Origin: an uncultured Alphaproteobacteria bacterium
GTDB taxonomy: Bacteria > Pseudomonadota > Alphaproteobacteria > Rhizobiales > Beijerinckiaceae
Assembly (NCBI GenBank): GCA_963775575.1
Contig: CAVZJG010000003.1
Span: forward strand, 492,963 to 556,962
DNA: 64,000 nucleotides
Reading direction: 5' to 3'
Below are positions 1 through 64,000 of this stretch, piece by piece (within the stretch, counting starts at the first letter, position 1; the number at the start of each line of letters is the position of its first letter). Below the pieces are notes generated by a model. That model saw nothing but the letters and a program-made list of their open reading frames with translations, did no database searches and was not told the DNA's origin. A program made the position numbers and the translations under genes.

Positions 1-507
1 TGCGCCATCATCGGCGAGGCGCGCGGCGTCTCGGGGGCGCGCGGGACGCCGTTCGTCGCCTGCCCCGTCTCGGGCGCCGTGGAATTTTCCGGCTTGTTCA
101 TCGGCGCGACCCTAGCAAACCCGACCGGGACGCGCACCGGCGGGATTTTGGTTTCCACCGCGAAGCGCGCCGGCGGCGCGTGGGCCCCTATGTGGCCAGG
201 GCGTCCTGGTTCAGACATATGTTGGGCTGGCGCTGGCTTCAGCGTCAGATCTTCATTGATTGCTTGGAGGCGATTATGCGCGAGAGCAATTTGAACTCAA
301 GGACGGCCTGAAAGGCCGCCGCCGGAGGCGGTGCGCTTCGCGCATCCTTGACTTCAAATTGCTCTCGCGCTTCGCTCCGCCAAGCAAACAAGGAAGGAAT
401 CCGCTCTCGTCGGCGAATTCGACATATCGTAAGCCAGGGCCAAAGCCCGTTGCGCCCGGCCGAAGAGAATGCACTGTGCTTTGCATGCTTGCTTCGAGGC
501 GCGCCAG

Positions 508-744
508 ATGAGTCAGATCGCCAAACTGTTCAAGAACGGCCGCAGTCAAGCCGTCCGGCTGCCCGCCAGCTTTCGTTTCGAGGCGCGCGAAGTGTTCATT
601 CGCCGCGACCCCAAGACCGGCGACGTGATCTTGTCGCGACGGCCCGATTCCTGGCAAGGGTTCTTCGCCGCACCCGACGAAGCCGCCGTCCCCGACGATT
701 TCCTCGGCGACGCCGAACGACAGGCCGAGGCGGCCGACCCCTAG
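508..744 (+). CDS. vapB: VapB-type (AbrB/SpoVT-fold) antitoxin
   Basis: Internal ATG 508 of ORF 469..744 gives [34 protein letters not shown]..., the canonical VapB N-terminus. Confidence 0.8.
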
Positions 745-800
745 CGCCGTTCGATTTCATCGTCGCCGGCCTCAAGGTCGAAGACTGGACGCTGACCTGA
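744..800 (+). pseudogene. vapC (PIN toxin) remnant, last ~17 codons only
   Basis: The frame of ORF 348..800 ends ...PFDFIVAGLKVEDWTLT*, resembling only the extreme C-terminus of VapC toxins. No PIN core lies between the vapB stop and the thiD stop. Confidence 0.5.
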
Positions 801-807
801 ACTCGTC

Positions 808-1791
808 TCACGGTCGGCGCGCCTCGCTCAGCGGCAATGGCAACAGCGGTCCCGCGCCGGCGCCGAGCGTCGCGTCCCGCCCCCGCTCGATCGCGCTGCG
901 CACAAATTCCTTGGCCGCCGCGACCGCCTCGGGCAACGACGCGCCCAAGACGACGTGCGCGGCGATCGCGCTCGACAGCGTGCAGCCGGCGCCGTGCAGG
1001 TTGCGCGAGTCTAGGCGCGGCGCGGCGAACCGCCGGACGGCGTCGGCCGTGACCAGCAGATCGACCGCCTCGGCGCCGGGAAGATGCCCGCCCTTCATCA
1101 ACACGGCGCGCGGGCCGAGCTTCACCAGCGCCGCGCCCTGGCGCGCCATCTCCGCTTCGCCCCTTGCCAGCGGCGCGCCGACCAGCGCCGCGGCTTCCGC
1201 GAGATTGGGGGTCAGGCAGTCGACCAGCGGCAGCAACCGGGCTTTGACCGCCTCGATGAGCCCCGCGCCCGCGAGCGCGTCCCCGGACGAAGCGACCATG
1301 ACGGGATCGTAGACGAGGAAGGGCGCCCGCCCCTTCCCCCCTTGCGGGGGAAGGTGGTCAGGCGAAGCCTGGCCGGATGAGGGGTCGCGCCGCGAGGCGC
1401 GCGTTTCGACAACGGCGCTGCCGCGCCGACCCCTCACCCCTAACCCCTCTCCCGCAAGGGAAGAGAGGAGCGGGCGCCCCAAGCTCCTCGCCACGGCCGC
1501 CACCACCGCCGCGCTCCCCAGCATGCCGATCTTGATCGCCGCGACGTCGAAATCGGCCAGCACGGCTTCGATCTGCGCGGCGACGATGTCGGGCGGGCAG
1601 ATGTGGATCGCGTCGACGCCCAGCGTGTTCTGCGCGGTGAGCGCCGTGATTGCGCTCGCCCCGTAGACGCCGAGCGCGGCGAAAGTCTTCAGGTCCGCCT
1701 GAACCCCGGCGCCGCCGCCCGAATCCGAGCCGGCGATCGTCAACGCGATGGGCGTTTGCGCCGTCACGGCGCGCGGGTCGCGGCGATCCAT
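808..1791 (-). CDS. thiD: hydroxymethylpyrimidine/phosphomethylpyrimidine kinase ThiD, carrying a 49-codon in-frame repeat insertion
   Basis: Motifs [33 protein letters not shown] and [13 protein letters not shown]. Start is ATG 1791; an alternative GTG 1767 overlaps the thiE stop as GTGA. The upstream part of ORF 808..1941 is Arg-rich shadow sequence. Confidence 0.9.
1324..1470. repeat. REP/mosaic-type palindromic element, copy inside the thiD coding sequence
   Basis: Shares the modules TCAGGCG, GCCGGATGAGGGG, CCCTCACCCC and CTCTCCCGC-type hairpins with the element at 2372-2500, in opposite orientation. It is 147 nt, exactly 49 codons, in frame. Confidence 0.7.
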
Positions 1792-2369
1792 GCGCGGGCG
1801 CGGCCCTCGGGATCGGGGTTGAGCGTGATGTCGGTGACGACGGCGGCGCTGTCGGCGCCGGCGGCGAGACACGCGAGGGCGCGTTCGAGGTTGAGCCCGC
1901 CGATCGCGACCAGCGGCATGGCGCCGACGCGGCGCTTCCACTCGCCGATCTGCGTCAGGCCCTGGGGCAGATGCGCCATCGCTTTCGTGATCGTCGGATA
2001 GATCGGGCCGAGCGCGACGTAGTCGGGCGCCAGCGCCAGCGCGCGCTCGAGTTCCGCTTCGTCGTGGGTGCTGAGGCCGAGCCTGAGCCCGGCGCGGCGG
2101 ATGGCGCCGACGTCCGCGCCTTCATCGAGATCGCCCTGGCCAAGGTGGACCCAGGGCGCGCCTTCGTCGATAGCGACCCGCCAATAGTCGTTGACCACCA
2201 GGGTCGCGCCTGCGGCGCGGCAGACCGCCAGCGCCGCGCGCGTCTCGCGACCCGCCGTCGCCTCGTCTTTGTCTTTGACGCGCAACTGGATGAGCCGCGC
2301 GCCGACGCCGACGAGCCGGCGGACCCAGTCGGCGGAATCGACGATCGGGTAGAAGCGGTCGAGAGTCAT
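1764..2369 (-). CDS. thiE: thiamine-phosphate synthase
   Basis: MTLDRFYPIVDS..., LIQLRVKD, YVALGPIYPT and PLVAIGG are typical ThiE motifs. Confidence 0.93.
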   Translation of the reverse strand: MTLDRFYPIVDSADWVRRLVGVGARLIQLRVKDKDEATAGRETRAALAVCRAAGATLVVNDYWRVAIDEGAPWVHLGQGDLDEGADVGAIRRAGLRLGLSTHDEAELERALALAPDYVALGPIYPTITKAMAHLPQGLTQIGEWKRRVGAMPLVAIGGLNLERALACLAAGADSAAVVTDITLNPDPEGRARAWIAATRAP

Positions 2370-2371
2370 AG

Positions 2372-2500
2372 GCCCCTCTCCCGCGTGCGGGAGACGGGTT
2401 GGGGTGAGGGCCGCCGGGCGCTCCCCTCATCCGGCCCTTCGGGCCGCCTCTCAGCGAACGAGACGTTCGCCTGACACCCGCAAGCGGGAGAAGGGAAAGA
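2372..2500. repeat. REP/mosaic-type palindromic element, intergenic copy between thiG and thiE
   Basis: Nested hairpins (CTCTCCCGCGTGCGGGAGA, GGGGTGAGGG...CCCCTCATCC, CCCGCAAGCGGG). Same module set as 1324-1470. Confidence 0.7.
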
Positions 2501-2511
2501 AGCCGCGCCGC

Positions 2512-3282
2512 TCACGACAGCGCCGCCTTGCCGACGAACGGCGTCGAGGGCTGGGCGAGGTCGCGCGGCTGCATCGGGCCGGCGCGATGGGCGGCGGCGC
2601 CGGCTTCGACCGCCTCTTTGAACGCGCGCGCCATCGCGACCGGATCGCCCGCCGTGCCGACCGCGGTGTTGAGCAGCACCGCGTCGTAGCCGAACTCCAT
2701 CGCCGCCGCGGCGTGCGACGGCAGGCCGATGCCGGCGTCGACGATCAGCGTCGCCTCGGGATAGCGCGCCCGCAGCAGGCGCAAGCCGAAGGGATTGTTG
2801 AGGCCCTTGCCGGAGCCGATCGGCGCGCCCCACGGCATCAACGTCTTGCAGCCCGCCTCGATAAGCCGGTCGCAGACGATCAGGTCTTCGGTCGTGTAGG
2901 GAAACACCTCGAAGCCGTCTCGAGCGAGGATGCGCGCGGCCTCGACCGTGCCGAAGACGTCGGGCGCGAGCGTATCGCGGTCGCCGATCACTTCGAGCTT
3001 GATCCAGGCGGTGGCGAAAATCTCGCGCGCCATCTGCGCCGTCGTCACCGCCTCCTTGACCGTGTAGCATCCGGCGGTGTTGGGCAGCACGCGCACGCCG
3101 AGGTCGTGGATGATGCGCCAGAACTCCTGCCCCTCGCGAAATTGGCTCAACTCGCGCCGCACCGAAACCGTGACGACTTCCGCCTCCGCCGCCCGCACGG
3201 ACTTGGCCATGAGGTCGAGCGAGGCGTACTTCGACGTTCCGAGCAGCAGCCGAGACTTCAATGCGACGCCATAGACCTTCAT
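2512..3282 (-). CDS. thiG: thiazole synthase
   Basis: 256 aa, [19 protein letters not shown]...VLPNTAGC...[13 protein letters not shown]. Confidence 0.95.
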
Positions 3283-3340
3283 CGCTCAACTCCTCGCCCC
3301 CGCGCCGCCGCCCGCACCCTCGCTCCATCGCGCCGGCGGC

Positions 3341-3538
3341 CTATCCCCCTTGCCGCGGCGCGACGATCTCGATCCGATCGCCTTCGCTTAAGCTCGTCTC
3401 GGCGCGCTTTCGCGCCGGCACGAAGTCGCCGTTGAGCGCGGTGCCGACCAGCGTTTCTGCGTAATCGAGCGCCTCGAGCGCCGCCGCCAAGGTCTCGGCG
3501 ACGACGTCCTGTTCGACGCCATTGACGACGAGCCTCAT
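3341..3538 (-). CDS. thiS: sulfur-carrier protein ThiS
   Basis: 65 aa, MRLVVNGVEQ...IEIVAPRQGG, with the C-terminal GG. It is the tail of ORF 3341..4075. ATG at 3538 lies 11 nt after the thiC stop. Confidence 0.9.
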   Translation of the reverse strand: MRLVVNGVEQDVVAETLAAALEALDYAETLVGTALNGDFVPARKRAETSLSEGDRIEIVAPRQGG

Positions 3539-3549
3539 CTCCGCCTCGC

Positions 3550-5566
<2,017 letters not shown>

Positions 5567-5581
5567 TGAGGGGGATTTTGC

Positions 5582-5606
5582 GGTAGTGGGCCAGTTTGAA
5601 TGTGGC
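5582..5606. repeat. left terminal inverted repeat of the IS1-family element
   Basis: GGTAGTGGGCCAGTTTGAATGTGGC is the exact reverse complement of 9485-9509. Confidence 0.9.
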
Positions 5607-5966
5607 AGGCAAAATGCATAGTGCGATTGAAACAATTCGTCACACCGCGCGACAAACAATGGACGGATGCCCAAAAGCGGGATAAAAAAAATTAGGCATT
5701 CGTTAACAAATTAACATTCCGTTAACGGTTGTTTAACCGACGGAGCATAAATGGGATGCTTGTGGGAGACGGACCATGCAGCGATCGACAAATGGCGACC
5801 GGGTGAACCGCGAGGCCAGTATCGCTACGCGCGGATTATCGGCATCGGGCTCGCCTGCAAAGGGAAACTTACCGGACGATAAAACTAGCATGATTGTTCG
5901 TAACCCGGCACCGGACGGATCGCCGCCGCGTGCCAATTCGGATGTTCGAACATTTTCGGTCAGCAG

Positions 5967-6827
5967 CTAGTTCTCATCCGGTAGCACGTACTCAGCCCAA
6001 CTGACATGCAAAACCCTGGTCGTGCCTCGGAGCGAGACCGGATGGGCTCGACCGTTGGTGAAGTGACCAACGGTCGGCGGATTGTTTGATTCCAAAAGAT
6101 TCAAATCGAAGGTGCTCCCATCCCTCCTAATTCCCGCAGAATCGGAGTCCGTTACGATGCGCACCACGGCCGGCGCATACGTTGCACCGGCTCGGCGAAT
6201 ACCAAGGGCACGGTGAAATCCATTGTGAAGGTAGTAGCGATTGTTATAACAAACAACATGCAAAAACGGCAAGGAGACGGCAAATTGCAGGCCCATAAAC
6301 TGCGCGTTAAAAATTCCCGCCGCAAGTGATCGAAGGTTCAGGTTTTTCGTTTTCAGCAACATGGATTGATTTTGTTGCGTATTGCTATGTTGTAAGACCT
6401 GAAAATTTACAATTTCTGGGTTTGTTGGCAGACATAGAGCTAATAATGTATCAAGACTTGGCGGTTTGTTTAGGTTCGTGCAATGGTAATTGCTGCGATC
6501 ATCATCAATAGTGAATTGATAGGCTAGCAGCGGATCAAGCTCTACTAGCTGAAACGTAACGCCGGCGAGCGTTGTCTGAAATGCCGGTGCGGACCATGGC
6601 GCTGTTAGGACTTGTTGAACGTGGGGATCGTGAGTCGGTGGAATTGGTTGAATATCGGGTATTCCTGCGTTAGCGACTGGGGCGCCAAGTCGTGCTCTGG
6701 CCGCATTCCATTCCGCCAAAATTGCTACGTCGGAAGGGTCAGCAGGAACGCAGGCAGTTCGCAAATGCGCCATTGCCTGTTGCTGATCCATGAAACCGAC
6801 CAACGATAAACCTGGTGTGGCCATCAC
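5967..6827 (-). CDS. hypothetical protein with a possible ParB/Srx(DGQHR)-like C-terminal region, IS passenger
   Basis: 286-aa ORF in low-GC DNA, 18 nt downstream of and co-oriented with the transposase. The segment VVCYNNRYYLHNGFHRALGIRRAGATYAPAVV resembles the beta-strand plus (D/N)G.HR motif of ParB/sulfiredoxin/DndB-type folds. Confidence 0.6.
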   Translation of the reverse strand: MMATPGLSLVGFMDQQQAMAHLRTACVPADPSDVAILAEWNAARARLGAPVANAGIPDIQPIPPTHDPHVQQVLTAPWSAPAFQTTLAGVTFQLVELDPLLAYQFTIDDDRSNYHCTNLNKPPSLDTLLALCLPTNPEIVNFQVLQHSNTQQNQSMLLKTKNLNLRSLAAGIFNAQFMGLQFAVSLPFLHVVCYNNRYYLHNGFHRALGIRRAGATYAPAVVRIVTDSDSAGIRRDGSTFDLNLLESNNPPTVGHFTNGRAHPVSLRGTTRVLHVSWAEYVLPDEN

Positions 6828-6845
6828 TTTTCCCCAACACCATCG

Positions 6846-7700
6846 TTAAGATGTCGCCTCCCACGCTTCAAGCACTGCGACCATATCCGCGACTTCCCAG
6901 AGCCGATCCGTCACGTCGGCAGCCATCGCCGGCGTCGTTTTGAGCGTCTTATGGATACGCACAAAATTGTAATAGAGGAAGTGCAACGCCATCGCGTGCG
7001 CGTGGTTTTCCATCTTTTTTGAAAAGGCATTCGTCAGCCGCGTCATTCGGCGAGAGTGCATGCGAATGTTGAGGTTGTTTCTCTCGGCAAATGATGTGCT
7101 GGCGTATGCCATATCAGGATTGCCCTGAATGCGCGTCTTGCGGGCGCCGAGGCATTCTGCGGGGCTATAGCGTCCGCGTGTAGCCTCGGGCGCGGTCCCG
7201 TAAATCTTGACCAGCATCGCGTAATCGACCTCTCCGCCAAATGCTGCGTCGATGGCGGTCACATACGGCGCGTGGCCGTCGGTTGTGATCTGGACGCAAC
7301 TCGCGAGACGCGAGGCAAGATCGTCGATAAACTCTTGCGCCGCGTCCGCGTCCCGGCTGCCAACGTGCCAGCACGGAACAAGCTTCGTGTCGGCGTCGGT
7401 TGCAAGCCAAAGCCACACATCGCCAGCAGTTCCCGCCGTCTTGGCTTCGTCTGAGGCGTTCTTTGCCTTGGCGCCGACGAAACCCCAGATTTCGTCGATT
7501 TGGAGTTTCTTGCACGAAAGGCTCTGGAAAACGCGGTCCTGATACCAAGCCGCGGCCGTGCCAGCATCGACAACCAACTTGCTAACAGTCGTCTTGGATA
7601 TGCCCGTTAGGCGGGTGATGGCGCGGATGCTCATGCCCTCGCAGAGAAGGTGAAGGGCTTGGGCGCGTTCGGCGGGGCTCAGCTTATTCATACTGGCCAT
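6846..7700 (-). CDS. IS1-family transposase (single ORF)
   Basis: N-terminal HTH (SIRAITRLTGISKTTVSKL), DEIWGFV, TDGHAPY, and FAERNNLNIRMHSRRMTRLTNAFSKK (IS1 signature ER.N...R....R..R.T..FSK). Start MASMNKL at 7700. Confidence 0.88.
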   Translation of the reverse strand: MASMNKLSPAERAQALHLLCEGMSIRAITRLTGISKTTVSKLVVDAGTAAAWYQDRVFQSLSCKKLQIDEIWGFVGAKAKNASDEAKTAGTAGDVWLWLATDADTKLVPCWHVGSRDADAAQEFIDDLASRLASCVQITTDGHAPYVTAIDAAFGGEVDYAMLVKIYGTAPEATRGRYSPAECLGARKTRIQGNPDMAYASTSFAERNNLNIRMHSRRMTRLTNAFSKKMENHAHAMALHFLYYNFVRIHKTLKTTPAMAADVTDRLWEVADMVAVLEAWEATS

Positions 7701-7777
7701 TATGCTTGCGCCTTGACATTTAGTCAAGACCATAAATTCATAGGAGCACATAAATTTATAGCGCACAATAAATAGGT

Positions 7778-9004
7778 GTGACAATGGCCTTGTCGATACC
7801 GCCCTTTGCGAACCCATTTCGACCCGGCGCGGGGCACCGGCCGCCGTATCTGGCGGGCCGGAAACATGAAGAAGGCGAGTTTCGCAAGCTTCTCGCGCAG
7901 AATGTGGTCTTGGACAATTTGGTAATTACGGGCTTGCGCGGCGTTGGCAAGACCGTTCTCGCCGAGAGTTTTAAGCCGACAGCTGTTCATGAAGGATGGC
8001 TTTGGGTCGGGACCGACATGTCAGAGTCCGCGGTCGTAACGGAATCGATACTCGCAGAACGCATTTTGACTGACTTGTCCGTCGTGACAAGTAATATATC
8101 GACTGGTACAACTCATCAATTGTCCTTCGGCTTTGTCAGCAAAGAAAACGCAGGAGAGATCACTCTCGGCTATAACACGCTATCGTCTATATATAAGAAC
8201 GCTCCCGGCCTTGTCTCGGATAAATTAAAAGCGGTCTTTTCCGCGGTTGCACCGCATGTCACGCGTATCGGGAAGAGAGGATTGCTATTCGTATATGATG
8301 AAGCGCAAAGTTTGGCAGATCGGGACGATGCAAAAGAGTATCCCCTTTCAGTGCTGCTAGATATTTTTCAGAGCGTTCAACGGAACGGTATGCCATTTAT
8401 TCTTGTACTTATTGGGTTACCGACGCTGTACCAGAAGCTCGTCGATTCGCGAACATACTCTGAGCGTATGTTTAAGACGCTCACGCTGAAAAAGCTCTCA
8501 GTGGAAGCAAGCCGCGAGGCAATCACCAAGCCAATTTCTGATGCTAAATGCCCGGTAAAATTTTCAGATGAGGCGATCTCGCTAATAATCAAATATTCCG
8601 GTGGATATCCTTATTTTATACAATTCATGTGTCGTGAAGTGTATGATGTATGGATGCAAAAACTTGCAGAGGGGCAGGAGCCAATTGTACCAATGAGCGA
8701 AATTGTGAGAAAGCTAGATAATGATTTCTTTGCCCATCGATGGTATAAGGTGACCGAGCGCTATCACGAGTTGCTACATGTGATTGCACAACTAGACAAT
8801 AGTAACGATGTTTTTACGATTCAAGATATATTAAGACAATCAGTGCGTATCAATGAAACGTTTGGTCGAAGTCGAGTGAATCAAATGCTAGTGACTCTTA
8901 TGGAGCATGGCATCGTATATAAGGATAGACATGGTAAGTACATGTTCGCGGTCCCGCTCTTTGCGGATTTTGTGAGACGCATCAAAGAGACGGGAATTTT
9001 ATGA
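7778..9004 (+). CDS. AAA+/ORC-Cdc6-like ATP-binding protein with C-terminal winged-helix-like region, IS passenger
   Basis: N-terminal NPFRPGAGHRPPYLAGR, Walker A GLRGVGKT, Walker B LLFVYDEAQ, and a C-terminal helical/wHTH-like tail. GTG 7778 or ATG 7784 as start. Confidence 0.8.
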   Translation: MTMALSIPPFANPFRPGAGHRPPYLAGRKHEEGEFRKLLAQNVVLDNLVITGLRGVGKTVLAESFKPTAVHEGWLWVGTDMSESAVVTESILAERILTDLSVVTSNISTGTTHQLSFGFVSKENAGEITLGYNTLSSIYKNAPGLVSDKLKAVFSAVAPHVTRIGKRGLLFVYDEAQSLADRDDAKEYPLSVLLDIFQSVQRNGMPFILVLIGLPTLYQKLVDSRTYSERMFKTLTLKKLSVEASREAITKPISDAKCPVKFSDEAISLIIKYSGGYPYFIQFMCREVYDVWMQKLAEGQEPIVPMSEIVRKLDNDFFAHRWYKVTERYHELLHVIAQLDNSNDVFTIQDILRQSVRINETFGRSRVNQMLVTLMEHGIVYKDRHGKYMFAVPLFADFVRRIKETGIL

Positions 9005-9244
9005 TTTTGACCATCGCTTTGCGGCCGCGATGCGAGCAATTTCAGTACGACGCTCTGGCGAAAGCGCGTTGGCGCGAGCCTTCCCACCGCTGGCGGCGCC
9101 TAACTTGCCATAGTGAGAAAATTGCAACTCATTGACGTCTGTGTCTGCGGTCGGCACATCGTCGCCAGTCTCGCCAGTCGCGATATCGACCATGCGTTTC
9201 GCCCATTGGTTCAAATCGCGCGGGCGCTTGGGAGTCTTAGCCAT
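8999..9244 (-). CDS. small hypothetical protein (81 aa), basic C-terminus ...GGKARANALSPERRTEIARIAAAKRW
   Basis: Low-GC ORF. It overlaps the upstream small ORF by 8 nt, suggesting an operon. Confidence 0.5.
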   Translation of the reverse strand: MAKTPKRPRDLNQWAKRMVDIATGETGDDVPTADTDVNELQFSHYGKLGAASGGKARANALSPERRTEIARIAAAKRWSKS

Positions 9245-9434
9245 ATCGGCCGCCTCGATAGTTTTTGAGCCAGTCGGCCGCTTTAGTGGCGATCCAATCT
9301 CTTGCCCTAGTTTCTGTCTCGAAACCGCTCATTTGGATTTGCTCGCCGTGGGGAAGCGTAATTCGAACATACCATCCCGGTTCGGCCTTTAGCTGGACCG
9401 GCTCAAATTTTGTCTGAGGCTTGGACCTCACCAT
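9237..9434 (-). CDS. small hypothetical protein (65 aa)
   Basis: Low-GC ORF starting about 50 nt inside the right IR. It is followed by 8999..9244 with an 8-nt overlap. Confidence 0.5.
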   Translation of the reverse strand: MVRSKPQTKFEPVQLKAEPGWYVRITLPHGEQIQMSGFETETRARDWIATKAADWLKNYRGGRYG

Positions 9435-9484
9435 GCTCCCATTATGGGGAAAGCCGGGCTACGCCGCTAGCGCAAAATTTCGCC

Positions 9485-9509
9485 GCCACATTCAAACTGG
9501 CCCACTACC
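9485..9509. repeat. right terminal inverted repeat of the IS1-family element
   Basis: GCCACATTCAAACTGGCCCACTACC is the exact reverse complement of 5582-5606. Confidence 0.9.
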
Positions 9510-9662
9510 GATTTTGCCGCCTTCGCATTGCGGAATTCGATTGGCTCTCGCGGCTCGCTCCGCCAAAGCAGGCCAGGGCGGCGCCTGCCTCGTTCTTCTT
9601 CGTGGCGCGAACCCGAAGCGCTCGGCTTGCGCTTCGGCCCGGCCTCATCCTAAAAGCGGCCC

Positions 9663-10187
9663 ATGCGCCGTCTCTTGCTTCTCCGACACGCCAAGGCGAT
9701 GCACCCTGCGGGGCGCGGCGATTACGAGCGCGCCCTGGTCGAGCGCGGGCGGCGCGACGCCGCTCGCATCGGCGCCTTCCTCGCCGAGGCGGGCATGATC
9801 CCGGACCTGGCGATCTTCTCGGGCGCGCTGCGCACGCGGGAAACGGCGGCGATCGTCCTCAAGGCGTGGCCGCAGCGGATCGAAGCGCGCGCGGAGCCGA
9901 GCCTCTACGACGCGACGCGCGCCAGCGTCCAGGCGATCGTTCGCGCCCTTCCCGATACGGCGGCGAGCGTCTTGCTGATCGGCCACAACCCTGGACTGGC
10001 GGATCTGGCCAACCATCTGGTCGGCGGCGGCGCCGAGCGCGATATCGCGCGCATGGTCGGCAAGTTCCCGACCGCGGGCCTGGCGGCGCTCGAATTCGAC
10101 TTCAACCGCTGGCGCGAGGTCGCGCCCGGTTCGGCGCGGCTCGCCCGCTTCGTCACGCCCGACGATCTGAGCGTCGCCAGCGGGTGA
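9663..10187 (+). CDS. SixA-like histidine phosphatase
   Basis: MRRLLLLRHAKA (RHG/RHA catalytic motif), ..RTRETA.., LLIGHNPGL. Confidence 0.85.
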   Translation: MRRLLLLRHAKAMHPAGRGDYERALVERGRRDAARIGAFLAEAGMIPDLAIFSGALRTRETAAIVLKAWPQRIEARAEPSLYDATRASVQAIVRALPDTAASVLLIGHNPGLADLANHLVGGGAERDIARMVGKFPTAGLAALEFDFNRWREVAPGSARLARFVTPDDLSVASG

Positions 10188-10326
10188 GCGGGCGTGATTT
10201 CCCGAGTGGAACCGGCGAAGTCGCGCGGACACATCGCCCCTGCGCCGTCAAGCGGCTAGCGCCGCTCCTCCGCTGCGCTACGGCCGCTTCGCGGTGACCG
10301 CGCCGGAGCGATGCGTCATTGGGCAT

Positions 10327-10490
10327 CCAAGGTCTTGTTGCGACTTCCGGCCCATCGGGCCGGAATGCGCAACAAGACCTTGGAAGCGAAAACGCCCGAA
10401 CCGCGCACAGCGGTCAAGCCTCGCATTTCGCGACCGCGTCAGCGGCGCTTTGCTCGTCAGAGCAAAGCGGGCTTGACGGCGAGCGCGGTT
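10327..10490. repeat. partial third copy of the structured repeat family (57-nt perfect hairpin plus the CTTGACGGCGA tail)
   Basis: CCAAGGTCTTGTTGCGACTTCCGGCCCATCGGGCCGGAATGCGCAACAAGACCTTGG (10327-10383) has the same architecture as the hairpins at 19388-19445 and 24289-24355. The GGCTTGACGGCGAGCGC tail is shared with 19571-19590 and 24424-24440. It lies between the convergent sixA-like and alaS genes. Confidence 0.6.
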
Positions 10491-10514
10491 CGGGCGCGCG
10501 GAGGGCGCCGCGCC

Positions 10515-13187
<2,673 letters not shown>

Positions 13188-13309
13188 GAACGCTCCGCCT
13201 CGGGGCTGGATTCTCTCGGCTGGCGTTCTAGAGCATGACGGGGGAAAGGCAAACCCGGCGCGAACGGCGGCATTGCGGAGCGGGCGCGGCCGGCGGCGCG
13301 CCCGATGCG

Positions 13310-13345
13310 GCGCGGCCGCGCGCGCCTAGGCTCGCGCGGCCGCGC
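13310..13345 (-). terminator. GC-rich hairpin downstream of recA (possible terminator or REP)
   Basis: 13-bp perfect stem GCGCGGCCGCGCG / CGCGCGGCCGCGC with a 10-nt loop. There is no clear U-tract. Confidence 0.3.
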
Positions 13346-13429
13346 CCGATCGCTCGACGACTTTCCGTCTCCTTGGCGGGTGGGCGCGCTTCTCGTAAGG
13401 GGGACGCCGGCGCGCCCAACGGAGAGGGT

Positions 13430-14518
<1,089 letters not shown>

Positions 14519-14851
14519 CCTTCTCTCACGGTCGGCGCGGTCGAGGCAACTGCCGCCTCGGGCGACCCCCTGGAAAAGAGATATGTGCATGTTTTGTTCT
14601 CCTGCGCAAGTTCTTTTTTGTCCCGATTATGCACTTGACATAATGAGGGCAAAATGTTAGCTAGGTCAACAGAATCGAACTTTCCTGAAACCACAAGCCG
14701 AGGCATCTCGGTTGTTGCGGAGTGCTATCTAGGATTGCAGTGCTCTCAACGCGCGCTCACGTTGGCGGCACTCGCGGCGAATCGTGGTGCTAGGAATCAA
14801 GACATATTAGCGGCTTTTATGGCCGAGTGGGCGAAGGCGCTCTTCGATGAT

Positions 14852-15331
14852 TCATTTGTTGAGAACAAGCTTCAGGAGTTCCATAGAGGCGTTACCTATA
14901 TCTGAAAACACTTCGTCAATGTCCGTTACTGACAATGGGGTAATGGATGTCTTAAGTTTGCCGCGCGAAGAGAGTTGTAGCATGACAACCTGATCGTCTT
15001 GATATGCCAATTTGTTGTGAGCCAATTTATTACGACCGTCTTGTGCTTTCTTCAACATGATTCGTACATTAGGGAATCTTTGCAGATGGGGATAATCGTC
15101 TGCTAATAGGGTTACGAGACTTTCTAAGATATCCATTCGTTGTGGCCACGAGAGATGGGCAACAATTATTGCCGATTTTGGGTCAAATGGGTCGAGGGCC
15201 ATCAATTTGGTAATCGCCAACTCCACAACCAATTCGAGGCCGCCCCAGATATAGGTGACTTTCCCAAGAGCTATCAGGTATGGTTCGGGAAGCGTCGTTC
15301 GCGTCGGATCGAATGGAGGATATTCGTCCAT
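14852..15331 (-). CDS. hypothetical Rx4H (HEPN-like) protein, IS passenger, copy A
   Basis: 159-aa low-GC ORF with helix-rich-looking sequence. The RNKLAH motif (R-x4-H) lies in the C-terminal half. Paralogous to 18351..18839. Confidence 0.6.
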   Translation of the reverse strand: MDEYPPFDPTRTTLPEPYLIALGKVTYIWGGLELVVELAITKLMALDPFDPKSAIIVAHLSWPQRMDILESLVTLLADDYPHLQRFPNVRIMLKKAQDGRNKLAHNKLAYQDDQVVMLQLSSRGKLKTSITPLSVTDIDEVFSDIGNASMELLKLVLNK

Positions 15332-15398
15332 GGCAACCCCTAGCGACTCCTCGTCTAGAGCCGGCGATCAATTTGGAGCCGAAGAGACGGAGCGCCGC

Positions 15399-15536
15399 AT
15401 GAATGACGCTCTTCGCCGCGCACTTAACACGCCCCCCAGGCCGCTCAAAGAGATTGTCGGCAAGGGGGAGCGTGCGACAGCGCAGCGCGAGAGTCGAGTC
15501 AGAAAAGCTGCTCGATCAAAGCCAAAATCGCCCTGA
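15399..15536 (+). CDS. small basic protein, partner of the Rx4H protein, copy A (ORF open from ATG 15330)
   Basis: Core MNDALRRALNTPPRPLKEIVGKGERATAQRESRVRKAARSKPKSP is conserved with copy B, and several differences are synonymous. GGAG lies 6 nt upstream of ATG 15399. The longer start at 15330 overlaps the divergent gene start as CATG. Confidence 0.55.
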   Translation: MNDALRRALNTPPRPLKEIVGKGERATAQRESRVRKAARSKPKSP

Positions 15537-15553
15537 TCTTGGCGCGGTTCCTG

Positions 15554-16513
15554 TTAAACCGCGCGAGCCTGTTGCGCTGAACGAGACGGTCGATAGGTCA
15601 ACCGCTTCCCTTCCGCGCCCTTGACCGCGCGCCGAGCGCGTTCCGTGTCGTCAACGCCAAGGCCGATGCGGTTCGAATAGCGGAAGTCGAATTCGCTCAA
15701 ATACGCCGGCAAATGGTTCTCGCCGCAGTGCTGGTAAATGCCGGTCATGCCGCGCTTGAAGATGCTAAAGAAGCCCTCGACCGTGTTCGTCGTCGTCTCG
15801 CCGCGCGCGTATTCACCCGATCCGTGATTGACAGCTTCATGCTCGGCAAACTTCTTGCCGATCGGCTTGTAGAACTGCGCTTCGTCCGTGTTGAGTGTCG
15901 AGTCCAAGACGACGTGTTTGCCGATAACGGTCTTAAGCGTCTGGACGGTCAAATCCTCGACCTTCACGGACACGGCACGGCCACGGCGCTCGACCATCGT
16001 CAGCACCTTGCGCTTGGTCGCCGTCCCGCGCTTGCCCATCCATCCCTTGCCGGAAACGAAGGTCTGATCGGGCTTGCCAATGAACGTCTCGTCAATCTCG
16101 ACCGTCTTGCCTTTGCCGCCCAAAGGCTCCGGATCGCGATCGGCCATCGCTTCGCGAACGCGATGCGCAAGAAACCACGCCGAACGATAGGAGCCGAGCC
16201 CGAGCGTCCGCATGAGTTGATGCGCCGAAACGCCCTTCTTGCTCGCCGCCATCAAACGGAACGCCAGCGCCCATTTGTGCAACGGGACGTGACTGGACTC
16301 CATGACGGAACCGATCGTCACCGTGAACGGCTTTAGACAGGCGTTGCACTGGTACATGCCGGGCCGATGCGAGCCGCCCTTGATGAGGGTCGCCTGCCCG
16401 ATGACGCCGCAATGCGGGCAAACGGGCTTGCCGTCTGGCCAGCGGATCGACTCGAAATAGACGCGAGCCGCGTCTTCGTTGTTGAAAATCGGATTGGTGA
16501 GATCGAAGGCCAT
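15554..16513 (-). CDS. IS1595-family transposase
   Basis: N-terminal zinc ribbon (FESIRWPDGKPVCPHCG...YQCNAC) and a DDE_Tnp_IS1595 core (VEIDETFIG, LNTDEAQFY, TTNTVEGFFSIFKR). Confidence 0.9.
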   Translation of the reverse strand: MAFDLTNPIFNNEDAARVYFESIRWPDGKPVCPHCGVIGQATLIKGGSHRPGMYQCNACLKPFTVTIGSVMESSHVPLHKWALAFRLMAASKKGVSAHQLMRTLGLGSYRSAWFLAHRVREAMADRDPEPLGGKGKTVEIDETFIGKPDQTFVSGKGWMGKRGTATKRKVLTMVERRGRAVSVKVEDLTVQTLKTVIGKHVVLDSTLNTDEAQFYKPIGKKFAEHEAVNHGSGEYARGETTTNTVEGFFSIFKRGMTGIYQHCGENHLPAYLSEFDFRYSNRIGLGVDDTERARRAVKGAEGKRLTYRPSRSAQQARAV

Positions 16514-16680
16514 CGGAAACTCCTATGACCCGAACAATAGCAGAACGCGCGTATTATGTCAAGTGCATAATCGCCTTTTTTGTTCACGTTGCGCGTGGCG
16601 TAGCGAGGACAAACTAGGGATTTGCCCATGTCAAAGAGTTCAACGAAATCAGGACTGGACGGCCCTATCAACGGAGAATT

Positions 16681-18203
16681 GTAACTCCCAAGGCGTGGTG
16701 AGTCTGGAATGCCACAGTGTTTGGGAAACGGCATTGATATGCGGATTGTGGGAGACGGCGGCACGAGACTGTGAATCAAGGGTGGGATGGTTCTTCCCGC
16801 CGAAGTCGAGGAGTTGATAGCGTCTCTGAGGGCGGAGATCGCGGCGTTGCGGGCCGAGGTGGCCGATCTTCGTCGGCAATTGGGGCGGGACAGCTCGAAC
16901 AGTTCGCAACCGCCTTCGAGTGACGGGCTGCGGAAGAAACCGCGTATTGGAGGCAGTCTGCGCGGCCGTTCGGGCAAGACGAGCGGCGGCCAGACGGGTC
17001 ATAAGGGCGGCACGCTGCGGCAGGTCGCCGATCCCGATTGCGTGGTTGGGCACGCGGCGTGCGCATGCGGCCATTGCGGTTGGCCTCTCGAGGCGGGGTC
17101 GGCGATAGGGGTCGAGAAGCGGCAAGTGTTCGACCTTCCCGAGCGCCCGCTGCGGGTCACGGAACATCAGGCCTCGATTTACCGCTGCGCGCATTGCCGG
17201 GGCGTGACGAAGGCGGTTTTTCCCGAAGGCGTGGTCTCGCCTGCCCAGTATGGCGAGCGCATCAAGGCCGCGGCGATCTATCTCAATGTCCAGCAACTCA
17301 TCCCCGAGGATCGGACCGCGCAAGCGCTGAGCGATCTGTTCGACGCGCCGCTGATCTGTCCGGCCAGCCTTGTCGCTTGGATCGCCAAGAAGGGACAAGA
17401 GTTGCGGCAAGTTTACCAGGCCATCGGCGAGCGCGTGGCCGAGGCGAAGGTTCGCCATCTCGACGAGACGGGATATCGCATCGCCGGTAAGCTGCAATGG
17501 CTGCATACGACTTCGAGCCAAGCCTTCACCTTCTATCGCGCCGACGAAAAGCGCGGCGCGATCCCGCAGGATTTGAAGGGGGGCGTCGTCGTGCACGACC
17601 ACTTCCTGCCTTATCGTCGGCTCGACGCGGTCGAACACGCCTTCTGCAACGCCCATATCTTGCGCGAACTCCAGTGTTTGATCGAGTTCGACAAGGAGCC
17701 GTGGGCCGAACTCATGCGCGACACGCTTCGGGCGGCGAATATCGCCGTTCATGAGGCGCGCGAGGCGGGCGCGAAGGCGCTGGAGCCCAAAGTCATCGCG
17801 GCCTTCGTCGACCAATATTGGGCCGCGGTTCGGCTCGGCCTCGCTTTCCATCGCCAGTTGCCCGCACTCCACGCCAAGGCCAACGCGAGCGGACGAACAA
17901 AGCAGCGCCCCGGCCGCAATCTGCTCGAAAGGCTGAAGACGTTCAAAGTCGAAACGCTGCGCTTCCTCACCGACTTCGACGTGCCCTTCACCAACAACCT
18001 GGCCGAACAGGACCTCAGGATGATGAAGGTCAAAATGAAAATCTCGGGCTCGTTTCGAACCCTCGACGGCGCCCAAAGCTTCGCGCGCCTCAGGTCAGTC
18101 GTCTCAACCGCGAGAAAACAGGGGGCCAACATCCTCAAAACCCTCGCCGACCCGCCAACACAGATCGCGCTCGCCCTCAACGCCTAGACGGCTTGGGAGT
18201 TAC
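16681..18203 (+). mobile_element. IS66-family (ISBst12-like, single-ORF) insertion sequence, 1,523 bp
   Basis: Terminal IRs GTAACTCCCAAG (16681-16692) and the reverse complement at 18192-18203. An 8-bp direct repeat GGAGAATT flanks both ends (16673-16680 and 18204-18211). Confidence 0.88.
16787..18187 (+). CDS. IS66-family transposase
   Basis: 466 aa with an N-terminal coiled coil (LRAEIAALRAEVADLRRQL), cysteine pairs, and HLDETGYRIAGKLQWLH, typical of IS66 TnpC. Confidence 0.9.
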   Translation: MVLPAEVEELIASLRAEIAALRAEVADLRRQLGRDSSNSSQPPSSDGLRKKPRIGGSLRGRSGKTSGGQTGHKGGTLRQVADPDCVVGHAACACGHCGWPLEAGSAIGVEKRQVFDLPERPLRVTEHQASIYRCAHCRGVTKAVFPEGVVSPAQYGERIKAAAIYLNVQQLIPEDRTAQALSDLFDAPLICPASLVAWIAKKGQELRQVYQAIGERVAEAKVRHLDETGYRIAGKLQWLHTTSSQAFTFYRADEKRGAIPQDLKGGVVVHDHFLPYRRLDAVEHAFCNAHILRELQCLIEFDKEPWAELMRDTLRAANIAVHEAREAGAKALEPKVIAAFVDQYWAAVRLGLAFHRQLPALHAKANASGRTKQRPGRNLLERLKTFKVETLRFLTDFDVPFTNNLAEQDLRMMKVKMKISGSFRTLDGAQSFARLRSVVSTARKQGANILKTLADPPTQIALALNA

Positions 18204-18350
18204 GGAGAATTTGACGCTCACGCCGATGTGGTCGGCGGCGACGGCGTCAGGGGTTCGATTGCCCTGGCGATGATCAAGGCTGGGGTAGGCTCGCTCTTGG
18301 AAACGGAATCGGGCAGGAATTTTTCCGTGATGGAAACGGAAGTTTATGTT

Positions 18351-18839
18351 TTAGATATTCTTGAAGCGTGTCTCCCTCAGTATCGCGCTACAAATATGTA
18401 GCTCAAATATATCTATCAACTTACGTATCTTGAAAATCGTTCTCTCAAGTTGGTCCAGCGTCACCTCCTCCCTCTCCATGGTAAGTGATGATTTTGCTGT
18501 AACGGTATTCTTATATATTCTTTCCCCTGTTAATTCGTTAAATTGCATATGCCACGAATCATGAACTATACAATTCCTTTGTTCACCCACGCCTCGCGCA
18601 AATTTCTTGAACTCTGATAGGTCTTCTATTAGCGTTCGAGGAAAGCCTTTTTCTGCGCATAGCGAAATTAGAGCTTGTAGCCTTGGATTCGGTCCAATCA
18701 TCTGCGCAGTAAGACATGCAGTTAAGCGTTGTGGCGCTCCGCATAGGTTCCATATTTGCGCGTCAATTCTTGCCTCCAAAATTGCCCATTCGACCGCGAT
18801 TTTCCCTATGTAGGCGTATTGGGCGGCGTCTTCGGGCAT
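18351..18839 (-). CDS. hypothetical Rx4H (HEPN-like) protein, copy B (ORF open upstream to 19082)
   Basis: Aligns with copy A: GKIAVEWAILEARIDAQIWNL vs GKVTYIWGGLELVVELAITKL, and QRNCIVH vs GRNKLAH. The start at 18839 gives 162 aa, like copy A. Alternative starts are 18878 and 18971. Confidence 0.55.
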   Translation of the reverse strand: MPEDAAQYAYIGKIAVEWAILEARIDAQIWNLCGAPQRLTACLTAQMIGPNPRLQALISLCAEKGFPRTLIEDLSEFKKFARGVGEQRNCIVHDSWHMQFNELTGERIYKNTVTAKSSLTMEREEVTLDQLERTIFKIRKLIDIFELHICSAILRETRFKNI

Positions 18840-19017
18840 TGGCGTGATGCTTGTTATCGCTCCGGGATGCCCGATCATCACGGCCCTAACGCCGCTTCGC
18901 TTCTTGCGGAGTTCGGTTGGGTCTGGCAAGTTTGAGAACTTGGCGAAATACTTATCAATGTCGCTAATCATGAAAAATGTGCCCCAAGATTTCTCCGATG
19001 GAGAAATCACACGCCGC

Positions 19018-19155
19018 ATGAACGCTGGCATCCGTCGCGCGCTGAGCCCGCCGCCGTCCCCGACGAAGGAACTCGTCGGCAAGACGGAGCGTGCGACAGC
19101 GCAGCGCGAGAGTCTAGTCAGAGAAGCGTCTCGATCAAAGCCAAAATTGTCCTGA
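19018..19155 (+). CDS. small basic protein, copy B (ORF open from ATG 18970)
   Basis: MNAGIRRALSPPPSPTKELVGKTERATAQRESLVREASRSKPKLS is homologous to copy A. Confidence 0.5.
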   Translation: MNAGIRRALSPPPSPTKELVGKTERATAQRESLVREASRSKPKLS

Positions 19156-19159
19156 ATCT

Positions 19160-19232
19160 TTCGCGGTTTCCGTTAGACTGCGCCAACTGCCAGCATCCGC
19201 TAAACGGCAACAGTCTGCGCTCCCTTCCCCCC
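19160..19232 (-). pseudogene. relic of the 3' end of an IS1595-type transposase gene
   Basis: DNA similarity to 15538-15625 (GCGGTT.C.GTTA.AC.GCGC ... GCT.AACG...CCCTTCC) stops where repeat copy A begins. Confidence 0.4.
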
Positions 19233-19240
19233 TCCCGGGG

Positions 19241-19600
19241 CTAGCGGATTCACACATCCAAGTTCGATATCTTCCGGGTCCGCTGTGCCTGATCCGTGCT
19301 CGGCGTCAAGGCCAAGCCCGTTTCACGGGTCGCTCGCTCACGCTCGCGAGCCTTGACTCCTGCGCGCGGCTCAGGCTGTCGGCTACTGTGATCATTGCTG
19401 CGCAAGCCGGCCATGCGGCCGGCTTCGCTCAGCAACGATCGCAGTAGCAAGACCGCCGCCGGAACGGCGCTGGCGCCTCAAGGCGAACGCGTAGCGTTCG
19501 TCCGGGCGAAGCGGGCGAAGCGCAGCGGAGCAGCCGCGGAACGGCGGCCGAACGCTACGCGTTCGCCTGGACTTGACGGCGACGCGCCGATGCGGCCGTC
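19241..19600. repeat. structured ~330-bp repeat, copy A
   Basis: Aligns with 24142-24455. A long identical stretch is CTTCCGGGTCCGCTGTGCCTGATCCGTGCTCGGCGTCAA. Several hairpins carry compensatory changes. Confidence 0.75.
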
Positions 19601-19616
19601 GGCGCTCGCGCTTCTC

Positions 19617-20726
19617 TCACGCGCGCGCCGCGACGCACGGCGGCGGCGCCGCCTCGTCGAACTTGCCCACGAACGCCCGGTTGCGGCCGGCGTGCTTGGC
19701 CCGGTAGAGGGCGGCGTCGGCCGCGGCGATCAGGCGCTCGGGATTGACCTCCCGGCCGACGGCGACGACGCCGCCGATGCTCAAGGTGACGTTCTTGGCG
19801 GCGGCGGAGTCGGTGTGGACGATGTGCAGCGCCTCGATCGCCATCCGCAGACGCTCGGCGATCAACATGGCGCCCGAGAGCGGCGTGTTGGGCATGACGA
19901 CGGTAAATTCCTCGCCGCCGTATCGCGCGCAAAAATCGGTCTCCCGCCACAGCGTCGCCGCGATCGCCTGGGCGATCGCGCGCAGGCATTCGTCGCCCTT
20001 CTGATGGCCGTTGGAGTCGTTGTAGAGCTTGAAAAAATCGACGTCCATCATCAGCAGCGACAGGGGCGCGCAGTCGCGCGTCGCGCGCTTGGCCTCTTCG
20101 GCGAACTTGACGTCGAACGATCGCCGGTTCGCCAGTCCGGTGAGGCCGTCGCGGGTCGCCAGCGCCTCCAGATCGGTTTGCGCTTGTTTCTGGGCGGTGA
20201 TGTCGCGCAGCGTTTGCACCACCGCGATCAGCTCGCCCGCGTCGTCGTAGATCGGCCCGGCGTCGATCGCCAGATACAGCCGGTGGCCGAGTCTCGGCAT
20301 CAGGCACCAGTTTTCCGCGGAAACGCCGAAATCGCTCAACCCGAGGCTGCCGTCGCCCTGATAAAGCGCGCGGATTTCGTTGAAACGGCGCGCCAGCAGC
20401 AGATCGGACAGGCACGGCCGACGTTCGGGGTAGAAGGCTCGCCAGTGCTCGGACGTGCCGACGACCTCCTCGGCGGGCACCCCGGTCAACCGTTCGCAGG
20501 CTTTGTTCCAAATCAGCACACGGCGATCCGCCCCGATGACGAAAGTCGGAACAATGAGATGCTCCATCAAGCTGATGGCAAAGCCGTGGTCCCTCTCCGG
20601 AACCATCGACCGAATTGCTAGCTTCTCCGGCAGCGGGGGCATAGAGGCGATGTTAGCGCAAAAACTGGTTAAGGATTGATCAAAAGCGCCGCTGAATTGG
20701 CCGCTGTCGCGCGATGCGCGCGCCAT
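19617..20726 (-). CDS. PAS-GGDEF diguanylate cyclase
   Basis: PAS-like N-terminal part (VLIWNKACERLTG), then RDGLTGLANRR, DVDFFKLYND, YGGEEF, RAKHAGRN. The start is uncertain: 20726, 20642 or 20567. Confidence 0.85.
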   Translation of the reverse strand: MARASRDSGQFSGAFDQSLTSFCANIASMPPLPEKLAIRSMVPERDHGFAISLMEHLIVPTFVIGADRRVLIWNKACERLTGVPAEEVVGTSEHWRAFYPERRPCLSDLLLARRFNEIRALYQGDGSLGLSDFGVSAENWCLMPRLGHRLYLAIDAGPIYDDAGELIAVVQTLRDITAQKQAQTDLEALATRDGLTGLANRRSFDVKFAEEAKRATRDCAPLSLLMMDVDFFKLYNDSNGHQKGDECLRAIAQAIAATLWRETDFCARYGGEEFTVVMPNTPLSGAMLIAERLRMAIEALHIVHTDSAAAKNVTLSIGGVVAVGREVNPERLIAAADAALYRAKHAGRNRAFVGKFDEAAPPPCVAARA

Positions 20727-20799
20727 GGCGTGCGGCCGGCCGGGAGCGGCGCGGCGCCTCGCCGCCCGAGACGGATATGGCGCGGCGTCGGACCGATCG

Positions 20800-22386
20800 T
20801 CATAATGCCGGCGCCGTTCGCCCGACCGACTCGTAAACGTCATACGAGTCGGCCTCGCCCGCCACGTGAGCAAGAAGACGATAGGAACGCGCGAGAGCGT
20901 CGTCGACGACGAGCCAGTTCGCGGTGAGCTCGCAATAATATCGTTGTCTGCGATCGGCGACGACGACGTAACGAGGCCGGGTCGCCAGAGCTTCGGCAAG
21001 GCGGCCGAGGCCGGCGTCGGGGAAATCGCAAATCATGTGCATCGGGAAAAAGCGCGCCGTCGGCGGCGACAAATTCGTCGCCGTATAGAGCCAGACGCCG
21101 CGATTGACGACGAAGAGCTTGTCGCCCGGCGCTGGCGCGCTGGCGCGGATGGCCTCGGCGGCCTCGGCGATCGCGCGCGTCTCTGGGCGCGCCTTGAGTT
21201 CGCCGGCGCGAATATAGAGCGCCGCTGCGACCGTTGCGAGCCCGACCATCGCAAGGCGGGCCGCTGGCGCGATCCGCGCCAAGGCCGGAAGCGCGAAGAT
21301 GACGAGACCGCCCGTCAGCAACAGGCCCGGCGCCAAGGTCGGCCCGAGATAGTTTTCGTTGATCGAGCGCTGAATCGCCACGGAAAGGCTGGCGAGCGCG
21401 AACCACAGCCCGAGAGCGCCGACGGGAACGCCCGGCGCCGCCCTGGCGAGCGCGCTTCGGCGCATCAACGCGAGGCAAGCGAGGCCGAATATCGGCATCA
21501 CGCTCCGCTGAAGCGGCAGCCACCGCATGAGGCCCGCCGCGAAGGAAATATCCTCGACGTCGCTCGCGGGACGGCGCAAGGCGTTGACAATCGTGTCGGC
21601 GATCAACGGGCCGGCTGCGCCGCGCCAGGCGAAATAGAGGAGAAAGCCCAGCGGCGCGACGAGCGCGGCGAGCGCGAACGCCGCCGCAACCTCAATCCTG
21701 CGGGGCGCGGCGTCCGGCGCGCGCAGCACAATCGCCAGCAGCGCGATGGCCTCGAAGGCGGCGGTCTGCTTGACCGCGCCGGCCGCGCCGATGGCGAGGC
21801 CCGCCAGCGCGGCTCTCTTAAGGATAGGCAATGGCGACAGCGCGGCCAGGAACGCCAGCGTCGTCAGCGCGGCGAGCGGCGGATAGGCGTCGTTGCCCGC
21901 CACGGCCTCGGAAAGGAACGGGTAGAGGATCGCGGCGAACATGCCGAGCGTCGTGGAGCCGAAGCGACGGCCGAGAAAAAACAAGTTCGTCGCCGCGACG
22001 GCGTCGCTGAAGATCGCGACCGCCCGCAACGCGTCGAGACTAGGGCCGAGCCACAATTCGGCGACCGCGACAAGCGCGAACAAGCCCGGCGGCTTGACGT
22101 CGAAAGCGCCGACATAGGGCGGCGCCCCGCGCGCCCAGAGATGGCCGACCTCGATGTAGAAGGGGGCGTCCGGACCATCCAGTCGCCACAGCGGCAGGCG
22201 CAGCGCGGCCGTCCAGACCAGCGCGGCGCCGAGGACCGCGAGCGCGAAGCCGACGCGGCCGACGCGCGGATACGGGCTTCGACGAGCGGCAAAGGCCGTA
22301 TCGTCGATCGAACCGACGGGAGGCGCGCTTGCGGGCGCGTCGCGAACGCGCCGACGAGCCGTCGTTGCAAGTCCGCGAGCGCTCAT
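20800..22386 (-). CDS. polytopic membrane protein, GT-C/ArnT-PMT-like glycosyltransferase (paralog 1)
   Basis: 528 aa from MSARGLATT. Many hydrophobic segments. The first loop is LPLWRLDGPDAPFYIEVGHLWARGAPPYVGAFDVKPPGLF. ATG 22386 overlaps the upstream stop as ATGA. Confidence 0.7.
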   Translation of the reverse strand: MSARGLATTARRRVRDAPASAPPVGSIDDTAFAARRSPYPRVGRVGFALAVLGAALVWTAALRLPLWRLDGPDAPFYIEVGHLWARGAPPYVGAFDVKPPGLFALVAVAELWLGPSLDALRAVAIFSDAVAATNLFFLGRRFGSTTLGMFAAILYPFLSEAVAGNDAYPPLAALTTLAFLAALSPLPILKRAALAGLAIGAAGAVKQTAAFEAIALLAIVLRAPDAAPRRIEVAAAFALAALVAPLGFLLYFAWRGAAGPLIADTIVNALRRPASDVEDISFAAGLMRWLPLQRSVMPIFGLACLALMRRSALARAAPGVPVGALGLWFALASLSVAIQRSINENYLGPTLAPGLLLTGGLVIFALPALARIAPAARLAMVGLATVAAALYIRAGELKARPETRAIAEAAEAIRASAPAPGDKLFVVNRGVWLYTATNLSPPTARFFPMHMICDFPDAGLGRLAEALATRPRYVVVADRRQRYYCELTANWLVVDDALARSYRLLAHVAGEADSYDVYESVGRTAPAL

Positions 22387-23864
22387 GGCGCCGGCGCCGG
22401 CGCCGGCGCGGTCGCGCCGACCGCTTGGTAAACGTCGTACGAATCGACCTCCCCCGCCGCGTGCGCGATCCGGCGATAGGAGCGCTTCAGCGCGGCGTCG
22501 ACGACCCGCCAGCGGTCCTTCTGTTCGCAGACGTAATGGAGGCGCTGGTCGGCGACGACGAGATAGCGCGGCGCGGTCGCGAGGACCTCCTCGAGCAGGC
22601 CCGGGCCGTTCTGCTGGAAGTCGCACAGCGTGTGGCCGGGAAAGAAATATCGGGTCGGCGGCGCCATTTCGAGCGCGCCGTAGAGCCAGGCGCCGCGATT
22701 GACGACGTAGAGCGCATCGCCGAGCGTCGGGCCGCTCGCCCGGATCGCCGCCGCCGCCGCGGCGAGCGCGCGCGACTCCTGGCGAGCCGAGAGGTCGTTG
22801 CCGGGAAGCGCGAGCGCGGTCGCGAGCGAAGCCAGGCCGAGCGCGGCGAGGCGCATCGCCGCGGGGATCGGATCGAGTTCGGGCGCCGCTTTGGTCAGGC
22901 ACAGCCCCGCCAGAAGCAGGCCCGGGGCCAGCGTCGGGCCGAGATAGGTGATCGCGATCGCGCGCTGGGCGAGGATCGACAGCGACGCGAGCGCGAACCA
23001 GGCTTCGAGCGCGCCAAGCGGCGCGAGGGGAAGCGCGTCTCTGAGCGCGCGCCGTCTCAGCAGCGCCAGGCCGGCGAGGCCGAACATCGCGACGACGCTC
23101 TTCTGCAAGACGAAGTAGCGGCCGACGCCGTCGATGAAGGAGAGGCCCTCGCTGGCGCTTGCCGGGCGGCCGAACGCGCCGAGCAGCGCGTCGTCGATCA
23201 GCGCTTGCGCCGCGCCATGCCAAGCGAAATAGATGAGAAAGCCGAGCGGCGCGACGCTCGCCGCGAACACGAAGACGAGCGCCGCGCGGCCGCGCCCGCC
23301 CGCGCCGTCGGGCGCGCTGATGAGAATGAACAGCAGCGCGACGGCCTCGAAGCCGGCGGTCTGCTTGATCGCGCCCGCCGCGCCGATGAGCAGCCCGGCG
23401 AGCGCGGCGCGCTTCATCAGGCTCAGCGGCGACAGCGCGGCGAGGAAGGCGAGCATCGTCAGCGCGGCGAGCGGGCAGTAGGCGTCGTTGGCGGTCACCA
23501 GTTCGCTGAGGATCGGGTAAAGGATCGCGGCGAACAGGCCGAGCCGAGCGCCGCCGAAGCGGCGGCCGAGAAAGAACATCGCCGCCGCGGCGAGCGCGTC
23601 GAAGGCGACCGCGACCGCGCGCAGCGAACCGAGGCTCGGCCCCAGCAGCGTCTCGGCGCCGGCGAGGATGGCGAAGAAACCGGGCGGCTTGACGTCGAAG
23701 GCGCCGACATAGGGCAAGACGCCGCGGGTCCACAGATGCGCGACCTCGACGTAGAACGCGTCGTCGAGGCCGTCCATCCGCCACAGCGGCAGGCGGACGA
23801 CAACCGTCCACGCCAGCGCCGCGCCGTAGACGGCCAACGCGGCGATGACGGGAGACTCGATCAT
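22383..23864 (-). CDS. polytopic membrane protein, GT-C/ArnT-PMT-like glycosyltransferase (paralog 2)
   Basis: Collinear similarity to paralog 1 (LPLWRMDGLDDAFYVEVAHLWTRGVLPYVGAFDVKPPGFF ... YDVYQAVG). Start taken at MIESP (23864). The ORF is open to 24164 but would then enter repeat copy B. Confidence 0.65.
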   Translation of the reverse strand: MIESPVIAALAVYGAALAWTVVVRLPLWRMDGLDDAFYVEVAHLWTRGVLPYVGAFDVKPPGFFAILAGAETLLGPSLGSLRAVAVAFDALAAAAMFFLGRRFGGARLGLFAAILYPILSELVTANDAYCPLAALTMLAFLAALSPLSLMKRAALAGLLIGAAGAIKQTAGFEAVALLFILISAPDGAGGRGRAALVFVFAASVAPLGFLIYFAWHGAAQALIDDALLGAFGRPASASEGLSFIDGVGRYFVLQKSVVAMFGLAGLALLRRRALRDALPLAPLGALEAWFALASLSILAQRAIAITYLGPTLAPGLLLAGLCLTKAAPELDPIPAAMRLAALGLASLATALALPGNDLSARQESRALAAAAAAIRASGPTLGDALYVVNRGAWLYGALEMAPPTRYFFPGHTLCDFQQNGPGLLEEVLATAPRYLVVADQRLHYVCEQKDRWRVVDAALKRSYRRIAHAAGEVDSYDVYQAVGATAPAPAPAP

Positions 23865-24141
23865 TCGTCGCGCCAGCGGCGGCGCCGGGCGCGCGCGCAA
23901 GGGCGGGAGTTCGTCCGCGACAGAAGTCAATCGAGCGATCCAAGCCGAGGCGCCGGCTTCCGGTCGGAGCGAGGGGCGGCGCGCCGGCAAAGTAACCGCC
24001 AAATCGTGAAGCGGCCGTAAAGGGCGCCAATCCTCGCCGTCATCGAGGAGGAAGCAGCCGCCATGACGGCGGCGAACGAGCGCTTCGAGGCGAAGCGCGC
24101 GAAGAAATAGGTCTGATGTCAGATCGACCGCGGCCCGCCCC

Positions 24142-24455
24142 CTAGAGCTACCGGATTCACGCATCGCAATTCGATGCCTTCCGGGTCCGCTGTGCCTGAT
24201 CCGTGCTCGGCGTCAATGTCGAGCCCGCTTCGCGGGTTGCTCGCTTCGCTCGCAAACATATGACCCCTCCGCGCGGCTCAGGCTCTTCGTTTCCATGATC
24301 TTTGTTGAGCAGGCCGGCCCTGTGGGCCGGCCTGCTCAACAAAGATCATGGAAACAAAACCGCCGCATCGGCGCGTCGCGGTCACCGCGGGGCGGGCGTA
24401 GCGCAGCGGAGCAGCCGCGCAGCGGCTTGACGGCGACGCGCCGATGTGGCCGCCG
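24142..24455. repeat. structured ~330-bp repeat, copy B
   Basis: Same orientation as copy A. Contains a perfect 31-bp-arm hairpin at 24289-24355. Confidence 0.75.
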
Positions 24456-24659
24456 GCCAAGAGAAGATGTGTCAATGGGATAGCCCACCAGGGGGCGGGT
24501 GTGGGAGTCCTACCCACCGTCCCCCGCCACCTCCCCGTGGCGATGGTGCGCAAGCGCGCAATTCCATTTGATGCAGTGCGGCAGGAGCTCACAAACCCAA
24601 ATCGTTGTCGTAACCAATTGGCTCGTCGAGACGGTGTGCGTGACGAAATGGAATTGTTG

Positions 24660-24688
24660 TTGACTTTCTGAGCGCGACGGTTTATATC
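24660..24688 (+). promoter_or_regulatory. candidate sigma70 promoter (TTGACT-17-TATATC)
   Basis: Near-consensus hexamers with 17-nt spacing, about 50 nt upstream of the 24740 start. Confidence 0.4.
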
Positions 24689-24739
24689 ATCGGCCGTACC
24701 GCTCGGATTTGCCGACGGACAATTAGAAGGTCGACGAAA

Positions 24740-25444
24740 ATGGCAAACCGCCTGGATGGACTCACCGAAACGGTTAAGTGGCACCTGATGGTGGAGGCTG
24801 CTAAGCAGGGAGCAAAGTCCCAGGGCTACGCGCTCGAACGCTTGCCCGGCCGAGGGCTCTCCAATATTTGGACGATTACCAAGGACGGGAAGAAACAACG
24901 GGCGGCGATCCGAACGACGCGCGATCGCTGGATTGCGTTCCCTCCCCTCGCCAAGGGAACCAAATGGAAAACGCTCGACGAGGTCGACGTGGTCATCGTT
25001 GCAAGCGTGGACTCCAAGGAGGACCCGGAGAACATCGAGGTCTTCATCTTCCCCGCCGACGAGGTGCGCAAGCGCTTCGACGCCGCTTACGCCGCACGCA
25101 AGCAAACGGGGCACGTCATACGCGAAAACTTCGGAATGTGGGTGGCGTTAGATTACCCCAAGCGAACCCCGCGAGACGCGCCGATTGCCGTCGGTTCCGG
25201 GATCGCTGACAAACATAAGCGCATTGCGGTCTACTCGATCGAGAAGCTCCTCGCCGAAAATGCCGACAGTCTCGCCGCAGCGAGCGAAGACGCTGAAGAG
25301 GCGGAGGCGCTCGAACGGGCCGAAGCCTCGGAGCCGCGCTTCACAACGATTGCTCAGGTTATGGCGTGGACGCGCGAGCAGATAGCGGAAATCGCCGGCG
25401 TAAGAGTCGAAGCCGTCAAACTCGATCTGAGGGTCGAATATTGA
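24740..25444 (+). CDS. hypothetical protein (234 aa)
   Basis: ORF with moderate GC. The N-terminal half has a D...(D)SK pattern (LDEVDVVIVASVDSKEDPENIEVFIFP) faintly reminiscent of PD-(D/E)xK nucleases. The linker is acidic. Confidence 0.55.
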   Translation: MANRLDGLTETVKWHLMVEAAKQGAKSQGYALERLPGRGLSNIWTITKDGKKQRAAIRTTRDRWIAFPPLAKGTKWKTLDEVDVVIVASVDSKEDPENIEVFIFPADEVRKRFDAAYAARKQTGHVIRENFGMWVALDYPKRTPRDAPIAVGSGIADKHKRIAVYSIEKLLAENADSLAAASEDAEEAEALERAEASEPRFTTIAQVMAWTREQIAEIAGVRVEAVKLDLRVEY

Positions 25445-25532
25445 TGTCGGCCGCCAACTGGGCGCGGAGAGGAATCGGCCGCGCCCAGTCACGTAGCAAC
25501 ACGAACGTTTGCGTGACACCAGAAACTCTCCC

Positions 25533-25613
25533 CTCATAGGCTACATGCGCGTCTCGAAAGCCGACGCCTCGCAAGTGCTCGACCTGCAACGCGACGCGCT
25601 CATAGCCGCCGCC
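25533..25613 (+). pseudogene. serine recombinase/resolvase, N-terminal ~25 codons only
   Basis: LIGYMRVSKADASQVLDLQRDALIAAA matches the resolvase N-terminus with the catalytic Ser in RVS. Homology ends at 25613 and a stop follows at 25635. Confidence 0.55.
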
Positions 25614-25620
25614 ATTACCA

Positions 25621-25731
25621 TTACGCCATTACGGTGACGGGGTGGACGGCGCCTCGAGGGCTCCGCTCGTCGAGATATCCGAGGATTTTCGCGAGGTCGT
25701 CTTGCGCGCGCCGCGAATAGCGGACGATCAT
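25621..25731 (-). pseudogene. ParE/RelE-family toxin, truncated after ~28 codons
   Basis: MIVRYSRRAQDDLAKILGYLDERSPRGA is a typical ParE N-terminus. It then runs into unrelated sequence and a stop. The start overlaps the antitoxin stop as ATGA. Confidence 0.5.
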
Positions 25732-25955
25732 AGGCCGTGTCGCTTCCACAACGCGGCGATTTCCGCGTCGGAAGCGAATTCCCCGCGTCTTGCTTGCGCC
25801 AGACCTTCGTCGATGGCCGCAGCGGTTTCCTCGTCGAGCGGAGTCGGAGCGCCCCGCGTCTCGACAGCCCACAGCAGCATTTCCGCCGTCTCGTCCTGAT
25901 CCGCCTCCGGCAGTTTGCGGACCTTTTCAATCGCTTGATCGAGGAGCTTGGTCAT
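25728..25955 (-). CDS. type II antitoxin (ParD/addiction-module-antidote type)
   Basis: 75 aa, MTKLLDQAIEKVRKLPEADQDETAEMLLWAV...GEFASDAEIAALWKRHGL, immediately upstream of the toxin stub. Confidence 0.7.
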   Translation of the reverse strand: MTKLLDQAIEKVRKLPEADQDETAEMLLWAVETRGAPTPLDEETAAAIDEGLAQARRGEFASDAEIAALWKRHGL

Positions 25956-26083
25956 CTGCTTACTTTACCATAAAGAGGCCAGTCGGGACAGACTTTGTGT
26001 CAAACGAAGGCGGCCATTGCAATCGCGGCGCAATCGTGATGGCGTCGCGACCGCCGCGTCCCGCGGCATAGCAAGGAACCGTC

Positions 26084-26506
26084 ATGTCGCCTGGATCTCT
26101 CGCCCTCGTTCTCGCCGCCGCGTTTTCCGGCGCCGCGCTCTACGTCAATCTGGTCGAGCAGCCCGCGCGCCTGGCGCTCGAGGATCAGGCCATGCTCAAC
26201 GAATGGGCGCCGAGCGACCGGCGCGGCGTCGCGCTGCTGGCGGGCCTGGCGCTGCTCTCGGCGGCGCTCGGCCTGGTCGCCTATTTCACCAGCCAGGACG
26301 TGCGCTGGGCGATCGGCGCGCTGATCGTCATCCTGAGCTGGCCCTACACGTTCTTCGCCATGGCGCCGCTCAACGACCAGATTCTGACGCTGGCGCCGCG
26401 CGACATCGGCGCGGCGCGCGTCCTGGTGCGCCAATGGGGCCTGTTCGAATGGGGCCAGACGGGCATCGGCGTCGCCGCCTGCCTGGTGTTCCTGTGGGCG
26501 CTGTGA
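26084..26506 (+). CDS. DUF1772-like membrane protein
   Basis: 140 aa with four hydrophobic segments. YVNLVEQPARL and WGLFEWGQTGIG are typical of the family. Confidence 0.6.
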   Translation: MSPGSLALVLAAAFSGAALYVNLVEQPARLALEDQAMLNEWAPSDRRGVALLAGLALLSAALGLVAYFTSQDVRWAIGALIVILSWPYTFFAMAPLNDQILTLAPRDIGAARVLVRQWGLFEWGQTGIGVAACLVFLWAL

Positions 26507-26556
26507 GGCCGCGCGCCGGCGCCGCATGGACAGGCGCCGCGGCGCGGGAGTAGGAA

Positions 26557-27390
26557 TTGGCCATGTTCGACGCCTCGACCCGCTCCGCCCTCATCGCCCG
26601 CGCCTGGCGCGACCTTCTCGACGCCTGGCGCTATTTTTCACGCCTGCCGGCGCCGTCGTCCGGCGCCGCGAGCGACGCGGCCGCGGGGGCGGGCCCCGAT
26701 CTGGCGCGCTTCTCCTGGGCTTGTCCGATCGCCGGCGCCCTGATCGGCGCGGTCGGCGCCGCCGCGTTCGGCCTTGCCGCCCTGCTCGGCCTGCCGCCGC
26801 TGCTGCGCGCGGCGTTCGCCGTGGCGACGGTGATCGTGGCCGCCGGCGCGATGCACGAGGACGGCCTCGCCGGCGTCGCCGACGGCTTCCGCGGCGGTCA
26901 AACCCGCGAATCCGAGCTCGCGATCGAGCGCGACGGCCGCATCGGCGTCTGGGGAACGCTGGCGCTGATTCTTTCGCTGATCGTGCGCGTCGGCGCGCTG
27001 GCGGCGCTGGCGCGCGGCGGCTTCGTCGTCGCGGCGGCGAGCCTGATCCTTTCCGGCGCGGTCTCGCGCGCGGGCGCGCTCATTCCCTTGGCGCCGCCGC
27101 CCGCCGCCGGCGCCGACGGCGCCGACGCGGGCGCCGGCCGCCTGGAGGCGAAAGATCTGATCGCGGCCGGCTTCGCCGTCGTCGGCGTCGCGTTGGTCGC
27201 CGGGCTCGTCGCGCTCGGGGTCATGCAGGCGCTGTTCGCCTGCGTCCTCGCCGCGGCGGCCGCGTGGGGGACGAGCGCGCTGGCGCGCCGCCGGATCGGC
27301 GGCCAGACCGGCGGCGTCGCCGGCGCGGCGCAGCAGGCGGCCGAAATCGCCTGCCTCGTCGCTCTTCTCATCGGCGGCCGCGCGCCTTAA
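26557..27390 (+). CDS. cobS: adenosylcobinamide-GDP ribazoletransferase
   Basis: Polytopic membrane protein with WRYFSRLP and HEDGLAGVADGF motifs. Confidence 0.85.
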   Translation: MAMFDASTRSALIARAWRDLLDAWRYFSRLPAPSSGAASDAAAGAGPDLARFSWACPIAGALIGAVGAAAFGLAALLGLPPLLRAAFAVATVIVAAGAMHEDGLAGVADGFRGGQTRESELAIERDGRIGVWGTLALILSLIVRVGALAALARGGFVVAAASLILSGAVSRAGALIPLAPPPAAGADGADAGAGRLEAKDLIAAGFAVVGVALVAGLVALGVMQALFACVLAAAAAWGTSALARRRIGGQTGGVAGAAQQAAEIACLVALLIGGRAP

Positions 27391-27399
27391 ATCAGGGCC

Positions 27400-27606
27400 A
27401 TGGATCTTTCCGTTCCGCCGCCCAGCCCCTGCGTGCGAATCTGCGTCGTCGACCCCGATTCGGGCCTGTGCGTCGGCTGCGGCCGGACGATCGAGGAAAT
27501 CACGATGTGGGGCGAACTCGACGCCGACGAGCGACGCGCGATCGTCGCCGGCCTCGCGCGCCGTCCCGAAGCGGCGCGCTCGCGCCCCGCGCGCAGGCGC
27601 GCCTGA
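27400..27606 (+). CDS. DUF1289 (YdhL-like Fe-S) protein
   Basis: SPCVRICVVDPDSGLCVGCGRTIEEITMW. Confidence 0.8.
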   Translation: MDLSVPPPSPCVRICVVDPDSGLCVGCGRTIEEITMWGELDADERRAIVAGLARRPEAARSRPARRRA

Positions 27607-27607
27607 A

Positions 27608-28303
27608 TTGGCCGTCGCCCTCCCCCTCGCCCTGCTCGCTGCGGCGGTGATCGCGCTGTTGCTCGTCCCCGAGAACACGCCGCTCTTCGGGCTCGATCAC
27701 GGCGGTTTCGCGCAGCTCGCCTTCGCCGTCGCCGTTCTGGCGTGGCTGGGCCTGAGTTTGGCGCGGCGCGCTGGGCCAGCAGCGTTGGCGCGCGTCCTCG
27801 GCGGCGCCGCGATCTGGGCGGCGATCATCCTCGGCCTCGTCGGCCTTTACGCCTATCGCTTCGAGGTCGCCGAGGTCGCCGACCGGACGATGGCCGAACT
27901 CTTGCCCGGCGAGCCGCAAATCGGCAAGGGCGGCGAGGTCATCATCGCCCAGCGGCGGGACGGCCAATTCGTCATCCCCGCCAGGGTCGACGGCGCGCGG
28001 GTGGCGTTTCTGTTCGACACCGGCGCTTCGAGCGTCGTGCTGCGCGCCGAGGACGCCAAGCGGATCGGCGTCGACGCCGCCGGGCTCGACTTCGACGTCA
28101 GCGTCGTCACCGCCAACGGCGCGGCGATGGCGGCCGAGACCCGCATCGGCGAGATCGCACTCGGCCCAATCGTCGTGCGCAACGTGCGCGCGCTGGTCGC
28201 CCGGCCCGGCGTTCTCGACCAGAGCCTGATCGGCATGAGCTTTTTGGAGCGGCTGCAGAGCTACACGGTCGAGCGCGGGCGGCTGATCCTGAAGGGGCGG
28301 TGA
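27608..28303 (+). CDS. membrane-anchored retropepsin-like (clan AA) aspartic protease
   Basis: N-terminal TM segments, FLFDTGASSVVL, GMSFLERL. TTG start. Confidence 0.75.
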   Translation: MAVALPLALLAAAVIALLLVPENTPLFGLDHGGFAQLAFAVAVLAWLGLSLARRAGPAALARVLGGAAIWAAIILGLVGLYAYRFEVAEVADRTMAELLPGEPQIGKGGEVIIAQRRDGQFVIPARVDGARVAFLFDTGASSVVLRAEDAKRIGVDAAGLDFDVSVVTANGAAMAAETRIGEIALGPIVVRNVRALVARPGVLDQSLIGMSFLERLQSYTVERGRLILKGR

Positions 28304-28309
28304 ACCGCC

Positions 28310-29305
28310 TCACACCGCCTCGGCGAGCGGCGCGCGCGCGACTCGCGCGACCGCTTCGCGCAGCGCTTCGACGCCCGCGTCGGGGCGCACGGCGAGCGTC
28401 GCCAGCGTTTGACGAAAGCGCCGCGCGCCGGGACGGCCGGCGAACAGGCCGAGCATGTGGCGGGTGATTTCATTGAGGCGCGCGCCGCGCGCCAGTTCGC
28501 GCGCGACATAGGGAAAATAGGCCTCGACCGCCTCGAAGGCGTCGGCGAACGGCGCCGGCTCGCCGAAGATTTCCGGGTCGACGCCGAGCAGCATTTCCGG
28601 ATTGTGATACGCGGCGCGGCCGACCATCGCGCCGTCGACCCAGCGCAAATGGCCGCGGACGGCCTCGAGATCGCCGATGCCGCCGTTGACGACGACGGCC
28701 AAGTCGGGATGGGCCGCCTTCACCGCGTAGACGAGCGGATAGTCGAGCGGCGGGACCGTGCGGTTGTCCTTCGCGTTCAGACCTTCGAGCCACGCCTTGC
28801 GCGCGTGGACGACGACGCCGGCCGCGCCCGCCGCCTCGATCGTCTCGACCAGCGCGAACAGGGCCTCGCGCGGCGCCTGCTCGTCGACGCCGATGCGGCA
28901 CTTGACGGTGACGGGGATTGTCGTCGCCGCCGCCAACGCCGCCACGCATTCGGCGACCAGCGCCGGTTCGCGCATCAGGCAGGCGCCGAAACGGCCGGCG
29001 CGCACGCGATCGGAAGGGCAGCCGCAATTGAGGTTGATCTCGTCGTAGCCGAATTCGGCCCCGATGCGCGCCGCCTCGGCGAGCCGACGCGGTTCGGCGC
29101 CGCCGAGCTGCAACGCGATCGGACGCTCGCACGGGTCGAAGCCGATCAGCCGCTCGCGCTGGCCGAACACCACCGCGTCCGCCGCGACCATCTCGCTGTA
29201 GAGCCGCGCGCGCCGCGTCAGCAAGCGATGGAAGACGCGGCAATGCCGGTCGGTACAGTCCATCAGCGGCGCAACGCTAAATCTAAATGATTGATCTGGC
29301 TGCAT
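28310..29305 (-). CDS. dusA: tRNA-dihydrouridine(20/20a) synthase
   Basis: 331 aa, FSVAPLMDCTDRHCRVFHRLLT..., LNCGCPSDRV. Confidence 0.93.
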   Translation of the reverse strand: MQPDQSFRFSVAPLMDCTDRHCRVFHRLLTRRARLYSEMVAADAVVFGQRERLIGFDPCERPIALQLGGAEPRRLAEAARIGAEFGYDEINLNCGCPSDRVRAGRFGACLMREPALVAECVAALAAATTIPVTVKCRIGVDEQAPREALFALVETIEAAGAAGVVVHARKAWLEGLNAKDNRTVPPLDYPLVYAVKAAHPDLAVVVNGGIGDLEAVRGHLRWVDGAMVGRAAYHNPEMLLGVDPEIFGEPAPFADAFEAVEAYFPYVARELARGARLNEITRHMLGLFAGRPGARRFRQTLATLAVRPDAGVEALREAVARVARAPLAEAV

Positions 29306-29417
29306 TTTTCCTGTAGTCTCAACTCACTAGGTCGGGTCGTGTGCACTCTTTTTTACGCCATCATGCGACCCTTTACGCGGCAGTTCGACGGCTCGGTGCA
29401 CACGGAGCGCACACCCT

Positions 29418-30479
29418 TTGGCGACGTTCACGAAGCTCAATTCCGGTTCCTGGCGAGCCCAGGTGCGGCGGAAAGGAAAATATGTCAACGAGACTTTCCT
29501 TCGCCGAAAGGACGCCGAGGAATGGGCGCTCGATATCGAGCGGCGTATCGATCGCGGCGAACCCGCCCTGGCGCGAAGCTCCCGCAACGCGAAGACATTC
29601 GGCGATTTGATTAAGCTGCATCGCGAGGACCTTCAAGAGGTGGGCAAACCCATCGGACGATCGAAGGCTGCGAGCCTCACCCTTCTCGAGCACAGACTGG
29701 GGCAACTGCGGACCCCAGAACTCGATCGCGGACGGCTCATCCAATTTGGGAAGGAGCGGGCGCGCGAAGGCGCAGGTCCCGTCACTCTCAGTATTGATAT
29801 CGGATATATCAAGACCATCCTGTCGCACGCGGCCGCCGTTCATGGCGTGATACTCTCGGCCGAACCCATCGTTCTCGCGCGAATTGCGCTCGCGCGCCTT
29901 GGTCTCGTTGGGAAAGGGAACGAGCGCGACAGACGACCGACGCAGGACGAGTTGGATCGCCTTGTCGCTGCTTTCGAAGCAAATCCCTACCAACAAATTC
30001 CGGTCGGACGGATCATCCGCTTTGCTGTCGCGACCGCGATGCGCCAGGACGAAATCAGCCGAATTGAATGGGCCGATTTCGACCTGCAGAAGAAGATGCT
30101 CCTCATCAGAGATCGCAAGGATCCGCGAAGGAAGAGCGGGAACAACCAGCGCATTCCTCTGTTAGACGTCACAGGCTACGACGCCTGCGCAATCATCGAA
30201 GAGCAACGATCTCGTGTCGGCAAGAACGGTGGCCGCATCTTCCCCTACAATGGAAGGTCCGTCGGAACGGCGTTCCGGCGCCAGTGTCGCGAGCTCAAGA
30301 TCGAAGACCTTCACTTTCATGACCTCAGGCACGAAGGCACAAGCCGCCTCTTCGAAGCCGGCTTTTCCATCGAGCAGGTCTCGCTCGTCACTGGCCATAA
30401 AGATTGGAAGATGCTCCGACGCTACACGCATCTAAATCCCGAGACGCTGCACCAGCCGCATGTTCGGCGAGTGGCCTAA
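29418..30479 (+). CDS. tyrosine integrase (dusA-associated type)
   Basis: MATFTKLNSGSWRAQVRRKGKY... The C-terminal catalytic region is HFHDLRHEGTSRL...GHKDWKMLRRYTH. TTG start. Confidence 0.9.
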   Translation: MATFTKLNSGSWRAQVRRKGKYVNETFLRRKDAEEWALDIERRIDRGEPALARSSRNAKTFGDLIKLHREDLQEVGKPIGRSKAASLTLLEHRLGQLRTPELDRGRLIQFGKERAREGAGPVTLSIDIGYIKTILSHAAAVHGVILSAEPIVLARIALARLGLVGKGNERDRRPTQDELDRLVAAFEANPYQQIPVGRIIRFAVATAMRQDEISRIEWADFDLQKKMLLIRDRKDPRRKSGNNQRIPLLDVTGYDACAIIEEQRSRVGKNGGRIFPYNGRSVGTAFRRQCRELKIEDLHFHDLRHEGTSRLFEAGFSIEQVSLVTGHKDWKMLRRYTHLNPETLHQPHVRRVA

Positions 30480-30616
30480 AGGTTATCCTTGACCGCCATG
30501 AACGTGCTCCGCGCCGGCGGGGCCCTTCTTGGTAATATATCGCGATCTGGCCACCTTCATCACCCCGATCATTGTTATTCATCCTATCCGACAGGAATTG
30601 AGCTCCCGATCGGCGC

Positions 30617-31531
30617 TTACCCAAGCAGCCGCTTCAGTGCGTCCGATTGCTCGGCGAACTTTCGGGCATTGGTCTTCCGCAGCCGTTCCAGGTTTTGCAG
30701 CTTCCAGCGCGGGCCAGGGAGTTGCTCAAGATGCGGCACACCAAGCAGCGACCATTCGGGCTCCGCGGCGACCAGTGACAGCAGGAACCGGCGCTCATCG
30801 GCGCTCAGACCTTCCTGGAGCTCACGCATCATGCGCACGCGCACCGTCAGGAGCGCGTCGAGATCGACGGGTTTGGCGGTCATGCCTGTAAAATTGTGCT
30901 CGAACTCCTGGCGGATGTCGCGCAGCGACGGAAACAGGACCTCGTGCACCGGCCGGTTATGGCTCGCGAGATAGACGACGAAAGCCCGACGAATGCCGGC
31001 GGTGATTCCCTCATGCGCGAAGAGCTGCAGGACGTCGAACAGATCGCGGGGATGCTGGCGGTCCATCGCCGCGACCAGCTTGCCGCCATACACGTCCTCG
31101 AGCGACACGACCGGGATTTCGAGATCAGCATGCAGCGTCTGCCGCGCATTCTGTGTCAGCGACGCCATGCGCACCGGTTGGACGGTGCCGCGCATGACGA
31201 AGTTGACCTCGATCTTGACCTCGATGCGGCTCCGTCGCACCAGCAGCTTGGTCTCGCCGGACTCCACCGCGGCCGGCGCATGGGTCTGGAAGCCTTGCTT
31301 CCGCAAGCGTGCGGCGGACTGGCGAATAGCCTCGTTGATGCGCCGGAGCGCCTGATCGCGCGGCAGCGCGTGGTCGGGAAACACCAGATCGAGATCGACG
31401 GAAAGGCGCGGCATGTTGCGCAGGAACAGGTTGATCGCTGTGCCGCCCTTGAGCGCGAACGTGTCGTCGACAAGCACCAGCGGCGCGACGCGCGTCAGCA
31501 GCCGTGCACTGTCGAGATAGATCTGGTTCAT
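30617..31531 (-). CDS. abiEii: AbiEii/AbiGii-family nucleotidyltransferase toxin (type IV TA)
   Basis: FALKGGTAINLF...PRLSVDLDLVF. The start overlaps the upstream stop (ATGA). Confidence 0.85.
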   Translation of the reverse strand: MNQIYLDSARLLTRVAPLVLVDDTFALKGGTAINLFLRNMPRLSVDLDLVFPDHALPRDQALRRINEAIRQSAARLRKQGFQTHAPAAVESGETKLLVRRSRIEVKIEVNFVMRGTVQPVRMASLTQNARQTLHADLEIPVVSLEDVYGGKLVAAMDRQHPRDLFDVLQLFAHEGITAGIRRAFVVYLASHNRPVHEVLFPSLRDIRQEFEHNFTGMTAKPVDLDALLTVRVRMMRELQEGLSADERRFLLSLVAAEPEWSLLGVPHLEQLPGPRWKLQNLERLRKTNARKFAEQSDALKRLLG

Positions 31532-32265
31532 GGTTTCAGCACCAGGAGCCCGTCACCGGAACGGGACACCCATGGCCGGTCGCTGCCCTTGGGCAATTGA
31601 GACGGATCGAGCTTAGCGGCCCAGGGCTGGGAGAGTTCGCGGCCGAGCTGCAGGCACAGGCGCACGGTCTTGACGCTGGTGCAGCGCTTGAGCAGGTCGC
31701 GCAGCACGTCGGCGCGCAGGCTGTAAGTGCTCTCGACCAGTTCGCGTGCTTCCTGCAGCGGCTGCCGGACGCCGACTTCGCTCAGCACCTCCAGCAGTGC
31801 GCGCTCCGGCGCCGAGACGAGCGGGCCGCCCTTGCGGTTCTCGAAGGGTCTAACATGAAGCAGCGCGCCGGGCTGCTCCTTGAACAGCCGCTTGCGGTGG
31901 TGCTCGGCCGGGAAGCGCTGGGTGAACCACTCCGGAAGGCGCCCAGCTTTCCAGCCATAAAGCTGTAGGACAGGCCGTTGGGACAGGTATTGGCGTATGC
32001 CATGCCAGTCGAGCGCGGACTTGCCGCCGACATGCAATCCATCGAAGCTCCGCTGCAGCAGAGCGAGGCTCGGATGCAAGGCGGGCGGATCGTTCGGCCG
32101 GCAATAGACGCCGCGCGCCAGCCGTTGCAGCCAGCCGGCACGGACATAGTGGACGGCGAGATCAGCCGATATCCCCAGGGCGGCGAGGTCCTCGGAGATC
32201 AGCGGCGTGCCCGGCGCCAAGCGGGTATAAAGCCGATTTAGCTTGTTCCTATGAGTCGTAGGCAT
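31528..32265 (-). CDS. abiEi: AbiEi-family antitoxin/transcriptional regulator
   Basis: LISEDLAALGIS...YVRAGWLQRLARGVYCRP. Start MPTTHRNKL at 32265. Confidence 0.8.
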   Translation of the reverse strand: MPTTHRNKLNRLYTRLAPGTPLISEDLAALGISADLAVHYVRAGWLQRLARGVYCRPNDPPALHPSLALLQRSFDGLHVGGKSALDWHGIRQYLSQRPVLQLYGWKAGRLPEWFTQRFPAEHHRKRLFKEQPGALLHVRPFENRKGGPLVSAPERALLEVLSEVGVRQPLQEARELVESTYSLRADVLRDLLKRCTSVKTVRLCLQLGRELSQPWAAKLDPSQLPKGSDRPWVSRSGDGLLVLKP

Positions 32266-32460
32266 ACTACGATTATAGCAACAATTCGAAAGCCGGGCCA
32301 GGTTTGGATTCAGTGCCGCCATCGTAGCCCAGATACGATAATTCGTACTATCTCAAATGGACGGGGAAAGCCTTCCCCTGCGGCCGAGCCTACGGTCTCG
32401 GCCGACCCCTTCTGCGGGGACACCCCGCAACGCCCCGAGAGCCAGAGTGCGGACGGGTTT

Positions 32461-32511
32461 GCCGTGACGGGTTTGAGATCGCGAGAGAGGCTCGCGGCGC
32501 CCGTCGCGGAG
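32461..32511 (+). promoter_or_regulatory. conserved hairpin motif, copy 1 (upstream of ardC)
   Basis: CCGTGACGGG-TTTGA-GATCGCGAG-agag-GCTCGCGGC-G-CCCGTCGCGG-AG ends 7 nt before ATG 32519. Confidence 0.6.
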
Positions 32512-32518
32512 ATCCGCG

Positions 32519-33482
32519 ATGTCCAGACATGACCGCAGCGCCCGTTCCGGCCCCGACCGGACGAGCCTCTACGACGAAATCACCGACAAGATCATCACCG
32601 AGTTGGAGGCCGGCCGTGCGCCATGGGTCCAGCCTTGGGGCACGGCGGCGGCGAAGGCGCCGCTCGCCATGCCCAGGAACGCCTCTACGCACCGCCGCTA
32701 CTCGGGCATCAATGTGCTGATCCTCTGGGGCGCTGTCGTCGAACGCTGTTTCTCGGGCCAGAGTTGGTTGACCTTCCGCCAAGCGCTGAGCCTTGGCGGC
32801 CACGTGCGCAAGGGTGAGCACGGCACGACCGTCGTCTATGCTGATCGCTTCACGCCCGATGACGAACGGCGGCGCGCGGCAGAGACGGGCGAAGAGGCGC
32901 AGGCAATCCCGTTCCTGAAGCGCTTCACCGTCTTCAACACAGCACAATGCGAGGGCCTGCCGGACGAGATGGCGGCGGTGGCGCCGCCGGTCGAGACCGG
33001 CCTCGTCCTCCCGCAAGCGGAAGCGCTGATCCGGGCGACCGGCGTGGATTTCCGAATCGGCGGCGAGAGGGCATTCTACGACCCACGGCATGACTTCGTG
33101 CAGGTCCCACCTCCGCAGGCCTATTTCGAGGCGATCAACTGGCACAGGACCGCGCTGCATGAACTTGGGCGCACGCAAGTGGAGCAGTCCACCGACTGAA
33201 CCGCGAACTCTCAGGCTCCTTCGGCACGAAAAAGTATGCCTTCGAGGAATTGGTCGCCGAAATGAACGCCGCCTTCTGCTGCGCCTCGCTCGGTATCGCG
33301 CCAACCGTCCGTCATGCCGACTACATCGCCTCCTGGCTCGAGTTCTGCGCGAGGACAACCGCGCCGTCGTCCGCGCCGCCTCACAGGCGAGCAAGGCCGC
33401 CGACTACATCCTCGGCTTCCTGCCGGAGGATCAGCGGCCCGCCGCTATGGCCTCCGACAGCGATGAGCGAAAGGCTGCATGA
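32519..33482 (+). pseudogene. ardC: ArdC-like antirestriction protein (ssDNA-binding domain plus zincin metallopeptidase), disrupted by two frameshifts
   Basis: The N-terminus is intact (LYDEITDKIITELEAGRAPWVQPW). HELG is followed by a 2-nt insertion near 33170. The next frame reads ...HRLNRELSGSFGTKKYAFEELVAEMNAAFCCASLGI...ASWLE. A 1-nt deletion near 33343 shifts to the third frame, LREDNRAVVRAASQASKAADYILGF. Confidence 0.8.
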
Positions 33483-33580
33483 TGCGGCGCCGCCGAAACG
33501 TGAAACCGCTCCTGCGTGCTACGCTTTTCCGGCTTTCCGGGTCTGCGGCCCGCGAGAGAGTAAGAGGGCTGCGCCGGTTT

Positions 33581-33631
33581 CCGTGACGGGTTGGAGGTCG
33601 AGAGAGAGTCTCTCGACCGCCCGTCGCGGAG
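33581..33631 (+). promoter_or_regulatory. conserved hairpin motif, copy 2 (upstream of the parB-like gene)
   Basis: CCGTGACGGG-TTGGA-GGTCGAGAGA-gag-TCTCTCGACC-G-CCCGTCGCGG-AG ends 9 nt before ATG 33641. Confidence 0.6.
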
Positions 33632-33640
33632 ACTACCCCG

Positions 33641-35764
33641 ATGGCTGCTGCCGTTCAGAAGATCACCTTGTCGTCGTCGCGCGACATTCCCTTCAACAAG
33701 CTCATTCTCAGCCAGTCGAACGTCCGGCGTGTGAAGGCCGGCGTTTCGATCGAAGAGTTGGCCGAGGATATCGCCCGGCGCACGCTCCTGCAGAGCCTCA
33801 GCGTCCGGCCGGTGCTCGACGCCAAGGGTCAGGAGACCGGTATGTTCGAGATTCCGGCCGGCGGCCGTCGCTACCGGGCGCTCGAATTGCTGGTCAAGCA
33901 GAAGAGGCTCGCAAAGACCGCCTCGGTCCCTTGCGTCGTGCGCGAGGGCGGCGTCGCCGAGGAAGACTTTTTGGCCGAGAACGTCCAGCGTGCGCCGCTT
34001 CATCCGCTTGACCAGTTCCGCGCTTTCCAGACGCTGCGTGAGCGAGGCGAGTCCGAGGAGGAGATCGCCGCAGCCTTCTTCGTTGCGGTGAACGTAGTGA
34101 AGCAGCGGCTGCGCCTCGCCGCCGTCTCGGAAAAGCTCCTCGCCATCTATGCCGAAGATGGCATGTCGCTGGACCAGCTCATGGCCTTCGCCGTGACGAC
34201 CGATCACGCCCGTCAGGAGCAGGTTTGGGACGCGGTCCAGCGCTCCTACGGCAAGGAGCCCTATCAGATCCGGCGCATGCTGACGGAGCGCACCATTCGG
34301 GCCTCCGACAAACGCGCTCTGTTCATCGGCTTCGCCGCCTATGAGGCGGCCGGCGGCGGCGTCATGCGCGATCTCTTCCAGCAGGACGATGGCGGCTGGC
34401 TGGAGAATGTCGCCCTCCTCGACGGCCTGGTCGCCGAAAAGCTGAAGGCCGAGGCGGCGACCATCGCCGCCGAAGGCTGGAAATGGATCGAGGCAGCCGT
34501 CGACTTCCCCTATGGCCACGCCCACCATCTGCGCGAGCTGGAAGGCGCGACGGCGGACCTCACGGCCGAGGAGCAGGCAACGATCGACGCCTTGAACGCC
34601 GAACATGCCAAGCTCGAAGCCGAATACGAAAACGCCGACGAGTTGCCTGACGGGGTGGACGAGCGGCTCGGCGAGATCGAGACGGCGCGCGCCGCGTTCG
34701 AGGATCGTCGGGTCAGCTATGATCCGGCTGAGATCGCCCGCGCCGGCGTCTTCGTCAGCATCGACGCAGATGGCAAACTTTCCGTCGATCGCGGTTATGT
34801 TCGGCCCGAAGATGAGGCGCCCGTCACAGTGGACGGCGGCAGCGAAACGGTAGCCGATCGCGGTCTGCCTGAAGGCGTCGAACCGTCCTCCCCCGACGTA
34901 CACCGCGCCGTCATCACCATCGGGGGCCGGTCCGAGCCGGAAGAGGACGAGGACGACGTCATCAGACCGCTGCCCGACCGGCTCGTCAGCGAACTGACTG
35001 CGCATCGGACGCTGGCGCTGCGCGACGCCGTGGCGAACAATCCGCACGTCGCAATGACGGCGCTCCTGCACAAACTCTGCCTCGACACCTTCCAGCCCAG
35101 CGCATCTGGCGCCTGCCTGGAAGCCTCGGTCCGGCACGTCTTCTTCCCCGTCCAGGCGCCGGACCTCAAGGACAGCCCGCCCGCCAAGGCGGTCGCCGAG
35201 CGACACGAAGCCTGGAAGGCCGACCTGCCGAAGGACGAGACCGCGCTCTGGGATTGGCTCGCCGCTCTCGACGAAGCCAGCCGAGGCGCCCTCCTGGCGC
35301 ATTGCGTGTCGTTCGGCGTCAACGCCCTCTATGAGAAGGGCGATCGCTATGGCGGCCCGGGCGTCTCCGTCCATGGCGTCCACCGCCGTCTCGCCCAGGC
35401 CGATCGGCTCGCGCAGGCGGTCGGGCTCGACATGATGGAAGCCGGTTGGCGGCCGACGGTCGACAACTATCTCGCGCGCGTCACCAAGCCCCGCATCCTC
35501 GAAGCGGTGCGCGAGGCCAAGGGCGAGCAGTCGGCGCAACTCATCGGCCACCTCAAGAAGGCCGACATGGCTAAGGAGGCCGAACGGCTGCTCGAGGGCA
35601 CGGGTTGGCTGCCCGAGCCGCTGCGCCTGGCCGTCAGCGAGCCGGCGCCCGACGCGCATACCGATGAGGTAGAGGCGCTGCCGGAGTTCCTCGCGGGCGA
35701 CGACGATGCGGCCTCTGCCGAGGAGGCAGACGAGCCACAGCCACGCGCCGTCGCCGCCGAGTGA
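33641..35764 (+). CDS. large ParB/Srx-domain protein (ICE ParB-like nuclease/partition protein)
   Basis: The N-terminus IPFNKLILSQSNVRRV...EIPAGGRRYRALELL is the ParB N-terminal domain. 707 aa. Confidence 0.85.
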   Translation: MAAAVQKITLSSSRDIPFNKLILSQSNVRRVKAGVSIEELAEDIARRTLLQSLSVRPVLDAKGQETGMFEIPAGGRRYRALELLVKQKRLAKTASVPCVVREGGVAEEDFLAENVQRAPLHPLDQFRAFQTLRERGESEEEIAAAFFVAVNVVKQRLRLAAVSEKLLAIYAEDGMSLDQLMAFAVTTDHARQEQVWDAVQRSYGKEPYQIRRMLTERTIRASDKRALFIGFAAYEAAGGGVMRDLFQQDDGGWLENVALLDGLVAEKLKAEAATIAAEGWKWIEAAVDFPYGHAHHLRELEGATADLTAEEQATIDALNAEHAKLEAEYENADELPDGVDERLGEIETARAAFEDRRVSYDPAEIARAGVFVSIDADGKLSVDRGYVRPEDEAPVTVDGGSETVADRGLPEGVEPSSPDVHRAVITIGGRSEPEEDEDDVIRPLPDRLVSELTAHRTLALRDAVANNPHVAMTALLHKLCLDTFQPSASGACLEASVRHVFFPVQAPDLKDSPPAKAVAERHEAWKADLPKDETALWDWLAALDEASRGALLAHCVSFGVNALYEKGDRYGGPGVSVHGVHRRLAQADRLAQAVGLDMMEAGWRPTVDNYLARVTKPRILEAVREAKGEQSAQLIGHLKKADMAKEAERLLEGTGWLPEPLRLAVSEPAPDAHTDEVEALPEFLAGDDDAASAEEADEPQPRAVAAE

Positions 35765-35896
35765 TGCCGGGAGCGGGGCGGCTTCAACCGCCCCGCTTCC
35801 TTCTCGACCTCCCGTTCCACCCGACAGCCCGGCCATCTCCAGGCGATTGCTTGCAATCGTCCGCGCGCCGGGCTTTCGCCTTCCTGGAGAAACCAC

Positions 35897-36658
35897 GTGG
35901 CCGACTACTTCTCTCCCACTGTCATTCAGCAGACGATACCGAACGCGGATATCACGCCGTTGGAACGTCTCCTGCTCACCCGAATCTTCAGCGCCGAACC
36001 CGACGGTGACGGATTGTATTTCTTTGCCGACGAGCGTCCGGCTGACATGATTTCGGTGAGTCACGCCGAACTCGAGGCCGCGCTCGCCGGGTCCGCATTG
36101 GCCGACAGCGAAGTGAACGCCCATGTCGCGGGGCAGTTCGCGAAGGCGCGCACAGACGCCGACGAGATCGAACTCGATCTCAGCGGCATGTCCTGGGAGT
36201 TCATCCTGCAGGACATCGTGCGCCGATCGTCCACGCTCCGCTACGTCACCGCGATCACGTCCTTCACTTGTTCGAAGATGCGGCCGGACGGCTTCGGCGG
36301 CATGGCGGTGCTGATCACGGCGGACGCGATCAAGGGCAAGTCGACCAGCGACATCCTGGAAGACTTCCTCTCGCAGATGGAAGACGACAGCCCCGCGCAC
36401 CAAACGCATGTTCTCCTCGACCTTCGCGAGCACGCAGTCAGAGAACAGATCGGCCAGGTAATCGAAACCGACCCGACGCTTACTCGGCTGACGGCCGAGG
36501 CCATCAGCGACGCCGACATCCATGCGGCATGCATTGCCATAGCGGCGCAGAGCGAGCTGTCGGAGGAACGCGGCGCTGCCGAGTTTCGCGCCGCGCTCGC
36601 AGCGATCGGAGAAGCGGAGCGCCGACAGGCCGTGCGCGGCATAGGAGGCGCGCGATGA
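35897..36658 (+). CDS. hypothetical ICE protein (253 aa)
   Basis: Coding-like ORF with ATG start. Its stop overlaps the next start (ATGA). Confidence 0.6.
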   Translation: MADYFSPTVIQQTIPNADITPLERLLLTRIFSAEPDGDGLYFFADERPADMISVSHAELEAALAGSALADSEVNAHVAGQFAKARTDADEIELDLSGMSWEFILQDIVRRSSTLRYVTAITSFTCSKMRPDGFGGMAVLITADAIKGKSTSDILEDFLSQMEDDSPAHQTHVLLDLREHAVREQIGQVIETDPTLTRLTAEAISDADIHAACIAIAAQSELSEERGAAEFRAALAAIGEAERRQAVRGIGGAR

Positions 36659-36885
36659 GCATCCCCGACCACGCTCGCGCGAATTTCCAGACGCTGTTGC
36701 GCGCCGCGGCCTCCGGCGATCTCGCGCTCATGGAATGCAGCGACGGCGCGACGGGCGAGCCCCGTTACGTCATCTGCGCGGTGGGCCGCGACGGCGCGGA
36801 TTTCGTGTTCGCGCCTTTCGGCCATCTCGCCGACGGCAACCCCTACGACGCCTATCTGCCGCCCTCCGAAACCCTGCCGGGATGA
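36655..36885 (+). CDS. hypothetical small ICE protein (76 aa)
   Basis: MSIPDHARANFQTLLRAAASGDLALMEC..., translationally coupled to the upstream gene. Confidence 0.55.
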   Translation: MSIPDHARANFQTLLRAAASGDLALMECSDGATGEPRYVICAVGRDGADFVFAPFGHLADGNPYDAYLPPSETLPG

Positions 36886-37047
36886 TCCCCAACCTGATCC
36901 GTTTGTCGCGGCCTGACTTGTCTGGGCGCGGCGGTTCGCCGGTCAACGGGCAAGCCGTTCCCGCATCGTCTGGCGCCGATGCGTGACCCGCGAAGCCTGG
37001 ACCGCGCCCGCTCGCCAGTCCGCCGCGACACGCGGGATCAGGAGGCG

Positions 37048-37374
37048 ATGAGCGATATGCAGGGCTCTCAACAAGCATAAGGCGGGCCCGCCGGCGGGGC
37101 CGTCACTATCAGCCGCGACGGCAAGTGGGGCAATCCGTTCCGCATCGGTTCGGACGGCGATCGCGCCGCCGTCATCGCGAAACACGCACGCTGGCTTCGC
37201 GACCAGCATCATCTGCTGTGCGCGCTCGACGAGCTGCGCGGCCGCGATCTCGTCTGCTTCTGCGCGCCGCTCGCCTGTCATGGCGATCTGCTGTGGCTCT
37301 CCAACGCCACGCGCGACGAGCGGATCGCATGGTGGCGCGGCCTCGTCGGGCCGAGCCGGTGGGCGTGCGCGTAG
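37048..37374 (+). pseudogene. DUF4326-family gene with an in-frame TAA at codon 11
   Basis: AGGAGG lies 2 nt upstream of ATG 37048. TAA at 37078-37080 is in frame. Downstream in the same frame is ...ISRDGKWGNPFRIG...LVCFCAPLACHGDLL (DUF4326 signature). No start codon lies between the stop and the motif. Confidence 0.6.
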
Positions 37375-37429
37375 CGCGTCCGCGCACGACCGGCGCCGCA
37401 ATACCTGCGCCGTGAGAGGGAGAGGGCGG

Positions 37430-37499
37430 CCGGGACGGATTTGAGCCGGTAGGATCGAGAGAGAGCGCCCCTCGGCTCGATCCGTCCTCGCTCTCCCGG
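37430..37499 (+). promoter_or_regulatory. conserved hairpin motif, copy 3 (upstream of the methylase-helicase gene)
   Basis: GGGACGGAT-TTGAGCCGGTAG-GATCGAG-...-CTCGATC-CGTCC is a more diverged version. It ends 11 nt before ATG 37511. Confidence 0.5.
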
Positions 37500-37510
37500 G
37501 GTTTACCACC

Positions 37511-40500
37511 ATGTTGACATCCTCCGCCACGGCGGCCGCGTGCGCGGCTGCGCCGTTCTCCGCGATGCCCGCCAGCACGGCCCTTGCCGCCCGCATCGCC
37601 GACGCCGCGCGTCTTCTTCTCCCCGATCTCGAACGCGGCCGCCGCATCGACGCGGCCACGCTTCGCGCCGCGATGGAGCGCGCCTTCGGCGGTTCCGATG
37701 CGGAAGGCGCCTGGGACTGGAAGACCGCCTATGACGCCTGCGAGGCGGCGACGGTGCTCTTTCTTCGCAAGTTCGGCCCGGCCATTCGCTTGCACGCCGC
37801 GTCGCCCGCCGCCATGCTGCCGATGCTAGCGAAGATCGCGGGCCTCCTCCCCACCCATACGCGGCGCTCCGAGGAGAGCCAGGCGCTCCAGCAATTCTCG
37901 ACGCCGGTCGCCCTCGGCCTCGCGGCGAGCGCCGCCGCCGCAATCACCTCGGCGGATCGCGTGCTGGAGCCTTCGGCCGGGACCGGCCTGCTCGCGATTC
38001 TCGCGGAGCTCGCCGGCGGCGCGCTCGTGCTCAACGAGCTGGCGGGCGCCCGCGCGGCGCTCCTCGGCCATCTCTTTCCGGGCGTCACGGTCACCCGGTT
38101 CGACGCGGCGCAGATCGATGATCATCTCGATGCCGACAATACGCCGAGCGTCGTGCTGATGAACCCGCCCTTCTCGGCGATGGCCCATGTCGATCGCCAC
38201 ATGGCGGACGCCACGCTCCGTCACATCAATTCCGCTCTCGCGCGCCTCGCCGAAGGCGGTCGCCTCGTCGCCATCACCGCGGCGAGCTTCGCGCCGGACA
38301 ACCCGGTTTGGACCGACGCCTTCGTCCGGCTGCAGCAACGCGGCCGCGTGGTGTTCTCGGCCGCGATCGACGGCGCGGTCTACGCCAAGCACGGCACGAC
38401 CATCGACACGCGGCTGACCGTGATCGACAAACGGCCGGCCGACGATCCCACGCTCTTCCCGACATCGCCGGGGATCGCGCCTGACGCTGCGACGCTGCTC
38501 TCCTGGGTGATGCAGCACATTCCCACGAGGCTGCCGATCGCCGCGGCCGTCGCGGTTTCCCCGGTCGCGCGTCCGGCCATTCCCCGGACTGCGCGCGCAT
38601 ACGCCATGCGCCCGTCCTCCATTCCCGCTAGTACGGTAGAGCCCGAGGCGATCGAGCTCGCCTATGAGACCGTCGACTGGACGCCGGCCGAAGGCGGCGG
38701 AATCACCGATGCGCTTTATGAAGAATACGGATTGCAGTCGATCCGTATTTCCGGCTCTCAGGCGCATCCCACCAGACTGGTGCAGTCAGCGGCGATGGCC
38801 TCGGTCGCGCCGCCGAAGCCGAGCTATCGACCGCATCTCTCAGCGAACATCGTCTCGGGCGGCCTGCTGTCAGACGCGCAGCTCGAATCCATCGTCTATG
38901 CCGGCGAGGCCCATTCGGACTTCCTCGCGGGATCGTGGATGGTGGACGCTGCCTTCGATGTCGTATCCGCCGCACGGGAAGACGCCGAGAACGCCTTCCG
39001 CTTCCGCCGCGGCTGGTTCCTCGGCGACGGCGCCGGCGCCGGCAAGGGCCGCCAGGTCGCCGGCATCTTGCTTGATAATTGGCTGAAGAGCCGTCGCCGC
39101 GCCGTCTGGGTGTCGAAGTCGGACAAGCTGATCGAGGACGCCCAGCGCGATTGGTCGGCGCTCGGCATGGAACGCTTGCTGGTGACGCCGCTGTCGCGCT
39201 TCCGTCAGGGCACGCCGATCCGTCTGACGGAGGGCATCCTATTTGCGACCTACGCCACGCTACGGTCCGACGAACGCGGCGAGAAGGCTTCCCGCGTGAA
39301 GCAGATCGTCGAATGGTTGGGCTCCGATTTCGACGGAGTGATCATTTTCGACGAGAGCCACGCCATGCAGAACGCCGTCGGCGGCAAGGGCGAGCGCGGC
39401 GACCAAGCGGCATCGCAGCAGGGCCGCGCCGGACTTCGCCTCCAGCACGCGCTGCCGAACGCGCGCGTCGTCTACGTCTCCGCGACCGGCGCCACCACCG
39501 TTCACAATCTCGCCTACGCCCAGCGTCTCGGCCTCTGGGGCGGCGAAGATTTCCCCTTCGCCACCCGCGCCGAGTTCGTCGAAGCCATCGAGGCGGGCGG
39601 CGTCGCGGCGATGGAGGTGCTGGCGCGCGACCTCAAGGCTCTCGGTCTCTATGCCTCGCGCTCCCTCAGCTACGAGGGCGTCGAATACGAGTTGCTCGAG
39701 CACCAGCTCACCGACGAGCAGATCCGCATCTACGATGCCTTTGCCGGGGCGTTCTCGATCATCCACAACAATCTCGCCGCGGCTATGGAGGCCGCGAACA
39801 TCACCGGCGAGACCGGCACGCTGAACGCGCAGGCGAAGTCCGCCGCACGCTCCGCCTTCGAGAGCGCCAAGCAGCGCTTCTTCAATCACCTCATCACCGC
39901 GATGAAGACGCCCTCGCTGATCCGCTCGATCGAGCGTGATCTGGAGGCGGGCCGTGCCGCCGTCATCCAGATCGTCTCCACCGGCGAAGCGCTAATGGAG
40001 CGCCGGCTTGCCGAGATCGCGACAGAGGAATGGGGCGACGTCCAGGTCGACATCACGCCGAGGGAATACGTTCTCGATTACCTCGCCCATTCCTTCCCGG
40101 TGCAGCTCTACGAACCGTTCACCAACTCCGAAGGCAATCTCTCGTCTCGGCCGGTCTATCGCGAAGGCCAGCCGGTCGAGTGTCGCGAGGCCGTCGCCCG
40201 CCGCGACCGACTGATCGAGAAGCTCGCTTCTCTCGCGCCCGTTCCCGGCGCGCTCGACCAGATCGTGCAGCGTTTTGGCGCCGACGTCGTCGCCGAGGTG
40301 ACGGGACGCAGCCGTCGGATCATCCGCAAGGGCGACCGCCTCATGGTCGAGAACCGCGCCGGTTCGGCCAATCTGGGCGAAACGCAAGCCTTCATGGACG
40401 ACGTGAAGCGCATCCTCGTCTTCTCCGACGCGGGCGGCACCGGGCGCTCCTACCATGCCGAGCGATCGGCGAAGAACCGGCGGCTGCGCGTCCACTATTT

Positions 40501-41845
40501 GCTGGAGGCCGGATGGAAGGCCGACGCCGCGATTCAGGGGCTGGGCCGGACGAACCGCACCAACCAGGCGCAGCCGCCGCTGTTCCGGCCGATCGCGACC
40601 AACGTGAAGGCGGAGAAGCGCTTCCTCTCCACCATCGCCCGCCGTCTCGACACGCTGGGCGCGATCACCCGCGGCCAGCGTCAGACCGGCGGTCAGGGGC
40701 TGTTTCGCCCCGAGGACAATCTGGAGAGCCACTATGCGCGCGACGCCCTGCGCCAGCTCTATCATCTGCTGGTCAAGGGCAAGATCGAGGGTTGCTCGCT
40801 CGGGCTGTTCGAGGATACGACCGGGCTGAGGCTCACCGACTCGAACGGCATCAAGGACGAACTGCCGCCGATCACGACCTTCCTGAACCGGTTGCTGGCG
40901 CTCACCATCGACCTGCAGAACGTGTTGTTCACGGCGTTCGAGCAATTGCTGACCGCCCGCATCGAAGGCGCGATCGCCAGCGGCGCCTATGACGTCGGGC
41001 TGGAGACGCTGCGGGCCGAGAGCTTCATCGTCACCGACAGGCGCACGATCTATTCCCATCCCGGCACGGGCGCTGAGACCCGGCTGCTCACCGTCACGCA
41101 GCGCGAGCGCAACCGGCCGGTGACGCTCGTTGAGGCCCTGGATCGTCGCTCCGACCGCCGCGCCGTGTTGGTGATCAATGAGCGCTCTGGCCGGACGGCC
41201 GTGCAGGTCCCCGCGCCCAGCCTCATGCTCGACGACGGCGAGATCGAACGGCGCGTGCGGCTCATCCGTCCGATGGAAGCGCACAACGTCCCGCTGAAGA
41301 TGATGGCGGAAAGTCATTGGGTCGAGGCTGACCGCGAGGCTTTCGCCGCCGCGTGGCAAGCAGAGCTTGCCGACGTGCCGGAGTTCACGGACAGCACGAT
41401 CCACATCGTCGCCGGGCTGCTGTTGCCGATCTGGAAACGACTGCCAAACGAAGGCGCGCGGGTTTACCGGCTCCAGACAGATTCCGGCGAACGCATCATC
41501 GGCCGCAGGGTCTCGCCCGCGTGGGCCGCGGGCGCGGCAGCGACGGGCGCGCCCGCGTTGACGCCGGACCAGGCGTTCGCCGCGCTGATGGACGGTGGCG
41601 CCATCCTCAACCTCGCCGAAGGACTTCAGCTCCGCTGCGTCCGCGTCATGGGCGCGAGCCGCATCGAATTGTCGGGCTTCACCGACGCGATGCGCGATCG
41701 GCTGCGCGCCGATGGCCTCTTCCATGAGATCATCTCATGGAAGCTTCGGATGTTCGTTCCGACCGACGCCAGCGGCGTCGCCATCCTGGCGAAGCTGCTG
41801 GAGCGCTACGCAATCGAGCGCGTCGCGGACCGCGGGGCCGCCTGA
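37511..41845 (+). CDS. N6-adenine methyltransferase fused to a strawberry-notch-like helicase (1444 aa)
   Basis: LEPSAGTGLL and VLMNPPF (SAM and NPPF motifs), then GDGAGAGKGRQ (P-loop), IIFDESHAMQNA (DExH), and a Sbno-type C-terminal domain. Confidence 0.9.
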   Translation: MLTSSATAAACAAAPFSAMPASTALAARIADAARLLLPDLERGRRIDAATLRAAMERAFGGSDAEGAWDWKTAYDACEAATVLFLRKFGPAIRLHAASPAAMLPMLAKIAGLLPTHTRRSEESQALQQFSTPVALGLAASAAAAITSADRVLEPSAGTGLLAILAELAGGALVLNELAGARAALLGHLFPGVTVTRFDAAQIDDHLDADNTPSVVLMNPPFSAMAHVDRHMADATLRHINSALARLAEGGRLVAITAASFAPDNPVWTDAFVRLQQRGRVVFSAAIDGAVYAKHGTTIDTRLTVIDKRPADDPTLFPTSPGIAPDAATLLSWVMQHIPTRLPIAAAVAVSPVARPAIPRTARAYAMRPSSIPASTVEPEAIELAYETVDWTPAEGGGITDALYEEYGLQSIRISGSQAHPTRLVQSAAMASVAPPKPSYRPHLSANIVSGGLLSDAQLESIVYAGEAHSDFLAGSWMVDAAFDVVSAAREDAENAFRFRRGWFLGDGAGAGKGRQVAGILLDNWLKSRRRAVWVSKSDKLIEDAQRDWSALGMERLLVTPLSRFRQGTPIRLTEGILFATYATLRSDERGEKASRVKQIVEWLGSDFDGVIIFDESHAMQNAVGGKGERGDQAASQQGRAGLRLQHALPNARVVYVSATGATTVHNLAYAQRLGLWGGEDFPFATRAEFVEAIEAGGVAAMEVLARDLKALGLYASRSLSYEGVEYELLEHQLTDEQIRIYDAFAGAFSIIHNNLAAAMEAANITGETGTLNAQAKSAARSAFESAKQRFFNHLITAMKTPSLIRSIERDLEAGRAAVIQIVSTGEALMERRLAEIATEEWGDVQVDITPREYVLDYLAHSFPVQLYEPFTNSEGNLSSRPVYREGQPVECREAVARRDRLIEKLASLAPVPGALDQIVQRFGADVVAEVTGRSRRIIRKGDRLMVENRAGSANLGETQAFMDDVKRILVFSDAGGTGRSYHAERSAKNRRLRVHYLLEAGWKADAAIQGLGRTNRTNQAQPPLFRPIATNVKAEKRFLSTIARRLDTLGAITRGQRQTGGQGLFRPEDNLESHYARDALRQLYHLLVKGKIEGCSLGLFEDTTGLRLTDSNGIKDELPPITTFLNRLLALTIDLQNVLFTAFEQLLTARIEGAIASGAYDVGLETLRAESFIVTDRRTIYSHPGTGAETRLLTVTQRERNRPVTLVEALDRRSDRRAVLVINERSGRTAVQVPAPSLMLDDGEIERRVRLIRPMEAHNVPLKMMAESHWVEADREAFAAAWQAELADVPEFTDSTIHIVAGLLLPIWKRLPNEGARVYRLQTDSGERIIGRRVSPAWAAGAAATGAPALTPDQAFAALMDGGAILNLAEGLQLRCVRVMGASRIELSGFTDAMRDRLRADGLFHEIISWKLRMFVPTDASGVAILAKLLERYAIERVADRGAA

Positions 41846-41846
41846 G

Positions 41847-42887
41847 ATGGCCCGCGATGCAGCCGAACTGGCGCGTCGTCTCGCGCGCGATGCCGAGACG
41901 GTGTGCCGATACTATCTTTCCAACGGTCGCCTCGAGGGCCGCTATTGGCTGGTCGGCGACGTTCGCAACACACCCGGCCGCTCCTTGTTCGTTCGGTTGA
42001 AGGGGCCGGAGACCGGCAAAGGCGCAGCCGGCAAATGGACCGACGCCGCCACCGGCGAGCACGGCGATCTCCTCGACGTTATCCGCGAGAGCCGCGGCCT
42101 TGCCGACTTCCACGACGTCGCCGACGAGGCCCGGCGCTTCCTCAGCCTGCCGCGACCGGAGCTGGACCGAGTTTCGACGCGTCGATCAGCTCCGGCGCCG
42201 GCGGGATCGTCGGAATCGGCGCAGCGGCTGTTCGCGATGTCGCAGCCGATTTTGGCCACAGTCGTAGAAACGTATTTGCGCAATCGCGGCGTTACTGCTT
42301 TGCAAGGAATCGGAAGCCTGCGCTTTCATCCCCGCTGCTACTATCGCCCGGACGCCTGGTCGCCGACCGAGACCTGGCCGGCGATGATCGCCGCGGTCAC
42401 CGATCTCGACGGCAAGATCACCGGAGCGCATCGCACCTGGCTCGACCCTTCTGGCGACGACAAGGCGCCAATCGACACGCCGAGGCGAGCGATGGGCCAT
42501 CTCTTAGGGCACGCCGTCCGCTTCGGCGTGGCAGGCGAAGTGATGGCGGCCGGCGAAGGCATCGAAACCATGCTGTCGCTCAGATGCGTCATCCCCACCA
42601 TGCCGATGGCGGCGGCGCTCTCGGCCGCGCATCTCGCCGCCATCCTGTTCCCGGAGACGCTGCGCAGGCTCTACATCGCTCGCGACGACGATCCGGCTGG
42701 CGACAGCGCGATGGCGACTCTGATCGACCGAGCGCAGGAGACCGGGATCGAGGCGCTCCCACTCTCGCCGCGGCTCGGAGACTTCAACGAAGATCTTCGC
42801 ACGCTCGGCATTGACGCCCTTCGGGCGGCCATCCGGGTTCAGGTCGCGCCGCAGGACGTCGCGCGCTTCATGGAATTGGCGGCGTGA
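41847..42887 (+). CDS. Toprim-domain (primase-like, DUF7146) protein
   Basis: ATG lies 1 nt after the upstream stop. Contains AAGEGIETMLS and YIARDDDPAGD (Toprim E...DxD). Confidence 0.8.
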   Translation: MARDAAELARRLARDAETVCRYYLSNGRLEGRYWLVGDVRNTPGRSLFVRLKGPETGKGAAGKWTDAATGEHGDLLDVIRESRGLADFHDVADEARRFLSLPRPELDRVSTRRSAPAPAGSSESAQRLFAMSQPILATVVETYLRNRGVTALQGIGSLRFHPRCYYRPDAWSPTETWPAMIAAVTDLDGKITGAHRTWLDPSGDDKAPIDTPRRAMGHLLGHAVRFGVAGEVMAAGEGIETMLSLRCVIPTMPMAAALSAAHLAAILFPETLRRLYIARDDDPAGDSAMATLIDRAQETGIEALPLSPRLGDFNEDLRTLGIDALRAAIRVQVAPQDVARFMELAA

Positions 42888-43215
42888 TCCGGAACTGTGC
42901 TGTGGGATCGGCGGCGGCGCCGATTTCGCGTCGTGTCGGATTGCGCGGCCTACCCTGGTCGGAGAGGACCGCGCCCACGGCCTTCTGAGAGGGCGACATT
43001 TGCGGCAAACGGCCCGGCCCGGCAATGGCTTCGCCCGGCTATTTTCCGCCGCCCCTTCGGGACTTTGCAGCGCGAAACAAAATAGCCGGTCTCCGCCATC
43101 CTCCGCTTCGCTTCGGCCCTTCGCTTCGCTCCGGGTGCAGGTCCGGTCCGCCCGCCGCCTTTCGTCGCCACGAAGGCCGCGATGGGCGCGGCCGATCCGA
43201 CGAAGGAAAGCATCG

Positions 43216-44154
43216 ATGACAACCGACCACGACGACGCCGGCTACGAACCGCCGCACGCCTCATCCCCGACCGATCACGTCCTCGCCGAACTTCAGCTCT
43301 ACGGCTACCGCCCCTTCCAAGACGAGCCCGACCCGAGACCGCTGCCCGAAGCTCAGACCGTCGCCGGCGCCGTCGCCGACATCTTCGACGCTCTAGTCGC
43401 TAGCCTTGGCGACACCCGCCTCGAACCCGACCTCGAGAATCTGCTCTGGTCGAGCGTCAACATCTTCCACCGCGCCGTCGGCCGGATCGAACGGGAACTC
43501 GACGACAACGAGCAGGCGCAGCGTCGCAGCCAGAAGGAACAGGACGGCTCGGAAATCCGCTCGGTCGAACTGGAGCGCCTCACGGCGGAGGGACAAACGC
43601 TCATCGAGCGCAGGAACAGCATGGAGTTCTTCCGCGACCAGGCCGCCGAACAATTCGGGCGCCACACCGGCTCATCCTGGCGGCCGCGCTCAGGCTCGAA
43701 AGTCAACCACCGCACGCTGACCTCGGCCATGATCGACAGCCGCGACTTCCTCGCCGCCAAGCGCCGGGCCGAAAACGAAGTGCTATTGCCCGCGGGACCC
43801 AAGATCGCCTTCACCGGCGGGTTCGACTTCAACGATCACAAGCTGATCTGGGACAGGCTCGACAAGGTCCACGCCAAGCACCCCGACATGGTGTTGCTGC
43901 ACGGCGGATCGCCCAAGGGCGCCGAACTGATCGCCGCCAAATGGGCCGAAAACCGTGAGGTGCCGCAGATCGCCTTCAAGCCCGACTGGACGAAGCACGC
44001 CAAGGCCGCGCCGTTCAAACGCAACGACCAGATGCTCGAAATCCTGCCGATCGGGGTCATAGTCTTCCCCGGCACCGGCATTCAGGAAAACCTCGCCGAC
44101 AAAGCCAAAATGCTCGGCATCCCGGTTTGGAGGTTCGGCAATGGCGGCGCGTGA
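43216..44154 (+). CDS. DUF2493 (SLOG-fold) domain protein
   Basis: The C-terminal part is MVLLHGGSPKGAELIAAKWAENREVPQIAFKPDW...PFKRNDQML. Start MTTDHDD at 43216. Confidence 0.75.
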   Translation: MTTDHDDAGYEPPHASSPTDHVLAELQLYGYRPFQDEPDPRPLPEAQTVAGAVADIFDALVASLGDTRLEPDLENLLWSSVNIFHRAVGRIERELDDNEQAQRRSQKEQDGSEIRSVELERLTAEGQTLIERRNSMEFFRDQAAEQFGRHTGSSWRPRSGSKVNHRTLTSAMIDSRDFLAAKRRAENEVLLPAGPKIAFTGGFDFNDHKLIWDRLDKVHAKHPDMVLLHGGSPKGAELIAAKWAENREVPQIAFKPDWTKHAKAAPFKRNDQMLEILPIGVIVFPGTGIQENLADKAKMLGIPVWRFGNGGA

Positions 44155-44561
44155 GCGCCGCCGCAACTCTGCGGAGACGCAAACCCGCGCATCCATAGAA
44201 GCGTATTCCCGCGTTTACTCAAAGCCGCATTTCAGTCCGGATTGCACATGACGCCAACCCGGGCCACGCCCGTGTAGCGCTCTGGGCCGGCCATCCCGCC
44301 GTTCGATCGCGAGGACTTTCTTCGCGTGGCGCCATTCGCTGCCGGCAAACGCCGCCAACACATCCACAACCAACAGTTCCGCAATGCAGCCGGGAGCTCA
44401 CGTCCTGATTCGAGCCGGCCTCGCTTACGACACGCCGGATCAGGCGAAATGTGCAGCGGCGCCGGATTCCAAACCCTCGACACTTGGGCTATCGTGAAGC
44501 CCGCGCCGTGGTGGTGGTGGAAGGCGCGGCCGTCTGACCTTTTGTCACGAAGGCTTCCACC

Positions 44562-45038
44562 ATGCTTATTCCAGGCATCGTTCTCAGCGTTGTCGGCGTC
44601 GGCTTCTTCTGCTGGCTGCTGTTCACGCTGGCCGTCTACGCGCTCCCCTTCTTCGCGGGGCTGACCATAGGTCTCGACGCCTTCCACGGCGGCTCGGGCG
44701 TTATCGGCGCGCTTGTCATTGCCGTCTTGGCCGGCGGCGCAATCCTGGCGATCGGACAGATCGCTTTCGCATCGGCGCCAACGCCGCTCATCCGCGCCGT
44801 AATCGCGCTCGTCTATGCCGTGCCGGCGGCTACCGCCGGCTATCACGCCACGCTCGGACTCGCGCTCGTCGCCGTCCCCTCCGAAGGCTGGCGCGAGGCG
44901 TTCGCCGTTGTCGGCGCCATTCTCGTCGGCGGCACGGCTTTCGCCCGCATGTTTTTGTTCGTCCCGCCGACGGTCGGGCGGCGCGTTGCAGGCCCGGTTC
45001 AATCATTGCCTCTGGCGCCAGCGGTCAGCGAGAGCTGA
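44562..45038 (+). CDS. hypothetical membrane protein (158 aa)
   Basis: Four to five hydrophobic segments and an ATG start. Confidence 0.5.
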   Translation: MLIPGIVLSVVGVGFFCWLLFTLAVYALPFFAGLTIGLDAFHGGSGVIGALVIAVLAGGAILAIGQIAFASAPTPLIRAVIALVYAVPAATAGYHATLGLALVAVPSEGWREAFAVVGAILVGGTAFARMFLFVPPTVGRRVAGPVQSLPLAPAVSES

Positions 45039-45673
45039 GCCCGCGCCGTCCTCGTCGCTCGGTTGGATATCGGCGCCACGACCGCTCGTCCGCGCGATCG
45101 AGAACGTCGCCGCACTTGGAGCGCTCGGGTCCGTCAGCGCCTCTGAGCCCGCCGAGATGCGTTCCAGCGGCAGGGTCGTTGTCGTCGTCCCGGTTGGAAC
45201 AGATCAGGGCGCCATCCTTTCTATCCGCCACGGCTCCTTTTTCTTCGCCTGGTAGGCCGGACCTCTTGTGCGCGGCGCTCGACGTCCGCCACGTCTTTTC
45301 CTGAGGATGCTGTTCGGCGCGCGGACCACACGGCCTCTCTATGGCTTGATCTGGCCGAAGGACGGCTTCGCCTCGATCGCCTGAGCCGCAACGGCGCCGG
45401 ATCGACTTTCTTCCCCTGGGCTTGCCACCCCGCGGGGCAGGCCCCGTGGGGACCCCGGTTCGCCCATTCCTCGCGAGGCAAGAAAGCATGCCCCCGCGAA
45501 GGCGGGGGTCTCCCCTTCGCCATCCTCCGCTGCGCTCCGGCCCTTAGGCCACCCCATCGCGAAAAAGCGCGACGAGGACCCTGGCCGTCGGGTGCGGCGT
45601 CGATCGCCTTCGGCTTCCCGATCGCCATCGAGGCCGCGGTGGTCGCGAGCCCGAAAGCTCTAGGAGAAGTGTC

Positions 45674-45997
45674 ATGGCTAACATCGGTTCCTTCAAGAAG
45701 TCCGGCAGCGAGTTCCAGGGCGAGATCGTCACCCTGAGCGTCCAGGCCAAGGGCGTCCGCATCGTCCCCGAGACCAACCGGGCCAACGACAACGCCCCCA
45801 GCCATCGGATCTATGTCGGCCGCGCCGAGATCGGGGCCGCCTGGTCGAAGCGCTCCAGCGAGGGCCGCGACTATCTCTCGGTCAAACTGGACGACCCGAG
45901 CTTCAACGCGCCGATCTACGCCAACCTCTTCGACGACGAGGACGGCGAAGGCTACACCCTCATCTGGTCCCGCAGCCGCAAGGCCAACGGCGACTGA
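45674..45997 (+). CDS. DUF736 protein
   Basis: MANIGSFKKSGSEFQGEIVTLSVQAKGVRIVPE...YLSVKLDDPSFNAPIYANLF is a typical DUF736 sequence. Confidence 0.9.
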   Translation: MANIGSFKKSGSEFQGEIVTLSVQAKGVRIVPETNRANDNAPSHRIYVGRAEIGAAWSKRSSEGRDYLSVKLDDPSFNAPIYANLFDDEDGEGYTLIWSRSRKANGD

Positions 45998-46451
45998 GCC
46001 GGACCTGCAAACGCTCCGCCCGGTCCTCCGGGCGGGGCTTTCCCGTCTTCACGGTCTTTCGCCGACCGCGGAGAACAAAACAGCGGCGCGCTCCCTCGCC
46101 CGCGGTGCTCAAGAAGGCAATACGCGCGCGCAATCGCATGCTCGACGAATTGCGCTCTCGGATCGAGCCAACAAGAACGCGCCGCGACCGCGACGCCCGG
46201 TCGCGCCCTTCGACGCGCGAGCATGACATCAGATCGTCGCGGGGGCGGCGTAACATCGCACCTACTCACCGAGGTGGCCGATGATGGCGTCAATAGCGCC
46301 ACAGCATGGCTGTCACGCTGGTCGCCACTCGCGTTCTCGTTTCGACGAAAGGCTTCGTGCTCTGGCCGCGCCAGGCACAGGAGCGTTTCACCCCAGCGCC
46401 CGTCGGTGTCGCGTTGATTTGCGCGGATCCGGCTTTGCGGAACCGTGGTTT

Positions 46452-46706
46452 TCAGGATTTGCGTTTCGACGCCTTTGCGCCTTCATTGCGCGCCTCGTCG
46501 TCCGGCGTGACCAGATCGATGTGACTGACGCCAAGCGCGCTGGCGAGATGAAAGAGCGTCACGACAGTCGGGTTGCGCCGTCCCCGTTCCAGATCGCTCA
46601 CATATTGCTGCGTGAAGCCCGAGACCTCGGCGAAACGCTCCTGGGTGAAGCCCTTCTCCCTGCGAAATCTCCCGAAATTCCGGCCCACGAGTTTGCGCAT
46701 GTCCAT
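46452..46706 (-). CDS. XRE-family HTH regulator (QseC-like)
   Basis: GFTQERFAEVSGFTQQYVSDLERGRRNPT. Divergent from the small DUF2285 gene. Confidence 0.85.
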   Translation of the reverse strand: MDMRKLVGRNFGRFRREKGFTQERFAEVSGFTQQYVSDLERGRRNPTVVTLFHLASALGVSHIDLVTPDDEARNEGAKASKRKS

Positions 46707-46724
46707 ATGCGCACGTTGGGGCTT

Positions 46725-46758
46725 TACATACTATGAGGTTTATCTCCTATAATATGTA
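46725..46758. promoter_or_regulatory. imperfect palindrome in the AT-rich divergent promoter region (candidate operator)
   Basis: TACATACTATGAGG-tttatct-CCTATAATATGTA between the XRE gene and the DUF2285 gene. Confidence 0.4.
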
Positions 46759-46870
46759 TTCTCGACCCATGCTCTCGCGCTATCTAAAATAAGGCTAAAC
46801 TTTGGCGAATGTGTCGTAAGCCAGCGCACGTTCGTTGGTGGGAGCCCATTCTTTGTCACGCAGGATCCCA

Positions 46871-47149
46871 ATGCGGAAACCACCGCTCAATTCCGATGTC
46901 GCCGATGTCGCGCCGACCGATCCGGCGCTGGCGACGTACGACGAACAGCACCTGATCACTTACCTGCGGCTTCTCGACGCAGACGCCGAAGGCGCCGATT
47001 GGCGAGAAGTTGCGACGATCGTGTTGCACATCGATCCGGATCGCGAGCCAGGACGCGCACAGCGCGCCTTCGAAAGCCATCTGGCTCGGGCCAAGTGGAT
47101 GATAGAACACGGTTATCGTCATCTGTTGCGCGGCGGAGCGCCGGATTGA
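46871..47149 (+). CDS. small DUF2285-like protein (QseM-like antiactivator candidate)
   Basis: LITYLRLLDADAEGADWREVATIVL...HGYRHLL parallels the C-terminal DUF2285 region of 47499..48080 (LALRALDARNEGATYRTIAEGLF...GGYRKLL). AGGA lies 6 nt upstream of ATG 46871. Confidence 0.65.
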   Translation: MRKPPLNSDVADVAPTDPALATYDEQHLITYLRLLDADAEGADWREVATIVLHIDPDREPGRAQRAFESHLARAKWMIEHGYRHLLRGGAPD

Positions 47150-47263
47150 AGCAGATCGTCGTTCGCGGCGCCGAAGTCGAAATTGTTCGCACCTCAACGA
47201 TCGCTTCTGTGCATCGCGTGATGCACAATTGAGGACTTCCCTCAACTCATCATCGCCAAAATC

Positions 47264-47506
47264 ATGGCGCCGTCATCAATTACCGCTCACGCCGAAAGGG
47301 AAAACGACGCGATGCCCCATTTTGATTGGCGATCACCGGAGACATACGACCGCGCCGCGGAACTCGAGCCGACGGGCCTTGCTTGGGAATGTCTTCGTCG
47401 AAATCCGGATTATCGTCGGGATCATCACGAACTCGCACATTCAGACCCTGAAACCAACGTGAGCGCGATGTTCAGAAAGCGCTGGGGCCTCTGTTTTCGC
47501 CGCTGA
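47264..47506 (+). CDS. DUF6499 ORF, the 5' part of an FseA-like activator
   Basis: DWRSPETYDRAAELEPTGLAWECLRRNPDYRRD. The ORF ends ...KRWGLCFRR*. Confidence 0.75.
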   Translation: MAPSSITAHAERENDAMPHFDWRSPETYDRAAELEPTGLAWECLRRNPDYRRDHHELAHSDPETNVSAMFRKRWGLCFRR

Positions 47507-48080
47507 CCCAGGACTATCTTCGCACGATCAAGCGATATTCTGGGCGCCGGAAGTTCTGCCGACAATTGTTCCAATCGTTCGAACCCTCACCGGCGCCGCC
47601 GAGAATGTCCTCGATCTGGCGGATTTGTTCGCGGACGAGTCACGGCGAGCGTCTGACGGTTGGCATGTTCTTTTCCGCCTTTGCGGGATCGAGCACCGGG
47701 TCTTTTTGAAAGAGGCGCCGGTCATCGGCGAGTCTTACGCCGTCGAACTGCCGTTCGACGATGTCTTCGATATTCGCGTGCATGCCGCGCGCCGTCTCTG
47801 GCGCGCGCTCAATGGGCGTTGTGCTGGCCCGGCTTTCCATCAGCTTTCTCGACAGCGCCGACAGCGGCTGGCGCTGGCGCTCCGCGCCCTTGACGCCCGA
47901 AACGAGGGCGCCACTTATCGGACGATCGCCGAGGGTCTGTTCGGAGCCAAACGCATTCCCGAACGAGCCTGGAAGACCCACGACTTGCGCAACCGGACCA
48001 TTCGCCTTGTGCGAAGTGGTTTGGCGCTGATGCGCGGCGGCTACCGCAAACTGCTGCACCTGTCGCGTCGAAAGCAGTAG
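47499..48080 (+). CDS. DUF2285 region in the +1 frame, the 3' part of an FseA-like activator (probably expressed by +1 frameshift)
   Basis: The +1 frame is open from 47463 and reads FAADPGLSSHDQAIFWAPEVLPTIV... with no ATG or RBS before the conserved part. The track's start at 47625 is a TTG. Confidence 0.65.
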   Translation, partial: AADPGLSSHDQAIFWAPEVLPTIVPIVRTLTGAAENVLDLADLFADESRRASDGWHVLFRLCGIEHRVFLKEAPVIGESYAVELPFDDVFDIRVHAARRLWRALNGRCAGPAFHQLSRQRRQRLALALRALDARNEGATYRTIAEGLFGAKRIPERAWKTHDLRNRTIRLVRSGLALMRGGYRKLLHLSRRKQ

Positions 48081-48221
48081 CGAACCGTTCCCGCTGAGAG
48101 GGGGCGCCACAAATCCACCCCCTCATATTCGGCATCCCCCTTCGCCGTTCTGCTCCGCCAACGTGACCTCCAACGCTCCGCTGACCTCGGCGGCGCTCCA
48201 CGAGATCACGGAGGCCCTCAA

Positions 48222-48506
48222 ATGCCCGATCCCCTGGCCGGTTTGCCGCCGCGCTTTCTCAGAACGCCCGAAGCCGCGCGCTTCCTCGGTCTATCCGGTC
48301 GCACGCTGGAGAAGCACCGCACCTACGGCACGGGTCCGAAGTACCGCAAGATCGGCGGCCGCGTGGTCTATGCGCTCGACGACCTCCAGGCTTGGGCCGA
48401 TGTCGGCGCCAAGAGTTCGACCTCCGATCCCGGCGTCGGAACCGTCTTTCCCGCCAAGCGCCATGGCGCCGTCCCCCTGGCCTATGCCGGCCGGCCGCGG
48501 CGCTGA
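48222..48506 (+). CDS. excisionase-family (MerR-like) HTH protein, RdfS-like RDF candidate
   Basis: FLRTPEAARFLGLSGRTLEKHRTYGTGPKYRKIGGRVVYALDDLQAW. Strong GGAGG RBS. Confidence 0.75.
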   Translation: MPDPLAGLPPRFLRTPEAARFLGLSGRTLEKHRTYGTGPKYRKIGGRVVYALDDLQAWADVGAKSSTSDPGVGTVFPAKRHGAVPLAYAGRPRR

Positions 48507-48511
48507 CTCTC

Positions 48512-49414
48512 ATGTCGAGCAAGCGCGTGTTTCCCCATCATCGCGAGAATTCGGCGCGTGAACAGCTCGATCTGTTCCGCGCGCTTCCCGGCGATCTCGC
48601 GCCGCGCGACGCGCAGGACCTCATGGCCTATCCCTTCTTCTCCCTCGCCAAGTCGAAGCGCCTGGCCCCGATTGATTTCAGGGCGGGCCCGATCTCTATC
48701 CGCGTGGAGGCCGTCCCAGAGCATGGCATGGCGACCATCTGGGACGCCGATGTGCTGATCTGGGCGGCGTCCCAGATCGTCCACGCGCGAGACGCCGGCC
48801 TCAAGACCTCCCGCCTGATGGCGGCGACGCCATACGAGATCCTGACCTTCGTCGGCCGCGGCGCCAGCGCCCGCGACTATCAGCGGCTCAAGGCCGGGCT
48901 CGACCGGCTCCAGTCCACCACGGTCGCGACCTCGATCCGGCAGCCGGCCGAACGTCGTCGTCATCGCTTTTCCTGGATCAACGAATGGAAGGAGACGTCC
49001 GACGCCCACGGCCGCGCGCTTGGGATCGAGATGATCCTGCCCGACTGGTTCTACGTCGGCGTCCTCGATGACGCGCTCGTTCTCACCATCGATCGAGACT
49101 ATTTCGCACTGACCGGCGGCATCGAGCGCTGGCTCTATCGCCTCGTGCGCAAGCATGGCGGCCGTCAGGAATATGGCTGGAGCTTCAACTTCGCCTATCT
49201 GCACGCCAAGTCCGGCAGCCTCTCGCCGATCAAGCATTTCGCATACGACCTGCGCGACATCGTCCGCCGCCAGCCCTTGCCCGGCTACAGCCTGGCGATC
49301 GAGCGCAACGCCTCTGGCGGAGAGCGGCTCGAGTTCAAACCGTCATCCATTAATCCGCTCGCGCAGCCCTTGCGGCGTTTTCAGCGCGCGGCCTGCCCTG
49401 GGGATAACCTGTGA
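48512..49414 (+). CDS. replication initiator protein A (RepA-like)
   Basis: QLDLFRALPGDLAPRDAQDLMAYPFFSLAKSKR... Confidence 0.85.
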   Translation: MSSKRVFPHHRENSAREQLDLFRALPGDLAPRDAQDLMAYPFFSLAKSKRLAPIDFRAGPISIRVEAVPEHGMATIWDADVLIWAASQIVHARDAGLKTSRLMAATPYEILTFVGRGASARDYQRLKAGLDRLQSTTVATSIRQPAERRRHRFSWINEWKETSDAHGRALGIEMILPDWFYVGVLDDALVLTIDRDYFALTGGIERWLYRLVRKHGGRQEYGWSFNFAYLHAKSGSLSPIKHFAYDLRDIVRRQPLPGYSLAIERNASGGERLEFKPSSINPLAQPLRRFQRAACPGDNL

Positions 49415-49625
49415 ATCCCTTCGTGCCATCAAGGACCACAGCTCCCGTGCCATCGGGGACCCGATCCCCGTGCTATCGCGGACCGAATTCGGGCGAAAAG
49501 CCATGGCGCTCAATAGATTGCGGAGCCCGTAACTTATCTAACCTAGAATCCTTCGGATTCTTTCTAACGGAAAGCGCGTTCTTTGCCGTTGAGGACAATT
49601 GTCCGCCAGCAGCGGGGAGCGCGCC

Positions 49626-50264
49626 ATGATCGTCGCGCTCCTCAATCAGAAAGGCGGCGTCGGCAAGACGACGCTGGCGCTGCATCTCGCCGGCGAATGG
49701 GCTCGGCAGGGCAAGCGCGTCACCCTCATCGATGCGGACCCGCAAGGCTCGGCGCTCGACTGGTCCGAACAGCGCGCGAAAGAACGCCTCCCACGCCTGT
49801 TCGGCGTCATCGGCCTCGCTCGCGACACGCTCCACCGCGAGGCGCCGGAGATTGCGCGTGACGTCGATCATGTCGTGATCGACGGGCCGCCGCGTGTCGC
49901 ATCGCTGATGCGCTCGACATTGCTCGCGGCCGATCTGGTGCTGGTTCCCGCGCAACCGTCGCCCTTCGACGGCTGGGCTTCCGGCGAGACGCTGAAACTG
50001 ATCGACGAGGCGCGCATCTTCCGCTCCGAGCTCGCAGCGCGCTTCGTCCTCAATCGTTGCGCCATGCGCACCGTGATCGCACGCGAGACCGCCGCGGCGC
50101 TCGCCGATCATGAGCCGCCGGTGCTCGCTTCCCGCATCGGTCAGCGCGTCATCTTCGCCGACGCCGCACGCACCGGCCGGCTTGCCGGCGAGCTGGAGGC
50201 AGTCGGTCCCGCGACACGCGAGATCATGGCGCTCACCGCCGAAGTCGGGGCGCTCGCGCGATGA
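49626..50264 (+). CDS. parA: ParA-family partition ATPase
   Basis: MIVALLNQKGGVGKTTLALHLA (deviant Walker A). Confidence 0.9.
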   Translation: MIVALLNQKGGVGKTTLALHLAGEWARQGKRVTLIDADPQGSALDWSEQRAKERLPRLFGVIGLARDTLHREAPEIARDVDHVVIDGPPRVASLMRSTLLAADLVLVPAQPSPFDGWASGETLKLIDEARIFRSELAARFVLNRCAMRTVIARETAAALADHEPPVLASRIGQRVIFADAARTGRLAGELEAVGPATREIMALTAEVGALAR

Positions 50265-50515
50265 GCGGCCGCGATTCCAAACGCGCCTTCGTCGCGCGGC
50301 CGACCGACCCGGAGGCATGGGTTCGGCGACCCGATCCGGTCGCAACGAACGACGGCAAGGGCGACGTGTTCACGGCCCAACTCACCATCGACGTCACTCC
50401 AGAGCTGCGCGGGCGCATCAAGGTCGTCGCCTTCCAGCGCGGGGTGACCGTCGCCGACATGCTGCGCGAGCTCTTCGCGCGCGAATTCCCGGACAAAGCA
50501 GGAGGCGCGTCGTGA
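50261..50515 (+). CDS. ribbon-helix-helix partition/regulatory protein
   Basis: 84 aa. The C-terminal part LTIDVTPELRGRIKVVAFQRGVTVADMLRELF is RHH-like. Overlaps the parA stop. Confidence 0.6.
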   Translation: MSGRDSKRAFVARPTDPEAWVRRPDPVATNDGKGDVFTAQLTIDVTPELRGRIKVVAFQRGVTVADMLRELFAREFPDKAGGAS

Positions 50516-50988
50516 GCGATATCGCTGCGAACTTTACTCACGTCGAACTCACCTGGCTCGAGAAGCGGATCGAGCACTGGATCAGGTTCGGCAAAATTGT
50601 CTCCGACAAGATCCTCGATCGCCACCGGCGCATCGTCAGCTTCGCGCCTGGCAGCATTTTCGCCTTCGTCCGCTGGGCGTCGAACGACTTCGGCACCGTC
50701 GTTTCGCGCATCGATGTCATACGCGCGGTCGCGCCGGGCGAAGCGTTCTCGACCCTGCCTTTCGTCCGCCCCGGCGGCGACATCCTTCTGCGCACCGCCG
50801 GCTGGCCCAAGGTCGAACGCGTGCTCCAGACGATCGACGCCATGGAGGCCGCTGGCATCGATCCCAGCGACGCCGCGCCCGACCACTGGCGACATGTCCA
50901 CAACCGCCTGACCGCCGGCGAGGAGCCGCGGCCTTACACGCCGGCTCGCCACAACGCCTGGCTTCTTCGGCAGAGAGCGGGCGCATGA
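50512..50988 (+). CDS. DUF2840-like protein
   Basis: The GTG start overlaps the upstream stop (GTGA), with AGGAGG 6 nt upstream. Its position matches Tn4371-type backbones. Confidence 0.6.
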   Translation: MSDIAANFTHVELTWLEKRIEHWIRFGKIVSDKILDRHRRIVSFAPGSIFAFVRWASNDFGTVVSRIDVIRAVAPGEAFSTLPFVRPGGDILLRTAGWPKVERVLQTIDAMEAAGIDPSDAAPDHWRHVHNRLTAGEEPRPYTPARHNAWLLRQRAGA

Positions 50989-51500
50989 CCGGCCGCGCCG
51001 CCATGCTCGTCGCCACGGTGTTGGGCGTCTCCGCCGCCGCGCTTCCGTCCGCAATCGACCGGTGTCCACGGTTCATCTGGAACGCGAGCGCGAGCGCGCC
51101 GATCGGTCTTTATATCGTCGGGCGAGCGACCCAAATCCAGATCGATGATTTGGTGGTCGTCACGCCGCCCGAAGACGTCGCGGCGTTCCTTGCCGATGGC
51201 GGATACCTGCCGCGCGGCGTGCCGCTGTTGAAGCGCGTTCTGGCGCTCCCCGGTCAAACCGTCTGCCGTATCGGCCGCACGATCACCGTCAATTCCATAG
51301 CGGTCGGAGACGCGCGCGAGCGCGACAGCCATGGCCGCGCGCTACCCCTTTGGCAAGGCTGTCGCGTCGTCGCCGAAGGCGACGTCTTCCTCATGAACCG
51401 ACAGTCCGCCAACTCCTTTGACGGTCGGTATTTCGGGCCGCTGCCCATCGCCTCTGTCGTTGGCCGCGCGAAGCCACTTTGGATCGTCAGGGAGGACTGA
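50985..51500 (+). CDS. traF: S26-family signal peptidase-like conjugal transfer protein TraF
   Basis: IWNASASAPIGLY...LLKRVLALPGQ...SFDGRYFGP. Confidence 0.85.
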   Translation: MTGRAAMLVATVLGVSAAALPSAIDRCPRFIWNASASAPIGLYIVGRATQIQIDDLVVVTPPEDVAAFLADGGYLPRGVPLLKRVLALPGQTVCRIGRTITVNSIAVGDARERDSHGRALPLWQGCRVVAEGDVFLMNRQSANSFDGRYFGPLPIASVVGRAKPLWIVRED

Positions 51501-51661
51501 CCATGCCGCCGCTCTGCGAAGCTTACGTCCCTCTTCCGATCGATCGGGAATCGAACCCCTCCTCCGTCCCGGCCAAGATCGACACCGCCGTTACGCACGG
51601 CGGTCGTCCTGGACGAACGCCCAGCCGGCGCATCAACCACTCACTCAGACCGGGCGCTAGC

Positions 51662-52411
51662 ATGGCCGCGCGTTTGCCATCGCTCTGGGAAATCATGTTC
51701 ATCGCATCGATCTATGCGACATCAATGATGTTGGCGAGCGGCACAGCCCACGCCGAGCCGGCGTCCCCGACGTCGCGAACGACGTCGATACATCCCACCG
51801 ATCGCTTCGCGGATTTTATTACCGAAGCGTCGCGTCGGTTTGACGTGCCGGCGCATTTGTTACGCGCTGTGATGCATCTCGAGAGTGGCGCCCATGCGCG
51901 AGCCTTGTCGCCCAAAGGCGCCATGGGCCTGATGCAGATCATGCCCGCGACCTACGCCACGTTGCGCGCCCGCTATGCTCTCGGCGCAAACCCCTGCGAT
52001 CCACGCGACAACATATTGGCCGGCGCCGCGTATCTTCGCGAGATGCTTGATCGCTACGGCGCGTCGGGATTCCTCGCGGCCTACAATGCGGGACCGCGTC
52101 GATACGAGGAGCATCTGCGCACCGGTCGACCGCTGCCCATCGAGACTCAGCAATACGTCGCAATGCTGGCGCCGATCATCGGCGGCAGACAGTTCGACGA
52201 TAGGCCTCTCGTCGTCGCTGACGCCGCCGCTTGGCTGCGAGCGCTGCTGTTCCCCGTGCAGGCCGAGAGCGAGCCAGCCGACGATCGGTCATCACCCACA
52301 TTGCAGCCGGAACGCAGACCGACCGACCGCGCAATTGTCGATCTGTCGGGCCTCGCGCCACAGTCGGGCGACCTCTTCGTGCGTCGCATCGCGGCGCTTC
52401 GGCCGCAATGA
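51662..52411 (+). CDS. lytic transglycosylase (SLT domain)
   Basis: Signal peptide, then VMHLESGAHARALSPKGAMGLMQIMPAT...AYNAGP. Confidence 0.85.
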   Translation: MAARLPSLWEIMFIASIYATSMMLASGTAHAEPASPTSRTTSIHPTDRFADFITEASRRFDVPAHLLRAVMHLESGAHARALSPKGAMGLMQIMPATYATLRARYALGANPCDPRDNILAGAAYLREMLDRYGASGFLAAYNAGPRRYEEHLRTGRPLPIETQQYVAMLAPIIGGRQFDDRPLVVADAAAWLRALLFPVQAESEPADDRSSPTLQPERRPTDRAIVDLSGLAPQSGDLFVRRIAALRPQ

Positions 52412-52658
52412 TTCAAATCGCACTTCCTCGCAGCTTGTCGGGGATCATCGCATGTTCGGCGGCGGGGCATCGGGAGCTCGGGGACACGGGCCACGGACGG
52501 CAAGATAAAAGCGCCGACTGGCGTCGGACGCATGTGGTTGGTTGGGTTGGATATTTTTGGCGTCGGAGCAACAGGGCCTGCTGGCGCTTGCGGCAAAAAT
52601 TCCAACAATCTCAATCCTTCGAGCGCCATCGCGCGGATTTGACAATGGTCCCACGACC

Positions 52659-54413
52659 ATGACGACCCGTGACGACGAGTTCCACATCCAGCCCGGCCGC
52701 ATCCGACACGGCGCCCAGGGGGCCAAGCGTCCGAAGTCGTTTGTCGGCGAGGCGATGCGGGCGGCCAAGAAGGCCGGCCACACGGGGAAGAACTTCGGCC
52801 GAACCACCGGCGGCAAGCAGCGCTCGACCTTCGGCCGAGGACGCAGCGCCGCTCTCGCCCTGTCATCGCGATCACGCGCCCGGCGTGTCGTCGTCATGGC
52901 CCGGATCGTACGCCACCACGGCAAGCGATTCGCCTCGGCGCCGCTGACAAGGCACATCGCTTATCTCAAGCGCGAGGGAGTAACGCGGGACGGAACGGAC
53001 GCACGGATGTTTGGCGCGGACTCCGATGCGGCCGATACGCAAGCCTTCGCCGAGCGATGCGAAAATGACCGGCATCATTTCCGGTTCATTGTTTCTCCAG
53101 AAGACGCCGCCGAGCTCGAGAGCGTTGGCGCCTTCACGCGCGAACTGATGGCGGATGCCGAGCGGGACCTCGCAACGAAGCTCGACTGGGTCGCTGTGGA
53201 CCACTGGAACACCGACAATCCGCACGTCCATCTCCTGATCCGCGGTCGCGCCGACGACGGCCAGGACCTCGTCATCAGTCGCGACTACATCAGTCGGGGC
53301 TTCCGCGATCGCGCCGCCGAGCGCGTCTCCTTGGAGCTCGGCCCGCGCAGCGAGCAGGAAATCCGATCGTCCCTGGAGAAGGAAGTCGAGGCCGAGCGCT
53401 GGACCAGCCTCGATCGGGCGCTGCGGAACATCGCCGACGACTGCGCCGGCGTCGCGAATCTACGACTTGGCGCGTCGGACGAAGACCCCGAGCTGCGCCG
53501 GCTTATGCTAGGCCGCGCGGCAAAGCTCGAACGGCTCGGGCTCGCCGAGAAAGTCGGCACGGCGTGTTGGACGTTGAAGCCCGGCGCCGAGCAGACGCTG
53601 CGCGACCTTTCAATCCGCGGCGACATCATCAAAACCATGCACCGCGCGATGATCGGCGCCGGCCGTGAACCGGATGTCTCCGGCTTCGCCTTGCACGGCG
53701 ATGACCCAGCCGCTCCTGTCCTCGGCCGGCTGGTCGCGCGCGGGCTGCACGACGAGCTGAAGGGATCGGCATACACGATTGTCGAGGGCGTCGATGGCCG
53801 GACCCATCATCTGCGCTTTCCCGACTTGGAAATGACCGGCGACGCCAGACCCGGCGCGATCGTCGAGGCGCGATCGTATGAAGATGCGAGCGGGCGGAAG
53901 CGGCTGTCCCTTGCTACGCGTTCGGACCTCGCTATTGAGGCGCAGGTCACCGCGTCAGGCGCGACCTGGATCGACCGTCAGCTTCTCGCGCGCGAACCGG
54001 CGAACAGCGGCGGAGGATTCGGCGCCGAAGTTCGCGAGGCAATGGAGCGTCGTGTCGATCACCTCGTTGAGGAGGGCATGGCGCGCCGGCAGGGCCAGCG
54101 GGTCGTATTCGCGCGCGATCTGCTCGACACCCTGAAGCAGCGCGAGCTGGGCGAGGCATCTGCAAAACTCGCGGCTGAAACCGGCCTCGCGCATCGCCCG
54201 TCTGCCGAAGGCGAGCACGTCGCCGGCGTCTATCGCCAGCGTGTCACGCTCGCCTCGGGGCGGTTCGCCATGATCGATGATGGTCTCGGTTTCCAGCTCG
54301 TGCCCTGGCGGCCCGCGCTGGAGCGGCAACTCGGAAGAGAAGTTTCAGGCGTAATGGCGCCCGGTGGAACGGTTGAATGGAATTTTGGGCGCAGAAGGGG
54401 AATAGGAATGTGA
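52659..54413 (+). CDS. relaxase/mobilization nuclease (RlxS-like, DUF3363)
   Basis: HIAYLKREGV..., HFRFIVSPED, HWNTDNPHVHLLIRG (histidine triad). Confidence 0.85.
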   Translation: MTTRDDEFHIQPGRIRHGAQGAKRPKSFVGEAMRAAKKAGHTGKNFGRTTGGKQRSTFGRGRSAALALSSRSRARRVVVMARIVRHHGKRFASAPLTRHIAYLKREGVTRDGTDARMFGADSDAADTQAFAERCENDRHHFRFIVSPEDAAELESVGAFTRELMADAERDLATKLDWVAVDHWNTDNPHVHLLIRGRADDGQDLVISRDYISRGFRDRAAERVSLELGPRSEQEIRSSLEKEVEAERWTSLDRALRNIADDCAGVANLRLGASDEDPELRRLMLGRAAKLERLGLAEKVGTACWTLKPGAEQTLRDLSIRGDIIKTMHRAMIGAGREPDVSGFALHGDDPAAPVLGRLVARGLHDELKGSAYTIVEGVDGRTHHLRFPDLEMTGDARPGAIVEARSYEDASGRKRLSLATRSDLAIEAQVTASGATWIDRQLLAREPANSGGGFGAEVREAMERRVDHLVEEGMARRQGQRVVFARDLLDTLKQRELGEASAKLAAETGLAHRPSAEGEHVAGVYRQRVTLASGRFAMIDDGLGFQLVPWRPALERQLGREVSGVMAPGGTVEWNFGRRRGIGM

Positions 54414-54655
54414 TTGGTGTCGAATTGGGGAAACGAACGGTGGCCCGAGCCTCCGGCCCCGGGGTGGTTGACTGCTGCGCCTGACCCCGAGCGGCCTATT
54501 GCGACCTGAGCCGCGAGCGTCCGGGCTGGGTGCAGGCTATGTGAATGCGAATCGGCCCCGCAACTCGACCCCGATCGAGTCAATTATTTCAATTATTGCG
54601 CCGATCGGCGTTGGAACCCCGCACGTTTCACACGCTGGGCGGCCATGGCTGCGCG

Positions 54656-56500
54656 TTACCGCGCGAAGGCGGCGGATCGCTCGGTCACGATGGCGATCAC
54701 CTTGTCTTGCGCGGCTCGGGCACTGTCCGATCGACCCGCAAAATCGGGCAGGCGCAACGATGCGGCGCGCGCCGCGAGACGCGACGCAAGCTCAACCACC
54801 GTCGCCTCGGCTTCGCCCGTCGGCAGACCGATCGTGCGCGCCAGTGCGAGGAAGTCTTGCAGGCTCAGCCGGTCGTCCTTGCCATTGAGCTTCAACGCCA
54901 TCCGGTCCCCGCCCAACCCCGGAAAGACGCGCGTGGTGACGGCGTCATAGAGCGGCGCAAACCGGACGGACGTGAACGCTTTGGCTCCAGCGTCGGCCGT
55001 TTTGAGCATGGCGAGGTTCTTAAGGTGCATGTCGCCATCAGCAATCAGCCAGGCGAAGACGGCCCGCTTAAACAGGATTTCAAGGTCAGCCGCAGGTTCG
55101 GTCGACAGCGGCCGCAGGCCCCTGGCAATGCGTTCGATCGTGCCGTCGTATTTTGCCGAAGCCGGAAGATCCAGGATCGAGCAGAAGTCCTCCAGCGCAA
55201 GGCGGCGTTGGTCCTTGGGACCGCGCCGGATGTCGAAACGCTCGACCACCAGCGCCGGCGACATGCCATCGGGCATTTCAATGAGCGCCGCTGCCGGGGC
55301 GTCAAAACCGGCCGCACGTCCGAACTCGAGACAGAGCCACTCCACGACGGGCAACGCCGCGAACCCGGCCGTACCGGCCGGTTTGAGAATGTGCGTGAAC
55401 GGCTGGTCGATGGCCGGGACGAGAGCGCCGTCGGCGGCAAGGCTCATCGGCGCCTTGATCTGGACGCCCGACAGGCGGGGCGTCTCGGCGCGCGCGAAGA
55501 TGCGCGCGAGATTCTGCTCGAAAGTCTCCTCGATCTCCCCGCGCGCCGGTCCGGCATAGCGTCCGGTGAACCGGCCTGCATCGGTGAAGGCAGCGAGCGG
55601 CGCGGCGAGGACGTCGGCCGGCAACGCGGCCAGTTCCTCGCGGCTTTCGACGATGGCGATGTTCGACATATAGCGCCGGCCGCGGCGAAGCGCCTCGCGT
55701 TCGTCGCGTTCATGCAGAACCTGCGCGAGCCAGCCTTCGGGCAGGAGCGACTCGATGAAGGCCGGAAGCTTTCCCGGCGTGGTCTCCCGCACCAGCGCCG
55801 GCCCAACGCGCTTTTGCGGTTTCCATCGCCATTCGAAACCGTCATGCGTCAGCCGTCCGAGCGGGTCGCCGTGCCAGGCGACGAGAAGGTCGAGCGCCGC
55901 CTTGTTGACTGGAGCCTTGGCCGTTCCCGGCTGGGCCAGGAGGTAGCGCTCGGCGCCCTCGCCTTCGCGATACCAAGCATTCTCGCGAGCCAGCGCCCAG
56001 ACCGCGCCGGCCGCAGCCTGCGGGGACCCATGCTCTTCGACCAGACGCGCCGCCATCTGAGTTCGCATGTCCACGGTGACCGCGCTGGCGTGCTCACTCC
56101 TCAGCCGAAAGGCTTCCAGGAATCGCTGGCGCGGCGACGACACATCGATACGCAACTCCCCCAGATCGTCGCCGATCACCGCTATCGCCGTCGACGGATG
56201 CGGCGGCGCCTCGTTCTGGACGATCTCAAGGGTGCGCAGGCGGGTGCGTTGATTGCGCCGGCCGCTAATGAAAAGTCTTCCGTCCGGCGTGGGCGCCAGG
56301 AGAACCGCGCTCGCGGACGACAAATAGGCCTTTGGGTAGAGATAATGGGCGATGCGGACGGCATGGCCGAGGATCGCGGCCTCCGCGTCCCCGTCGTGAT
56401 CGACATAAACGCCGCGGACAAGCTGGATCAGCTCGCCCGCTTGGGCCCGAAGGTGCGCCCGCTTGGCGTCGATGGTTTCGCCGACAAGATGGATGGTCAT
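54656..56500 (-). CDS. HipA-family Ser/Thr kinase fused to an AbiEi-like N-terminal domain
   Basis: The C-terminal ~400 aa carry LLPEGW, SGVQIKAPM, DGDMHLKNLAML and FAPLYDAVTT (HipA N-terminal plus kinase core). The N-terminal ~230 aa carry AGELIQLVRGVYVD...AYLSSASAVLL, like AbiEi antitoxin domains. Start at 56500, alternative 56515. Confidence 0.8.
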   Translation of the reverse strand: MTIHLVGETIDAKRAHLRAQAGELIQLVRGVYVDHDGDAEAAILGHAVRIAHYLYPKAYLSSASAVLLAPTPDGRLFISGRRNQRTRLRTLEIVQNEAPPHPSTAIAVIGDDLGELRIDVSSPRQRFLEAFRLRSEHASAVTVDMRTQMAARLVEEHGSPQAAAGAVWALARENAWYREGEGAERYLLAQPGTAKAPVNKAALDLLVAWHGDPLGRLTHDGFEWRWKPQKRVGPALVRETTPGKLPAFIESLLPEGWLAQVLHERDEREALRRGRRYMSNIAIVESREELAALPADVLAAPLAAFTDAGRFTGRYAGPARGEIEETFEQNLARIFARAETPRLSGVQIKAPMSLAADGALVPAIDQPFTHILKPAGTAGFAALPVVEWLCLEFGRAAGFDAPAAALIEMPDGMSPALVVERFDIRRGPKDQRRLALEDFCSILDLPASAKYDGTIERIARGLRPLSTEPAADLEILFKRAVFAWLIADGDMHLKNLAMLKTADAGAKAFTSVRFAPLYDAVTTRVFPGLGGDRMALKLNGKDDRLSLQDFLALARTIGLPTGEAEATVVELASRLAARAASLRLPDFAGRSDSARAAQDKVIAIVTERSAAFAR

Positions 56501-56504
56501 CGGA

Positions 56505-56588
56505 TTATCTCGCATCTCAGATGCGCGTTGATCCTGCTCCAGGCTTAAACAGTCAAGAATTATCTCGCATCTGAGATACGAGATATTG
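56505..56588. promoter_or_regulatory. two copies of the TTATCTCGCATCT(C/G)AGAT operator-like palindrome upstream of or over the hipA-like start
   Basis: The copies lie at 56505-56522 and 56560-56577. The distal copy is part of a 13-bp-arm palindrome TATCTCGCATCT-G-AGATACGAGATA. Confidence 0.55.
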
Positions 56589-56705
56589 CCGTCATCACGC
56601 TGACCCACAAGCCGTCCGAATCCTTCGCCGCCCTATCCTGAAACGCGCCCGCCAGCAATTCGGGCTTGAACGCGCCATAGAAGGGTCTCTTGATCCCCCT
56701 GCGCC

Positions 56706-58691
56706 ATGAATGCGACGAAAATCCTCTGGGGCCAGGTGCTCCTTGTCAGCGCCGTCGTGCTCGCCTTCCTGTGGGCGGCGACGGAGTGGACAGCGTGGCG
56801 GCTCGGCTTCCAACCACAGCTCGGGCGCCCTTGGTTCGAGCTGTTCGGCTGGCCCTTCTACCATCCACCCGCCTTCTTCTGGTGGTGGTTCGCGTTTGAC
56901 GCTTACGCGCGGGGCATCTTCGTCGAGGGCGCCTATATCGCGGCGTCCGGCGGAATCGCCGCAGTCGTTGTGGCCGTCGCGTTGTCGGTGTGGCGCGCGC
57001 GGGACGTCAAACGGGTCACGACCTACGGCTCCGCACGCTGGGCCGAGGCGCGTGAAGTCCGCGAGGCCGGCCTACTTGATCACGATGGCGTGCTTCTCGG
57101 CCGTTGGCGCGGCGACTACCTGCGCCACGATGGCCCCGAGCACGTGCTTTGCTTCGCGCCGACCCGGAGCGGCAAGGGCGTCGGCCTGGTCGTGCCGACG
57201 CTGCTGACCTGGCCGGGCTCGGCGATCGTTCACGACATCAAGGGCGAGAACTGGTCGCTGACCGCCGGATGGCGGGCGCGGTTCGGCCGCGTGCTGCTTT
57301 TCGATCCGACCAATGCGCAGAGCGCCGCCTACAATCCTTTGCTTGAAGTGCGCCGCGGCGAATGGGAGGTGCGCGACGTCCAGAACATCGCGGATGTGCT
57401 GGTCGATCCGGAAGGCGCGCTGGAACGGCGGAACCATTGGGAGAAAACCAGCCATTCGCTGCTGGTCGGCACGATCCTGCATGTCCTCTACGCCGAGCCC
57501 GACAAGACGCTCGCCGGCGTCGCCAGTTTCCTCTCCGATCCCAAGCGCCCGATCGAGACGACGTTGCGCGCGATGATGACGACGCCGCATCTGGGCGAAC
57601 GCGGCGTGCATCCCGTCGTCGCCAGCGCCGCGCGCGAGCTTCTGAACAAGAGTGAGAACGAACGATCTGGCGTGCTGTCGACCGCCATGTCGTTCCTTGG
57701 CCTCTATCGCGATCCCGTGGTAGCGGCCGTGACGCGCCAGTGCGATTGGCGCATCCGCGATCTTGTCGAAGACGCTCGGCCCGCGACCCTCTACCTCGTC
57801 GTGCCGCCCTCGGACATCAGCCGCACCAAGCCGCTCATTCGGCTGATCCTCAACCAAATTGGCCGACGGTTGACGGAAGAACTGGAGTCGAAGCGACGGC
57901 GCCATCGCCTGCTGCTGATGCTCGACGAATTTCCGGCGCTGGGCCGCCTCGATTTCTTCGAGAGCGCGCTGGCCTTCATGGCTGGCTACGGCCTGAAGAG
58001 TTTCCTCATCGCACAGTCGCTGAACCAGATCGAGAAAGCCTACGGCCAGAACAACTCCATCCTCGACAACTGCCATGTGCGCGTGAGCTTCGCGACCAAC
58101 GATGAGCGGACCGCCAAGCGCGTGTCCGACGCGCTCGGCGCCGCCACCGAGATGCGCGCGATGAAGAACTATGCCGGCCATCGCCTGAGCCCGTGGCTCG
58201 GCCACCTGATGGTGTCGCGCCAGGAAACCGCGCGACCGCTGCTGACGCCAGGCGAGGTCATGCAGCTCCCCCATGACGACGAACTGGTGCTGGTCTCCGG
58301 CTGTCATCCGATCCGCGCCAAGAAGGCGCGCTACTTCGAGGACCCGCAATTGCAGTCGCGCATTCTACCGCCGCCCAAGTGGTCCCGCGCGATCGAAGCC
58401 GTCAGCCAACCCGGCCCAGCGCGTCCAGCGCGCAGCGACGATTGGGCGGAGTCGATCGTGGCGCCGCCACCGGCGCAGATCGAAGATCCGGACAATTCCG
58501 GCATCCGCCGCGAACCCGAACTCCCCGCGCATGAGGAGATCGTTCCCGAGCCACGTCAGCCCGCACAGGAGTTCGAATTGGGGGAAGACGAACCGGACGA
58601 CGATGCGCAGCGCCTTCGCGTGATGCAGCGGCAGGTCCGCACGATCGCCCGGCAGGTCTCGCTCGATCCTGCCGACGACATGGGGCTGTGA
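56706..58691 (+). CDS. traG: type IV coupling protein TraG/VirD4
   Basis: 661 aa with N-terminal TM segments and FAPTRSGKGVGLVVP (Walker A). Confidence 0.93.
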   Translation: MNATKILWGQVLLVSAVVLAFLWAATEWTAWRLGFQPQLGRPWFELFGWPFYHPPAFFWWWFAFDAYARGIFVEGAYIAASGGIAAVVVAVALSVWRARDVKRVTTYGSARWAEAREVREAGLLDHDGVLLGRWRGDYLRHDGPEHVLCFAPTRSGKGVGLVVPTLLTWPGSAIVHDIKGENWSLTAGWRARFGRVLLFDPTNAQSAAYNPLLEVRRGEWEVRDVQNIADVLVDPEGALERRNHWEKTSHSLLVGTILHVLYAEPDKTLAGVASFLSDPKRPIETTLRAMMTTPHLGERGVHPVVASAARELLNKSENERSGVLSTAMSFLGLYRDPVVAAVTRQCDWRIRDLVEDARPATLYLVVPPSDISRTKPLIRLILNQIGRRLTEELESKRRRHRLLLMLDEFPALGRLDFFESALAFMAGYGLKSFLIAQSLNQIEKAYGQNNSILDNCHVRVSFATNDERTAKRVSDALGAATEMRAMKNYAGHRLSPWLGHLMVSRQETARPLLTPGEVMQLPHDDELVLVSGCHPIRAKKARYFEDPQLQSRILPPPKWSRAIEAVSQPGPARPARSDDWAESIVAPPPAQIEDPDNSGIRREPELPAHEEIVPEPRQPAQEFELGEDEPDDDAQRLRVMQRQVRTIARQVSLDPADDMGL

Positions 58692-58697
58692 GCGGAA

Positions 58698-59138
58698 ATG
58701 CGCACCAAGCATACTTTCCGCCTGCCGCCGGATCTCGCCGGCAAGCTTACCGACTACGCCGCCAGGAAGCGGATCCCGCAGGCGCTGGTCGTGGAGACGG
58801 CGCTGGCCTCGCATTTATCTCCCGACGGCGCCGATCGGTTGGAAGCCGCGCTCGCCCGGCGGCTCGATCGCATGACTCGGCAGATCGAGCGGCTCGAACG
58901 GCACGTCACCATCTCGAACGAGGCGCTGGCGCTGTTCGTGCGCTTCTGGCTGACCAGCACCCCGCCCTTGCCGGATACCGCCCAAGCGGCGGCGCAGGCG
59001 AAGGGCCGGGAGCGCTATGACGCCTTCGTCGAGGCCTTGGGTCGACGACTGGCGCGCGGTCGAACGCTCGCCGATGAGATCGTGTCCGACGTCGACGCCG
59101 CCGGCTTGGCCAAGACCCCGGAGAACCCGAAGTCATAA
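58698..59138 (+). CDS. CopG/ribbon-helix-helix family protein
   Basis: TFRLPPDLAGKLTDYAARKRIPQALVVETALASHL. Confidence 0.7.
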   Translation: MRTKHTFRLPPDLAGKLTDYAARKRIPQALVVETALASHLSPDGADRLEAALARRLDRMTRQIERLERHVTISNEALALFVRFWLTSTPPLPDTAQAAAQAKGRERYDAFVEALGRRLARGRTLADEIVSDVDAAGLAKTPENPKS

Positions 59139-59280
59139 GTATCGACTTCGCCGTTTCCCTGTCTTTCTACGCCACAGCCTTACGATCCCATCAAGCTTGT
59201 TGCGCTTGCCCGGTTCCCGCTCTTTCTAATCGACCCCGCTGATCCATCCGCCTCGATGAGGCGAGTTTGCGGGGCGCGTA

Positions 59281-60246
59281 ATGCCGACAGTTCCCTTCCC
59301 GTCCGAGGCCTTCGCCCGCGGCGCGCGCATGTTGCGCACCGCGCTTGGACCGGCGATCGCCGGCTATCTCGAAGACCCTGGGATTGTCGAGGTGATGCTC
59401 AATCCCGATGGCCGGCTCTGGATCGACCGGCTGTCGGGCGGATTGGAAGATACCGGTCGCCGCGTTGCGCCCGCTGACGCCGAGCGGATCGTCCGGCTCG
59501 TCGCCCATCATGTCGGCGTCGAAGTGCATCCCGGCTCTCCCCGCGTTTCCGCCGAGCTGCCGGAAAGCGGCGAGCGGTTCGAGGGCCTCGTGCCTCCGGT
59601 TGCCGCGGCGCCGTGCTTCGCCATTCGTCGTCCGGCCGTCGCCGTGTTCACGCTTCATGATTATGTCGAGGCCGGCGTCATGTCCGGCGCGCAGGCGGAG
59701 TTGCTGCGTGTCGCGGTCCGAGAACGCAAGAACATTCTCGTCGCCGGCGGCACATCGACCGGGAAGACCACCCTGGTCAATGCGCTCCTCGCCGAGGTCG
59801 CCAAGACCGGCGACCGCGTGGTGCTGATCGAGGATACCCGCGAGTTGCAATGCGCCGCGCCGAACCTCGTGGCGCTGCGCACCAAGGACGGCGCCGCCTC
59901 GCTTTCCGATCTCGTGCGCTCCGCGCTTCGCCTCCGGCCCGACCGCATCCCCATCGGCGAGGTTCGCGGCGCCGAGGCGCTCGATCTTCTGAAGGCCTGG
60001 GGCACCGGCCATCCCGGCGGCGTCGGCACGCTGCACGCCGGTTCCGCGATCGGAGCGCTCCGACGGCTCGAGCAACTCATCCAGGAAGCGGTCGTCACCG
60101 TCCCGCGCGCGCTGATCGCCGAGACCATCGACCTGATCGCCGTCCTTGTCGGCCGCGGCTCGGCCCGCAGGCTCGCCGAACTCGCCGCGGTGACGGGTCT
60201 CGGCCCGACCGGCGACTACGTCCTCACCCCAGCAGGAGAACCGTGA
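59281..60246 (+). CDS. trbB: P-type conjugative transfer ATPase TrbB (VirB11-like)
   Basis: [13 protein letters not shown] (Walker A), [23 protein letters not shown]. Confidence 0.93.
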
Positions 60247-60572
60247 TGCCGCCGTTTCAAACTCTACGTTATCGCGTCGCGACGGCCTGCGCCTTCGCCT
60301 TCTTCGCCCTCGCCACGGCGCCCGCCTGCGCCGCCGGCTCCAACATGCCCTGGGAGCAGCCGCTCAACCAGATCCTGGAATCCATCCAGGGCCCGGTCGC
60401 CAAAGTCATGTCGGTGATCGTCATCATCGTCACCGGCCTGGCGCTCGCCTTCGGCAAATCCTCCGGCGGGTTCCGGCGGCTGATCCAGATCGTCTTCGGC
60501 CTGTCGATCGCCTTCGCCGCGTCGAGCTTCTTTTTGTCGTTCTTCTCCTTCTCCGGCGGAGCGTTGATCTGA
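60246..60572 (+). CDS. trbC: TrbC/VirB2 pilin
   Basis: 108 aa with a signal peptide and two TM segments. ATG overlaps the trbB stop. Confidence 0.85.
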   Translation: MPPFQTLRYRVATACAFAFFALATAPACAAGSNMPWEQPLNQILESIQGPVAKVMSVIVIIVTGLALAFGKSSGGFRRLIQIVFGLSIAFAASSFFLSFFSFSGGALI

Positions 60573-60841
60573 TGGATCAGGCTGAGCCCGTCATCGGATT
60601 CTACGCGCCCGTCCACCGCGCGCTGACCGAGCCGATCCTGTTAGGGGGCGCGCCGCGCGCCGTGGCGATCCTCAACGGCACGCTCGCCGCCGCCGTTGGT
60701 TTGGGCCTCCGCCTCTGGATCGTCGGCGCCGTCATCTGGCTGATCGGCCATCTCGCGGCGGTCTGGGCCGCCAAGCGCGATGCCGCCTTCGTCGACGTGG
60801 TGCGCCGGCACCTGCGCTACCCCCAGCACATGATTGCATGA
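60572..60841 (+). CDS. trbD: TrbD/VirB3
   Basis: 89 aa, PVHRALTEPILLGGAPR. ATG overlaps the trbC stop. Confidence 0.85.
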   Translation: MDQAEPVIGFYAPVHRALTEPILLGGAPRAVAILNGTLAAAVGLGLRLWIVGAVIWLIGHLAAVWAAKRDAAFVDVVRRHLRYPQHMIA

Positions 60842-60851
60842 GGGGCCGCCG

Positions 60852-63287
60852 ATGATGAACCTCGCCGAATATCGCCGCCGGTCACAGACCCTCGCCGACT
60901 TCCTGCCCTGGGCGGCGCTGGTCGAGAAGGGCGTCATCCTCAACAAGGACGGTTCGTTCCAGCGCACGGCTCGGTTCCGCGGTCCTGATTTGGACTCGGC
61001 GACGCCCGCCGAGCTCGTCGCGATCACCGGGCGGCTCAACAACGCCCTGCGTCGCCTGGGATCCGGCTGGGCGATTTTCATCGAGGCGCAGCGTCAGCCT
61101 GCCAACATTTATCCGCGCAACCAATTTCCGGACGCCGCCTCTGGCCTCGTCGATGCGGAGCGCCGCGCTCAGTTCGAAGAAGAAGGCGCGCATTTCGAGA
61201 GCGGGTATTTCCTGACGCTGCTCTGGCTCCCGCCCGCCGAGGACGCCTCGAGGGCCGAGAGCTGGCTCTATGAGGGCCGCTCGCGCGATCGCGCCGACTG
61301 GCGCATGGCGCTCGATGGCTTCATCGACCGAACGAATCGCGTGCTGGCGTTGATCGAGGGCTTCATGCCCGAGGCCGACTGGCTCGACGATGCCGACACG
61401 CTGACCTATCTCCATTCCTGCGTCTCGACCCGCCGCCAGCGCGTGCGAATCCCTGAGACGCCGATGCATCTCGACGCCATCCTCACCGACGAGGAACTGA
61501 CCGGCGGTCTCGAGCCGAGGCTCGGCCGCATGCATCTGCGCACGCTCACCATCATGGGATTCCCTTCGCAGACCTGGCCCGGCCTGCTCGACGAACTCAA
61601 CCGGCTCGCCTTCCCCTATCGCTGGTCGACGCGCGCGATCTGTCTCGACAAGACCGACGCGGCTAAGGCGCTCGCCCGCATCCGTCGCCAGTGGTTCGCC
61701 AAGCGCAAGTCGATCATGGCGATCCTGAAGGAGGTGATGACCAACGAGGCGTCGGTGCTGATGGACAGCGACGCCGCCAACAAGGCGCTCGACGCCGACG
61801 CCGCGCTCCAGGAGCTGGGCTCGGACTTGGTCGGGCAGGCCTATGTCACCGCGACCGTAACCGTCTGGGACGAGGACCCCAACATCGCCGACGATCGCCT
61901 GCGCCTGGTGGAGAAATCCGTTCAAGGCCGCGACTTCACCTGCATGCGCGAGACGGTCAACGCGATCGAAGCGTGGCTCGGCAGCCTGCCGGGTCACGTC
62001 TACGCCAATGTCCGCCAGCCGCCGATCTCGACCCTCAATCTCGCGCATATGATGCCGTTCTCGGCAGTCTGGGCCGGGCCGGAACGGGACGAGCATTTCC
62101 AGGCGCCGCCGCTGTTCTTCGCGCAGACGGAAGGCTCGACGCCGTTCCGGTTTTCCCTGCATGTCGGCGATGTCGGCCACACGCTGATCGTCGGTCCGAC
62201 GGGCGCGGGAAAAAGCGTGCTGCTCGCGCTGATGGCGCTGCAGTTCCGCCGCTATGCGGGCGCTCAAGTTTTCGCGTTCGACTTCGGCGGCAGCATCAGG
62301 GCCGCCGCGCTTGCCATGGGCGGCGACTGGCACGATCTCGGCGGCGCGCTCGGCGACGATATCGCCGAGCCCGCAGCTCTCCAGCCGCTCGTTCGCATCG
62401 ACGGCGCGAGCGAGCGCGCCTGGGCGGCCGAGTGGATCGCGACGCTGCTCGCCCGCGAGGCCGTGTCGATCACGCCCGAACTCAAGGAGCATCTGTGGTC
62501 GGCGCTGACTTCGCTAGCCTCCGCCCCCGTCGCGGAGCGGACGATCACCGGCCTGTCGGTGCTCCTGCAGTCGAACGCCCTGAAGCAGGCCTTGCAGCCC
62601 TATACGATCGGCGGGCCCTGGGGACGATTGCTGGATGCCGAGACCGAGCGCCTCGGCGAGGCCGACGTCCAGGCATTCGAGACAGAGGGCCTCATTGGCG
62701 CCAGCGCCGCGCCGGCGGTTCTTTCCTATCTCTTCCACCGTATCGAGGACCGCTTCGATGGGCGCCCCACCCTGCTCATCATCGACGAGGGCTGGCTCGC
62801 CCTCGACGATCGCGGCTTCGCCGGCCAGCTTCGCGAATGGTTGAAGACGCTACGTAAGAAGAACGCCAGCGTCATCTTCGCCACCCAGTCGCTCGCTGAC
62901 ATCGACGGCAGCGCCATCGCGCCCGCCATCATCGAGAGCTGTCCCACACGCGTGTTCCTGCCCAACGAGCGTGCGCTCGAACCCCAGATCGCGACCATCT
63001 ACCGCCGCTTCGGCCTGAACGATCGTCAGATCGAAATCCTCAGCCGTTCGACGCCCAAGCGCGATTACTACTGCCAGTCGCGTCACGGCAATCGCCTGTT
63101 CGAACTCGGCTTGAGCGAGGTCGCGCTGGCCTTCACCGCCGCCTCTTCCAAGACCGACCAGACGGCCATCGCCGAGACGATCGCGGCACACGGTCGTGAG
63201 GGATTCGCCGCCGCATGGCTGCGCGGCAAGGGCCTCGATTGGGCCGCCGAAATGCTCGTCAACCGCAGTGAGGAGATTTCCGGATGA
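60852..63287 (+). CDS. trbE: TrbE/VirB4 ATPase
   Basis: HTLIVGPTGAGKSVL (Walker A), LLIIDEGW (Walker B). Start MMNLAEY. Confidence 0.93.
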   Translation: MMNLAEYRRRSQTLADFLPWAALVEKGVILNKDGSFQRTARFRGPDLDSATPAELVAITGRLNNALRRLGSGWAIFIEAQRQPANIYPRNQFPDAASGLVDAERRAQFEEEGAHFESGYFLTLLWLPPAEDASRAESWLYEGRSRDRADWRMALDGFIDRTNRVLALIEGFMPEADWLDDADTLTYLHSCVSTRRQRVRIPETPMHLDAILTDEELTGGLEPRLGRMHLRTLTIMGFPSQTWPGLLDELNRLAFPYRWSTRAICLDKTDAAKALARIRRQWFAKRKSIMAILKEVMTNEASVLMDSDAANKALDADAALQELGSDLVGQAYVTATVTVWDEDPNIADDRLRLVEKSVQGRDFTCMRETVNAIEAWLGSLPGHVYANVRQPPISTLNLAHMMPFSAVWAGPERDEHFQAPPLFFAQTEGSTPFRFSLHVGDVGHTLIVGPTGAGKSVLLALMALQFRRYAGAQVFAFDFGGSIRAAALAMGGDWHDLGGALGDDIAEPAALQPLVRIDGASERAWAAEWIATLLAREAVSITPELKEHLWSALTSLASAPVAERTITGLSVLLQSNALKQALQPYTIGGPWGRLLDAETERLGEADVQAFETEGLIGASAAPAVLSYLFHRIEDRFDGRPTLLIIDEGWLALDDRGFAGQLREWLKTLRKKNASVIFATQSLADIDGSAIAPAIIESCPTRVFLPNERALEPQIATIYRRFGLNDRQIEILSRSTPKRDYYCQSRHGNRLFELGLSEVALAFTAASSKTDQTAIAETIAAHGREGFAAAWLRGKGLDWAAEMLVNRSEEISG

Positions 63288-64000
63288 ACGCTCGTCGCCT
63301 TCGCGCGGCGCTCGCCGCAAGCGTCGCCTTGACGCTCGCGACCGCCGCGGTCCCCGCCCGCGCGCAAGTGATCGTCTACGATCCCAGCAATTTCTCGCAG
63401 AACGTGCTCACCGCCGCGCGGGCTCTGCAGCAGGTCAACAACCAGATCCAGAGCCTGGAGAACCAGGCCAACATGCTCATCAATCAGGCCAAGAACCTGG
63501 CGAGCCTGCCGTATTCGTCGCTCTCCCAGCTCGAGCAGTCGATCAACCAGACGGAGCAGCTCCTCACCCAGGCCCAGCGCATCGCCTACAACGTGACAAC
63601 GATCAATCAGGCATTCACGCAGACCTATCCGCAGAGCTATTCCAGCTCGACCTCCTCGCAGCAGCTCCTCGCCGGCGCTGAGACGCGTTGGCAAAACTCG
63701 CTCGCCGGCTTCCAGGACGCCATGCGCGTGCAGGCCGGCGTGGTGCAGAACCTCAACAGCACCAGCACGCAGATCCAAGCGCTGATCACCTCGAGCCAAT
63801 CGGCCTCGGGGGCGCTCCAGGCTGCCCAGTCCGGCAACCAGCTCGTCGCGCTCCAGACCCGGCAGCTTGCGGATCTAACCGCCGTCATGGCGGCGATCTC
63901 GCGCGCCCAGAGCCTTGAAGGCGCCCGCAATGTCGCGAACCAGGCGCAGGCGCAGCAGCAGCTCACCAGTTTTCTCAGCTACGGCCAGAGCTACCAGCCC
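63284..64000 (+). CDS. trbJ: TrbJ/VirB5-like protein (partial, runs off the window)
   Basis: MNARRLRAALAASVALTLATAAVPARAQVIVYDPSNFSQNVLTAARALQQVNNQIQSLENQ. ATG overlaps the trbE stop (ATGA). Confidence 0.85.
   Translation, partial: MNARRLRAALAASVALTLATAAVPARAQVIVYDPSNFSQNVLTAARALQQVNNQIQSLENQANMLINQAKNLASLPYSSLSQLEQSINQTEQLLTQAQRIAYNVTTINQAFTQTYPQSYSSSTSSQQLLAGAETRWQNSLAGFQDAMRVQAGVVQNLNSTSTQIQALITSSQSASGALQAAQSGNQLVALQTRQLADLTAVMAAISRAQSLEGARNVANQAQAQQQLTSFLSYGQSYQP

Follow-up and report, generated by a model that had tools for sequence, protein, structure and literature searches.

A monocistronic HipA-family kinase with an AbiEi-like N-terminal module and a predicted operator pair, carried as cargo on a Tn4371/ICEMlSym-type conjugative element

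Introduction

Hip kinases are textbook persistence toxins. How such a kinase is controlled when no antitoxin gene accompanies it is the question raised by the locus studied here, in a window of 64 kb (the whole stretch of DNA analysed, from an uncultured alphaproteobacterium). A precedent offers little guidance, as the control of YjjJ/HipH, a Hip kinase with no antitoxin gene, is not understood (PMC8262856). We analysed the gene, the protein, the promoter region and 61-62 homologous loci.

Results

The fusion gene occupies a cargo slot of a conjugative element

The ORF listing gives an open frame at 54656..56608 on the minus strand of the window. The start of the gene was placed at the ATG at 56500 (MTIHL...), a choice backed by the length of the homologues (614-622 aa) and by their alignment, which gives a coding sequence of 614 aa at 54656..56500 (-), stop codon included. 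The gene is convergent with a DUF3363 relaxase gene (52542-54413, +) and divergent from a TraG gene (56706-58691, +), so that both flanks and their strands are as the preliminary description had given them. Pfam matches to a conjugative backbone were found in the window (RPA/DUF2840, traF, SLT, rlxS (DUF3363), traG and trbB...E), the gene set described for Tn4371/ICEMlSymR7A-type elements (PMC8627217), and the host element is of the Tn4371/ICEMlSym type. A variable region after the relaxase has been documented by Ryan et al. 2009 (PMC2789088), in agreement with the earlier claim of a known Tn4371-type cargo hot spot at this site, and the fusion module is cargo in this variable relaxase/traG slot. 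A 99%-identical metagenomic copy, the only one to share the relaxase/traG context, also has conjugation-gene neighbours. This placement was rejected as a norm of the family: the slot is atypical, relaxase and traG being missing from the surrounding 6 kb at all 61 genome loci.

A bona fide AbiEi had also been reported elsewhere in the element; it is real (31528-32322, -) and adjoins an AbiEii gene at 30617-31531. This AbiEii lies 23 kb off the fusion gene and is paired with its own AbiEi.

The C-terminal part is a complete HipA-type kinase

The C-terminal part of the protein comprises a HipS-like HipA N-subdomain-1 (residues ~203-300, 55601..55894, -) and a core Hip kinase domain (residues ~301-613, 54662..55600, -), the former assigned by Foldseek and the latter by Pfam HipA_C, alignment and PDB sequence matches. 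HipA_C scored 144.5 bits in the window protein (E=4.8e-42; cut-off 30.5) and was matched by all 12 diverse family members, eight of which also gave weak matches to Couple_hipA. The N-subdomain-1 matched two HipS chains with prob 1.0 over about 98 columns (7ab3_E, 8ezr_A), and the kinase matched E. coli HipA across about 460 columns (Foldseek, E=1e-17), with PDB sequence matches to HipT(Lp) (9e-18) and HipA (6e-13).

All the coupling and kinase motifs quoted earlier from the sequence were found at the C-terminus: LLPEGW at 252-257, LSGVQIKAPM at 343-352, GDMHLKN at 489-495 and APLYD at 515-519. They provide the Gly-rich loop LSGVQIK (343-349, with S344), ERFD (420-423), the catalytic D490 and the Mg-binding D519. 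Residues G345, Q347, K349, D490/H492/K494/N495 and D519 are invariant in the alignment and S344 is at least 90% conserved; the Gly-loop, ERFD, catalytic and Mg-binding residues are (near-)invariant across homologues that are 29-60% identical. Degeneration of these motifs, which would have spoken against a kinase, is thus not seen in the sequences, and by alignment the HipA-type Ser/Thr kinase in residues ~203-614 is complete, with all catalytic motifs kept.

The N-terminal part resembles a whole AbiEi antitoxin

The protein had been credited with about 230 extra N-terminal residues resembling the DNA-binding domain of AbiEi antitoxins. The extra part is present, with a length of about 200 residues (structured 1-189, linker 190-202), and includes the motifs LVRGVYVD (27-34) and AYLSSASAVLL (58-68). 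Its AF2 model (pLDDT 91.6) had a single significant PDB match in Foldseek, the AbiEi 6Y8Q (6y8q_A, E=5.9e-6), so that the likeness to AbiEi stands; the alignment covers 201 columns of the 195-aa target and both of its domains (TM-scores 0.46-0.51), and the likeness is hence to the whole two-domain AbiEi rather than to the DNA-binding domain alone. The next matches are NTase-like proteins, e.g. 5uvd, and NTase-like structural neighbours have been reported for AbiEi itself (PMC7319586). At the level of sequence the similarity is marginal: the PADLOC AbiEi profile matched weakly (E about 0.01), four of the 12 family members matched Pfam AbiEi_4 (4e-4 at best), with the window protein below the Pfam AbiEi thresholds, and hhalign of the N-terminal part to the window's own AbiEi gave E=1.5e-4.

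Residues 1-35 (56396..56500, -) form a reduced winged-helix element in the AF2 model (pLDDT >90), with a strand (3-6), a recognition-type helix (12-20) and a beta-hairpin wing (24-34) containing the invariant G30. The AbiEi winged helix consists of H1-H3 and three strands (PMC7319586); residues 1-35 align to its H3 and wing, and the modelled element is predicted to retain recognition helix and wing without H1 and H2, so that its DNA-binding mode may differ from that of AbiEi. Residues 39-189 (55934..56386, -), for which Foldseek indicated a fold like the C-terminal (antitoxin) domain of AbiEi, are modelled as helices, a five-strand row and a helix bundle. They are followed by an indel-rich, disordered linker of variable length (residues 190-202, 55895..55933, -; pLDDT <50 at 191-200). 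The full-length model reached a pTM of 0.69. These models support the view that residues 1-189 fold like a whole two-domain AbiEi antitoxin with a reduced winged helix.

Paired palindromes at the promoter travel with the gene

Upstream of the gene we found two 27-bp dyads, both putative operators. The proximal one (TCAACGCGCATCT-G-AGATGCGAGATAA, 56505..56531, -), delineated by in-register conservation over 62 loci, stops 4 nt short of the ATG and overlaps the putative -10; the distal one (ATATCTCGTATCT-C-AGATGCGAGATAA, 56560..56586, -), delineated by dyad symmetry and conservation, abuts a -35-like hexamer, with box centres 55 bp apart in the window. A putative sigma-70-type promoter was placed between the boxes by consensus (56528..56556, -), with -35 TTGACT (56551-56556), a 17-nt spacer and -10 GATCAA (56528-56533). 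Most loci have a TTGAC-like hexamer after the distal box; another promoter, inside the proximal box, is possible.

When a well-formed pair was defined as two boxes with at least 8 of 13 symmetric positions each, 50-70 bp apart, it was present in 55/62 loci; both boxes reached at least 9 of 13 positions in 50/62 loci, against 0.4% of shuffles. Within the 64-kb window the box was matched twice, both times at the promoter of the fusion gene (0.01 expected), with no further copies that might form a regulon and none downstream of the gene. Two protein clades differ in box sequence, in box spacing (55 vs 63-64 bp) and, in step with these, in the sequence of the recognition helix, a co-variation that essentially amounts to two clades and hence to few independent events. 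The boxes accompany the gene across Alpha-, Beta- and Gammaproteobacteria and unrelated contexts, and DNA homology between copies in unrelated contexts has the outer edge of the distal box as one limit and the stop codon as the other. These bounds define the unit as operators, promoter and one ORF.

AbiEi represses the abiE promoter via paired inverted repeats at -35/-10, and its antitoxin function resides in the C-terminal domain (PMC3985639, PMC7319586). From dyads in the same positions, conserved across 62 loci, we infer an AbiEi-like autoregulation of the fusion gene; self-regulation had been suggested before the boxes were known, and their conserved pairing at the promoter gives it direct support of a comparative kind.

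An alternative, which we regard as improbable, is that the boxes are bound by a factor of the host or of the element, or act as an RNA or DNA structure, the AbiEi-like module being a cis-antitoxin or sensor only; the structures to be considered are a 5'-UTR hairpin, a cruciform or a recombination site. The reduced wHTH of the protein would fit this, as would the mutual complementarity of the two boxes, which could form hairpins, and the location within the 5' UTR that a correctly placed promoter would give the proximal box. However, a fixed trans factor is unlikely for boxes that follow the gene across proteobacterial classes and contexts and whose flavour changes with the helix sequence of the protein, and the distal box would be left out of the transcript, since the -35-like hexamer lies downstream of it. 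Downstream of the gene no box is present either, and an RNA element was rejected: the only Rfam match is miRNA-like, stays below the gathering score (24 vs 78 bits) and reflects the palindromes.

The gene is solitary at the 62 loci

Partners were sought by clustering, over 61-62 loci, all ORFs of 70 aa or more within 4 kb and all those of 25-95 aa within 400 bp. No conserved partner gene or small ORF was found here or in 61 homologous loci, consistently with the earlier statement, made for this locus, that no partner ORF is adjacent. Apparent clusters of small ORFs turned out to be translations of the operator sequence itself, from either strand and in differing frames. No ORF in the window flanks has the role of a hipB/HTH antitoxin gene, and no AbiEii/DUF1814 nucleotidyltransferase neighbours the gene at the locus or occurs among 113 neighbours of homologues. 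Without a conserved neighbour or small ORF, no protein other than the fusion itself consistently accompanies the boxes.

The N-domain is rare, with only 240 matches among 1.84 billion representatives. Full-length matches are all of 600-684 aa, i.e. in the fused form, and short ones, considered as unfused relatives, proved to be fragments, frameshifts or spurious (one WD40 protein). The sequence matches indicate that fusion is the rule for the N-domain family. An origin from an unfused pair was sought through the nearest kinase-only matches (L068-L080), caught by a catalytic-motif pattern; they are mostly short HipT-like proteins of about 280-330 aa and are uninformative. A metagenome scan seeded with 27-40% relatives returned mostly ordinary members of clades A and B, with only L109 and L111 truly distant; at L109 nothing clear was found, and L111 has paired direct repeats, not dyads.

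The gene is patchily distributed, on mobile genetic elements (MGEs) and beside defence genes, and many loci lie in ordinary chromosomal neighbourhoods (e.g. prfC, response regulators); the predicted self-contained layout recurs in many Proteobacteria. Its solitary look might be secondary, the gene being a component of a larger defence system such as a DUF6361/Azaca-like cluster, a reading to which we give very little credence. Its basis is the P0090 lineage, in which the fusion gene and the gene after it share 4 bp (DUF6361 + 616 aa + 1020 aa), together with ZacC/ZacB matches among the neighbours at 4 loci. Against it, the most widely common neighbour is present in no more than 9-10 of 61 loci, neighbour orientation is random, and conjugation genes flank both the window gene and its 99%-identical copy.

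Discussion

We consider it probable that the fusion gene encodes a monocistronic, autorepressed HipA-family kinase whose AbiEi-like module binds the boxes and probably restrains the kinase in cis. The unit would measure ~1.93 kb and comprise a single gene with its promoter and two palindromic operators, the gene product joining an AbiEi-type two-domain module by a flexible linker to what appears to be a complete HipA-family Ser/Thr kinase with intact motifs. The N-terminal module would bind both 27-bp dyads and repress its own transcription, a step strongly suggested by the comparative sequence data and proposed because the boxes flank the -35 and overlap the -10/+1. By analogy with AbiEi, the same module may restrain the kinase in cis, replacing the separate HipB/HipS antitoxins. 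Other Hip kinases phosphorylate translation targets. From this family knowledge we infer toxicity, target and trigger: phage infection, element loss or stress would free the kinase, which would phosphorylate an essential target, probably in translation, and cause growth arrest, while the conserved Ser344 near the Gly-rich loop may allow inactivation by autophosphorylation.

It is unlikely, in our view, that the protein is instead a one-component transcription factor/kinase and no toxin, its Hip domain tuning the regulator or hitting a non-essential target with no growth arrest. No antitoxin gene accompanies the fusion loci, autoregulatory operators would suit any transcription factor that controls its own gene, many loci have an ordinary chromosomal setting, and the control of the other Hip kinase fused to an HTH, YjjJ/HipH, is not understood (PMC8262856). 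Yet the 64-kb window has the box at the promoter of the fusion gene and nowhere else, which gives no sign of a regulon; the fused module resembles an antitoxin family, and Hip kinases are known almost only as toxins; and a patchy spread on MGEs and beside defence genes is typical of toxin-antitoxin (TA) or defence cargo.

Going beyond the autorepressed kinase, we put forward, tentatively and as less likely than not, an eleventh Hip organisation: a one-polypeptide TA or abortive-infection module in which the AbiEi-type part both autorepresses the gene and gates the kinase in cis. Parts of two unrelated TA types would be joined in it, it would spread as a 1.9-kb cassette among MGEs and defence islands, and a phage or element-loss signal would free the kinase. 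Gating might operate via promoted inhibitory autophosphorylation of Ser344; as a parallel, AbiEi reportedly induces autophosphorylation of AbiEii. No prior description of an AbiEi-HipA fusion was found in the literature searched. Gerdes et al. 2021 distinguish ten Hip organisations, none of them with this layout, which is also missing from the part of their Table S1 that was compared (PMC8262856), and to that extent the earlier view that this regulator-plus-toxin composition falls outside the known HipA organisations holds.

With a compact unit, a predicted operator pair, a structurally defined cis module derived from another TA lineage and clear mutants, the family offers a tractable case of a Hip kinase lacking an antitoxin gene. 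AbiEi-type modules appear not to be confined to nucleotidyltransferase toxins. This bears on TA and defence annotation pipelines, in which such proteins now carry the bare label 'HipA family toxin' and would come out as orphan toxins. When carried by a conjugative element, the gene could influence how the element is maintained or how its host withstands phages.

Among known systems, HipH/YjjJ (Gerdes et al. 2021, PMC8262856) shares with the fusion the single gene with no adjacent antitoxin, the predicted DNA-binding element at the kinase N-terminus and a Ser by the Gly-rich loop, and a role as cis-acting antitoxin/autoregulator has been proposed for it (PMC8262856). The fusion differs in carrying an AbiEi-like two-domain module of about 190 aa, against an HTH extension of about 100 aa in HipH, and in a kinase that retains N-subdomain-1, like HipA; it scored 16.1 bits with the YjjJ equivalog NF007297 (NCBIfam), far below the cut-off of 401. 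With HipBA of E. coli and Shewanella it has in common N-subdomain-1, the catalytic motifs, an autophosphorylation-type Ser and, as predicted here, several palindromic operators overlapping the promoter; in contrast to HipBA it has no hipB, DNA-binding and antitoxin roles presumably coming from an attached unrelated fold, and its identity with HipA is about 21%. HipBST combines a short HipT lacking N-subdomain-1 with separate HipS and HipB, whereas the fusion has N-subdomain-1 in cis and no upstream operon genes.

Like AbiEi (S. agalactiae 6Y8Q; M. tuberculosis Rv2827c), the fusion is predicted to have a recognition helix and wing followed by a beta-row/helix-bundle C-terminal domain; its model has NTase-like structural neighbours, and paired inverted repeats lie at its putative -35/-10, an arrangement that gives negative autoregulation in AbiEi. 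Unlike AbiEi, it is partnered with a kinase in cis and no AbiEii/DUF1814 nucleotidyltransferase, its modelled wHTH lacks H1/H2, and its boxes are 27-bp dyads 55-64 bp apart instead of the 23-3-23 arrangement of AbiEi. HipL is likewise a monocistronic Hip kinase with putative regulatory and DNA-binding domains in cis; these are C-terminal HipS-like and HIRAN domains in HipL, whereas the fusion, with no HIRAN Pfam match, carries its AbiEi-like module at the N-terminus.

A Hip kinase gene at a cargo site of the conjugative element

The fusion gene lies in a minus-strand frame that the ORF listing of the window shows open from 56608 to 54656; translation from the ATG at 56500 (MTIHLVGE...), whose equivalent opens homologues of 614-622 aa, yields a product of 614 aa. 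All motifs quoted in the preliminary description were present in this product, and strands and coordinates agreed with the gene order reported there, the gene being convergent with that of a DUF3363/MobA-type relaxase (52542-54413, +) and divergent from that of a TraG/VirD4 coupling protein (56706-58691, +). Behind TraG come an RHH protein, TrbB and TrbE, and Pfam matches upstream of the relaxase identified SLT, TraF (peptidase S26), DUF2840 and an RPA replication initiator, the same backbone as in ICEMlSymR7A/Tn4371-type elements (PMC8627217). In Tn4371-type elements, the stretch from the relaxase to traR/traG is a variable cargo hot spot (Ryan et al. 2009, PMC2789088), as had been proposed. 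The G+C content of the fusion gene (0.667) agrees with that of its flanks. Between the relaxase and kinase genes, which converge, lie 242 bp with a terminator-like hairpin and, after it, a T-rich tract (54563-54580, +); the hairpin count was no higher than chance in shuffles. A 667-aa antisense ORF over the whole gene (54545-56548, +) was rejected as a shadow ORF of the kind common in high-G+C DNA, without support as a gene.

The attribution of the C-terminal part to the HipA family was borne out by Pfam HipA_C (residues 343-576, E=4.8e-42) and by an AlphaFold2 model of the full protein (12 homologues, 29-60% identity; mean pLDDT 87.9), whose best PDB matches were E. coli HipA structures (3dnt, E=1e-17, about 460 aligned columns), followed by Shewanella HipA and then by Legionella and E. 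coli HipT and CtkA. HipS antitoxin chains also matched (prob 1.0, about 98 columns), so that a HipS-like N-subdomain-1 is predicted in cis, as in HipA. By sequence, the kinase core was nearest to Legionella HipT (E=9e-18), then to E. coli HipA (E=6e-13). With motifs defined as in PMC8262856, the 12-sequence alignment showed a Gly-rich loop with S344 in at least 90% and invariant G345, Q347 and K349, together with conserved ERFD (residues 420-423), catalytic D490, H492, K494 and N495, and Mg-binding D519. Judged by these residues, the kinase appears to be active, and sequence and predicted structure together show a Hip kinase that is intact and retains its N-subdomain-1; S344 is the counterpart of the serine autophosphorylated in HipA and HipT.

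The N-terminal module is predicted to correspond to a whole AbiEi

The preliminary description had recognized an N-terminal extension of about 230 residues, the core of which resembled the AbiEi DNA-binding domain. The extension and the likeness stood; its length proved to be about 200 aa, and the likeness covered more than the DNA-binding domain. In a separate model of residues 1-203 (pLDDT 91.6, pTM 0.85), the sole significant PDB match was the S. agalactiae AbiEi antitoxin 6Y8Q (E=5.9e-6 and 7.3e-5, prob 1.0, TM 0.46-0.51; 195-201 columns, target 184-195 residues), followed by non-significant nucleotidyltransferase-like proteins (5uvd, ANT(4')), the very structural neighbours that AbiEi itself is reported to have. 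Sequence matches were weak and all fell on one stretch ('...L.R..RG.Y... P.A.LS..SA'): PADLOC AbiEi models matched at E about 0.01, Pfam AbiEi_4 recognized 4 of 12 family members (best 4e-4), PDB profiles 6y8q and 9hlo gave E=1.8, and hhalign against the window's own AbiEi gave E=1.5e-4 (30 columns). Since structural and weak sequence matches concur, the N-module (residues 1-189) is predicted to correspond to the whole two-domain AbiEi. Whereas AbiEi has a winged helix of three helices and three strands, that of the fusion protein is reduced to a short strand, a helix (12-20) and a beta-hairpin wing (24-34, with invariant G30); residues 39-189 resemble the AbiEi C-terminal domain. Sequence and structure prediction thus describe an AbiEi-like two-domain module on a flexible linker (190-202), disordered and indel-rich, that leads to the kinase.

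The bona fide AbiEi noted earlier in the element (AbiEi_3_N and AbiEi_3, 264 aa; 31528-32322, -) is indeed paired with an AbiEii/DUF1814 nucleotidyltransferase (30617-31531, -), so one element holds both a classical AbiE system and the fusion. A 21-nt direct repeat in the 5' coding region (56434-56476; CGCCCGCTTGGGCCCGAAGGT / CGCCCGCTTGGCGTCGATGGT, 81%) falls in the stretch encoding the recognition helix and may be due to chance.

The fusion is a solitary, sharply bounded unit

More than 2,000 database relatives of the full protein were found; the best 120 (83-99% identity; 606-648 aa, mostly 614-622) came from Alphaproteobacteria, e.g. Xanthobacter, Methylovirgula, Rhizobium, Mesorhizobium and Phenylobacterium, and their annotation went no further than 'HipA family toxin' or 'HipA domain-containing protein'. 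An exhaustive search of residues 1-230 against 1.84 billion representatives returned 240 matches only, of which all full-length ones (600-684 aa) had the same fusion architecture; short or odd matches were contig-end fragments, frameshifted copies, a chimeric call or a spurious WD40 match. Judged from these sequences, the N-domain exists only within the fusion family.

The 61 full-length loci in GTDB species genomes belonged to Alpha-, Beta- and Gammaproteobacteria and a few MAGs assigned to other phyla. None had a relaxase, TraG or TrbB of the window type within 6 kb, neighbour strand and distance were without constraint, and flanking ORFs of 70 aa or more were each common to at most 9-10 of the 61, the largest groups being prfC (one subclade) and P4-type integrases (five loci). 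Apparent conserved small ORFs were operator DNA read in several frames. The earlier claim that no partner gene is present thus held across these loci. A 99% identical metagenomic copy had the relaxase/SLT context of the window, while an 85% relative (the P0090 protein lineage) lay in a guaA-adjacent island beside integrase, resolvase and ParB/RepB genes. The window and clade-A relatives in other contexts (A and B being the two protein clades) shared homologous DNA upstream as far as 56585-56593, and downstream as far as the stop codon or short of it. By sequence, the gene with its promoter region is a partnerless, sharply bounded 1.93-kb unit, to whose family the ICE position is incidental.

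Nearest neighbours included chromosomal genes, mobile-element genes (AlpA, RepB, integrases) and, in a minority, defence genes: SoFic, a type I restriction subunit, SNF2/PLD helicase-nucleases, and downstream matches to PADLOC ZacB/ZacC (Azaca) models in 4 genome loci (ZacC in 4, ZacB in 2). Such neighbourhoods are compatible with, and no proof of, a defence or addiction role; the gene may serve in element maintenance, abortive infection or persistence. In the P0090 lineage (L082-L087; e.g. L082:8001-15950), the stop of the fusion gene and the start of a DUF6361 gene (397 aa) share 4 bp, and genes of 616 aa and 1020 aa come next; the fusion gene of this one sub-lineage may be operonically tied to a defence system. 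Three IMG/VR predicted viral contigs (L088-L090, 29-45 kb) carried full-length clade-B members with the family's operator pair; in two of the three the gene was at the very contig end, so these copies may be host flank or prophage-border cargo.

Relation to known Hip and AbiE systems

Gerdes et al. (2021, PMC8262856) described ten Hip organisations, comprising HipBA in either gene order, HipBST, monocistronic HipH/YjjJ carrying an HTH, HipL carrying HipS-like and HIRAN domains, and bicistronic types in which the partner is HipS, HipS-HIRAN, resolvase-like or Stl-like; the authors sampled only loci where an antitoxin gene is adjacent. None of the ten contains an AbiEi-like domain, in agreement with the earlier view that the fusion lies outside known types, and the portion of their Table S1 consulted held no family member. 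Nor did we find an AbiEi-HipA fusion described in the AbiE, TASmania or general toxin-antitoxin literature. HipH/YjjJ is the nearest functional analogue, but the YjjJ model scored the fusion protein at 16 bits against a cut-off of 401. We rate the fusion as a Hip kinase that carries in cis a regulatory, putatively DNA-binding module from the AbiE lineage, not as categorically new.

A conserved pair of putative operators accompanies the gene

Two 27-bp dyads precede the start codon, a proximal box (56505-56531; TCAACGCGCATCT-G-AGATGCGAGATAA), whose last base is 4 nt before the ATG, and a distal box (56560-56586; ATATCTCGTATCT-C-AGATGCGAGATAA), with centres 55 bp apart. By consensus-based assignment, a TTGACT hexamer lies 3 nt past the distal box, and the first bases of the proximal one are shared with a -10-like GATCAA. 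The pattern matched twice in the 64-kb window, both times at this promoter (0.01 expected). Among the 62 loci (window included), 55 had paired boxes (both at least 8/13 symmetric positions, 50-70 bp apart); the mean best dyad score was 10.7/13 vs 7.6 in shuffles, and both boxes reached at least 9/13 in 50 loci vs 0.4% of shuffles. Two box flavours tracked the protein clades: clade A, with the window (26 loci; spacing 53-57 bp, mostly 55), had TTATCgCGCATCT.AGATGCGcGATAA and the predicted recognition helix DAkRAHqRAQaGEL, and clade B (29 loci; 62-67 bp, mostly 63-64) had CTTTCnCGtATcT.AaATaCGnGAAAG and DKxRsHYxAEtGkL, a co-variation that amounts to about two independent events. Since the boxes stay with the gene in hosts and contexts that are unrelated, and no product other than the fusion protein is always found with them, this protein is their obvious candidate ligand. 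The pair resembles the two inverted repeats at -35/-10 through which AbiEi represses abiE (PMC3985639, PMC7319586).

The operator pair and the bounded unit are the evidence added here to an observation that is confirmed and an interpretation, including self-regulation, that is supported, with refinements of module extent, extension length and ICE position. Most probably, the N-module binds both boxes and represses its own transcription, acting like AbiEi without AbiEi's defining partner. The kinase would, by analogy, be held back in cis by the part that resembles the AbiEi C-terminal domain, or through tethering to DNA; once released, it would phosphorylate an essential, probably translational, target and cause growth arrest, and Ser344 autophosphorylation would limit its activity. 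According to a 2026 preprint, AbiEi neutralises AbiEii by inducing toxin autophosphorylation, and we speculate that the N-module might act likewise on the kinase.

The clade A proximal box (window 56505-56531) is itself sigma-70-like (TTAACG-N16-GATAAT, 9/12 in locus L001), ending 3 nt before the ATG, which may point to an alternative promoter or a leaderless transcript. The two boxes are also mutually complementary (30-nt arms, 83%; 56506-56585), so the region could form a cruciform or long hairpin; the only Rfam match there, miRNA-like and below threshold, was spurious (24 bits vs gathering score 78). A distant 639-aa member (locus L111; 27% identity to seed P0198) has, upstream of its start (L111:650-805), two 22-nt repeats, GATGTC[T/C]ACAA[A/C]ACGCCTATTA, about 62 bp apart; being direct repeats instead of dyads, these are paired boxes of a different type.
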